From Curvularia clavata (lineage: Eukaryota), in assembly GCA_023920165.1 (NCBI GenBank), contig CP089275.1:1736001-1800000 (forward strand): a stretch of 64,000 nt of DNA. The letters are read 5' to 3'. Of this stretch, positions 1-64,000 are shown piece after piece. The position numbers and the translations under genes were made by a program. The notes under the pieces are model-generated. The model did no database searches, had not been told where the DNA came from, and saw nothing but the letters and a program-made list of their open reading frames with translations. The stretch's first letter is position 1. The number at the start of each line of letters is the position of its first letter.

Positions 1-1
1 G

Positions 2-1600
2 CTCACTGTACGTGAGACTCTGCGTTATGCAGCTGGATTGCGTTTGCCAAAATGGATGTCTAAAGAGCAGAAGATTCAAAAGGCCGAAGAAATCCTCCTC
101 AAAATGGGTCTCAAGGATTGCGCAGACAACCTCATCGGCAACGATCTTGTCAAGGGCATCAGTGGTGGTGAGAAGCGTCGAGTTACGATTGCTGTGCAGA
201 TCCTGACTGAGCCGCGAGTGCTGTTGCTTGATGAACCTTTGTCAGGACTAGACGCATTCACGGCTCTTTCTATCATCGACGTGCTCCGTGGTCTAGCACA
301 AGAAGGCCGCACGCTCATAGTGACAATCCACCAGCCACGAAGTGACTTGTTTGGCCATTTTGGTAATGTTCTTCTGTTGGCACGCGGTGGACACCCAATC
401 TACGCAGGCCATTCTACCGACATGTTGCCTCACTTTGCAGGTCTAGGCTATGAATGCCCAGAACACGTCAACCCTGCTGACTTTGCTCTCGACCTTATTA
501 CAGTCGATCTCCAGCATGAAGCGCGCGAGGCGGCCAGTAGGAAGAAGGTGCGAAAGCTCATTCAATCGTGGAATGCCGATGCCTTCCCCATTGCTCGTAC
601 CGGCTCGATTACCACCCCTGCGGAATTGGGAAGTATGGCGCGGGAGCCGTCGTCATTCCTTGCAGCATACTCGATCCTGATCCGCCGCGCGACGAAGAAC
701 ATGTTTCGCCAACCAGATATTATCATTGCACGAATCATGCAAGTTGTGGGTCTGGGTCTCGTCCTTGCACTCTACTTCGCGCCTCTAAAAACCGATTATT
801 TCTCTGTGCAAAACAGACTCGGATTCTTGGTGGAAATTGCGCCACTCTATTTCGTTGGAAGTAAGTATTATTCTCTGTGAAGCACTGAATCTCCCTGACA
901 TCATGCAGTGCTGAACAATATCGCCGTTTATCCAACTGAAAGGGATGTGTTCTATCGGGACTACGACGACCGCGTCTACGGTGTAGAGGCATTCTTCCTC
1001 ACATACATCTCCATCACAACTCCTTTTGAAATCATCAGCTGCCTCGTCTTCTCAGTCCTTGCCGTCTTCGCCGTTGGCCTGGAACGTAATGCGCAAACAT
1101 ACTTCATCATCACCTTCAACGCCTTCTGCATCACCAGCTGTGGCGAGAGTTTGGGTATCGCTTTCAACACGCTCTTCACCCACACGGGATTTTCGGTCAA
1201 CTGCATGTCCGTCTTTCTCAGCGTTGCCCAGGTTATGGGAGGTGTTCTTTCACTCGATGTTCCCGATTTCTTGCAAGCTTGGAACCATCTTTCGCCCGTC
1301 AAGTGGGCAGTCGGAAACATGGCACCATTTACACTGCGCGGATTGAAATTTACTTGCGAAGATTGGCAGAGGGTCAACGGACAATGTCCCATTCAAACCG
1401 GAGAGCAGGTGCTTGACTTGTACAGGCTGAACAAGAACCCCAAGATGAACCTTATGGCGCTGGGTATCTGCGCTATCGTTTATCGCTTCCTTGCGTACGT
1501 TGTGTTGAAGATGGTCAAGGAAAGGTGGATCGGCAGACTGTGGAGGAAGATGGGTGGTGGCAAGAAGAAATATACTGCTCAGATAACGCATGATGAGTGA
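2..1600 (+). CDS. ABCG-family (White/YOL075C-like) ABC transporter, 3' part (NBD followed by TMD); 5' end lies outside the window
   Basis: Frame is open from position 2 (LTVRETLRYAAGLRLP). It has the ISGGEKRRV signature, Walker B LLLDEP, H-loop TIHQP and NPADF motif, followed by a multi-helix hydrophobic domain. Intron 861-908 (GTAAGT..CTGAC..CAG) joins ORFs 38-880 and 908-1600 in frame. Confidence 0.93.
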
Positions 1601-1860
1601 CGCGGGCATGTTGCGAATGTATGAAGAAATGTGTAATTGGTAATAATATTATGGAAATCAAATCATTCTGAAGAATTATGCTCTACATTGTCCTCATGAT
1701 GTTTGAAAAGATGCTCGATACAAAGAGGTCCGGAATGAATCGTAGTAATCACAACTCCACATCCAGACGGCAACCACGAAAATACAGCCAACATCTGCGC
1801 CCACACCAGCTAAAGAAGAAAGATAAGACCTTTCCGCCAACGCCCTCCCATCTAACCACT

Positions 1861-2877
1861 CTAAACCCTATGGCCCCATAGATGCAATGAATTTCCACCC
1901 ACCCTGTTCCTCGTATTATCCCACCCAGCATCCTTCATCGTCAGCACCTTTGACACCGCATCATTATACCTAAACGTCTGGCCCTTCTCCCAAAGCCCAT
2001 TCCCCAGCTCAATACACTCTGTAATTGCCGTATTCTCAAGTTGATCCTCTGGTACCCCATCATGGCAAATCTCAATCAATCGATTCAGCGCCGTGCTACT
2101 GGGCGCAGCCAGCTGCTCGATACCGAGCGTCGCACCTGGCGAAAGCCACGGACACACGTTGCCCGTGATGCGCATGAAGATGGTATGTTCTGCGGATTCT
2201 ACCAGCATAACGCCAGCAGGGATACCGCCGGGGATAGTAGAATGATCTGTTTGCGCAGGCTGGGCGTTGTGTCCTAGGTTTCCGTCGTGGATTAAGGGCG
2301 CAGGTCGATGGTGCTGCGACATCATACCGCCCATCATGGGCATCATCGCGGGTACCACGCCCGCAGCAGGCACGTTGCCAAAAGCGAGGCCAGCGCCCGC
2401 AGTCCAGAGGGGCGCGGCAGGTGCGAAAGGCGGGATCACGCCTGGCATGGCGCCAGGTGGCGGCGGCGGAATCGGTACTCCGTTCGCGTGCAAACCAAAA
2501 CCTATGCCGTACTGAGCATTGGGAATGAAGTTGCCAGCGCGAATAGGTGCAAGTGGTCCGCTACCCGCAGGCACGAAGCCGCCGCCCATGAGAAGCGGGT
2601 CCATGATGCCGAGGGGAGGAAAGACGGGTGGAAACGCACCTATGCCTAAGCCAAGAGGAGGAGCAATACCTATTGGTAAAGGAGGCCCGTAAACGGCGTT
2701 CTGGTGCTGTTCTTGGACGAGTACTTGGGCTGGGCCAGCTGCGGCAGCAGGGGCTGGAGCTGGAGCTGGCTGAGAGACTGGAGCGCCGAAGGGAGGGGGT
2801 GGAGGGTCGCGGTTTATGTTGGGGTTGTTGCCGACGTCGATGGGCCAGGAGTAACCGAGAGGAGGCCCGGCAGACAT
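1861..2877 (-). CDS. Pro/Gly/Ala-rich hypothetical protein (~338 aa) with a compact ~110 aa C-terminal domain
   Basis: Long single-exon ORF. Likely ATG at 2877 (MSAGPPLGYSW), with a TATA-like element near 3058-3068. The C-terminus looks globular (HTIFMRITGNVCPW..ECIELGNGLWEKGQTF..AGWD). Confidence 0.65.
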   Translation of the reverse strand: MSAGPPLGYSWPIDVGNNPNINRDPPPPPFGAPVSQPAPAPAPAAAAGPAQVLVQEQHQNAVYGPPLPIGIAPPLGLGIGAFPPVFPPLGIMDPLLMGGGFVPAGSGPLAPIRAGNFIPNAQYGIGFGLHANGVPIPPPPPGAMPGVIPPFAPAAPLWTAGAGLAFGNVPAAGVVPAMMPMMGGMMSQHHRPAPLIHDGNLGHNAQPAQTDHSTIPGGIPAGVMLVESAEHTIFMRITGNVCPWLSPGATLGIEQLAAPSSTALNRLIEICHDGVPEDQLENTAITECIELGNGLWEKGQTFRYNDAVSKVLTMKDAGWDNTRNRVGGNSLHLWGHRV

Positions 2878-3663
2878 TGATGATGAGAGGAGATGGTGGT
2901 TTAGGAAGGGGGTTGACGGTGAAGATGCGTGTTCAGCGAAGTTGAGGGAATAGCATATGTTACAGCTTCGAAGAGAGTATCTCTTTGGTGCGCCACTGTG
3001 ACTGGAGAAACAATGGAGAGAGCGAGGCAAGTGCGAAAGGGGGACACCGTGTTGGCCATTTATATATACATGTCAATGCTGAGAGTGTATTAGGTGCGGG
3101 TGCGATATGTGAAGATGAAGGTGATGGTTTTGCGAACAGCCCGTCGTTCACATAGTATTGTTGTGGCTGACAGAAACTCTTCAATTCAAGTGTAAGTGTG
3201 ACGGAGGAAATTAGATTTTTGACCAACGATCATGTCGGCGTGGCCTCCTATCAGCCAAACGGCCGCAACATGCTGACTGCTCTTGAATATAGCTCAGCGT
3301 TCTTAGTAAACGGGTGAACGAGAGGAGCATCAGCCGCATAGATCAACAAACCTAACTACTAGCTTTGGGAGTCTCTCCTGTAATTGTGTAAAGGGAACAA
3401 TCGAGGTGAACACAATCGAGTGACATAGACACGAATATGGGGACTCGGACGTTTGAGATATATACATTCAAAGTAAGCCGTAATATGCTTTAACTGATGG
3501 GCCAAAGCAACACAACCGTGCGATTGAAAGGCATGGGCGTTATGCAAGAGATATGTACATTGAAGTAGAATAGAACTCATGGTTCGAAAGAGGACCAGCC
3601 GAAAAAAAGGTTCTCAAACCATCTCAGTGCTCACTCAGCAGCGTAGCACATGATTCAACACAC

Positions 3664-4434
3664 TTAGTATGTTGCGACCTTGGGGCCGGGAACAACGTAG
3701 CTCTTGAAGTTGTTGTAGATGTTGGCAGTGTAGCCAGAGTCGGTGGACTTGACGTGGCCAGGGATCTTAGTAGTAGGAGAAGGCTTGCCGCTGCCGCCAC
3801 CAGTAACCTTGAGCTGCGCGCAGGAGATGTAGAACTGAGGTGGGCTGCCGGGGTTGTGGATACCGAGCTGCTCGATGCGGAGGAGGTACTCTCCAGCAGA
3901 GAGCTGAGATGGGATGGTGACCGAGTAGGTGGCTGTGTCGTTATTAGTAAGAGTCTAAGAACATTTCCCAAAATCTTTGGCTTACACTCCAAATCCCACT
4001 TGGCCTGGCCGCTGGAGAAGTCAGGACCAATCTCCTTGATCTTGAACCAGTCACTGGAGCCATCGGCGGCAGCAGCAGAGTCGACCTTGGTCATGTAGAA
4101 AGAGACAGGTCCCTGGTGGTAGACAGCCTGGTCGGCAGTGAAGGAGACAGACGAGCCAGCAGCGACTGAGACAGTGGTGGTTCCACTGCCGCTGTTTCCG
4201 TTGACGTTGCAACGAAGGTTCTTGTCTGCCAAGTCGGTGACAGGGCTGTTGTTAGGCACAGGCCTGATGTTCTGGAAGACAGCACCCTTGGCACCGTTGG
4301 CTGTAAGGACCTGGAAGATGTCTTTCGGTCTGTTAGCGGATGACTCGTCCTACACAGGGGTGCATCGTACAGTGAGCCTGAGCAACCTCAGTGAGAGCCG
4401 CCAGGGCTACAGTGGCAACAGCGAAGCACTTCAT
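3664..4434 (-). CDS. AA9 (GH61) lytic polysaccharide monooxygenase, secreted, no CBM1; exons 4434-4371, 4321-3986, 3932-3664
   Basis: Signal peptide [20 protein letters not shown] is followed by His1 (HYIFQ). Also present: NSPVTDL..LRCN, second His in [31 protein letters not shown] and YVVPGP. Introns 4370-4322 and 3985-3933 have canonical donor, branch and acceptor. Confidence 0.95.
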
Positions 4435-5913
4435 GATTGATGTGGGAAGGGAGAGGATTGGTGAGGCAGGTAAGGAATGTGATGAAGGCGTTGATGGTCT
4501 TGGATGGAGAATGCAAGGCGAACTCCTCCTGAGGTTTTATACACATCTTGATGCCCCCCAAAGGCTTTTCATCACATATTGCGCCGTTCCATGCATGTCC
4601 ATAGTAGATTCGACACTGTGTATTGATTGGATCGGTTGTGAAACTTGAAATGAAAACACGTCACAGGACAGGTACACTCCGGTTCTCCATACTGGTAGCG
4701 AGGCCGGGACGTGAGGCAGGTTGTGGAGACTGACTACCGGCAGCGGTTGGCCGAGATCCGCTCCAGAGACGTCCTGGCGACACCCTTTCAGGAACAGTGT
4801 GTGACTTCACGGCTAGTAATATTGCATGTATAGTATTTAGTAATCTATATGAACGGTTCCAGGACATGCACGTGTCAGTGGAGGTAGTCGAACAAATAAG
4901 AATGGCCAAATCGGTAAACAGTTGTGGGTCTACGCAAGTCACGAAACCGGATTGGCGCCCATGTGGGACAGAATAATTCTCGATGTTGAAGATAGATTAA
5001 TATGTGGGTTAATATGTTTAAATTGGCATGGGTCTAGCTAGAACGGAGCACGCGAACCGGTCGAAGGAAAAAGGAAGCAACACCGACCTCCCAGTCGCCC
5101 AGCCTTGCGTTTGGAATTCGTACTCACTACGGCAAATTGTGTAATCTCTGGGCGAGTGTTTGAGGATGCGCTCCTGTGCTTGGATCGCGAGTCAGTGACG
5201 GCTTGATGTGGCTGAAGTTTTGGTCATGCACGCTTTCCAGGCGGTGCCAAGGAAGGAGTTGTGAGAGCATCGCTCTTGGCTGCGATATCATGGTTGTAGT
5301 TCACGTCGTTCTTGCTGTCTATAGAAATATCGTAAATATTGTGAAGACGTGTTGGGGTGTTGGTTGTTTCGCCGATCGTCCTGGTTCCAGTTTTCCTGTT
5401 TCAGAGCAATGGATGTGGATATTTCAGGAAGAAAAACGAAAATCAAGACCTGCAACTTTTGGACGCCTGCCACACGCGACTGCGGAATGTATGGATATGC
5501 CAAGCCCACAACATGTTCAAAAGAAACGCTTTGGACGTTCGTGCTCTGAGATTGCACGACTAGAGATACGGTCTAGGTGCCTATCTAGAGTCGGAGCCAT
5601 GATGTTGGGACTATTAAAAAGAGTGTGGAGCAAATGGTAGATGGTTTTCATCCGCAATACATCATTTTAAGACGCGCTATCGCACTCAGCAGTGTGTCGT
5701 CTTGCGTATAGGCTGAAGGTTGATGGACAAAATGGGTAGACGGTTGCTAAGTGGCAGACAAAAGCTCGCGCTGTATCCACCTAGGTCTTGAAGAGTGGTC
5801 ATTGTATGACCTAAAATGACTGGGAGTTCTACATGATAGGATGCTGCAAAGGGCATGTCGCTTACTAAGACTGGATTCACACCTTCATGGCAGTGCTCCC
5901 GTTGCAAATCCGT

Positions 5914-6185
5914 CTCTCGGACAATCGGTAAAACCGAATATCCCAGAACAAGCGGCTTTTCCCACCAAAACTCAGCACTTTTATCATAAATTGTTTCTAC
6001 AGCTGCACATTTGTTTTAGAATTTCAATAGCTAGTATTAGAACATAAAGCTAGAATTTACACATATAAAAGTTTTAATAGACAATATTAAGAGTATCGTG
6101 CTACATAATTTTTCAAAGTAAGCGGCCTTACAGAAGCACCCTCTCACCACCTAAGTTTTATCCGGCTTTACCAGTTGTCCGAGAG
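5914..6185. mobile_element. MITE-like non-autonomous DNA transposon remnant (272 bp)
   Basis: TIRs at 5914-5940 (CTCTCGGACAATCGGTAAAACCGAATA) and 6159-6185 (reverse complement CTCTCGGACAACTGGTAAAGCCGGATA) match at 23/27 positions. The direct repeat TCCGT flanks both ends (5909-5913, 6186-6190). The interior is AT/TpA-rich. Confidence 0.75.
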
Positions 6186-6301
6186 TCCGTAGCTTTGCAT
6201 GCCTGCAATGTTCCTCGGAAGGCCGATAGGTTATTTCAGTCTTTAGGAGAAAAACCGAACCCCACACGCAACCAGCCCACTGAGCTAGAGCGGGGTCAAG
6301 T

Positions 6302-6549
6302 GCACACGTGATTCGTCTGCATTTTTGGCCTCAAGGGTGTATAGACATGTACTACGAATCTGGCAAGTCCTTGCGACTGTTCGCACACATGATTCGTCTA
6401 CACTTTTGGGCTCAAGGGTGTAAAGATGTATGCTGTGGATCGGGAATTCCTCGCGGCAGTTCGCACACGTGATTTGTCTACACTTTCGGCCTCAAGGGTA
6501 TGTAGACGTATACTACGAATCTGGCAAGTCCTCGCGGCCGTCTGCACAC
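6302..6549. repeat. Tandem repeat of 3 units (81/80/81 bp) plus a partial fourth
   Basis: Units start with GCACAC at 6302, 6383, 6463 and 6544. They share TGATTYGTCT..CTCAAGGGT, and units 1 and 3 also share TACTACGAATCTGGCAAGTCCT. Confidence 0.9.
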
Positions 6550-6714
6550 TACAGGTAGACGACCCACTTTCTTATCACTTGCTATGCTGTACTAGGTAAG
6601 AAGCATTTGAGGTCTACGATTGCACAAGGTCAGATATAAATGCTGTCCTTCTCCAATCTGCTCTGGAATTTTTAAATTCAACATCGCATTTGTGTTGTTG
6701 CGTATTCAAGCAAG

Positions 6715-8857
6715 ATGTCCACAGAACACGCCACCAGCCCATCGCCAAGGAGCACAAAGTCGGCTCCTTCGCACCCTCTTGCCCCGCTATCGGCAACAGA
6801 GCTTAAAAATGCTGCGGCAATCATCAAAGCATCGTGGCCAGCGCATACGGATCTGCACTTCAAGGTCGTGACATTGGAAGAGCCGCCCAAGAGCGAGGTC
6901 CTGAAATACTTGGAAGCCGAACATGGTGGCAAAGCATTGCCTTCTATCCCGAGAAAGGCATTCATCAACTACTACATCCGAAACACGGTATGTTATGCGT
7001 CAGCGGTGTCTGCATGTATATGTGGCTAATTATTAATAACAGAGCAAATTCCACGAGGCCATTGTCGACTTGACATCGGGCCGTGTCGAACGCAATGTTC
7101 TCCTAGGACCGTTTATGCATGCAAATGGTGACGGAGACGAGATCATTGCCATTGAAAAGGCTGCACTTGCGGATCCAAAAGTGCAAGCGGAAATCGCCAA
7201 ACTTGAACTTCCAGAAGGCACTGTGGTTATTAGCGATCCTTGGATTTACGGTTCTGATGGTATCGGCGACGAAGAGAGACTCTACCAGTGCTTCCTGTAT
7301 CTGAGGGACCCGATGAACTCATCGGAGGCGGATTCAAATCACTATGCGATGCCGCTGCCAATTTCGCCGGTGGTCAGTACGGAGACCATGAAGGTCATTC
7401 GTGTAGACTTGCTGCCAACCGGAGCCGACAACACCATCAAGCCGGTGGAGAAGTACAAGATACAGCCACCCAACGAATACATTCCCGAGGCACAAAAGTT
7501 GCGAACCGATCTCAAGCCCCTGAACGTAATCCAGCCTGAAGGCGCGAGCTTCCAGGTCCAACAACAGGGCACATCGAACGTCCTTTCGTGGCAAAAGTGG
7601 CAGTTCAGGGTTGGTTTCAACCAGCGAGAGGGAATGGTACTTTATGACGTTCGATACGACAACCGCAGCCTGTTCTACCGGCTGAGTCTGAGCGACATGA
7701 ACATTCCGTATGCCGACCCGCGCCACCCATATCACAAGAAGAGCGCTTTCGATTTGGGCGATGCTGGTGCTGGTATCATGGCGAACAATCTGAAGCTTGG
7801 TTGTGACTGCCTGGGTTCCATTTACTACCTTAGTGCGGTCTTGTCAGACGACAAGGGTGGTGTCATTGATATGCCGAACGTGGTATGTATCCACGAGCAG
7901 GATGCAGGAATTGGCTTTAAGCACACCAACTACCGCACTGGTCGCGCAGTTGTCACTCGAAGCCGAGAGTTGGTGCTCCAGAGCATCATCACTGTCAGCA
8001 ATTACGAGTACATCCTTGCCTTTATCTTCAACCAGGCCGGAGAAGTCAGTTACGAGATCAGAGCAACTGGTATCCTGAGCACACAACCGATTGACGAAGG
8101 TGTCGAGGTACCTTTCGGTACAGTTGTTCATCCCGGCGTGCTTGCAGTCCACCACCAACACATCTTTTCGCTGCGCGTCGACCCCATGATTGATGGTTAC
8201 GACAACCGTCTAGTGTACGACGAAGCATTTCCTATGCCCCGATCAGACTGGAATCCCCATGGGACAGGGTACTTTGTTCAAGAGACAGTTGTCGAGAAAT
8301 CCGGGGGTTACGACATTGCATACGAGAACAACCGGACATTCAAAATCCAGAACCCGAACGTGCGGAACCCGGTCAATGGGAAGCCCGTGGCATACAAGAT
8401 TCAGGCGCCTCCGTTCCAGAAAATCCTATCGGACAAGGACAGCTTCAACTACAAGCGCGCCGAGTTTTCTGATCACAATGTCTATGTTGTTAAATACCGA
8501 GACGGCGAACTGTACGCAGGCGGCACTTACACCAACCAGTCACGAGGAGGAACCGGTGTGCGTTCATGGGCGGAGAGGAACGAGGATGTCAAGGATACCG
8601 ACTTTGTTGTGTACATCCAGGCAGGCATCAACCATGTTCCTAGGATTGAAGATTTCCCGGTCATGCCATGTGAGATTTTGAAGATTCACATGAAACCGGT
8701 CAACTTTTTCGACAAGAACCCCGCGCTGGACGTTCCACCGAGCGAGCAGGCGTTCAACAAGAGCAGCCTGCTGAGCGAGCAGCATCACCAGCCTAGTGTG
8801 ACTGCGACAGTGGGCAAGGATGGCGAATGTTGTGCACCAAAGGGCGCGAAATTGTAA
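6715..8857 (+). CDS. Copper amine oxidase (TPQ-dependent), probably peroxisomal; exons 6715-6987 and 7043-8857
   Basis: HPLAPLS N-terminal motif, AFDLGD active-site Asp region, LGCDCLG, TVSNYEY (N-Y-E TPQ consensus), copper ligands HHQH and NHVPR, EDFPVMP, and C-terminal -AKL (PTS1-type). Intron 6988-7042 (GTATGT..CTAAT..CAG). Confidence 0.96.
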
Positions 8858-9165
8858 AATTGGACACGGGAGATGTAATGTTTTATGAGCATATGCCAGT
8901 ATTTTAGAATAGTATTAGTATGTAAACGATGAGATGACCAAGAACCTGACTTGATTACCCTCATGTGAAGGCTTGTGAGAGAACAGGGCTGACGCGCGTG
9001 GCCGGGGTGTGACGCGCCAAGCCCTGGCTACTACCATAGCTCAAAGGCCGTGGCTGCTCAAAGCAACGTCCACCGTCTTCGTCATTCCTGCATCCATTTG
9101 CTCAGCACTGGCTTTTGCACACTCCTGCACACAGCGCTCTACTCGGCAATTGTATTCAAGACACC

Positions 9166-10176
9166 ATGGCGCCCAACGACAAGGCGGGCCGAGTGGTTTT
9201 CATAGGAAACATTCCCTACGGTATGCGACAATGCGACTCCAACACGCGAGCTCACTACTGACATGTTCAAACAGGGGGAACTGAAGAACTCATTGTCGAA
9301 ACCCTCGGTCGCGTCGGACAGGTGAACAATTTCCGGCTGGTGTATGACAAGGAGACGGGACGACCCAAGGGCTTTGGCTTCGCAGAGTTCGCCGACGCTG
9401 ATGCAGCCGCCTCGGCTGTACGCAACCTCAACGACTACGAGCTCATGGGACGGAAGTTGAGGGTGGACTGGTCTAACGAGAGCGGCTCCGGCGACAACGC
9501 GCCCCCCAACCAGAGTGGGCAGCCGCCCATGGGCATGAACGGCCAGCCAGCAGCAGTAGCTCCGCCAGCGCAGCCATCAAGCACACTGGGACCGCTGCCG
9601 CCAGGTGTCGAAGTGCCACCCAACCTCACTTGCCCCGATGCCATCTCGCGCACTCTGGCAACGCTTCCGCCCGACCAGTTGCTCGATATTCTCTCACAAA
9701 TGAAGGGTCTTGTCATGACGGACCCGGCCAAGGCAACAGAGCTGCTTCGCCAAGCGCCGCAATTAGCATACGCTATTTTCCAGTCGCTGCTTCTCCTGCA
9801 GCTAGTTGACCCTCAGATCCTGGCGACACTCGTGGAGACGTCGGCTGCGCCAGCGGCAGCTGCGCCAGCTCCACCTGTTCAGCCAGTCCAGCAACCACCG
9901 CCGCAAGTTGGACGACCTCCGGTGAACTATGCTGGATATCCACCACAGGTCGCACCCACACCTCCACAGCCCCAGGCGCCTGCTCCACAAGCATACGCAC
10001 AACCTCCACAAGCAGCGCAACCAGCACAGCAGCCACCGGCTCTGGACCAGCAGGCGCTGTACGCACAGGTCATGGCTCTCACGCCGCAGCAGATTGACCA
10101 ACTGACACCAGAATATCGGGCGCAGATTATGCAGATTCGACAAATGCTCATGGGTCAAATGCCAGGAGGACAGTGA
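9166..10176 (+). CDS. RNA15: mRNA 3'-end processing RRM protein, Rna15/CstF-64 family; exons 9166-9220 and 9275-10176
   Basis: RRM (VVFIGNIPY, FRLVYDKETGRPKGFGFAEF, AVRNLNDYELMGRKLRVD), hinge domain (DAISRTLATLPP..PQLAYAIFQ), P/Q-rich linker, and C-terminal VMALTPQQIDQL..IMQIR. Intron 9221-9274. Confidence 0.9.
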
Positions 10177-11575
10177 TAAACAAGAGATTTGATGCGGGCC
10201 GGCCTTGGTTTGAGGGGCAGCAGGTTCCACGACTAATGCTCCAAAGGGTCTGCAACACCTAGATACATTGTAATACGCGCAAGGAAAAAGAGGGACCGAC
10301 CTTGGCCATGGCGCTTTGTGGAATTGACTGGCGGTCCAATGATATGCGCATGGCAGCGTGCAGATGGATTGATCAGGTTCAGAAACTGTTGGAGCGCGCC
10401 TTGCACACGTCAAACCATCATGTAGAAGCAGGATGGGATTTGGCAATGGCTGGAGCGGACGTTGGTTGAAGGCACGGAGTTGTAGCACATCTGGGATGAT
10501 TGACGCCACAGACGGCACGACTCACAGCATGAAGGAAGAGAGTGTGGTGGGGTTCGCTTGGGCCGCAATTTCCACCGGACACTTGAGTGTATTTTTTTTT
10601 TCGTGGCAGGGTGACCATGCAGGATTGCGTCCATGTTTGATTAGTCTCCCACTAGAAGCCCGGTGAGGGCGGCACCAATAGCGGAATAATGAAAAAGTAG
10701 TAGACACAACGCAAGCTGGCTGGGTGGTTTTTTTCCTTTTTATTTGCTTTTTTTTCATCTGCGACGCGAACTTGGCGGCACAATAGCAGAGATGGAACAG
10801 GTGGGACCATTTGGGCCAGGTGGACTGGGCTAGTGGGAGAACAAGAGGCCAATGCATGTTGGCAGATGGGGCAAGATTTGCACTGTGCAGGGCTGGCAGA
10901 GATAGCGACCGGTGGACAGATATCCAGGCAGCGTGATGATGAGCATGTGCATCGATGCAGACAGCGACATGAGTGGGCACGGTCGCTTCGCAGTCGACGT
11001 GGTTGCGGTTGACGCGCCCGCACGGCGATGTTGTGCGACGGCCAACAGCCCACAGCCAGCAGACGAGCCCTGCTCTGTCGTGGGCGGCGAACAGGGCAGC
11101 GCGGAGAGCGACGACCCCAGGCTATGATCCGCACGAAGGAGCATTTGGCTGGCGCGTCGCCATTGGACCAGCCTCGCCTCGCCTCCAGCCCATCCATGAT
11201 CGGGCTAACCCTTGCCGCCAGGCCAGGCCAGCTCACTCTGGGCGCCCGGGCTAGCAGGCCATCTCAGCTGCCTTCTACTACCTCATCATTGTTGGCGACG
11301 ACGACGCCGAGCGGCTGCTCCCCCCTCCCATCATCGTTTTGGCATTGCGCGCATCTCTTGCCGGCTTGTAATTTTGCTGCCTGCCTTCTGTACCAATACC
11401 GTTACGACATGACGATTTGAACGAATCTCAATCATCCTTCCATCTCATCTTGCAAGCTCTACAGCGATATACCCAGCAGCCCCGTCCAAAGCTTCATCCC
11501 GTTTGCGCCCAACCCATTGCCCGCCCTGCGTCCTCATAACCGCCCACCCGCGCCCTTTGCGCTGCATCCATCATC

Positions 11576-14500
11576 ATGTGGAGCCGCCTGACGGGCACTT
11601 CGGCTGCCTCGCAGTCTTCCAAGGACGACGACGCCCGCCGCCGCCGCACCAGCGACTCCACGCGTTCTAAGCGCGACCCAGACACCCGCTCCGTCGTCTC
11701 GTCCACCTCGACCCGGAAGCCCCCGACCTCTCGACGCGACACGGCCCCGTCTTCGACTGCCTCCTTCACCACGGCCTTGGACGACATGCCGCGCTCGCGA
11801 GCCCCTGCAAACGCTGACGACCCCTACGCCGCCGCCGACCGCTATGACAAGCGTCGCGACGACCGCCGCAGCAGCTACGCAGAGTCCTCGACGTCGACCA
11901 TGCGCGACGACAAGGACAAGAAGAAGAAGACCAAGGACAGCAAGACGGAGAAGCGCCGCTCGACGCGCTCAGAGCGATCTGGCAGTCTGTCGCAGTCGTC
12001 GAGCGGCTACCGGGGCGACATTGTTGACAGCCCCAAGCAGGTGCAGCGCAGCTTCAGCGGCCAGATTGGCAGCGACGGCTTTTCCCAGTTCCCTGGCCAG
12101 GCAGGAGCGCCCATGATGTCGGGCGCTCTGCCCGCCGGAAGCAATGGCCTGCCACTCTCATCCTCTCAACCACAACAACAACAACACTACCATCACTCAG
12201 AGGGCTTGTCGAGTCACGTGCAGAGTCAATTCCCAGGCCAGGACCCTGTGCACTTTGCCTCTGGTGCTTTACCTGGCGGCCATCCGTTTGGAGCGGCTGC
12301 CGAATTCTACAACGACCAGGGACAGTCTGTCAGCCAACAGCCCGGCGTGAGGCCCCAACCGCCATCCGTCATTGTCGGCCAGGACACACCCCATCTCATG
12401 GCGGCTTCCGCACATGCCAATCCGGCTGCCGACACTGGCTCAGGCGCCGCCGCCGACTTTTACGCCCAGGGCGCCGGCAGCGGCTCTTCATCCAAGCCTC
12501 CACGACCATCCACCTCATCCATGCCTGGTGCTTTCGTCGACGACTCGCCTGCGCCGCCCAAGCCGCCACGGCCAGCATCCTCGTCGCGGCCTGACAAACC
12601 AACAAAGTATGGTTCAGCCGCCGCCATGGCCAGTGGTGCTGCCCTTGGACTTGCCATGGGCAACAGCTCTTCTAGTCATGAGCATTCCACCAGCTACAGC
12701 AGCTCTTCAAACGTTCGCCCTCCCTCTTCATACTCATCATACACTAATAATACCCCTACCCCTGCTGTTCCTGCATCCACCTACAACATGTATGGAAACG
12801 CCCCTAATACCTCTAATTCCACCGCCTCCAATGGCACTCATCTTCCATCATACAACGAAGCCGCCTACGGTGGGGAAGGCGTGCCTCCACCAAAGCCACC
12901 ACGCCCAGGAAAGCACGAGAAGCATTCGTCTAGTAGCAATGCCGGACTCTATGCTGCTGGTGCTGCGGGTCTGGCGGCGTATGGCTTACACCAACATAAT
13001 TCCCACTCGCACTCGCATTCACATACCCACTCACATTCGCACAGCACTTCTCAACATCACTCAACGCATGGCACTTCCAACACACACTCGAACAATGGCC
13101 TTTTGCCCAGCGCTTATGTCTCAGGCGGCATGGCGCAGCACCATCAGCACACCGGTCCTGTTTCCAGGTTTGTGGACTGGTGGAAAGACTACGAGGATGT
13201 GCAGAAGATGGAGGAGTACACCGAGTACATTGGAGTTTGCAAGGGTTGTTTTGACCCCCGCTCCTCTGTCCTAGATGCCCCGCGAAAGCATCACTACTAC
13301 AAACGGCGATCCAACGAGTACATGCGGACTTCTGGCGGTATCGAGAAACAGTCACGCTACAACCTCAAGGAAAAGAAGTCGCAAAGCTCCATCTCAGGTG
13401 AAGACAGACGCAAGACAAGCAACAGCGCTGCCGGCTGGGTAGCTGCTGGACTTGGCGGCATCGGCCTTGCCAAAGCTGGAAAGGCTGTCTGGAACGCAGC
13501 CCGTGATGACTTTGACGACACATACAGTATCAAGTCTGGACGCTCGCATGTATCACGCCGCAGCCGTAGCCGATCACTCGACCGGAAAAGCTACAGCTAC
13601 GGTCACTCGGGCATCCGCCACCGAAGTCGATCGGCCGACCGCATGTCCCAGATGTCCATAGGCGTTACGGGTGACAGGAAGGATCGCAGAGACCACAAGA
13701 GTCGCCGACATTCGCGAGCAAGTTCCAGCTCTAGCTCCAGTTCTGGTCATGGCAAATCGGGCTTGATCGGTGCCGCCATCGGTGCAGGCCTTGCAGGAGC
13801 TGCGCTGGGAGCGACCTCGAGTAAGAAGCGTCATGCTCGTTCCAAATCACCCAAAAAGGTCCAAGTTGTGCACCCCCGCCGAGACAGCAATGACGATGAC
13901 CGAAGCCGGAGGTCTCACCAACTGCGACACAAGGCCTCCCGGAGTTCGACTTCTGGAGCGTCCGTGATTGAGATTGGCCAGCACGACCAACATGAAGGCG
14001 GCTTCTTCCAGGGCTTCTTCGCAGCTCCTCCTCCAAAGGAGAAACGGCCAAAGCCCGCTAGTCTTAAGAAAAAGAAGAAAGGCTTCTTCACCTTTAGCAA
14101 TGACTCCACATCTTCATCCAATTCTGAGATGGCCTTTGGCACTGGTTATGTGAGGAGACGCAGGCGGTCGTCGCACAGCAGGCGCCCCTCCCCAAAAAGG
14201 CGCAACTCGGATGAGCGACTCAAGGCTTCTCTCATCGGTCTCGGTGCCACCGCAGCTGCAATTACTGCGGCAAAGGCCGGAAAAGGTAAACGCAGCAGCC
14301 GTGAAGTAGTCGCAGTCAAGGAAAGCCGCCATAACCTTAAGGGTAACCAGGCTTCCCATGCAGATGATGAGTGGGAGGACTTGCCAGATGATGGCACCTC
14401 TGACTCTGCAAGCGACGGTGGCCTTGTCTACGGTGACTACGCGTTGAAGAAGTCCAAGAGTAACGACTCTCTTGGATCTAACGACTCGGGTACCAATAAA

Positions 14501-17500
14501 TGGGGTTGGCGCTGGGGCTTCGGAAAGAAGAAGCGGAGGTCGTCAAATAACCTCTATGACAACATCGCCAACACTTCATTCATTGGACCTGCTGCTGCCG
14601 GCGCAGCTGGTGCAGTGGCAGGCGCGGCGGCAGCAGGATCTGCTCAAGCGCGTCCCGACAGTGAGTCGAGCAGTGCGCAGACGCTGCAGTCAGTCTATCC
14701 TGTTGCGCCCCACGATCCCAATGCATTCTTCGACGCACGACGCACAAGCTCTATTGCAACCTCGCAGCCTCTAGTCACCTCAGGGCCTGGTTCTATCAGC
14801 CTCCAGCAGCCGCAGCCCATGCCTCAAGTTCCCGGAACTGTCTATTCTGCCCAAAGCTCATCACAATCTGGCTACAATGCTCATACAGGGCCTTCCGTCT
14901 TCTCGCAAGCGCCACCGCAACCTCCTTACCAAACCCAATCTCAAGCCACGAACGTCATCATTAACAACCAACTCCCACAACAGCCTCCACTTCGCCGAGC
15001 AAACTCTTCTCCCATCCAAACTTCTTCATGGAGACGAGACGCTGCCATTGCGGGCCTTGCTGCCACTGCCGGAGCGGCTGCAATCTCCGCAATGAGACAA
15101 CCCGACCGTCCGCCTAGTGCGTCCAGTAACGTGCGCTTCAATTTGACTCAGGCACAGGCCGATAAGGAGATGCGTGAGCGACGCAAGCAGCAGGAACGAC
15201 TCGAAGAAGAGGCTCAGCATCGACGCGAGCAGCAGCGGCTTGAAGACGAGGCAAGGTGGGAGGAGGAAGAACTTGCTCGGCGAGAGCACCAGCGCCGAGA
15301 AGACCAAGCACGACGTGCAGAGGCTGCGCGTCGCGACGAGGAAGAACGTGTACGTCGGGAACAGCAGCGACAAGAAGACGAAGCCCGAAAGGTGGAAGAA
15401 GATCGCCGCCTGACGCTGCTCCGTCTGGAGGAAACTCGACGTGAGGAAGAGGAACGCCGACTAACACTGCTTCGTCTCGAAGAAGCCAAACGCGAAGAGG
15501 ATGAGCGCCGCCGCCGCGAGCTTGAGCGACAACAAGAAGAAGCTCGCAAGTTCATTGAGATTGAGCGTTTGGCAAGACTTGAAAACGATCGCCGTCGCGA
15601 ACAGCAGGAGTTGGAAGCACGTCGACGACGAGAGGCAGAGGAAGAGCACGAGCGCCAGGCACAGTTAAGGAGGGAAGCAGAGGAACGCGAACGGCGAGAA
15701 CGTGCGGCTTTCTTGGAGCATCAGCATCAGCTTGCTATTGAGGCAGCAGAAGAGCGACAACGAAGAGAGCTCCGTGAAGCTCAGCAACAAGAGTTCGACC
15801 GTCGTGAGGCCGTGAGACGCGAGGCTGAGATGCAGGACGACTTGGAACGACGACGCAGGGATCGTGAATCGCAAGATTCCAAGAGCCGATACTCAAGCGA
15901 CCAAGCGCGAAAGCTAGATGAACAGTCCACAGCCTCATCGATCGCTTCTGCTGCAACTGTCGTGCCGCGAAAGGAAAAGGAACTGCAGGACAGGGAGCGT
16001 GAAGTCTCGAAGCCAGAACGGAAGTCTTCTGTTGCTAGTGCTGTAGCTGCCGGCGCTGCTGCTGCGATCACGGCTGCGGCCATCTCCTCCTACAAGGACA
16101 AGACCAAAGAGAAAGAGAAAGAGAAAGAGAAAGAGAGAGAAAAAGAAAAGGAGAAGGATCGAAAACGTGATCGCAGCCTGAAGCGCCAGTCTTCCTCCTC
16201 TTCGAAGAGCAGTGACTCGAAGCGTGGAAAGACACGAGAATCGGCCAATGTTAAGACGATCGAGCCTAGCAGAGTGGAGCAAGACATGTTTGATGAAGAC
16301 ATCTTCAACCCAGATCTCTTCAAAGAATCATCCCGCCAGAACGCCCGCGAAGTTCTCCAAGACTGGGAAGACAGATACTCTGCTAAGCCCGTATCACAGG
16401 CCGAGTTCTTTGCGCCTCGGGAGCTGTTGGCCGACGACAATTTGCCTAAGGTTAAGCCTGTAGACCCCAATGAGGGCGTTGGTGATCTTCAAACGTACTA
16501 TGCGCATGAAGATCATCCCTCTGGCCAGCCCATGGTGCCTCCATATCCACCCTCTTACTCTTTCACTGCCACAAGAGATGGGCGACCAACTAAGCAACAG
16601 CCGCTGCCGATACCCATACTAAGCCTCACTATGCCTACGCCCCCCGGCAGCCGCACGCCCTCTGTGCGCAGTGTATCTCCCTCCCCCGTGCGTACCAGAG
16701 AACCTGTCAAAGAACCCGCCAGAGAAACAAAAGACGAGACCAGGCAAGACGACTCGAACCGCGCAAGGTCCAGGGTCAGCTGGGGCGAGAACCAGTTCCA
16801 TCATTTTGATGTACCAACTCCCGAGTCCTTCCGCGAGCAGTTCGTCTCTGATGGCGATCTCAAGAAGCAGGAGCCAAAGCCATCGTCTGAACAGGTCACT
16901 ACTGAGCGGGAGCTGCCTCAATCTAGCCAGGCGACATCCTCCTATTTACCCTATCGACCAGGCATTTCCCTGCCCCACGAGCCTAGGCAGACTATTCCGA
17001 GCACGCAGTACGCCAGCGATGACAACAGTTCAACTTGGGACAGTACCGTTAGTGCCTCTTCCAAGGCGAGTGAGAGGCACGAGGAAAAGGAATCGAGACC
17101 GACTTCTGCTTCTTCCGTGTCGCCCTCCGCACCTTTCCCTCCACAGGAACACCAGGATGAGTATGACTACAGGCGAATCAACGCATCCATCCTGAGTAAC
17201 CCGTTCTCGGACACACACATGGCACCCTCCACAATTGCTGCTTCCACCATCTCCACTCCATCCATCATCTCAGCTGCGCCATCAACAAGCAGTGTGCAGA
17301 CAGCGTACTACCAGCCTGAGCCATCGTACGATGTGCGCATGATGCCTGAGCGGAGAACTACTGGACCTGGCTTCGTCGAAGGCGAGGTTGCTGACGAACA
17401 TGAGCCATTACATATTCCGGGCAGTTTCGAGGAGGCGGAAGCGTCTGAGCCACCGACACCAACGAAAGAGTCGTTCGCTGCTGCAGAGAAGAAGGGTAAG

Positions 17501-20500
17501 AGCTCTAAGAGTACTGACGAGAATGTAGTTTTGCAGGACGTTTCTCGGCGAACCGAGCCTGAGTCTCCTACCGTGTCCAAGTCATCCAAAGGAAAGGGAA
17601 TTGAATCGGATGCCAAGTCAAGCAAGAAGGACAAGGAAAAGGACAAGGAGAAGAAAAAGAAGAAGTCCAAGTCTTCGAAGCGAGCTAGTGTGGATACTTG
17701 GGAGATGAGCGAGCCCAGCCCGCCGACGAGCCCTGTCGTGGAACGTGATCCTCGGGACATTGAGCCATCGCGAACTTTCGAGCCATCACGCTCCGGGGAG
17801 TCGTCACAGTCAGCAGAGCGCGGTCAAGACTATCAATCATCAAAAAGCGTACCCTCCAAGGACGAGAGCAGTAGCAGCAAGGCCTCCACCGCTGCTTTGA
17901 CCGGCGGGTTTGCCGCACTGCTAGGCACTGCCATGAGCCAGGACCAAGACAGAATGGCTTCTGACCTCGAACGTGCCAGACGTAGCTTGGAATCTGCAGG
18001 GAAGCACACTGCCCACGACTCGCACTCATCTCCATCAAGTGGCAACCATGCGTCTGAAGAGCACGAGAGGAATGTTACCATTCCCAGCTATGCTTTCGAA
18101 GGTGTCGAAGAATTAGCCGACAAGACGCCCAGGCGAAAGAGCGAGAAGAGGAACAGCAGCGGCGGAAAGTGGTCACCATCAGTTGGTTCGCCTCTGAGAA
18201 CCGAAATGAAGCAAGAAGACTACATTGGCGCCCAGGGTACCTCTGATCCCAAGTACCAGCCGCTTGTCGAAGCTCCGAAAGTGCCTACCGCCGCTCCATT
18301 CACAAACACGTCTGGTCCTACAACTTCCCGTAGCGTTGCCGACTCTGGCTACTATGCGCCCGACGATTTCCCATACACAGAACCTACCGAGAAAGAGTCT
18401 GACAAGTCCTATTTCTCAAGTTCACATGGCAAGAACGGTGACACTCAGTCACGCGATTCAACTACAGGAAGAAGTAGACGCTCCGACGATGAGGACGACT
18501 ACAGGCTGCGCAGCCCCTACGATGACGATGACATCGGGTCTATCGCTTCATTGAGCTACAAATACGAAGATCCCGACCGTGAGGAGCGCCGCCGCAGACG
18601 TCGTGAAGCCAAGTCTGAAACCCGGGACAAGAGTCGTGACAGGAGCCACTCTCGGAGCCGTGATCGCGACTACGACGTCGGCGAGGGCGAGGAGCGAAGG
18701 CGGAAACACCGCCGTCGCAAGACGGATGAGGGTGTTGATGATTGGGACACGCGATCTACATACTCGGAAGCTCGTTCTGACGCCAATGGCGAGCGTCGAC
18801 GCAGACACAAGAGGAAGGAGTCTTCACCAGAGGCAAAGACAAGGTCTCGTTCAACAGCAGCGTCTGAGCAAGGTGACTTTTACGACGAACCAAAGTCTTC
18901 TCGCAGACGTTCCAAGTACGATGATGATGACAGCGTTTCCTTGATATCTTCTTTTGCCGGATGGGATGACGACCGCAGCTCACGAAAAGAGAAGGAGAAG
19001 CGAACAAGCGGTCTTTCGGGTCTCTTTAGCAGCAAGTCGAGAGAAAACCTGGCTGAGGCTGCCAGCAAGTCTTCTAGGTCAAGAGACGATGACGATGAGG
19101 AACGCAAGCATCGCAGACGGAAACATCGGTCAGATCGTGGTTCTACTTACGGTTCGGATGATGATGACGCACGTTCCACTATTTCAAGCAGTAGCCGACG
19201 CGAGAAGAGGAGCAGAAGCAGTCGCAGTGAGCGAGGACATGGAGACAGGGCGGATGCTTATGATGAAAAGGTACATCGCTCTTCTTATATGCGATAGCGC
19301 CGGTTTTCGCAATGTATTTAGAATGAATGTTGATGTTGTGTGCTATAGGATCGTTCACAAGCTCGAGCCCCCGCCCCACATGCCGATGAACCACCAGAAC
19401 AACAACAGTCTTTTTTAGACCATCGGGCAGTGGCCGCAGCAACTCCACGTCCACTGCCCGCAAGTGATCCTGTCGATCAGGTACACGAGAGCAGTGGCAT
19501 CATCCCTGGAGGTCGGGCCGAAATTCGTCTCCCAACGTTGGACAACGCCCAACGCCTCACCGCCTCCGACCTTACCGAGCGCCCAACCACACCACCACCT
19601 GAGTTGTCACTCGAGGACAGCCGCGCGCTACTGACTCGTCTTACAGGACTCCAGCCCTGGCTGTTGGAGGCCTTTCCAGATGAGCTCCCTCCCTTGCCGT
19701 TGTCAAGGCCAAGTTCACCAACCAGATCACCGGACGTGGCAAGCCCTGCATCGACCTTTTCCCAGCGTCGACTATCCTCCTCCACTGCGGTGCCAATACG
19801 CTTCCGCAAGCCTTCTGCGCCCCCAGCAGTCCACCGTGATCTCATTGCTGATTCTAACCTGGTAACAAGTCCGCTCTCCGAGCCATCGCCAACTCGCTCT
19901 CGCCATTCCAAGTCCCACTCTACAGAGTTCAAGTCTACTCGTGAATTTCGACCACTGTATCTTGTAGAACGTAACCGCAAGTCCGGTGAGATTGAAGAAG
20001 CCCTGCCACCGCTCCCGCCAAGCACCACCCCTTCAGTGGCTTCTGGCACTGAGTCGGAAGGAGAGTATGAGTCTGCCTTGGAATCACCCCATGAGAGTGC
20101 TGGACTGTTGTCCAACGACCCATCCTTTGACCCTTTGAGTGCAGTGTCAGATCTCATTTCACCTAGCTATGGATCGGAGTCCCAACAACCCGAACTTGCA
20201 CCCCGTGACATTGAAGAGGCGCAAGAATCTGGTCAGGCAACTCCCAAAGCATCTGATTACTTCACAGGTGAGCCGGCAGCGAGGAGACAGTCTGGTGGCC
20301 CAAACTTTGACACCCTCACTGCGGCATTGGAAGAAGCCAAAGCAGAAGAGCGAGATGAGTCCACCGACGATGCTTTCGTTTCGACGGTGACTTCACCTGA
20401 TTTTGCAACTCCTCTCGAGCAAAGTGCTCCTCTTGACGACAGAATGATGCGTGATGTCTCTGATGTTCGTAGTGGGCCCTCGTCCTCGACTTCATCAAGA

Positions 20501-23500
20501 CTTCAGGATGCTGCCCTTGGCGCAGCGGTAGGTGGACTGGCCGCCGCCGCACTACACGATCGCTTCTCATCGGACAGCCAAGCCAAGTCGAAGGATGCTC
20601 CGAAAGAGATCAAGCCTGTAGTTGAAGACAAGCAGCTTGAGCCTGAATCCACTCAGCAAGCTGTAGCTGAACCTGAGGTCAAACTTAGAAGCAGGAAAGG
20701 CAAGGACGACGACAAGAGCAAGCGGTTTTCCCTAGCTGAGTCTACAGCCTCTACTCTAGTCGAGGATAGGGGTGAGTCCTCCAAGCGCTCGCCATACATC
20801 CCCACTTTTGTCGAAAACGAGGATGACTGGAACAAGAACACTGCCGAGTCCATTGTAACAGATAATGCTACGCTCGTTGGTGAGCCCTCTGACAGCACTT
20901 TCGAGGCCAAGGAGCGGTTCCGACAAAAGGTCTTGGACAACACCGCGCCACAAGAGAAGCAAGATCCCGAGATCAGGCGCGCTGTATTCGACGTTCCTCA
21001 AGACACTACGTCTAGGGAAATCGAAACCGCGGAGAAATCGACACTTGAGCGAGAGGACCTGCAGACCGACGTTACTCCCGAGACACCACAGGCTGAACGC
21101 GAGCCAGTCGCTGCTGACGTCGCGGAGCCCGAGCTAGCTGCCGCTGAACAAGAAACTCCAGTCACCACTCCAAAGGCTAAGAAGACTAAGAAAGAGAAGA
21201 AGAGCAAGAAAGGTAAGCGTGCTAACAAACAGGTTGTCGAGCCCGAGTCTCAGCCCGAGCCATCTGCTCTACCCGAAACTCCTGTTCAAGAGGACGGAAA
21301 GGAGAAGGAGGTCACGCCAGCCGAGGCGCAAAAGGATGTCATCGAGCGTGAAATCCTTCAGCCTGCGTTTGAGAGTGTTGATAAGCAAGAGAAGTCGGAT
21401 GTGTTGGAGACCGTTACACCTGCGCCTGTTGAGGACGTCAAATCAGAGACCGTTGCTCCTACGCCATTCGACAGCGAACCTAAGCTAGAGAATATCGTTC
21501 CAGCAGCTGTTGAGGAGCCAAAGCAAGACACCGTCGCTTCTGAACCAGCTGACAACGACACCAAGCCAGATGTTCCAGTAAAGCCCTTCAGCCGCTCAGC
21601 TCAGTCCATAGTCCAAGAGCGACCTAGCACAGCAGAAACGACTGAAACACCCAAAGCATTCGCAGAGGAGTCTCGCCGAGCTTCTACAATTGAGGGCTCC
21701 TCATCCTCAACTTCAGGCTGGGGATCTAGTCTGTGGGGAAAAATTGGCTGGGGCGGTAGCAAAAAGAAGGCACCGTCTTCGCTCGCCTCGGCATCACCTC
21801 CTTCGTCACCCAAGCCACAGTCTGCAGTTCTTGCCGCTCTGGCTGCTGCCAGGGAAGAGAAGCGCAAGTCTCAGACCTTTTCTCCAACAACCACGATTGA
21901 TGAGGAGAAGCCTGCCAAGACTACACCAGAGGTGGAGGTGCAAGATGTACAGCCCAAGCCGCAGGAGGTCAAGGCTGTTACGCCTCGTAACGCCGTTTTC
22001 ACCGATGACGGCAAACCGTCTTTCTCTTTCCCAGACATGCCAAAAGCTACTACCGCCACTACTGTGGAGAGAGTGGAGCCTGTCGTTGTCGAGAAGAACG
22101 AAGCAATTGCGAAGGAAGAGCCTGCTGCCGCTGTGTTTGTCCCACCAAAGAGCAGCTTCTTTACTGATGGCGGAAAGCCGGCGTTCAGCTTTCCAACCAT
22201 GGCTGCAAAGTCCGCGGAGGAGAGCAAGCCGATCTACAAGGAAGTTGTGCTTGAAGATGTGGCATCTGGAGAGAAGAAGACTGTGGAGGCTCCTGCATTC
22301 GTTGCACCCCGAAGCGCCTTCTTCACTGATGACGGAAAGCCATCTTTTACTCTCCCAGCTGCAGCCCCTACAGCAAGCACTGAGGAAAAGACCAAGGAAG
22401 CACCAGTTTTCGTTGCGCCTAAGAGTGCTTTGTTCACTGATGATGGGAGGCCATCTTTCTCGCTCCCTTCATCGTCACTCTTCAAGCCTAGCGAGCCTAC
22501 TGCCTCGACTGAACCCACAGTTGAAGTTCCTACCGAAGAAACGGTTCTGCGCGATGCTGTACCAGCAGAGACCGAAAAGAAGGCCAAGAAGGGTAAGAAG
22601 AGCAAGAAGGCTAAGAAGGCTGAGCAGGAGGCCATTGAAATCGAGACACCATCAATTATCGAAGCTCCTGCGCCTGCCGTCGAACGCGCGCTTGATGTCC
22701 CTGTCAGCGAGCCCGTTTCCGTGCCTGAAGTGGAACCCACCACAGCTGCTGAAGAGTTCAAACCGACTCCCGAGACCACTATCGCATCCGAAGCGCTATC
22801 GAGCCTGCCTATTGACGAAGCCACGACAAAAGACGAGATTGTAGTGGCACCGGAAGACACCGCCGCGCCCTCGGTCGCGGAAGCTCCTGTCAAGACAAAG
22901 AAGGAGAAGAAGAGCAAGAAGAGTAAGAGGCAGAGTGGTGTTTCTACACCTGTACTCGAACCCGAAGCTTCTTCTACTCCGGCTGCCATCTCAGTACCTG
23001 CTGGTGTCCCTCGGGATGCAGAGCAGAGTTCTGCTAAGGGAGACATTGCGGAGGTGGATCCTGCGAATGTGGCGCTTCCGGTACCAAAGGCGGATGAGGA
23101 TGAGCTTATTGAGCTGCTGGAGCCACGGGCGGCTAAGGAAGTCGAGTCTATCCAAGAGCCCCAGCCTGAGATTGAGGAAATTACCCAAGTGGATCCTGCA
23201 AGTATCCCGCTTCCGGTCCGGGAGGAGGATGAGCTTCTTGAGCCGCTGGAGACGCAGGCGAGAGAGGAGGTTCTTCCTGTTAAAGAGACGCAGCTTGAGG
23301 ACGTGCCTGCCGAGAAGGTTGTTGCACCTGAGGTCGAACCAGTCACTACGCCGAAAGTTAAGAAGAGCAAGAAGAGTAAGCGAAAGAGTGGGTTGGTGAC
23401 GCCTCAGGTTGAGGATGAGGTTGTAGCTGAATCGATCGCTGAACCAGTCATGCAAGTTGAGGCTGGACAAACCCGCGATATCTCACTGGACAAGAGTCTA

Positions 23501-26500
23501 GGTGACGGCTTCGACGCTGCGGCTGTTCCCCTGCCCGAAGACAAAGTCGACGACGAGCTCTTTGCGCCTCTCGAGCTTCGTGCCGAGAAAGCCGGTTCTG
23601 CTGGACTGATTGCGGAAGATATTGCGGTCACGCCTGTACCGAAGGAGGAGCCGACGGTGGTTGAACCACCAGTGGAGAGCACTATTGAAGCCAAAGACGT
23701 AGTCTCTCCACCCGCGGAGCCTGTGCAACTTGAGCAGCAGGCCGGACCAGAACCTAGTCAAGCACCAGAGGCTTCGCTCGTCGACGTTGAGGAAGCTGCC
23801 TCTTCCAAGAAGGACAAGAAGAAGAAGAAGAGCAAGAAGGAAAAGGCTTTGATCAAGGAGCCTAGCACGCCAACTTCTGAGGTTCTTGCTGATGTTCCAC
23901 CTGTCGAGCAGAAGCCAGAGCAGGCCGAGACTGAGCGTTCCATTGACAATGTAGAATCCATCCGAGATGTAGGCCCTCAGGGGCCTCAGCCTTTGCCTGC
24001 CGACAACGAAGCACCACCCACCATTGACTCCATCCCTGAGCCTTCTCAGCAAGCTACGCCACTACCAGAGGAACCCTCGACGCCCTCAAAGAAATCCAAG
24101 AAAAAGAAGGGCAAAAAGAGCAAAGCCGAAGACGACGTGCCCACCACACCCACCACCGAACTCTCTCGCGAACTAGAGCCCGTTGCCGAACCCACGCCAG
24201 CCTCTGAGCCCAGCGTCCCTGCATCAGAACAAATCGCACACGCTGAACCCGCTCTCGAAGCCATCCCAGAGCCCATTGCCTCTATCTCCCCAAAATCATC
24301 TGCCGCAGCGCCTGTGCTGTCCGAAGAAGTCGTACCGGAACCGGTTCTGGTCCCGGTTGAGCACAGCGAGGAGCCGCTTGCCGCGTTGGAAGAAGAACTC
24401 GCGACGCCGTCTAAGAAGTCGAAGAAGAAAAAAAAGGGAGTCAAGAAGGATGAGGCGGGTGACGCGAAACCTGAGGAAGAAGAGACAGTGAAGGTGGAGA
24501 CGACAGTGCCTGCTGCTGAGTTAGTGGCGCTTCCTGACGGTGATGACAGGGATTTGGAAGAACCGGCGAGGGAAGAGAAGGTTGAGACTGTTGAGGATGA
24601 GATTACTCAGAGGGTCCCTGAGCAAGTGGTTCTTCCTTTGACGGACGATAGGGATTTAGATGAGCCGGTTGCGGAGTTGGTGGCTCTTCCTGAGGGCGAT
24701 GACAAGGACCTGGTCGAGCCTGTCCAGGTGGAGTCTACCATGCCTCCTGCTGAGCTTGTCGCTCTCCCCGAGGGGGATGACAAGGACTTGGAGGAAGTCG
24801 CTCCCACCCCGCAGGTCGAAGCCCCTCGGGAGTACCCTCTCGTTCCCGAAGCCGATGTCAATGCCTCCGATGCTCAGGCAGAGCCTACTCAAGACACCTC
24901 CACCCCTGTGGTACCAGTCGCACCGGTTGTTGAAGCCGACCCAACTGAACCAGCCCCGAAGAAGAGCAAAAAGAAGAAGGGCAAGAAGGGGAAATCCATG
25001 GACACTACCACTGAGCCAAGCACACCGGTTACTGAGGAGCCTGTCCCACAGTTCGACAACGTTACTGAACCCGCCAAAGATGAGAGCATTGTCCACGAGA
25101 CGGCGGCTTCTTCTTCGCGCGATATGCCTAGTGCGACATTCGATGCTGAACCTTCTTCCGCCAAGCTTGCTGAAGTTGAAGGCCCCGAGGCTTCGTCTGA
25201 AGATAAGAAGGGAAAGATTGTCCAAGACGCTGGGGTCGAAGAACGTTCGCTGCCTGCCTTTAGTGATCTGTCCAGGGAGATTCCAGACGTTTCAGCTACC
25301 GATTCCGTCGTACGAGAAAGTCCCCTTGAGATCAAACCGGACGAGAAGGCGACTTTCGAGGCTCATCCAGAGCAGCTTGCTCCACAGGAGTCGTCATCTG
25401 CAGAAGCCGGTCCACATCCGGAGCCAAGTTCATCTGAAATCCCAGCAGAGGCCGACGCATCTACCACTGTGCCCCTACCGGAATCGCCGAAACTGGAGGC
25501 ATCTACCGGTGCTGACGAGGTCGTTACAACACCTAAAAAGGGTAAGAAGAAGAGGAAAGATAAAAAGAGCGAGTCGACGTCTGAGGGCCAGCCTCTGGTG
25601 ATCGACTCAGCAAATGCCTCTTCGGAAAACACCGACACTCTTCAACCTAGCGTTGCTTCGACTGAACAGCCAATCCCCCAGGAAACCGTATTTGAGCCTA
25701 CTTTCGAGTCTCTAGACAACGCAGGCGAGGAAGTTGTCCCGGAACAAACGTTGTCCGTCCCAGTTGCGCCAGAACAAGGTCCACAGGAAACTCGTGAGGT
25801 GGCAGAGGTCGAGCCTGTTGCTCAAGACTCTGTTGTAGACAAGGTTACCGAAGAAGCTGCTGCACCACTTTCGAAGAAAGACAAGAAGAAGGCCAAGAAG
25901 GCTAAGAAGGCAGCTGAGGCGGAGGCTGCTGCTGCTGCCTCTGTCGAAGAGCCCGTAGCGTCTTCTGCTCTCGATGCACCCCGCCAAGATCCTGTCACAG
26001 AGGCACACAGGGACGTCGTGGAGATGCCAGATTCGCAGTCTGCGCCTGTTGATATTACGGACCGCGAGGCTGTACTGCCAATCGCCACATCATCTCACAT
26101 TGACGACACTTTGCCTGTTGCACCGAAGGCTGAGAACGAGACTGTGGTTGCTGAACAACCTGAGGCCGAATCTCGCGAAGCAGATAAGGAGATGCAGGAG
26201 TCAGTTACCGATGTGCCACAGCAAATCGAGGAGTTGCAGGACCGGTCGAATGTACCCGCACCAACGTCGGATGGCGTTGAAGAGAAGCAGACTGCTTTGG
26301 AAACACCTGCGGAACTCGATGTCGCGACTGCCATTGAACTTCCTGAATCTGTCCCCGGAACGCCGGTTGTGGAGGAGGTTTCATTCCCTGAGCATGAGAC
26401 CCCGGCGCCTGTGGTCACCAGTGAGCCAGCAGTTGAAGTACAGCCTGCTGAGAAGTCACACGCCATTGAAGAACCTGCAATTGAGCAACAACCTGTTCAG

Positions 26501-29500
26501 GAACCTCTCGAGGAGCCTGCTTCTCCTGTCTCTAAGAAGGATAATAAGAAGGCCAAGAAAGCTAAGCGCGTCTCGATTGCTGAAGAAGCTACTCCCGTGT
26601 CTGTTGAAGAGAAGCCTCAACCAGTGGTTGATGAACAAGCCGTTTTCACGCCTGTGCCTACTGAGGCAATCTCTGAACCCTCTGAAGCTGATGTATCGGC
26701 TCCTGCTATGCCTGCTCTTGTTGAGGAGCAGGAGCACGAGGCTGCGCCAATTCAAGAACCCGCTCAGCCTGAAGCTGTGGCCGAGGAGACAGCGACTGTG
26801 TCAAAGAAGGATAAGAAGAAGGCGAAGAAAGCGAAGCGTGCTTCTATCGCGGAGTCTGAAAATATGTCTTCCATTCCGACCGATGAGCCCAGCAAAGAGC
26901 TCGCAGAGGAGACAAAAGAGGTACCCTCGGTTGCATCAGAGCCAGTCACACCGGCCACTGTGTCCGAGACCGAAAAACAAGACACCACTATGACTCCTTC
27001 TGAAGAGCCCTCATCTGCTGCTCCCGTGGTAGAGGAGCCTGTTGTGCAAGCTGTAGAAGAGGAGACTGCTCCGATGTCGAAGAAGGACAAGAAGAAAGCA
27101 AAGAAGGCTGCCAAGCGTGCTTCGACTGTCGAGGCCGAGGCTTCTGAGCCTTCGGCTACCGTCGAGCAGCCGGTTGAGGAGTCCAAGGATGTCTTTGTGA
27201 GCGAGATGCAGCCTCCTACGCCGAGCGTACAAGAGGAGATTGCTACTGCAGCGCCATCGGATGAGCAAGTCCCTTTAGCGGTTCCTAGTGAACCGCTGAC
27301 ATCGGCCGATGAGACCCTTGAACGCAATTTGGACGCCCCAGAGGCCCCTACCGAAGCCGGCATTAAGGACGAAGAGCCGACTTTCATCAGCAAGGAGGAG
27401 GCGCCAATGGAGCAGGAGCAACCAACGAACGCCGCTTCTCTGCCTGAGCCTGCAGCTGAAATACCGTCTTCCAGCACTCCTACACGATTGGATTCAGGTG
27501 TTGCAACTCCTTCAACGCAAGCGAGAGAGGAGGATGTGGCAGAGCCAGCGGAATGGGCCGGCCTGTCGAAGTCGGCAAAGAAGAAACTCAAGAAGGCAAA
27601 GCGTGCTTCTCTCGCTGCGAGTGAGCCGTCTCAACCAGAGGCTAGTGTCGAGCGTGCATTGAACGAGCCCTCTGCTGCTGAGCAGTCTACAATTCCACCA
27701 GCCACAGACGAGCCTGTCACTGGACAGGAGTCCGTACAAGAGCAACCACAGCCCTCGACTTCAACTGATGCGCCAACGAGTGGTCCGTCCTCAACTGAGG
27801 AGCAGGCTATGACCGGTGCTGCGCCCGACGAACCCGCAAACGATGACAAACCCCCTGACAAACAGCCGGATGAGCCTCCTCCCTCGTCGAAAAAGGACAA
27901 GAAAAAGGCGAAGAAGCAGGCTAAGAAGAACGAGTCTTTTTTAGCGGATGAGACGTCTGAGGCAGCCAACTCTGATACTCAGCCGTCTCTGTCGATTCCT
28001 ACACTTTCGGAGACCCAACTACCTTTCTCGGAGATACCGCCCTCATATCTCCAACCTTTTGCGAATGAGCTTGTTGACACTGGTGTTGTGATGAAGGAGG
28101 AGAGTGGAGATGTGGAGAGGAGTGGGGAGAAAGTGGAAGACGTGATCCAAGAGAAGCCTGAAGAGACGAACAAAGATGTTGCTGTCGAGCCTAGCGAGCA
28201 AGAGCCTGTGGCTGTGAAAGAGGAGGTTGTGGAGCCGAACGTTGATGATGTGACTGAAAAGGCGAAGGAAGAGTCTGCTGGCGAACAAGCAGCTGCGTCG
28301 GCTTCACATCAAGAGCCTATCACTGAGGATGCTGAGCTTTCGACCGTAGAGAAGGGTCCTGAGATCGAGAAGCAGGAACCAGTGGTTAAAGAGCCAGCTT
28401 CCGAGATGCCTACTGCGATCGCTGTGCCCGATCCTCTTATTACTGAACCAACGCCAACAGTAGAGGTTGAGCCAGCCACTTCCGAGGAAGCTTCTGTCTT
28501 GCCCCGAGTATCTCAAGACGAACCCACTGTTGCAGTCGATGACGTATCGACTCCGGCAGCAGCCCGACAATTGCAAGAAGAGACAAAGGAGGCTTCGGAG
28601 GAGGCCACTACAGTGCCCATAGTGCAGCCGGTCGAAGCTGTGGCTGAAGTCAAGGACAAGGCATCTAGCTCATCGAAGAAGAAAAAGAAGAAGGACAAGA
28701 AGAGCAAGCGCGCCTCTACTATCGATGAGCTGGTGCAGGAAACGAGCGTTCCAGAGCCTGAGCGCGACGTTGTTCCACACGAACAACCCGGCAAGGACAC
28801 TGTGGCTCCAGAACCTGAGAAGTCCCTCGTCTCAGAGGTTAAGGACGTGAAGCCTATTGAGAATGTTGCACGTACCGAAAACGAAATTGTTCAGCCGTCT
28901 GAGCCCGAAGCCGCCGACAAGCCTGTCGAGACTACCGTGACTTCTGAAGTCGTGGAAGAAAAGACTCCTGTTGTTGTAAAAGAGGGCCTTACCGACGCAG
29001 CTACACAGCCCGAGACTGCTACACCGATACCTGGTCCTATCAGTGAAGTGACTATTGTCGATCCCGCGCCTGAAGTCGCTGATCGTAGCATCGACAATGT
29101 GGAAATATCTGATCCTGTTCCCGCAGAGACACAGCAGCTACCAGAGCCGATTGTCGAAGAGCCAACTTCTCCCAAGAAAAGCAAGAAGAAGAGCAAGAAG
29201 GCTAAACAGCAAGCTCAGAGTGTGGCACTTGTTGAGACTATCCCTGAAGTCCATACTCCGGAGCCACAAGCAGAGGCTAGCGTCCAGCTTGAGCCAAGTC
29301 TACAGAACGAGGAGCTGGTCAACCAGCCTCAGTCTTCTCGCGAGATTGTCGGAGAGGTCGTGCCTGAACAGTCACAGAAGGTTGAGGATGTCGAGCCTAC
29401 CGTTTCCGCGCCTCTCGAGGCAGCGCCTGATATGCAGCCAATGCCAGTCGAACACGAACACCCTCTCCCGACATCTGACGAAACAGTACGGTTTTCAACG

Positions 29501-32500
29501 CCCATCGCCGATGTTTCAGTGCCCACTGAGTCTCGAGAAGTCGTATCTGAGCAGCCAGAGCCAATTCAGCCTGTCTTGGAGACTCCCACTGAACCTCAGA
29601 CACCCATTGAGGAGCTCGCAGAGCCAGTGCTTTCAAAGAAGGACAAGAAAAAGGCAAAGAAGGCCAAGAAACAAGCTGAGGCTGTCATACCAGTTGAGGT
29701 GCTTCCAAATGTTGAGCAGAAGCCAGAAGAGGTTCAACTTGCGGCTGTTGAAGACGTCGCAGAGGCATCCAATACGGTGGAATCGAAGCCTGAACCAGAA
29801 ACGACCTCCGAACCTGCCCAGGTCGCTTCGGAAGTGGCTTTGCCAGAAGAAAGTGTGACCGATACGCCAGCTGAAGCTATTGGCGATCGACTTGTCCCAG
29901 AACCCGCGCCTGAGTCCGCATCGGAGGCTGTACCTGTCAACACAATCGAAGCCGAAGAACTTTCGACTCCGACCGCAGAGCCCGAGACTCCCCTGAACGC
30001 TGCGCCTCTTTCCAAAAAGGACAAGAAGAAAGCCAAGAAGGCCAAATCAAAGGCTTTGGAAACCACCGCTCCTGAAGTCGAGTCGGAACCCGCCCCTCAA
30101 GTCGAAGAATCGCGTGAACGCGGTCCCACAGAGGCTAGCGAAAAAGCGGTCCTCTTAGAAGCTGCGGCAGTGCCTTTGCCTCAAGAAGAGCCTGTTACAG
30201 AGGCTGTGCGCGACGATGGATCACTCATGGTATCTATCCCTGCCAGCAGCTCTGATCATCTGACGTCTCACACTGAGGATGTGCCAGTAGTGCTACCAGA
30301 CACCGCGCCAGAGCCTGTCGTCGAGCAGCCGAGCGAAGTAGCACAGCCCGAGGTTGTGCTGACCGATGTGCCGCAAGAAGCTTCTGCTGTGGAGGAGGCG
30401 CGTGTGAGCGGTACAGTCATGGATGCTGTGAGCGATGTTCCTCAGCAGGAGGTTGTTGAAGAGTCGCACCAGATTGAGCCTGAGCAAGTCGTCGCTCCAC
30501 TAGAAGAGCCAGGTTCTCCTTCGGTTTCGAAGAAGAAGAACAAGAAGGCAGAGACTGTGACGCCGGTTGTTGAAGCGGCGCCTGAGGCGAAATTAGCCGT
30601 CGTCGCGACGCCAACTGTAGATGAAGCTCCTTCTACCGTTGCTGAGCAGGGTCCTGTTGCGTCGGCCGTGGATGACCAGCCTACTGTTCAAGACATCGAG
30701 GTCCCTCAAGAGGTTGTCATCGCTCCAGAAGAGACTGTACTCGCGCCTGTCGCTGAGTCGGAACGCATGCTCAGCGAGCAGAGCCCTGCACCAACCCAAA
30801 CCGAGACGACACTTGCTCAAGACGTCAATCAGGAGGCCCCTGTGGAAGAACCCGTCCTCGATCGCAAGCTCAGCAAGAAGGAAAAGAAGAAGGCGAAGAA
30901 GCAAGCAGCTGCTCTCAGTTCGGAGCCCATTGTTGAGAGCGACCCTGTAGTCAAGCCTGTAGCTGCGCCCGCGACTGAATCTTCTGCGGTTCCTGATGTC
31001 GACGAACCGACGGTGACTGAAGATGTTCAGCAAACAGTTCTGGAGGAGCCGCCTACAGTCCAGGATCCTCTTCCTGTACCTGAGGCTAAGGAAGACGTGC
31101 TGGAGCGTGTGATCGAGAGCGAGCCTGCAGTCCAGTCTATCGCCGAGCCCACGACTGAGCCCCATGTGGTTCCCAGTGTCAACGAACCCGTTGTAGCCGA
31201 ACAAGCTCAGCAACCGTCTCTATCAGAACAGTTTACTGTCCAGGATTCTTCCTCTGCGCCTGAAGCCAAGCGAGACGTATCGGAGCGTACAATCGAAAGC
31301 TCAGTTGAGCCTCAATCTCAGGATCTTGACTGGGAAGACGCCGCAGCCCTTGCTCCTAAGAAGTCCAAGAAGGCGAAGAAAGACAAGAAGAGGAAGACGG
31401 AGACCGTCACGCTTGATGTGCCCGAGGACTCTGCTGCCAAGCATTTCGACTTCCCTGAGCCAACACAAGCACCGGAGGCATTGGAAGTAGAGCCTAAGAT
31501 CGATGAGCCTGAATTGCAGCCATCCACTACTCTTCCGGAACAGACCAGCGCTATCCCAGCTCTTGATGAGCAACCCAAGGAGACTGAAGCCGATTTGCTG
31601 CAACATGAGCAACCCAATCCTACTGCTATCGAAGCTCCAACACAACCTGAGCAACCTGAACAGCCGGCGCCATCAGTTGAGGCGGAGCTCCCTGCATTGC
31701 CAGAGAGTACTCCCATGGAAGACGTTCAGCTAAGAGACTATGTTGTTCCTGAGAGTCTAGATCAGTCTTCAGCACCACCTGTGATTGATTCTGTCGAGGA
31801 ACCCCTCCCTCAAGAACACGTCCCAACTGCCATTCCCGCCGAAGAGATCATTACTGGACTTCCGCAATCCACGGAAGCCGAGCCAGCCCCCGTTCCATCT
31901 ACTTCTGAGGCTGCTAAACCTGCGAGCGAACTCCAACCACCCGTGGATATCCCTGGACACGAGACTGAAGTCGTTTTGGACTCTTCTCCGGCTAAGAAAT
32001 CGAAAAAGGACAAGAAGAAGAAAAAGAAGAGTGTCTCCACATCTGACAGTACTCTGCCAAATGAAGCTTCTGAATCGGCCACAGTCAAGGAGGATCAGGA
32101 GACAAGCATCGTTCCTCCGGAACCTGTTGAGCAGATCCAAAGCCAGCCAAGTGCTGTTGAGCCAGTCGTTCCGCAAGAGTCTATCGCGCCTGAAGTTACT
32201 CTAGAAGAGCCAGCGCGAGAGGTTCTTGATGTGCCCGTGAGTGAAGGGTTGGGTCAGCAGCTTGAACGAGAACTACCCAAAGCTGAAAATCTACCACTGG
32301 TCTCTTCTTCAGCGGAAGAGGACAAGACAACTGAAAAGGCGACTACAGAAACTCATGAGAAGGCACACGCGCCATCTGCAGCTGTCAACGAGGTTCAAAT
32401 TGCTGTTCCTGAAGAGAAGACTATCCAACCAGACCAACCAACCTCTTCTCCTACTCTAGAAAGCACATCAGCTGTTGAGCAAGCTAAGATCGAAACCTCA

Positions 32501-35500
32501 CCCGATGTCGACGAAACGCCAACGCAAGACATCTCTCGCGATATCAGTCAAGTCCCTTCGTCTCCAGCCCAACCCAACGAACCCCAGCCAGCCCCTCAAG
32601 ACACCACCATCCCAGCGCCCGAACTCTCCCCATCGCTCCAGGCCATCCGCTCCGAAGCAGCCGACCTCCGCCTCCGCTCTGAAGCACTCGACACGAAACT
32701 TGCTTCAGAAGAGAAGCGTGCAGGTCCCTCTACCACTACTACGACCACCACTGGCTCTTCTTTGATCCTCGACATGCTTAACAAACTCAAGCAAGAAAAG
32801 AAGGCCAAGAAGGCGAGAAAGAGCAAAAGCATCTCCGACTCTGTACCGACGACTCCTGCAGCTGAGGCTGCGGTTGAGACGAAAGAAGGGGTTGTTGAGA
32901 AGTCTGCTGTTCTTACGAAGCCTGAAGTTGAGGAGCCTGTGAAAATTGAGGAGCTTGCCAAGACTGAGGAGCCTGTGGTTGCAGAGCCTGTGGTTGCAGA
33001 TGCGCCTATCCGGGAGCAGAGCAAGAAGGAGGAGGTGGACAAGGCAGAGAAGGCTGTGCTGGGCGAAGACGAGCCAGTCGTCCAGCGGTCCATCGAGGAA
33101 CCGCCTCTTGCTTCTGAGCCACAGATTGCGGACATCGAGCAATCCGACTCTCCAAAGCTGGCGACGGTTGACGCTAAGCCTGAAGTCCCGTCGACTGTCG
33201 AAGAGAGCATCCACGAAGCAGTTATCGAGGAGCCATCTACGCCATCGAAGAAGCGTGGGAAGAAAGACAAGAAGGCTAAGAAGACAGAAACCGTCGAGGT
33301 TGTCCCATCCGTTCAGCCTGAGATGACTGAGTCTACCACTTCAAACGAGGTTCGTGAAGCGTCGCTACCCGATTACGGAACAGCTGTCCCAGCGCCAGTT
33401 TCCGTACCAGAAGAGCTCTCTGCCCCTAGTGCCATCGTTGAGCCTGAGACCATCATCGAGCAAGTGCCTTCACCCAAACTCCAAGAGTCCACGGTGAAGG
33501 AGACAGTGTCTGAGTCAACACCAGAAGCAACGCCTACCGGTGAATGGCAAGATAGGAATGTTCCAGATGTGACAACACTTACCGAAGAGATTGCGGAACA
33601 ACAGCCCTCAATGGATCGAAGCCTAGCTACAGGGCCAGAGCCGGTTGCTTCTTCTACTCTAGAACATGAGGAGATCAAGACAGAGGAGCAGCCTGTGATC
33701 GAGACCCCTATCGTCGCCGAGCCCGCTCCGCAAACACCCCTGTTGTCGACTGCAGCAGACGTTCAGCCCGAGGTCTCAGTTGAAGTTGAACCTCAAGCCC
33801 CTGCGGCTTTAACTGAGACTGTACCTGAAGCTGAAGCTGCTCCAAAGAAGACTAAGAAGCAGAAGCGCAAGTCAGAATCTGCTACAGGCACTTCAGAGTC
33901 TTCCAGTACTCAGCGAGAGGTTTTGCGCGAAGCAAAGGCGGCTGAGCCAGCTGTTGGAAACGATGCAGAGGTAGACTCACGCCGCGAAGAACCCCAGGCA
34001 CAGAACTTGCCTGACAAGATCGAACGACGCCTTTCTTCGCCTCAGGTTGTTCTCAAAGAGCCAAGTGTGCCTGTCGTATCTCCGGACCCTATCAAGGAAA
34101 TGAGCGCCGCGGTACCAGAACCCAAGTTAGCATCTACCACCATTGCTGCTCCAGTCGTGCCCGCTCCAGTCCCTGTTCAAGTCCCCGAAATGACTCAACC
34201 GCCAACGCTCCATAAGAAACCATCCAGGAAACACAAGCTAGCAGCACTGTTTGAGAGCGGTCAAACGCAGGGAAGTCCAAGCACTGAGCGCAGCCTACGC
34301 AGGGAAGGATCGGGAAGTGTCAAGAATCTCGCTGAGCAGTATGAGAATCAGGCTCGGGCGACAACACCCGTACTGCCTCCCTCTCCTGTGAAGCGCTCCC
34401 TTTCCCCCGAGAAACGTTCTTTCTCGCCGGAGAAGCGTTCTTTATCACCCGAGAAACACTCCATGTCACCCGAAAGGCGCCCTCTATCCCCTGAGAAGCG
34501 GCACTTTTCTCGAGTTCTGTCCCGCAGTCAGCTAGGCCCCGGATCACCGGAAAGATCGGATTCGAAGTCGCCGGCAAGAGAGATTGATTTCGCAGCCACT
34601 GTCGCCGCAAGTCTGCAAGAGTCTGGCTTTGATCCTGGATACGTGATCAATGACAGATCTTTCCATCGCTCAAATTCGATCCCAAGCAACCGCGACATCT
34701 CCCCAGATGACGACGTGTTTGCGGCAAAGGAGAGGGCTAGCAGATCCCGGCTTGGAAGCTTGAGTCGTTCTTCGTCAGCCTCTGGTTCACCAAAGATCCG
34801 GCCAACTCGACCTGTCCAGCCTGAGGTTCTACCACCTATCGAAGTAGCCATGGGATCTGCACCTGCTGCCTCTTTCGATCCGTTGGATGTCCTCAACGAC
34901 CCGGTTTTCTCATCAAGGAGGTCGCCTCCCGGTGTGCTTGAGGAAGCCGACCCCGATGAACTCGCCGCTTCTTCATCGCTAAGGAAAAACAGGGGAAACA
35001 AGAAGCGCAAGCCTTTGGCACAGACGCCACCAGAAATCGCCCCGATCAACGTGGAGGAAGAAGGCTCGGTTGCGCCAACGAAACGAGGCAAAAAACTAAG
35101 AAAGGACGAGGAACAAGCTACGCTTCTGCAGGATAGTGTTGAGTATGCAGCTGCGAGAACTCCGGTGATTGAGACTCTCCCAGATGTGTCTCTTGCTGTT
35201 GAGACTCCGGCTGACTCCACTGTTCGAGAAGCGAAGCTTGGTCAGTCCTTGCCTGTGATGTCAACTGAGACTTCTGATCTCTCGGAAAGTCAGACAAAAG
35301 GGAAGGCCAAGGCAAATGAAGCCCAGGATGATAAGGATGAGCAGTCAAGGAAGAGGAGTTCGAAGGTAAAGAAAGAGAAGTCTAAGCAGGAAGATATCGA
35401 TGGCAAACGGCAAGTAACGGAGGACTCGCCCAGGCTGCCTATCACGTTTGAACAAGATCCACGATCGATTACCAAGGCAGAGCGGGAAGAGTACCCATTC

Positions 35501-38500
35501 CCACAGGTTGAGCTGAAGGAAAGGACATCACAGTCAACATTGAAGGAGTCACATAAGAAGGAGTTGGAAAGAGAAAGGGATATGGATGTATGGGCCCCAT
35601 CGTCAGAAAAGAAGGGCAAGAAGAGTAGGAAAGCAGAAGAGAAGGTTGAACGAGGTTTGGAAAAGGGCAAGGAACGAGCAGCACCCGTTGAGACACCATC
35701 CAAGGCTCAGGAGCACCACAAGCGAAGAACACACCCGGTATCCTTTGACGAAGAGCAGCCGAACGAGAAGCGCCTTCACAGGCTGGAGTCTTCGGAGGAG
35801 CCTAAGTTCGCGGCCGAAAGAACTGCATCACCATTGGCTGGAGACCAGTCGTGGTCTTTTGCTGGACTGCGTGACAACAAGGAGCAGGATGTATTTTCCG
35901 CACAAGAGCCTTCCGCTACAGTTCAGCAGGATCCTCCAAAGGAGACCAGACCTCAGAAAACCAAACAGCATTCGAAGGAGCCGAAAACACCAGCAGCCAC
36001 ACCATCTCGTGCAGTAGCAAATCTTCAAGATCAAGAGATGGAAGCCAGCCCTGCATTGCCGGAATATCGAACGTACACAGGAGCTTCGACACCAAGTTCT
36101 GAATTCGCGACGAAGGAGCGGACATCGTACCTGTTTGACTCTTCACCGTCAACCCGAGCATATGGCACATCACCTGCAGTCCCACCACACACGCCTGCTC
36201 ACGACAACCAGAGGGTGATTGATACTCCAACGAAAGACAAGGAGTCGCGAGCAGCCAAGAAAACACGTGGAGAATCGCAGCATGGGCGGATGTCGCCAAC
36301 AAAGGAAGTCAAGCAGAAGGAGCCATACAAGTCAATTTTTGGTGACCCCAACGAGAAGACAGCTGAAGTTAGCACCCCTGTTGCAACACCAACTACCAGG
36401 TCTGAACGCACGCCTGGCAACAAGCAACTGGAGTCAATTACGGAGACGAGCCCAGAGGATACAACTCACAAGAGGTCGCAGGCAAAGACTGATGTAGGAC
36501 AGTCGGATCGAGCACTCAAGTCAGCTCGTCGCAGGGAGAGTTTGAGGGCGCTCACTGACCGCCTTCGATCACCCCCTCCTCCCTCGCCAACACCTGAAGG
36601 TCGTCAAAGTGTGCCTACCCCAGTAGACAGCATGGCTGGGAGAATCACACCTTCAAGGGAGTCGCCGTGGCATCAAGCGAACGACAGCATCGACCGCACC
36701 ATGGCTCTTAGCCCTGCCCGCCGTATGCCCCGCTCCTCGCCAAGCGCGGATCCAATAAAGCAGTCCATTGCTGAGCAGCGGTCAGCTAGCGTTCAGAGTC
36801 AACGTTCTTTGAGCAATATTGCAAGAATCAGGTCTCCGGATTATGAGCGTCCCTCCAGTGCTTGGAGCAACCATTCGTCGCACTCTCTACGACGAGTGGA
36901 CCGGCAAACATCAGGTGATCTGAGGTCAGCAGCCAGACTTGGCGGGGCCAGTGCGCAAGACGCTAAGAACGCGCAACCCACCTTGTCAAGCACTGTCGCG
37001 GCTGGGACCACAGCAGTCATCGCAGGCGCGCCGAATTACGATCCGGTCCGTGGGGAAGGTAAAGGTCGCCGGGCCAGCATGGCTGAAACCTTTGTAAGTA
37101 TCCCGAACATTGCCACGCCTGCTGTTTCGGTCACTGACTGTCGTATACAGGAAGCATGGGGCGAGGCTCAAGGCTCCCCTATATCGCCGTCGCGCCCACC
37201 AAGCGTGCGAAAACGGCAGAGTATGCAGATCATTGATTTGCAGTCACAACTTGACCAGCTTGCGGCACAAAATGAATCGCTCGAGTCTGCCAAAGCAAAG
37301 GCCGAAGAGTCACTGCAAGCTGCCCAAAGCCAGCGCCAAGTTGACGAGCAATTGGTCCAAGAGGAGATCGAGGCACGTGACCGTGCAATCCACCAAAGGG
37401 ACATTGACATTGCACAACTCAAGGACACACTTAAGCGACTACAGGAGGAGATTGCACGTCTGAAAGAACTCAACAACACACTGACAGATGCCAATCGTAA
37501 TCTCACCAACGACGCAAACACGCGGTACGCGCAGCTTCAATCTGAAAACCGCAACCTCATCGACGAAGCCAATGCAAGATACGCGCAACTGGAGGCTGAA
37601 AAGCAGAGCCTGATCAACGATGCCAATGAAAGGTATGCTCACCTTCAGTCTGAAGGACAGGCGGTTCACGATCGATGGCAAACTTCGCAGCAAGACTTGG
37701 AACAGCTTCGCCTGCAGCATACTAGAATGCAGCAAGGATTGGCCGACGCAGTCCGAGATGAAGTGGGCGAAGCACTTGACCAACGCAATGCTGAGATCGA
37801 CCGCCTGAACGCAGAGCTCGCAAGCGCACGCGAGCAAATCAAGACTCTGCAAAAGCAGATTCTGGCTTCCAAGAAGCCCAGCGAGAGCTTCCTCACTGTT
37901 CGTGATGAAGACTACTTCGACAGCGCATGTCAGCAGCTGTGCCAGCATGTTCAGCAGTGGGTACTGCGATTCTCCAAGTTCTCCGACACTCGCGCATGCC
38001 GCCTATCGTCGGATATCGCAGCCGATACCAGGCTGGACCAAGCAACACGTAAGAAAATCGACACCCGTCTAGACAATGCCGTTCTTGACGGTTCGGATGT
38101 CGATGCACTGCTTGCAGACCGTGTCAGGCGACGAGACGTCTTCATGTCCGTTGTCATGACTATGATCTGGGAGTACGTTTTCACCAGGTACCTGTTCGGT
38201 ATGGACAGGGAGCAGCGACAGAAGCTCAAGGCACTGGAGAAGACATTGTCGGAAGTCGGCCCACCACGTGCTGTAGCTCAGTGGAGAGCTATCACACTTA
38301 CCCTACTCTCAAGGAGAGAGGCATTTATTCAGCAGCGCGCTCAAGATACAGAAGCTGTTGTGCATGAGATTTACAGTACGCTTTCGACGCTTCTTCCACC
38401 ACCATCCAATCTGCAGAAGCAGATTCAAGAGTCTCTGCGCAACGTCATGCGCCTAGCTGTCGACCTGTCGATTGAGATGCGCACCCAGCGCGCAGAGTAC

Positions 38501-38893
38501 ATCATGCTACCACCACTGCAGCCAGAGTACGACACCAATGGTGACCTCGTTGCGAAGGTCACATTCAACGCTTCACTCATGAACGAACGATCGGGTGAGA
38601 CGACATCAAACGACGAACTCGAAGCCCGTGGTGCGATAGTCAAGATTGTACTGTTCCCACTAGTCGTCAAGAAGGGCGACGATTTCGGAGAGGGCGAGGA
38701 CGAGATTGTAGTCTGTCCTGCGCAGGTCTTGGTCCAAGGATCGAGAACGAAGAAGGTAGTACGGACAACGAGCGGCGCCATGTCAATCAACCGCCCAGAC
38801 TCGAGATCGAGTCGCGTCAGCCGCATGCCGAGTGTTGCTCCACCCGAAAGCACGATTATGGACTATGAGAAGCCGGGAAGTAATATGTTTTAG
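11576..38893 (+). CDS. lah: Giant leashin-like Woronin body tether ('involucrin repeat' protein), ~9,060 aa; exons 11576-19270, 19349-37093, 37151-38893
   Basis: Phase-0 intron 19271-19348 (GTACAT..TAG) puts the 2573-aa and 6487-aa ORFs in one frame. Intron 37094-37150 is canonical (GTAAGT..CTGAC..CAG). The N-terminal block FVDWWKDYEDVQKMEEYTEYIGVCKGCFDP, the huge E/P/A-rich disordered middle with periodic poly-Lys tracts, and the C-terminal coiled coil plus RDEDYFDSACQQLCQHVQQWVLRFSK domain match leashin architecture as recalled from Aspergillus and Neurospora. This was not verified by search. Confidence 0.75.
16107..16156 (+). repeat. (GAGAAA)n coding microsatellite encoding an EK repeat
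   Basis: AAAGAGAAAGAGAAAGAGAAAGAGAAAGAG.. translates to KEKEKEKEKEREKEKEK. Confidence 0.8.
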
Positions 38894-39457
38894 ATTTGTT
38901 GAGCAAGATTTTTTCTTTCTTTATGTTTTCCAATTCTCTTTCCTTTGTCATGTATTATACGCGCGTCGATTTGACTTTGGGTTCTGATAATGGTGTTTGG
39001 GACGCTACGCATTACTTTTCGATAGCTTTTCTTATGTTCGGTTTTTGGATGATTGCAGTTTTATACCAGTATTGCTTGGAACGGTCATGTATAGCGAGCA
39101 TAGGCCTTTTGCTTAGCCTTCAGAACAAGGCGAATAATACGCATTCTTCTACTTCAACTCTTACATATTCAGCACCTCTACAATCAGATGTGTATCTGAC
39201 TCGTGACACATGCATCGAGACTCTTCGGCGGTTCCACTTCCTCGGCAGTTCTTCAGCTAGCCTGTTTTAGTCAACCCCGCTTCCTTCCCTCGTAGCGAAG
39301 ACACTCGCGAACAGCTCACTCCCTTCTTGGGCGAGAGGTAATTAAAGGCGGACCGACACCATGTAAACTACCAAACGGTCGCTGTGATCAGCGCAACTTG
39401 CATACAACCTCCTTTTTACCTATCCTACCCATCTCTTACCTTCTGAAGCCATTCGCA

Positions 39458-40678
39458 ATGCCGATTCGAAGTGACTGGAGCCTTTCGCGCGAAGGTACGT
39501 ATCTCCCAAGACACTAGAAACGGTCAAGACAAGCATTCATGGAGCGCCCTTGGTTAACATAGTACTTCAGGAGTAACCCGCGACACCTTCGTCAACCTGG
39601 TCAAGCTCACGGCCTTCAATCCTGCGTTGACGCTGCCACTCTTTCTGCTCGCGCGCTACACGCAACAGGGCAGTGCGCTTGCATCTGAGCACTCTGCTGC
39701 GTTCAAGCACTTGAAGACACTGCTTGGACTGGGATTACTCAACACGACTAGTACGTGGTTGAGCAACGGGGTCACCAACAATTGGACCAGCGACAAGTAC
39801 GACTGGGACCGCGAGGTCGTCGTTGTGACGGGCGGAAGTGATGGTATTGGAAAGATTGTCGTTCAGCTCCTAGCTGAGAAGGGAATCAAGATCGCTGTGC
39901 TGGATGTACAGGACTTGACGTATGAAGGTATGTCTAGACAACGATCAGTTCCTGAACGTGATGATTGTAATAAGGGGAAATATCAAACTAACACCCACCA
40001 GCGCCCCCATCTGTCCGCTTCTTCAAATGCGATCTCTCCTCTCCAAAGGCCATCGCCGAGGCCGCGTCTTCGATCCGCTCCACACTCGGCAACCCGACTG
40101 TCTTGGTCAATAACGCTGGTGTCGCCCGCGGCAAGACCATCCTCGACTCGACCGAGAAAGACATCAACCTTACCTTCCGCGTCAACTCCATGAGCCACTA
40201 CTATCTTGTGCAGCAGTTCCTGCCCCACATGATCAAGAACAACCACGGAATGGTCGTCACCGTTGCATCCTTAGCTGCGTACCTTACCGCCCCCTCCATG
40301 GTCGACTACGCCTCTTCCAAAGCAGCTGCCCTGGCCTTCCACGAGGGTCTCGCTGCCGAGCTCGTCGACAAATACAACGCGCCCAAGGTCCGTACCGTGG
40401 CTATATGCCAGGGCTACACCCGCACTGCGCTCTTCGAAGGCTTCGATCCAAAGGGCGCGTTGTATCCCGAGACGGTGGCCGAGTCTATTGCCAAGGCGGT
40501 CCTCAGCGGAAAGAGTCAGCACATCATGCTGCCAGAGTCGGCTTGGGGATTTGTGCCCAAGGTGAGGGGTCTGCCGCTTTGGATGCAGTATGGTCTGAGG
40601 AAGAAGCTGGGAGGACTCATGAAGGGATGGAAGGGAAGGCAGGTTGAGCAGCCCAGTGAGGTTGAGGGTGAGAAATAA
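39458..40678 (+). CDS. Short-chain dehydrogenase/reductase (17beta-HSD11/retinol dehydrogenase-like); exons 39458-39494, 39571-39927, 40002-40678
   Basis: TGGSDGIG Rossmann motif, VNNAG, catalytic S..YASSK and a hydrophobic N-terminal segment. Introns 39495-39570 and 39928-40001 keep the frame. Confidence 0.92.
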
Positions 40679-41108
40679 GCGGGGGGAGGATGGTATTTAT
40701 CGGGCCGGAGTAGACGGAACCGAAATAATTCCCTGATTGTGTTTTGGTTACGGGGCTTTCCTTGAGGGTCAGAGTTGAAGTTTATTTGGTGGACCAATGG
40801 CGTGTCTTCTTCGTTACCTGGTATGGTGTCAACATTCAATGATTAGTTTGGTGTCATTTTTGTGTCGATAAGACTTAATCATCGTATGAGCATATCCTTC
40901 CTGGCCATCTTCATATCTTGTTCTAACTATGTATTCCGTGCCGTTGTCGCAGTCTTTCATCAGATGTTAGTCCCCAATTGCACCACTGCAAAGCATGTAT
41001 GATCACAATTACGTGCTTGCCACACATGGATAGGATTCGCCTAGTCAGTTCCACCACTGAATCACAATTTAACAGACGTTTCTTTGGCATACCAATCCCG
41101 TCGCTCAT

Positions 41109-42571
41109 CTACCCAAGGCCCGGCCAACCTGGGAATAATAGTCAGCAACCGCATTTCATGAAAGAAGGACAAAAGGAAGAACAACTTACTCCAAACCGTC
41201 CTCTCCCTATTCACCCCCGTCACCCTCACCTTATCTCCCACACTCCACACCACCTCTCCTTCCCCCTCCCCTTTCCCCGTCCAAAACCCATACCTTCCAA
41301 ATACAGGACTCCACCTCGCTCCCCTATCCACCCTCCGATCCCCCTGCAACTTCTTCAGCACCTGGCCCTCTGGTCCTGTCCCCGGCTTGCCCGTCTCGTA
41401 ATCGAGATTGATACTCGAACAGCGCACGCAATTGTGCGGAAGGGCGACGCCTACATCTCTACCTGTGCGGCTGGAGTGGATGGAAAGACGTGCCCAGAAG
41501 TCTTCTTGCCAGGGGAATGGGGCACCCGATATAACGATGTTGGGGCGGAACTTTGTGATGGAGAGAGGGGTGGTAGAAGGGGTAAGACGCGCGGATGTAG
41601 CGGAGAGGGAGGCGGTGGTGCAGAAGAGGTAGGGGGCGCAGTCTGTAAAGGTGAGGGTTTGCGAGGTATGTGGAGAGGAAGATTTGGGGAAGAAAAGGGA
41701 TTTTAAGAGGGAGGGTGGCGGCGATGAAGGTAGGTCGTTGAAGCGTGGGGAACGCCGGTGAGAGCCTAGGTAGATTAGTTCGACGGGGAAACCGAAACAG
41801 GTGCTGAACCAGTCGTTGTAGGACTTTGGCATGAGGTATGCGGTTGTGGGGCTGTTGTGCATGGTTACTTCGAGTGTTGAGAGGGCATCTATTGAGGGAA
41901 CGAGGGGGATGTCGATGCTGCTTTGCTTGGAGGCGTTGCCGCAGGCTAGATAGCGGACGGTGATTTTACGGTTGTTTTCTGTAGCTGATGATGGGTCGAG
42001 AGAGACTTCTTGCTCGAATTGTGTCATGTGTGGGTGAGTGGAGACGGACATGACTTTGTAGCCGGGTTTGGTCGAGGGTGTTTTCTCGAGGAGCATGAAG
42101 GTGCCTGTTTGCCTATGTTAAATCATTGGGACTCAGAGGGAAGAACTTGATCAAATGCAGTTTTTTGTTCTCGAGGAGAAGGTGGATCAGAGAGAATGGT
42201 GGATTTACGGTCATGTGCGAAGCCATGTGCTGTTGCGATGGCAGAAGACAACTTCACTGCTCGCAGCGACTTAATCGGGTAGACGTAGATCTGTTGGAAA
42301 TTCTTGTAAGCAGCAGTATTTCTTCCTCCTTTTTTTCTCCCTTCAGAAGAAGTGGCTGAAATACTGGGGAAAGCAAATCATCTTCACGTACCTCTGATAT
42401 TTCCATTTCCGGTAAACCGTTTCCTTGTCCCGCCGGCTTCAGATTAAACAACCCGAGGAAGTGATAGCACACCAGAAACAGCGCCGGTACGACGCAAAGC
42501 GCACTGAGAAGCAGCCATGCTGGTGGCGACAGCTTTTGGAATACGATTGTCTCTGTGCGATTCATCGCCAT
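41109..42571 (-). CDS. MOSC-domain (mARC-like) molybdenum-cofactor protein; exons 42571 (or 42406)-42392, 42290-42209, 42104-41190, 41128-41109
   Basis: The spliced product reads MEISE-IYVYPIKSL..HDRTFML (MOSC_N), FTDCAPYL, KFRPNIVISG, WQEDFW, conserved HNCVRC, and ends in WSWPGLG*. Three canonical introns. The upstream in-frame ATG at 42571 would add a hydrophobic anchor, so the start is uncertain. Confidence 0.88.
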
Positions 42572-42983
42572 TGTTTAATTCAGGATTGATATCTTTACTG
42601 TTGAATTGTAAGAACATGTCTTGAGTGGAGCAGAGATGGGGTGAGACCACCCCCACATACGTAAGCACGCCCTACCAAGGCGCTAAGTGGAGACCCTGAT
42701 GTACAAGTACAGTATGTTTGTATATATGGGGAGCCTGCAAGATCTTGTGCTCAAGATTTTGCCGTTGGTATCGAAAAGGTGCTGAGTTGTTGCGGTGTTA
42801 AACATATACAGTAGTGCAGTGCTACTTGCTAGTCCGGCTGAAGAGAATATTTTACATGTGGGACTTTGTAAAGCCATCATCTTTATTCAAACAATATATA
42901 AGATTTTTTTTCCACTTGAAGTTAGTATATAGATTCGTCTTTGTGACGATGGTTTACATTTGTTAAACTCCCATCGCAGAGCA

Positions 42984-44070
42984 CTATACCCGCTTTCCAA
43001 ACACCCTGAACCTCTTTACTCCACCATCTGGAATAATAACCAACTTCGCATGCGTGTAGCCCTTTCCTGCCACCTCCTTTAACTCAGCCTTATAAACATG
43101 CTCCTTGTCTGCGCTAGACTTCTGCGGCTCCAGCACTTCCACCCATCCCGCGTCCTCATGGCCAGGGTCTTTGTCAAAAGCACCTGCAAACACCTGAACC
43201 TTTTGCGGGAAGTTACCCCTAAAGTGTGCAGTGTCGATGACGATGTGGTCAATCTCGCCCTTGGCTCCAAGCCTTACAATTGTCCAGTCAACGTGCTCAC
43301 CACGTGTGCGCTTTGTCTCCCAACCATCTCCCATGTCCTTTCCGCGACCAGGGAGAAGAAGGTTGTCTTTTGTGCCAAAGTGCTGATCTGAGCAAGAGGT
43401 TGCAACGCCGCCCATGACAGTTGCAGAGAGCTCGAAGACAGCGTCTGAGGATTGAGGAAAGACGGGCACAGCAACTCCATACAGGCGGAAGCGCGCAATG
43501 CCTCCGTCTGGGTACATGAGCAACCTGACGTGCGTGTACGCCTTTTCAGTGATGTTTGGCAGTATCCATCCATGCCGTTGGCTAGGTCCGCACTCTTGCT
43601 TTGACAGTATGGTTTCCCAGCCTGAGTAACTCGGTTTCTTCACCTCTTCTTCGTCCTTCTCATCACTAATGAAGGTACCTTCGACTGCAATTTCTGGGGC
43701 GTGGTTGCCATTGAAGAAGGCCGTATCGATCTCGACACCAGCTACTTTGCCGCTGGCCGTACCCAGCCTCAATACGACCCAGTCTGCAGGCTCTGTGTTG
43801 TGACGGCGTGTCTCCCAGCCATCGTACCAGGCTCCTGAGTGGACGAAAACACCAGGCTTGTGGACTGGTGGAGTAGGTGTTATGAGGTTCTCTGCAGCAG
43901 CGAAGAACTCATCGCTAAATGCCAGTACTTTTGAACCGAGAGGTGCAGATATGAGGTCTGAGCACTGTTAGAGGGCTAAGAAGAGGAACATGTCTTCATC
44001 AATGGACCGTACCAGTGTACTTTGACTTGAAAGTTGCATCAATTTCGTCTTTTGGGACTGAGCGAGCCAT
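42984..44070 (-). CDS. DAL2: Allantoicase; exons 44070-44013 and 43957-42984
   Basis: Two allantoicase repeats: FSDEFFAAAENL..DGWETRRHN..DTAFFNGN..YPDGGIARFRLYG and CSDQHFG..DGWETKRTR..DTAHFRGNFP..PDGGVKRFRVFG. Intron 44012-43958 (GTACGG..CTAAC..CAG). Confidence 0.95.
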
Positions 44071-44245
44071 GGTGGAGGCTTCTGTGGCTTCTATAATTGT
44101 ATGCTGAACTATGAATGGCTATATTGAAGAGTAGATACAAAAACAAAATGAGGAAACGACTGCTGCTGGAAAGATGTATGAGCCAACCGCGGAGCTACAG
44201 CGGGGTGGTGGGGTAGCTTAGACCCTGTAGAGCAACACTTGCCAC

Positions 44246-44265
44246 TTATCGGAACCCGCCGATAA
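44246..44265. promoter_or_regulatory. UaY/PCO-1-type site TCGG-N6-CCGA overlapped by two inverted GATA sites
   Basis: TTATCGG-AACCCG-CCGATAA lies ~180 bp upstream of the allantoicase ATG. Confidence 0.75.
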
Positions 44266-44928
44266 CCTTTCCACTCTGAACGATGGATATTCAAGGGCCG
44301 ATGGCGGAGCCAGACAGATAGCCCACATAAGTAGGTGTATTTTCAATCGAGTAATACATTGCTGCTAGGCCAATCGCCGCTATACTTTCTGTAAACCTCG
44401 TAATCCATGAATCGCGGACCTCACAGCAAAGCATCTAGCCCATAGCAACAGTCTCGTCGTAGCGCGTGCAGCACGATAAGTCTCAAGAGGCACAGATTTT
44501 ATCGGTTGGTCGAACCAAATAGTGCTAGTTCAATCTTGACATCTTCAAGTTTGCTGTCCCCAGCACTAGTTGTGTTTAAGGAGAATCTATCGGTCTCTTG
44601 ATGCTATGGTGATATCCAATCGGTCCGGCGTGCCTCCCACCCAATCAGTCACGGACGGACTTCCACGAGTGCCAGTGGGTATTCAAACTCAAGACAAGCG
44701 ACTTTCCGAATCGATATCCAGTAACTTATTTCTCCGCTCATGGTCGGACTGGGCGCTTGCGATTCGTTTAGTGGAGAGACAGGTCCTTGCGATGGACGCA
44801 ACATGGTAATGAACTTAGACCCGACATGGGTTAAACAAATTTGGTCCCCAATTGAGCCAGGCAGCATGAAAGCTACTAGCCGATGCTGTTGTTAGCACAG
44901 ACTAGCAGCTCATGTGTCTTTTTCATCT

Positions 44929-47462
44929 TCACCCAAAGTTTGGGTCATTCCATGATGACTCTGAATAGTACGAGCTGCCATTTTTGTTCATGCCGCCATT
45001 CAGGTCCAGCTTGGCCATGAACTCGGGAGGTACAGTGGGAATGTATTTCCGTTCTCTCTCCTTGTTGACACCACCAAAGCCGGCTCCATAACTGATGAGC
45101 ATGTCTGTCGAAGTTGGTAATGAGAACGGGAGCATGTACGAGGGATCTAGCAGAAGCTCGTCTGGGAGATCATCGTTTCCTTCGTCCTCAGATATCCGTG
45201 AGTGCGCAGGAGATGGTTCGACTGGTTTCTCCGATGTCGGTCTGACTGGTGTGGTTGGCACAGAATCGGGCTCTTGTGGAGGGTTTGGCGATTTTGTTTT
45301 GGCGGCTTTTCGCTCGGCCGCGGCCTTTTGCAGATGGATAATATACTTCGATGCGCTTTTTGGAAGGCCCTTCTCGCCGACCTCTGGTCTATAGTACTTC
45401 GCGGTATGCAGCAGTTGTTGAGGAGACAGACGTGTCAGCTGCTGCAATGTTCCTACAAGTGACTCCAGATCCTCGCCAAGCGATGAGAAGCACTGTAGCC
45501 ATTGGAGTAGTTGAATCAGGGGTTCCAGATGCCTTTTGGCAGCATCCGCGGTATTCTCTCCAGTGGATGTCATGGAGCCGTTCTCATAGTGCTCTGGCTG
45601 TCTGTTATTCGATCGTGCCCAGTCTTCCAGTGTGGAGACGTTCATGCGTATTTGCATGGCCTTTGTCCGAGCCAGGTACTTTCGATTGGACATGATACGG
45701 TTGAACACCTCAGCAGATATCCAATAGATTAATTGTGAGAGTACTTGTGCTGTGATGACGGAATGTACGTCGTAGAGATCGAGGACAAACAAAGTAGATG
45801 CAAGAAGGGAAGTGATGTTTCGCGGCGAAGGCTGCGCTCGGCGCTTGGGAGACGGTGGTCGGAAGCGTTTCTCCAGTGGTTCTACAGGCTTCGCCTTTGG
45901 TTTGGAACGAAATATTTTCCACTCATGCTGGAAATGGACGTCTTCAAACCCAGGCATCGGCTCATGATCAAGCATGGCTTGGTCAAGGTTCTTGTCCATT
46001 CTTCGTTCTGCATCACGGATGATTAGGATGAAGATTTCGTTGATCAACTCGGCCATTTGCAGTTGAAAGTCGTTAGTAGCCCCCATTAGTCCAACGTCTT
46101 TTTTGAGATAATGCAGAAGCAAGGTGGCATTCGACATCCAGAATGCGAGCACAGTCATGTCCCACTGGTGCTTTTCGACTACATCATTGATCTTGTTCAT
46201 GGCAGTTACCAACAGTGTTTCGAGCAGCTCTGGGTTGGCATGATAGTGTGCATATCGAGCACTGAGGAAAAGAATGTTTGCGGGTACAGGTTTTTGTGAA
46301 GGGGAGCGTTGCGGTGTCATGTTGGTGATGATGATGTCGAGAATACGTTCGAGCTCGTTTTCTTGGAAGACGAACATTTGGTCGTTGAGACACCTGTCCC
46401 ATATAAACTCTTGGGCTTCTTCTTCTGGTTCTTCGGGAGACTGCAATCGTCAGCGGTGCGTTTACGCGGAAAATCATACTCCTTACCTCGGGTTGTTCAT
46501 CTAGACCAAGATTGCCGATATCCACCTCGAGGTTAAAAGCGCTTTCCATCATCATGCGGCGCTTCATGTCATTTTCCTGCATCTCCTGCTCAAAGCGATC
46601 TTGCGAGAAGCCAGAGTTGTAGAAATCATCTCCGACGCCCACGTTTCCAATGGCATATCCGCTCTCGTGCAGGTACTCGGACAGTTCTGTGTTGGGTTCG
46701 ACGAAATCGAAAGCGGTCCTCCCACCCGAAGACTTGACGTCTGTCGATGCACCGTGGTCTAGTAGGAGTTTGACGATATCCTTGTGTCGATTCGTCATGG
46801 CCCACATGAGAGGTGTCCAGCGGTTCCTGTCTTGTATATCGACCGTAGCGCCATTCTCTAGTAGGGTTGCAGCCACATCCTCGTGGCCAAAGCAGCTTGC
46901 GTAGACTAATGGCGGTGTGCCCTCGGCGTCGACCCCATCGATGTTGATGTATTCCCGCGCTTTTCCATCCAGCAGCCGCTTCACCCTCTCGAGTTCGCCA
47001 TTAGAGGCAGCCAAAGTGAAGAGGCCTTGGAGGGCTTCTCTCTTTTCCTCGTGGGATAACTTATCGTCCGCAACCACTTTGGCCTCATCGCCTGAGTTGT
47101 CGTTTTTCAGGCGTGCCTGATGGGCGAGCATCTGCACCAGACGACTATCGCTGTCCTCGAGCTGCTGCATGTCTTCATCGCCAAAGGTCGGGTCATCGAG
47201 GGAAAGGTTGAAGCTGAGTGGGCGGGCGGGCATGGGCGTAGTAAGGAATTGGGACTGGCCTACGTGGTGTTAGCAGGCCCTTTTGCACAAGGCCGTGGCA
47301 GCGCCTACCTTGCCATGCATCGTATATTTCTGTTTCCTCGTTCATGATGTGGACGGGCCTCCTGTCATTGAGCGAGGTGGGGAGATCTGGGGGCAGTTGG
47401 CGTGGCTTTTGGGGCTCCCCAAGGTCGCCTGAAAAGGCATGCTCGTGGTCTGGAGCGTCCAT
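44929..47462 (-). CDS. Ankyrin-repeat + DIL (Dilute) domain protein (YPR089W-like); exons 47462-47309, 47259-46487, 46440-44929
   Basis: Ankyrin repeats (GTPPLVYASCFGH, RWTPLMWAMTNRH, GRTAFD) and a DIL domain (FNRIMSNRKYLARTKAMQIRMNVSTLEDW..LIQLLQWLQ..LSPQQL). Introns 47308-47260 and 46486-46441. Confidence 0.88.
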
Positions 47463-48394
47463 GATGTGACATTGAATGGGGTGCACGCCGGGACACACAA
47501 GCGGACGGTTGCAAAGGGCAGCCGTGTCTAGGACTGAGACATGTGTGTGGTATGAATGTCGGAGGAGATTCCTGGCCACTCAGGGCGTAGTGGGGCAGCC
47601 GAGATGCAGAGCCAGGGTGTCAGCGGGAGCCGGGCCAGTGGGGTATTTGCTGTGAGTGCACACGTTCGCAGCAAAGTGTCGTCGTCGACGGCGGGCGGGG
47701 ACCAATGGCAAAGGTGTTGAAGTCGTGTATATGCAGACAACCGTCTCCAAACCACTTGTCGTCTCACGATGATGCCGCTACCCAACGGGTGACGCGCCAT
47801 GGCCGATCTGCCGCACTAGGCCGAATCGAGCCGGCAGGTCGACCGCGGGGGTGATTACACACACACCAACCATAACCCACCCGCCACAGACGGGCGGCTG
47901 GCGTTGGTGATCACGGAGACGACGGCCGACAGGCACGGCTCCCGCCGGAATAAAGAAAGCTGTTGTCGCGGGTGTCCCTGTCGTGCGAGCAGCGCTGGGC
48001 GCACAGCGGGTGCATTTGGCAGGGCTGATGTTGATTATGACGTCCTCTACTGGCGTGGTAGCGAACCAGCGAACAGGGCAAGGCGCAAGGCTGCTGTTGC
48101 GGACCGCGCCCATGGGCTGTGGCTGAAAGGCCATCAGTAAGCACTCCACCTGCGCGTGGAATGCTCTCTAATACCGGCGTCCGTCGACGACGACAGCACC
48201 ATCGCCCCCCTCCGCCTCGCACCCCCCGACCCTCGTCCGCAATTGCGCCCTCGCCATGGCAGTCGCGCCCGCTGTGACTGTGTGATCGAGCCACCAGCCG
48301 CCGTCCCATAGCTCCCGCTCCCTCGACAGCCGTCCCTCCATCCCACCAAGAGCATGCCTTAGACGCCCGGGGCGCATCCCATCACACACACAAC

Positions 48395-51300
48395 ATGGCG
48401 CCCGACGGCGACTCTGGGCGGGCAGCGCGCTTTGCCCATATTCTTGCGCGGCTGCAGGAGCTCCCCAACTATGTCTGGGATTCGGAGATTGAACCCTTCC
48501 ACTCGGTGAGTGCCGACTATTAGCATGCCAACCATACCGCAACCCAGTGCGCTAATCACGTGCAGTCCTACGACAACTGGCACTTTTTTGGATACGAAAG
48601 GACCGCCCTTCGCCATGAGCGACCCCTCTCGAGGGGCAGGAGCGACGTCACCTCGTCCGCATCACACTCGCCCAGTTCCACCCGCCCGGCCTACCATCGC
48701 AGCCATCGCAGCTCGGGCTCCGAAGCCAGCGCTTCGACAGTCCTCACACACCACACCCAAACCACTGCAAAAACCCTCGCTCCCGATGGCCGTCCCGTCG
48801 TGTGCCGCGTGTCGCAGCATACTCTGCGACTGGAGCGCGAGTTCCATCTCTCCAAGCTCGTTGTAAAAGAGTCGGATCCCGAGTGCAGGCACTTTGTCCG
48901 TCCAATAGAATTTGCTCGCCTGCCTGCAAAGCAGGGAGAGGACCCGCTGGTTGCCAGCATCTTCGAAGCACCCGGCCCCAACTTCCTCAAGGAACTGGTC
49001 AATTTTGGCCCAAACTGGTACAATTTCCACAGAAATGGCAGCAGCAATACCGTCCACTCGAATGAATTGCTGTCCAATCAGGGCGTGCCCCTCCTCACCT
49101 TCCTCGACTTTGCCGTCGGATCCGTAGAGTGTCTGGAAATATTGCACCATGGTCACGAGATTGTCCATGGCGAAATTCGTGGCGATGCTTTTCACTTTGC
49201 CGAGTCAGGCGCTGTCAAGATGATTGTGAGTAGTTTCTTGTCCCATGCCCTGGAAATAAGCTTGCTGATCTTCCAAAGAACTTTGGCAGTGGCGCACGCT
49301 CATTTGAGAATGGCCTCACCAGTGCCGGCTGGAGTGTTTTATCCAAGGAAGCTGGCGTCGAATTAAAGCTAGCCTTCATCTCTCCCGAGCAGACGGGCCG
49401 CATGCCTGCTGAGCCGGATACACGAACTGACATATACAGCCTTGGTATACTCTTCTACACAATGCTCTGCGGCCATACTCCCTTTGACGGAAACACCGCT
49501 CTCGATGTCATGCAAAATGTCATCAGTAAGCGGATACCCCCGGTCTCTTCGAGACGTCTGGACATCCCCGAGGCTCTTTCCGAGGTCATTCAGCGAATGA
49601 CACAGCGCAATATCGAAGATCGATACCACTCCACTTCAGGACTCAAGTACGATCTTGCCCGTATACGCGAGTTGCTTTGCGAAGGCGACGTAGAAGGGTT
49701 GAAAGCATTCCAGGTTGGCTCAAAGGATATCAGCTGCTTCTTCAATCTCCCCCTCAAAATGATTGGGCGCGAAAAGGAGCGCAAGACAATAGTCGACGTA
49801 ATCGAGCGAGTGGCGAGATACCGCCGCAATGGTGTCAAAAACTTGCAGAGCATGAGTTCAGGCTCCTCCTATTCAGATCAGCGACTGGACCTACAGCTCG
49901 ATGACCTCGTTTCAGAAAGCACCAGCTCGAGGGGTTCCGAAAGTAGATTGAACAGCATCTCGGTAGATGGGCCTGTCTTCATGGAGTCGGCTCGATCCAT
50001 ACAACAAGGCTCTCAAGACAGTGTCGCGCAATCAGAGACTTCTACAGCTGACGGAAGCATGGAAAATCGACCGCATTTACAGCTTTCCCATAGAGGAAGA
50101 TCCAACAACAGCACTGAAGGCTCATTATACCCTTCTCGCTCACATCAGTCCAACGAGGGCCTACGGACCTTGGCAAGTACACGGAGACTGAGGCGGAAGG
50201 CTCGCTGCGAGGTAAGAACATCTGATGTCGTGTATCCTCTGTGCCTAACGCTAACCTGGAGCAGGTATGTCATTTCTATGGACTTGCAACAAGGGCTGAA
50301 AATACAGCTCGCTTTCCGAGTAATGTATACTGACCAACTATGTAGGTGATAGCAATTGGTGGAGCCACTGGACTGGGCAAGTCCCGTTTAGTGCAGAGCA
50401 TACAGAGTACTGCACGAAGTACAGGTTATTTCGCAATGGCTAAATTCGACCCCGATAAGAAAGCGCCTTTCGATCCCATCCTCAGGCTCATGTCTTCCTT
50501 CTTTAGGCAAATCTTCTCCGAGGCGGATGTCATGACTGATTTCCATCAGCGATTACGTCACTATCTTCGGAATAGCGGCGTTTGGATGGTACTGCGAAGT
50601 TATCTTGACCTGCCGGAATGGCTCTTGAACACGAACAATGCACCCAAAACACCCCAGCAAAAAGACCTAGATTTTATCAAGGATCGCCGTGCATCTTCTC
50701 CTGCTGTTCATTGCGGGACTGCTGGGCACACCGCCGAGGCCTGGCTAAGAAGTGGAGGGGCCTCGAAATCGTCCCGATTCATGAATGTCTTCATAGATGT
50801 CTTGCGGCTCCTTGCGATGCACAAGCTCTGTACTTGGTGCCTGGAAGATGTGCAAAACGCCGATCCAGAAAGTGCAGAGCTCATACATCACATTGTCCAA
50901 GCCAAGATACCCCTCGTCTTGATGTTCACTTACACACACGAGGAGACATTGCCTCGGGAGCTCAGTTCCCTGCTCCGGAATGCCACCAAGGTTCAACTGC
51001 TGCCATTCACTGAAGCTCAAACTGCCGAGTACGTGGCCGAAACTCTTCATCGAGATTACCACTATATCCTTCCATTGGTGGCGGTCATCCAGGAAAAGTC
51101 TCGAGGCAATCTTTTTTACATACGAGAAATTCTTGACACATGCTATAGAAAACGATGTGTCTTCTATGAATGGCGAGAGAACAATTGGGTTTTTGACATA
51201 GACAGGGTCTTCGAAGTGTTTGAAACTCCCGAGTATGGGTCTGCTGTCACGAATGATTTCATTGCTCGACGCCTAACCGATCTGCCGGGTGGGAGTAGAA

Positions 51301-54300
51301 AACTCCTGGCGTGGGCTTCTCTCTTGGGCGGTACCTTTTCGTTCGAGCTTCTGAAGAGACTTTTGAGACCGACATACGACCAACCTCCCGGAGCTAGACT
51401 GCCACTTTTTCAAAAGGATGAATGTGCTGTCACAGCCCTTAATGAAGCGCTGAAGGCGTACGTGCTGATGCCTGCCGAGCACGACGCTCGGTTCAGGTTC
51501 AGTCACGATAGATATTTGACAGCAGCTGCCAGTTCGCTGGACAAGGAGTGGGACACTCAGCTGATGCACTTTACTATTGCCAAAATGATCATCTCAGGAA
51601 AGGAGTATCTGGATGACCCAGAGCTGAGTTCGAAAGCGTTATACATGCAGAGTCGCCACATCTGTCTAGCGGCAGAGTTGATCAAATCCAAAGTACCGGT
51701 ACGAGCCCCGTTTCGCGACATGCTTTACCAAGCAGGAGAGACGGCATGCGAGTCCGGGGCGAGATCAACCGGTATCTACTACTTCGCACACAGTCTCAAG
51801 CTATTACAAGACGATCCGTGGGACGAAAGCAAACCAGATGTGTCGTATCAGGAGACTTTGCAGCTTTTTGTACGCTCAGCCGAATGCTACTGGCATCAGG
51901 GCATGTATGAGGAAGCCCTTAGTCTGATTGAGACTACGTTCAAGCACGCAAAGGACCCATGCGACAAAGCTAGCTCATACATTCTACAGTCCCGCGTTTT
52001 CGCCATTTGTGGCGATAGTTCTGGGTATGTAACTTTCCTATGCCCCTCCCCCTATTCGTGTAGTCACTGCACCATTCTTGAACAACATGCTAACGTTGGC
52101 ACACATGCAGAGCTCTCGAGTCCCTGCGAAACTGCTTGTCCTTGCTTGGGTATCCTATTCCGCCCACAACGTGGGAAGAATGTGATGCACAGTTTCAAGA
52201 GATTTATAGCATGCTTCAAAAGGCTGACAAGAACGAGTTACTCATGGCACGTCCGCCCACCAATGATCGTATCTTAATGACCATTGGCCCTGTGTTCGTG
52301 GAGCTTCTTAGCGCGGCGTTCTGGTCAAACAGCTTGCTCTTCTACCAAGCTACACTAATGCTGATAAAGGTGCATCTCAAACACGGCACACTGTCGCAAG
52401 TTGCGCTCGCGTATGTGCACCTGGGTAGCATTGCTGGTGGGCGGTTCAACATGACTCAGTTCGCTGTCGACATGGGTGGCATGGCAAAGCGCGTCTTTCA
52501 AATGTTCCCCGAAGATTACTACACTCTGGGCAGAGCCCAGACGCTACAACCTTTGTTCCTAGGTCACTTGGAAGAGCCCGTGTGCGATCTAATACCCTAT
52601 CTAGAAGAGGCTTTACAGGCTTCTCTTACTGCAGGCGATCGCATCCTCACGCTTCTGAATGTTGGTGTTCAGGCTCATTTCAGGATGATAGCATCCCATG
52701 ATGTTGCTGAGCTAGAAGCCTGGATCGAGGAGACACCTCTGGACATGAAGAACTGGCCAAAGGATTTGAGAGGAGGTGTCTTCTTAATAGCCAGCCGCCA
52801 ATATGCGAGAGCTCTCCAAGGGAAAACGGATACAAGCAACCCAGCATCGATTTTCTCCGATCACGAACACAATGAGGCACAGTATATTGAATTCCTTGAG
52901 AAGACAGCGAGCAACCCGAAGCGGCCAAAATCGATATATTTTGCTACCAAACTTCCATTGTTGGTACTGTTCGGTTTCAACTCGGAAGCAGTCGCTCTTG
53001 GTGAGCAATTACTTCCTATGCTAAGCAGCCTCTGGTGTGAACGTTCAAACTACTCTGTCAGATACTATCTGTCGTTAGCGTACATGGCAGTCCTTAGAGA
53101 GGATCCTCAGGACCCTCGAAAAGACGAAATGCTCCGCCATGTTCAAGAAACACTCAAGCTACTGGACGCGTGTTGTACAATCACTGACGTCAATTATCGA
53201 GGCTGGAAGCACATCCTTACTGCCTTGCTAGCAGACATCAGTGCTGACCATCAGTCTGCCCTGCAAAACTATGAAGCCGCTATGGACCATTGCCAGTGCC
53301 ATAACTTCACTCTCGACGAGGCATTTGCTCTTGAGCTGTACGCTGAATGGCTTGTGCGGAAACAGGCTCACAGAGCAGCTCGGCATACGCTGAAGGACTG
53401 CATCTCAACATATAGACGAATTTCTGCATTCGGAAAAGCGAACCACTTCGCAAGCAAACATGAGTCCATTCTTCGTCGCGGTATCTCGATGGCCGTTCAG
53501 GATGCCGCTGTCCAGACTTTAATCACTGACACAAACAACACTGCCTTCAGGCTCGAGCAAAACGACCTGGGAACCGAAACAGCCGTCGACCGAACGCAGA
53601 ATTGGATAGTTCCCGAGGGCACTCGTCGTCAAGAGTCCGCCCAAGGTCTGCAGAATGGCCTGTCAGCTGTAGGCCTCGACATGTTAGATCTCTCCTCTAT
53701 CCTCGAGTCAAGCCAAGTCCTTTCGAGCGAGTTGGTGGTAGACAAGCTCATGGCAAAAATGAGCTCCATTCTCCTAGAATCTACCGGAGGCACACTTTGT
53801 GGTATTGTCGTCGAAGACCCGCAGATCGAGTGGTCCATTGCATGCGTAGCAACCAATGAGCCTGACAACGACAGTGGGTTCAACTCTGGCGTCACATCGT
53901 TTCCTGCAAGCCAGCCTCTGGATACTGTAGACGATGTTGTAGCTCGACAGGTGACACTTTATACCTTGCGCTTCCGAGAAACCGTCTTTGTTCAGAACCT
54001 ACTAGAAGATGACCGGTTTTCCAACGTCTCGGACTCATACCTGCGACGCAACCCAGAAGGCAAAGCGGTCATCTGTATCCCTATCGTACACAGCGATCAT
54101 CTCCTGGGGTCAATCTACGTCGAAGGCCCGCCCAACTCGTTTACCGAGAGAAATACACAAGTTCTTCGACTACTGGTTAATCAGATATCCATATCTTTGG
54201 CCAATGCGCTACTGTTCAAAGAAGTGGAAAGGGTCTCTGCGAGCAACGAAGCAATGCTCGAGATGCAGAAACGGGCCTTGGCACAGGCTCGAGCTGCAGA

Positions 54301-56012
54301 GATCAAAGCAAAAGAAGCCGAGGCCAATGCCATCCGTAACATGCGGTTGAAGGAAGAAGCAGCCAAGGCCAAGAGTCTCTTCTTGGCCAACGTTTCGCAT
54401 GAACTGCGAACACCGTTGAACGGAGTCATTGGAATGTCGGAGCTGCTGAAAGCATCGCCTCTTAATGCAGAGCAATCAGGATACGCGGACTCGATTCGCG
54501 TCTGCGCTGATACATTGCTGTCGATTATCAATGACCTGCTTGACTATTCCAAACTTGAGGCTGGCAAGATGAACGTCATGGAGATGCCCATTTCGCTCAA
54601 CGAAACCATTGCCGAAGTTGTTCGTGCGCTTGCATACACAAATGCTGAGCGAGGACTCAAGACCATTGAACAGCTGGAGCTAGATCCGGAAATGCTAGTC
54701 ATGGGCGATCCTGTCCGACTTCACCAGATTTTAATGAACTTGTTATCCAACAGCTACAAGTTTACGCCGAGAGGATCGGTCACCGTTCGCGCAGTTGTGG
54801 ATCAAGAGACAAGCGAATGGGCAGATGTCACGTGCAGCGTCATCGACACTGGTATTGGTATTCCGGACGAGCAGAAGCAAAAGTTGTTCCTCCCCTTTTC
54901 ACAAATCGAGTCCAGCTCTGCTAGAAGCTATGGAGGCACGGGCCTTGGCCTCAGCATCTGCAAAGCTCTCATCGAAAACGTTATGCATGGGACAGTGCGC
55001 CTCGACAGTCAGCCAGGCAAGGGCACAACAGTTACCTTCTCGCTTCGCTTCAAGAAGGTACCAAAGGCACAGGCAGGAAATCAGCAGCAGAGGAGCAGAG
55101 AACCCGATCCTATGGCCAGATTCTCAAGCCAGGAAAACAATGGCCACGAGCACTCGTCTGGTGCATGCATTGACCTTTCTACCGTGCCCAGACGAGACCT
55201 ACGGGTTTGCATTGCAGAGGACAATCTGATCAACCAACGCATCGCCATTAGCTTTGTACAAAGGCTTGGTTTCAAGTGTGATGCTTATCTCGACGGCTTT
55301 AAGACAATTGATGCCCTGGAACGTGCATCTGAGAACGGCCGGCCTTTCCACCTTGTCCTTATGGATGTGCAAATGCCACATTGTGATGGTTATGAAGGTA
55401 AGACGATGCATTTCTACCGTCGATTTGGCTTGCAGATGCTGACCCTATGCAGCTACCAGACTGATCCGGAAGCATCCTAACCCTGAGATAAGAAATGTTC
55501 TCATCATTGCCATGACAGCTTCGGCGATACAAGGCGACCGTGAGAAGTGTATGTATATTTTCTTGATGCGAAATGACCTAGATGGATTGACTAACTCCAA
55601 CAAAGGCATTGAAAGTGGTATGAACAATTACCTGGCAAAGCCCGTGCGCGCACAGACACTCCAAGCCCTGCTCGAGTCGTACCTGAACAAGAACAACGAG
55701 ACTCAGGAGATTCCTAATCTGGCACAAGAGGCGAAGAAGATGGTCAAAGAAGCACTAAAGGAAGCCCAGGCACTGCCCAATGTCACTGGGGGAAATGAAA
55801 ACATGAAGAAGGAAGTGGGTATTGAGAATGTCGCGGCAGGGGTAAAGAAGGATTCAAATGGCGAAAGCACAGGGTTAAAGGGTAAGAAGGAATCAGATGC
55901 TGAGAGCAAAGCGGCGGATGCAAAAGTAGACCGCCCATCCGGGGTCCGCATGTCCACGACACAGCACATATTACCAAACGGGAAGACGGAGCCTGTGCCG
56001 CCTTCAGGATAA
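48395..56012 (+). CDS. Group X hybrid histidine kinase (Ser/Thr kinase-like, AAA ATPase, GAF, HisKA, HATPase, REC; Chk1/Mak2/Phk-like); exons 48395-48505, 48566-49225, 49279-50211, 50346-52024, 52111-55397, 55453-55548, 55606-56012
   Basis: Kinase-like domain (HGEIRGDAF, NFGSG, ISPEQTGR, DIYSLG), P-loop GATGLGKS, GAF (VICIPI..LLGSIYVE), H-box LANVSHELRTPLNG, N-box NLLSNSYKFT, DTGIG, GGTGLGLSI, and receiver LVLMDVQMP..MTASA..LAKP. All splice junctions preserve the frame. Confidence 0.94.
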
Positions 56013-57005
56013 GGGTGCTTCTGTTTTTGGTTACCGTGGGGAGTTGTCTGGATGGCTCCAGGGTGGTTAGCTGCTTTATGGGCTTTAAGTGCTGATGGTT
56101 ATACGCTGCATTATAAGGCGTTCTGTGCACAGAGAAGCAACGCTTGCAAAAGAGAAGGTGGCGTTCTGAGGGCACAATGAATCTTCTTGGTACATAGGTC
56201 TTTTATACTGTTCATTCAAGTGGATGATTGTCGATATCAGTCTGTACATATGGTATATATTTTACCAAGGGCCATACTGTGTGATGGTAGTGGTGAGTCT
56301 GGTTGGTTCTCTTTACCGCGGAGCTCAGCTGAGATTGGACACTAAAGTATGAGAGGGGCAAGCGCATCCTACGCGTCATCACGGGGAAGTATACGCTCCG
56401 GTCGCAGCCACTGGCTGTCATGACCGTATATCCGATCCAGCCGGTATTGGCGCTCTGGCCAAGCCATTGCCCGAGCGTCTCGCCGACTTGTCGAAGTTTG
56501 CAGACCGCATATCCGGCAACACTGCGGCGCAGTCACTCAACCACACAGCGTGTCAGAAGTGGCTCATGTAAACGTGGCTCAAACGATGAGGTGGCTCAGT
56601 CGCCAATGGGGCGGGTAGACTAAGCGTTTCGTGATACAACCTTATGGTGCCAAAACAGGCGCCTACTTGAGGGAATAAACTGCCTTTGAAATCGTCGCTG
56701 CACGTCAGAAAAGGGGAGTGCGTCACGCTCGGCTGACGGCTTGTGCGCAGGTCAATCACTGGATAGTCGGCATGCCATGCGAGCCGTCGGCTGACTGGGT
56801 TTTTGCTGGTGTTTTCTTTCCTTCCTTTTTTCCTTTCTTCTTGTTCATCTTGTCCGACTGTTGAGTTCCCTTTGTCTCTCCAACTACTCGTACTGAAAAG
56901 CCTGTCTGTATTCGTGAAGCATTGTTTCACTTTTCCCTTGATGGTGCAAGAACACACTGGCACACACACTACTACTACTACTACCACCACTACATACAAT
57001 CCAAC

Positions 57006-57779
57006 ATGACTTCCACTACTACCAACACCATCACACAGCCCAAGCGACACCAGTTCCTACACCGAGACCGCAGCGGAAGCCACCTGTCCTCCGTACGCTC
57101 CTTCTCCGCACCCTCAATCCACTCTCTAAAAGAGTACCCCCGCGTCTTCCAAGGCACCGACGCCGTACCCCAGAACCAAAGAGTCGCCCTCCAACGCATC
57201 ATCGATACGCATCAAGCCCTCGAACTCAAGTACGAACACGAGCAAGTCTCTACCCCCACGAGCACCACCAGCGACCGACCGACCTCCTCATCCTCCTCGA
57301 TCCTCTCCACCGACCCCTTTACCCTCGACTTCAGCAACATTGCCGTGTCCGACGCCGAACTCCGCGCCTTCCGCTACCTCCTCCGCCTCTGGGACGAGAA
57401 GTCCTACCCTGCAGACCCGGAATTTGACGCCGCCATTGCACCCATCCGGCCGCAGTTTGAAGAACGAGCACTCAAGCACTTTATCAATCGCGTGGCACTA
57501 TGGGACGCAAGTACCGATAGCAGTGATAGCATGAGTCGCTCGATTTTCGCATTCAGGCGGCGGAGGAGGTCCAGGGCGAAGAGCGTGAGTCAGGCGTTGG
57601 GGGAGGCGGGGAGAGAAGAGGCGAGAGATGTGCTCAAGGAGGTTGCGACGAGAGAGGGATTGGCCCAGCTGGTGTGGACGCTGTTGCATGATCCCAAGGT
57701 CATGAGTGGATCGAGCCTGAAGGATAGGTGCACAGAGGCGTTGAAGGAGATGTATCGGATGACTTCGACCACGCCGTGA
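57006..57779 (+). CDS. Hypothetical protein (~257 aa)
   Basis: Single-exon ORF with a CAACATG start context and coding-like codon use. No recognisable motif. Confidence 0.6.
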   Translation: MTSTTTNTITQPKRHQFLHRDRSGSHLSSVRSFSAPSIHSLKEYPRVFQGTDAVPQNQRVALQRIIDTHQALELKYEHEQVSTPTSTTSDRPTSSSSSILSTDPFTLDFSNIAVSDAELRAFRYLLRLWDEKSYPADPEFDAAIAPIRPQFEERALKHFINRVALWDASTDSSDSMSRSIFAFRRRRRSRAKSVSQALGEAGREEARDVLKEVATREGLAQLVWTLLHDPKVMSGSSLKDRCTEALKEMYRMTSTTP

Positions 57780-58298
57780 CGGCTGGTGGTAAAATAAGGG
57801 CTTCTTGGAATGAATAAGTGGAGTTTTGGTACGTTTTTTGGCGCGTGTATGGTTCGGGTGATTAGGTAGGGTAGGATTGAGGAGTTGGGTTTGTGTTAAC
57901 ACTGTATATTGTGAACATCTCTTGTCAGCTGAGATGGAATAGTTGCCATCGTCACACGTAAGACAGCGTCTAATTGATATGTCGAATCGAACATAGCTTC
58001 GCAGTGCCGAGCTACTGTAATCCTCGGACTACAGTTTTCATCAGATGAATGGTGAAAGGATAACCTTGTTCAATGCAACGTTGTTCAGTGTTGTTCTCTG
58101 AAAAACAAATATGATATCGGCACCCCTCCCCTTATCGCATGCCAGTACCAGCCACACTCATGTGACGTCACTGCACCTACCCGATTCTTATGGCTTCGTG
58201 GCACAAGCACAGCACTCACTCATCCTCTCTGGACGGACACTTGATTCTCAAAAACCTGCGCCACAGCATATACGAACACGGACATAACAACATCCAAG

Positions 58299-59169
58299 AT
58301 GCCTTTTCTCCGCCTCGGATACAAGCGTATGCACTATGCAGACCTGAAGCCAGAAGACGGACAAGTGCGAGAGACACTGATCTTCATGCATGGTCTGGGC
58401 TCGTCGCAAAACTACTACTATGCGGTATGTCAGAAGCTCGTGACTAGCGGGTTTCGCTGCATAACATTTGATAATACGGGAGCTGGACGATCGCCGTATA
58501 CGTTTGTCGAACAGAGCGTTGAGACGTTGGGTGAAGATGTTGTGGGGATCTTAGATGCACTGGGCATTGAGAAGGCGGTGTTTGTTGGTCACAGTATGGG
58601 AGGGTATGTTCCATTGCACAATCGAAAAACAACAGCCCCCGTGGCAGAACAGAACAAAAGCTGACTTCTGCTATGGAATCGTGGGCGCCCATCTTGCCGC
58701 TAAGCGGAGCGACCGCATTGTTGCAGCTATTCTCATCGGCCCCGTGTACCCCAACCCTGGGTTGACTCCAATCTTCGAGAAGCGGATTGAGGCCGTCCAG
58801 AAAGACGGTATGCAGCCCATGGCCGACAGCGTCCCGCAAGCAGCGGTCGGAAAGAAAGCTTCCCCACTCGCTAAGGCGATGATCCGCGAGTTACTTTTGT
58901 CACAGGACCCAGCCGGTTACGTATCCAACTGCCGAGTCATCATTAATGCAAAGCCGCCTCAGTATGGCGACATCGGCGTGCCTGTCCTGATTATCGCGGG
59001 CAGCGAGGACAAGAGCGCGCCGCTCGAAGGGTGCCAGAGGATGTTTGGCGAGATTGGCACCAGCGAGAAGAAGTTGGAGATTCTAGAGGGAATCGGACAC
59101 TGGCATTGTCTCGAAGCAGCCGAAGAGGTGGCGGGCGTGATTGAGACGTTTTACCACGAGATACAATAA
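58299..59169 (+). CDS. Alpha/beta hydrolase (3-oxoadipate enol-lactonase-like); intron from 58604 with an anomalous acceptor
   Basis: HGLGSS oxyanion motif, FDNTGAGRS, nucleophile GHSMGG, Asp in GSEDKSAP, and His in GIGHWH. Confidence 0.85.
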
Positions 59170-60908
59170 GAGGCACTACTATACCCTTGCACCCGTTTGT
59201 TTCTCGTCTGGGCATGGCGGAACCATGCACGAACCATGCGTTAGGGGAAACGGGAGATGGGGAGGAGGAGTCGACACTCGATATTGCGCAACAGTGTCAT
59301 GAGGACAAATCACGGCGAAGATGCCAAATCATACCGCTCTTTGTGTAGCAGTGCCGCGGTGTGCTATGTGGAGTCCAAGAGGGGTTCGTGAGGCGCGCAC
59401 GTGCGAAGGAAGCCGATCTCGTCGAAGAAGATGCATGCAGCTCATTACTAGCCGCCTCAGGTAAGCCGCGAGCGGCAAGCTTGAGAGGATTGGAGTGGTG
59501 TTGGTGGGTGTGCCGCGCCGCATGACACAGTCATTGGCGCCGTCCCTGGCGCCAGGTCCCTCTAGCCCCCCAACCCGACGGCCTTCTGTCAGCAGTAAGA
59601 CAGCGGGCCGTCCTTCCACACAGCACGTCTTCTCCAGTCGTCCTCACAGAACTCGCAGCACCCACGGCGGTAATCCGTGCGAGGATCCTTTTACCCGCGC
59701 TCTTCATACGCGCCTCGGGCTTGCACGAACCGTGCTATTTATGTACGCACACAGAAGACATGGACAGCCCAGCTGCAGCGCGTTCCGCGATGGCGGGATT
59801 AGGGCCTTGTCGATGACCCTGACAGTCTTTGATCGGCCTTGCAGCTACAGACTATCTCAGGCTCAGAGTTTCCGCGTATGATTGCCAAAGTCGAGCGCGT
59901 GGATCTTGGCACAGTGTCGATTGGTGTGCCGTTCTCTCCTTTGATTCGGTCCTACCCGCTGCTCATGCAGAATCTGAACTGGCCTGGCTAGCGTGTCTCT
60001 AGTCAATACACGAGGCTGCCTCATGCTATTCGATACCATCCCACGCCTCAACCTGTCACAAGGACACACATACACACGCCGCTTTCACATGTCAGGCACG
60101 GCGATGCCATCACCATGCTTATCATTCCCAAATACTCTTTTTCCTTTTTGCCTTTCCACGAGGCTTGCAACTCCAGCCGTGACATATTTAGTGCACCTGT
60201 CATGCTCTCTGTCTCATACGCACGGAAGCTAGTCCCACATCTTCTTCCCCAGTTTTTTTCGCTGAAAAATCGTGCCGCTAACTCTCTTTCAAACAACCAG
60301 TCCCCCGCGAGATAACCAAATCTTGTGAGGCGGTGAACTGGTCCCTTTGGCGTACAGGACAGGCCCGCCCACGCGCTCGGCTCAAACTCGTTAAACATTG
60401 TCCCACGGCCGTTCGGCTGCTATCCGGTCTGGACCAACCAACGGCTCAGACTGACTTTTTGGTCGTTCGGATCCGTTTTCTTTATATACTAGTCCTTGCC
60501 GCCTGCTCTGCCTACTGATCGAGTCGGTTGATTCCAATAGTTCCAGGCGGGTCGCGCACACTGCGTCACTTGACTGGCCCCCCAACAACTACTTGGTACC
60601 GCATACCCTGGTTGCCATTTTCGGTTTTGACTCTGCTCTCCATTTCTTCTTTTACGCCTGTCTACATATGAGTGAGATTCTACGCGCCGCTGTCGCATCT
60701 TCTTCATTTCGCGTGTTGGCGCTGGCTGCTGGTATGGGCGTTTTACCCCTTGAGCACAGAACCTGCCTATTTGGATACTAACGACCGATATAGACGACTA
60801 CCGAGATTATCAACGACTAAGTCGATATTAACGGTGCCATACCGACCAAAATATATCTCACCTCTACGTCACTATCCTTTTTTAAATCGTCCCTTCTATG
60901 GATCGACA

Positions 60909-61841
60909 ATGGACCGAATAGATAGTGGATTCGCTGGACCTCAACATTCAAAAACTTCCAGTGAACAACCCGTGCCGCTTCACAGGAGCAACACGACATC
61001 TCCTCGCCGACAAAAGCCCGTGAAACAAGCTACAGAACCATCCTCGACTTCTTCTTTCCAAATCGCCAACATGGACCAACGACGACCCGTATCAGAGCAG
61101 CGCTCAAGACCACTACGCCAGCAATCCACAACTTCCTCCGAGAATTCTACCAACAGATCCAAGAGCCGCGGCCATGGCTCCAAGCCCTCCTCCTCGCGGC
61201 GTACTTCGTGCACAATTGTAGACCCCTCGCGACCAGCGCGCCACTACCGAATCAAGAGTTTCCAAGGCCCGCCTGCGGTCGTCACCCAAGATGTGGACGA
61301 CGTGCTCGCCCTCCACTTCCGCAGCTGCAGCATGTTCTCAAATCCCTCGTACCAATCCCACTCGGGGCTTCCCTCACCAGCTCTCTCCAGCGGCGACGCG
61401 TCCGGCTTCCCAAGCACCACTACACGCTTCAGCATGGACAGTCTGCGTGTCGTCCAAGAAACCGACGCGCATCGACAAAGCGAAGATTCCATGATCCACG
61501 AAAAGACAAACACAACCATGCACTGGACATCGCCGTGCACACGCAAGCGCGAGTACGAGAGAATCGACAAAGCCAACAGCGGACTCCGTGGTTTCCTGCG
61601 GAGAATGACACCACGATGTGTGTCTGGACCCCAAGAAAAGTTCTACGACAAAGACCAGTCTGACGTGGGGTCCGTCCGGCGATATCGCATCAACGACACT
61701 GACAATGATGACGAAGATGATGACGAGTTGGCCAACATGAAGGAGAAGCAGAAGCAGCAAGATGCGAGGAGACCTAGGACGAGCCCTGTGCCGCGACCAA
61801 ACTCTCGGCCAGGTATCAAGAAACGATGGACCTGTTTCTAA
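60909..61841 (+). CDS. Ser/Arg-rich hypothetical protein (~310 aa)
   Basis: ORF with an ACAATGG start context. Short conserved-looking blocks DVLALHFRSCSMF, HWTSPCTRKREYERIDKANSGLRGFLRR and DVGSVRRYR. Confidence 0.65.
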   Translation: MDRIDSGFAGPQHSKTSSEQPVPLHRSNTTSPRRQKPVKQATEPSSTSSFQIANMDQRRPVSEQRSRPLRQQSTTSSENSTNRSKSRGHGSKPSSSRRTSCTIVDPSRPARHYRIKSFQGPPAVVTQDVDDVLALHFRSCSMFSNPSYQSHSGLPSPALSSGDASGFPSTTTRFSMDSLRVVQETDAHRQSEDSMIHEKTNTTMHWTSPCTRKREYERIDKANSGLRGFLRRMTPRCVSGPQEKFYDKDQSDVGSVRRYRINDTDNDDEDDDELANMKEKQKQQDARRPRTSPVPRPNSRPGIKKRWTCF

Positions 61842-62811
61842 GGGTCTTTTGTCGTTCATCAGAGACGCGTAGTATCGTGCAAAGAGACCATCACCACGGC
61901 GATGACGACAACGGACCCAACGCACCGTCTACTCTCCAGTATGGTGCTAAATCACCCTTTCCTTTTTTTCATGCCGCAACGAACCAATCTTTTCGGGCGT
62001 ATACACTTGGATCAACCTTGTTGTCTTGCGCAGCAAGTCGGTACAATGGCGTTTTGGTTTATGTATCTTTCCTTTCTTTCGACCCACGATACCCACGGCA
62101 TTTATCCATTGCTATTGCGTGCGAGTTTTTTACCCATCATAGTCCTGTTTTATTGAGCAGTATACCAACCCACAGCCATGTACATAGACTTAGACACATG
62201 CAGGGTTTGCCTTTTTTTTAATAATTTCTATTGTCGTTGTTCAATCATCAAACTACTTTGCCATGATACTTGGTTAAGCACTGTTATTCAACTCCAAGTC
62301 CTTCTCTATAATCGTTCGTGAAATTCGTGGCTTCTATGAATCCTTGTTCTTGTAGCCGTGACCTTGCGAAAGCTTGCCAGATATATGTGGTCGTGGTCGC
62401 TCCTGCCGTTGTCACCAGGACCCACGTCAAGTTTTCAGCGACGGTATTCTCACCCTAACAGCTTTCTCCTCGCCATCTCTTCTTATTATCTCTCCCCGCC
62501 GCAACTTTCTGTCTTGTCTTCTCGGCGCCTACTTTCGATGCTTCTTCTTGACGCTTCTTCTCGCCATGTCGAACCATGTGGCTCGTAAACAGTTTTCTGA
62601 TATTGGTATACTGAATGAGAATGTCGCCAAGAATATGGGCCACTCTGAAACATTATTTAGGTCAAGCTAGTGTATCTTGTACCATGCAATAGACGACTAG
62701 GGTATGAGAATGTGTTCTTTTCATTCATAGCCGTCAATGTAAGAAGAAGTCCCAGGCCGACCCAGATACATATGAATCGTGTCGTCCCGACGAAAAGCTA
62801 GCTCCCTTGTC

Positions 62812-64000
62812 TTAGATACCTGCCCGCCTTTTAGGCCTTATAATATCGTCGACGGCGACTTCAGGCCTATTCAAGTCAACTGGCCGAAGCCGTTGCTGAC
62901 GAGGAGGCAGATTAACTCTGCCCCGCCCAGCCCGGTGAGCATCGATGCAGGAGTCTGCGATCTCTCGCAGTCTCTCTGCACCCACGTTCCAGACATTCTC
63001 GGCTGTCACGTCAAGCATATCATTTTTGACGTCCGTGAGCCAGTCGTGCAGTACGCTGGCCACGCGTTCAAACTCGGCGTCTTCAAAAGGATTGGCCACC
63101 AGGGGATCGTGCAGCCTTTCCAGGGTGTGGACCGTGATCGAATTGAGGCTTTTGAGGTCGCCCTTCCTCGTACGCCCCAAGAGAATGCGGTACTGCTGCC
63201 AGGTATATGCCCGGCCGACATCGTTCCCAGGGTCGAGCGGTTCTGGGATCTATGCGTAGACTCTTGGTGGTGGGGAAGGGAGCCATCTGGATACGATATG
63301 GCCATTGCATCCATCCACCGCGATGTCATGATTGGCTCCCCGATGTACGCAAGTTTGAGGTCTATGTCTTCATCGAACGTCCCCACTAGCTCTACATAAA
63401 AAGCTCTCAGGATGACCTTTTTCGCATCTTTAGGCGTGATAGGTCTTATTATAAGATTGGCGCTCGCCACAGGGCGCAGATACGAAAGACGAATCGTATC
63501 GGCGTTACGGAAAATTATTTGTGCTGGGTCGCGGTTATAGAATAGATCACCATTACGCTGGTGCTTCCTAGGCGACCACTTAGGTGGAAATTCCGTTGGA
63601 TCTTTATTCACCACACGGATTGTGGGTGTCCAGGTTGTAATGATGGTGAATTCGATGATTTAGTCAAACAAGTAGAGGTCCATATTGGTCTCTGCACCCT
63701 GTCTGTTGGGGATAAGTCCTCTGTGGTGGCGCCACGACGCCGCTGCACGAGCGAGCATTGGCTCAGTGAACCTCTCGTCTAAATCAGCTTGGACAGCCTG
63801 TCTCCAGGCGTCCAGCTGAGGCTGCAGGACGGCACGTCTCTGCCCCCATGCTTGGATGAACTGATTAGCGTCTGTCAACATCACACCACCAGTGTATCCG
63901 AGGCTATTGCCGAGGACAGCAGCGTTGACGGACCGTACGTCTTTGTTGAGTAGCATGACCTCTTGTGGCTTAATAAAGCCAGCATGGAACGCGTTCTTGG
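62812..64000 (-). pseudogene. Interrupted reading frame of unknown origin, continuing beyond the window
   Basis: ORFs 63956-63660 and 63614-63006 share a frame and are separated by a single TAA (63662-63660). A second frame ending at 62812 is broken by TAG (63252-63250). The segments look protein-like and no introns are apparent. Confidence 0.45.

Follow-up and report, generated by a model that had tools for sequence, protein, structure and literature searches.

Two abutting introns with a zero-nucleotide exon in a group X histidine kinase gene of Curvularia clavata: a candidate for recursive splicing

Introduction

Are the 134 nt between the third and fourth exons of a histidine kinase gene of Curvularia clavata one intron or two and, if they are two, how are they removed and how did they come to touch? 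The gene lies in a 64,000-nt stretch of the genome (contig CP089275.1, positions 1,736,001–1,800,000; hereafter, the window). A first-pass annotation of its sequence described two complete introns lying back to back at this position and proposed that their stepwise splicing could act as a regulated switch between the full sensor and either a target of nonsense-mediated decay (NMD) or a kinase-only product. Here we examine this intervening sequence, its spliced product in close relatives and its counterparts in orthologous genes, and weigh the ways in which it might be removed.

The host gene

The kinase gene (Table 1) has seven exons. Introns 2 and 3 are confirmed by spliced contigs and the remaining ones are predicted. 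Its product is 88.7–89.2% identical to Bipolaris proteins and, according to Pfam, contains a partial Pkinase domain (serine/threonine kinase-related) and AAA_16 (with the P-loop), GAF, HisKA, HATPase_c and Response_reg domains; the match to the last of these is partial and falls under the Pfam cut-off because the exon ends. The hallmark of group X is given in PMC6324907 as an N-terminal serine/threonine kinase-related domain and a GAF domain preceding the HisKA, HATPase and receiver domains. The kinase in the window has this domain arrangement and its homologues are named HHK1p or Chk1, of which HHK1p is listed as group X; it belongs to group X on both counts.

The 5' leader of the gene carries two upstream ORFs on the forward strand that are kept across relatives. 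The first (48256–48285; nine codons, MAVAP....) also has nine codons in the orthologous loci L001, L012 and L003 and six in L004 and L011. The second (48354–48362), ∼ 40 nt ahead of the start, has two codons and encodes MP or MS; in L003 it has eight codons. Conserved translational control of HHK1 by these upstream ORFs would be a better candidate for regulation than the intron arrangement described below. Two of the kinase introns on the forward strand, 49226–49278 and 55549–55605, end in an acceptor of the rarer AAG type, the first of them confirmed in spliced contigs.

Table 1. Features of the kinase gene and of its 134-nt intervening sequence (positions are those of the window).
Feature	Position	Strand	Remarks
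Group X (HHK1-type) hybrid histidine kinase gene	48395..56012	+	7 exons, 2390 aa
Exons of the kinase gene	48395-48505, 48566-49225, 49279-50211, 50346-52024, 52111-55397, 55453-55548, 55606-56012	+	No internal stops
Intervening sequence, phase 0, 134 nt	50212..50345	+	Net splice 50211^50346; joint skips 134 nt, GT..AG, in runs X1, X6 and X24
Unit A, 53 nt	50212..50264	+	Donor GTAAGA, acceptor CAG; putative ancestral intron of the position
Branch-point motifs of unit A, two CTAAC	50245-50249, 50251-50255	+	Predicted branch A at 50248 or 50254
Seam CAG/GTATGT	50262..50270	+	Unit A acceptor abuts unit B donor: zero-nucleotide exon
Unit B, 81 nt	50265..50345	+	Donor GTATGT, CTGAC at 50330-50334, acceptor TAG; putative later addition
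P-loop GATGLGKS, AAA_16 domain	50361..50384	+	5 codons past the 134-nt junction; absent from every partly spliced form

The 134-nt intervening sequence

The intervening sequence reads as two complete introns, units A and B (53 and 81 nt), with no exon between them, and the motifs and coordinates given for them in the first-pass annotation stand. This reading is supported by the strength of the motifs, by shuffles, by the homology of unit A and by a seam-compatible peptide of a relative, P0181, all considered below. Within the sequence, an acceptor with its own branch point is directly followed by a donor, and it is this arrangement that makes a zero-nucleotide exon. AG/GT is present at all three boundaries, so that either unit could be removed first while the other stays whole, a property that had been correctly read from the sequence.

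Removal of both units joins RCE to VIAIGGATGLGKS and gives the protein of 2390 aa without internal stops. Removal of unit A alone had been said to leave 81 nt with an in-frame TGA just upstream of the P-loop, and removal of unit B alone to cause a frameshift; the sequence agrees with both statements. The predicted products are 590 aa with unit B kept (the TGA lies at 50331–50333), 586 aa with unit A kept and 613 aa with both kept, all of them ending ahead of the P-loop, and both half-spliced forms would stop ∼ 5.5 kb short of the normal stop. The description of the 134 nt as the longest intron of the window holds within the kinase gene, to which the comparison was confined and whose other five introns measure 53–86 nt.

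The pair of abutting introns at 50265 is the sole one on either strand of the window, with a strict and a relaxed pattern alike. Under the strict pattern, order-3 Markov copies of the window (60 for each pattern) contained 0.017 pairs per window and shuffling the interior of the 134-nt intron produced a seam in 93 of 200,000 trials; under the relaxed pattern, the figures were 0.72 pairs and 868 of 200,000 trials. A seam is thus unlikely to appear by chance in one given intron, and a scan of many fungal windows would meet some chance seams of the relaxed grade. At the nine positions of the donor consensus, the donor of unit B scores 8/9 before and 7/9 after removal of unit A, compared to 5–7 for the other donors of the gene. 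RNA structure at the locus did not stand out (z = 0.37), and there was no Rfam match to a nested non-coding RNA in 49900–50700.

Spliced transcripts

Transcript data consisted of assembled contigs from four of the 24 listed runs (X1, X6, X14 and X24), the junction being covered in all of these except X14. In each of the three covering runs, which come from three studies, a single contig of 7.6 kb lacks both intron 2 (53 nt) and the entire 134 nt, with zero letters in between. These contigs differ from the window at 27, 27 and 33 letters, respectively, in ∼ 1,610 (98% alike); they represent, as spliced sequence only, close relatives and not the strain of the window. In these 98%-identical relatives, zero bases of the internal site are kept in the mRNA. 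None of the three covering runs contained a form with only unit A or only unit B removed, or with the intron retained, in their assembled contigs, which drop rare forms; half-spliced forms were not abundant enough to assemble in those samples. The contigs fix the end product of splicing and not its route.

Read-through peptides of relatives

Gene calls of the prokaryotic style do not stop at the end of exon 3 but read on into the intron, which they therefore display as peptide. The most informative of these peptides belongs to P0181, which is 91.5% identical to the window over exon 3 and whose read-through ends in ...CANTNSWLGMSTL and a stop; the other two frames of the window over the intron read ...PNANLEQ and ...GMSFLW. 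The tail of P0181 aligns to the window intron (z ∼ 4; matched by 0/150 and 0/100 shuffles) and is compatible with two CTAAC motifs (nt 32 and 38) and with YAG/GTATGT at nt 52 (nt 53 in the window). A loose seam pattern fits 256 of 3,000 random peptides, and therefore only a strict test that includes the branch point was used; it was passed by none of 4,000 random window peptides (by 5/4,000 if GTRWGT is allowed). Sequence past the P0181 seam is not exon 4. Since P0181 allows for both branch points and for YAG/GTATGT, the seam is taken to be old and inherited, the evidence being not DNA but one peptide, for whose Leu and Gly the choice of codon could abolish the AG and the GT. The outer donor of P0181, as judged from the first two read-through residues, would read GTNGAY and lack the usual G at +5. 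The donor may be weak, or the contig may contain an error of one base, in which case its unit A would be 53 nt long, as in the window.

Best-case matches between P0181 and the window amount to 26/32 (z = 4.1) in the block from branch point to donor versus 16/25 (z = 1.2) in the interior of unit A, which suggests, without proving it, selection on the seam. Likeness is also retained over this distance in the interiors of ordinary introns (19/25 best-case matches and z = 3.2–4.0 for intron 2; z = 1.3 for intron 5), so that persistence of the seam does not prove selection.

Two tails of the Bipolaris type keep the second CTAAC (nt 38) and end ahead of the seam, and a third (P0221) ends earlier. 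Alternaria and Bipolaris read-through peptides have a branch-point-compatible motif at nt 38–45, as in unit A, and the alignment of Alternaria-type tails to the window intron was not above chance. Two further protein searches yielded no new informative read-through.

A tree of the exon-3 peptide (26 rows; 24 proteins had been selected, but P0185 and P0032 were left out, as their peptide ends were not found) places the window outside the Bipolaris clade (95/98) and adjoining that clade (87/88), with P0181 as the sister of the window and Bipolaris (87/90). The branching order (P0181,(window,Bipolaris)) has a support of only 87/88–90.

Orthologous loci and the origin of unit B

Twelve orthologous loci, obtained from one metagenome scan, are more distant from the window than Bipolaris and the source of P0181. 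Three of them have a single intron at this position (92 nt in L003, 58 nt in L010 and L012) and six have none (L002, L004–L007 and L011); L001 looks like a spliced transcript of the L010/L012 type, and two loci are uninformative. The internal seam is absent from all three orthologous introns seen as DNA. On conservation of the internal site, the comparison has one compatible peptide (P0181) and its absence from 3/3 DNA introns; the Bipolaris peptides stop short of the seam.

Unit A resembles the single introns of L010 (13/1000 shuffles score as well) and L003 (7/1000), whereas unit B shows no likeness to either (690/1000 and 663/1000 shuffles, respectively, are as good). The ACGCTAA at the branch point is invariant in 4/4 rows, in part as the consensus itself. 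Since it is unit A, not unit B, that resembles the single intron of the three loci, unit A is probably the old intron and unit B an addition, gained flush against the acceptor of unit A.

Several sources of unit B were considered. A duplicate of unit A was rejected, as the two show no likeness (739/1000 shuffles as good). A mobile or repeated intron found no support, a search of the window and the 12 loci giving no copy of unit B. The first 79 nt of exon 4 (50346–50426, forward strand) run from GT to AG/GT and are about the size of unit B. Their tandem duplication would be only a lead, the likeness being not significant (81–104/1000 shuffles and 23–42 of the 528 GT..AG 79-mers of the window are as good).

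In 11 loci, near-duplicates included, 21 introns of the kinase family were delimited and two further gaps were not. Seven of the 21 measure 113–187 nt and none of these carries a seam. The position of the 134-nt sequence holds an intron in some Pleosporaceae and none in others, even among Alternaria-like loci. Further intron positions of the gene also vary between loci, which marks the kinase gene as one of high intron turnover.

Mode of removal and alternative interpretations

From the observed motifs, the net junction and the lack of a microexon we infer an order of gain and a use of the internal sites that amount to constitutive two-step (recursive) removal of two ordinary spliceosomal introns, as a by-product of intron gain; we assign this reading a probability of about 0.6. 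An ancestral intron of 50–60 nt (unit A) would have separated the codons of ...RCE from those of VIAIG.... At its 3' end, the acceptor and the start of the following exon would have formed an AG/GT, a ready insertion site at which unit B, a complete intron, would have been gained in the lineage of the window's fungus and a more distant Bipolaris relative. Under intron definition, the branch point and CAG that lie closest to the donor GTAAGA would be paired with it, and unit A would be removed; GAG of exon 3 would thereby be joined to GTATGT, a strong donor, and unit B would then be removed. The reverse order would give an identical mRNA. For filamentous ascomycetes, PMC6616335 takes the nearest splice sites to pair and gives an intron minimum of 42 nt, which both units exceed. 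Use of the unit A acceptor without the unit B donor would truncate the kinase (590 aa), so that the signals of unit A would be expected to decay or the allele to be lost; both sets of signals are intact, as two-step removal predicts. Stepwise removal is thus likely, with the net junction, seen in contigs, as the only junction observed.

The 134 nt might instead be cut out in one step as a single intron. In that case, CTAAC..CAG would be what remains of the 3' end of the ancestral intron, behind which 81 nt were added, and GTATGT would be a relic or a chance resemblance, seldom used. We consider this unlikely, although it has several points in its favour: the net junction alone was seen, the single introns of 113–187 nt in the same gene family mean that 134 nt is not too long, chance supplies relaxed seams at 0.72 per window, and the adjacent sites of a zero-length exon may obstruct one another. 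However, the supposedly leftover signals are perfect and are the closest ones to the donor and, if unused, they should decay or else cause truncation; moreover, the internal donor is the best-matching one in the kinase gene and P0181 is compatible with the seam. A regulated switch, as proposed in the first-pass annotation, would have the second cut withheld under some condition, the sensor being tuned through an NMD target or through a kinase-only protein of 590 aa. Both half-spliced forms do end just before the P-loop, and alternative splicing coupled to NMD is documented in Schizosaccharomyces pombe (bioRxiv 10.1101/226894). This proposal, nevertheless, found no isoform support: none of the three covering runs, from three studies, had a half-spliced contig (rare forms being dropped from contigs). 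Retention of the single ancestral intron already yields an early stop in relatives, so that unit B adds no new type of product; 6/12 loci lack any intron here, and most relatives, in which the gene is functional with one intron or with none at this position, do without the arrangement. In Fusarium graminearum, early-stop isoforms are reported not to be raised in a upf1 mutant (bioRxiv 2021.11.08.467853). A switch is, accordingly, quite improbable.

Still less probable, to the point of being very hard to maintain, is that GAG and GT are separated by a microexon of 3 nt (CAG, Gln) or that the interval is a stwintron, with one intron breaking up a splice signal of its partner. The GAGCAG right before the internal donor does offer a second AG at 50261, and stwintrons are well documented in filamentous ascomycetes. 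The transcript joint, however, skips exactly 134 nt with nothing in between, and the distance from CE to the Gly of the P-loop is five residues in 97 of the 99 homologues (out of 120; 21 were unreadable) whose junction could be read by pattern, the other two fitting mis-called GC donors. With no extra bases or residues at the junction, a microexon between two introns is disfavoured. As for a stwintron, the seam is AG/GT and not the shared-G AGT of [D1,2] and [A2,3] stwintrons (PMC5587772); cutting out either unit rebuilds no interrupted signal, and both units stand side by side with all signals intact in the DNA. With no signal interrupted and no nesting, this reading is disfavoured as well.

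Orthologues read CE/VIAIG at the junction. Five homologue junctions were flagged, three of them through overreach of the pattern and two (P0001 and P0019) with extra residues starting with Ala-Ser. The public models P0001 and P0121–P0127 (Bipolaris) and P0019 (Alternaria atra) have 1–5 extra residues or 1 missing residue just upstream of the P-loop. All eight named Bipolaris models (P0001, P0121–P0127) deviate in this way and another member of the same cluster reads CE/VIAIG; read-through peptides begin with Ala-Ser. The deviating models would fit a GC-AG intron that gene callers missed and mis-called at a nearby GT, and relatives seem to differ in having GT or GC as the donor of this intron.

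Comparison with known systems

Recursive AG/GT sites had been characterized in the first-pass annotation as described mainly in animals, which understates the record, as zero-nucleotide exons have already been shown in two fungi, S. pombe and Cryptococcus neoformans. Recursive splicing at a zero-nucleotide exon is reported for C. neoformans BOT1/CNAG_07884 (Burke et al., bioRxiv 10.1101/224170). Like the locus described here, BOT1 has an annotated intron that consists of two introns touching at an acceptor/donor pivot and a net junction like that of one intron. It is, however, a 375-nt sequence (210 + 165) of a basidiomycete, for which both junctions and the branches were seen, whereas the 53- and 81-nt units of the window belong to a filamentous ascomycete and are known from the net junction alone, one of them being traceable to a single ancestral intron. 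In S. pombe, zero-length exons are reported for SPNCRNA.445 and a second case (bioRxiv 10.1101/226894). There too, a 3' splice site touches a 5' splice site within one intron, and the site is conserved in related species. That intron is 336 nt long, lies in a snoRNA host and was demonstrated by spliceosome profiling; the window intron, in contrast, is short and lies in a coding region, with no Rfam match around it. The ratchet points of Drosophila and vertebrates likewise use an AG/GT at which a donor re-forms once the first cut is made, but they subdivide very long introns. A 134-nt sequence needs no subdivision, so length cannot explain two steps here. Stwintrons of Pezizomycotina and Lipomyces are, like the units considered here, short fungal sequences whose removal, by intron definition, takes two reactions (PMC6616335, PMC7138796, PMC5587772). 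In these, one intron is nested in the other or interrupts its signal and the order of removal is forced, whereas the units of the window lie side by side and could be removed in either order. Abutting introns are set apart as a type of their own in PMC6616335.

A literature search in which few subscription journals were covered found no demonstrated zero-nucleotide exon in a filamentous ascomycete. Fungi are not mentioned in the accessible portion of a 2026 review of non-canonical splicing (PMC13149111), nor does the term 'recursive' occur in the available text of the F. graminearum Iso-Seq preprint (bioRxiv 2021.11.08.467853); PMC4712674, in the part available, proposes a method only. The kinase locus is a genuine and well-formed candidate for a phenomenon already known, and its main added value is a traceable origin. 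What appears to be new here is the existence of three orthologous loci with one intron of 58–92 nt that resembles unit A and not unit B.

Implications

The seam leaves the protein unchanged and there is no sign of altered kinase biology. If the internal sites are used, this would be recursive splicing in an intron of 134 nt, where the usual reason for it, very long introns, fails. Comparison with the relatives offers an origin for such pairs, namely, intron gain at an intron-exon boundary, and the locus could serve as a small and inexpensive model both of the treatment of touching sites by the spliceosome and of the emergence of such pairs. As a caution, some of the longer fungal introns now taken as single would be pairs. 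A broader proposal, rather doubtful as a whole and offered only tentatively, is that fungal zero-nucleotide exons arise by intron gain exactly at the AG/GT formed by an existing acceptor and exon; that this locus keeps all the stages (no intron, a single GT or GC intron, two abutting introns) in one family; that two-step removal is obligatory here; and that the second cut may now dose the sensor. If intron gain and obligatory two-step removal were true, the kinase gene would become the first tested case in a filamentous ascomycete and would provide a handle on intron gain and precise half-loss.
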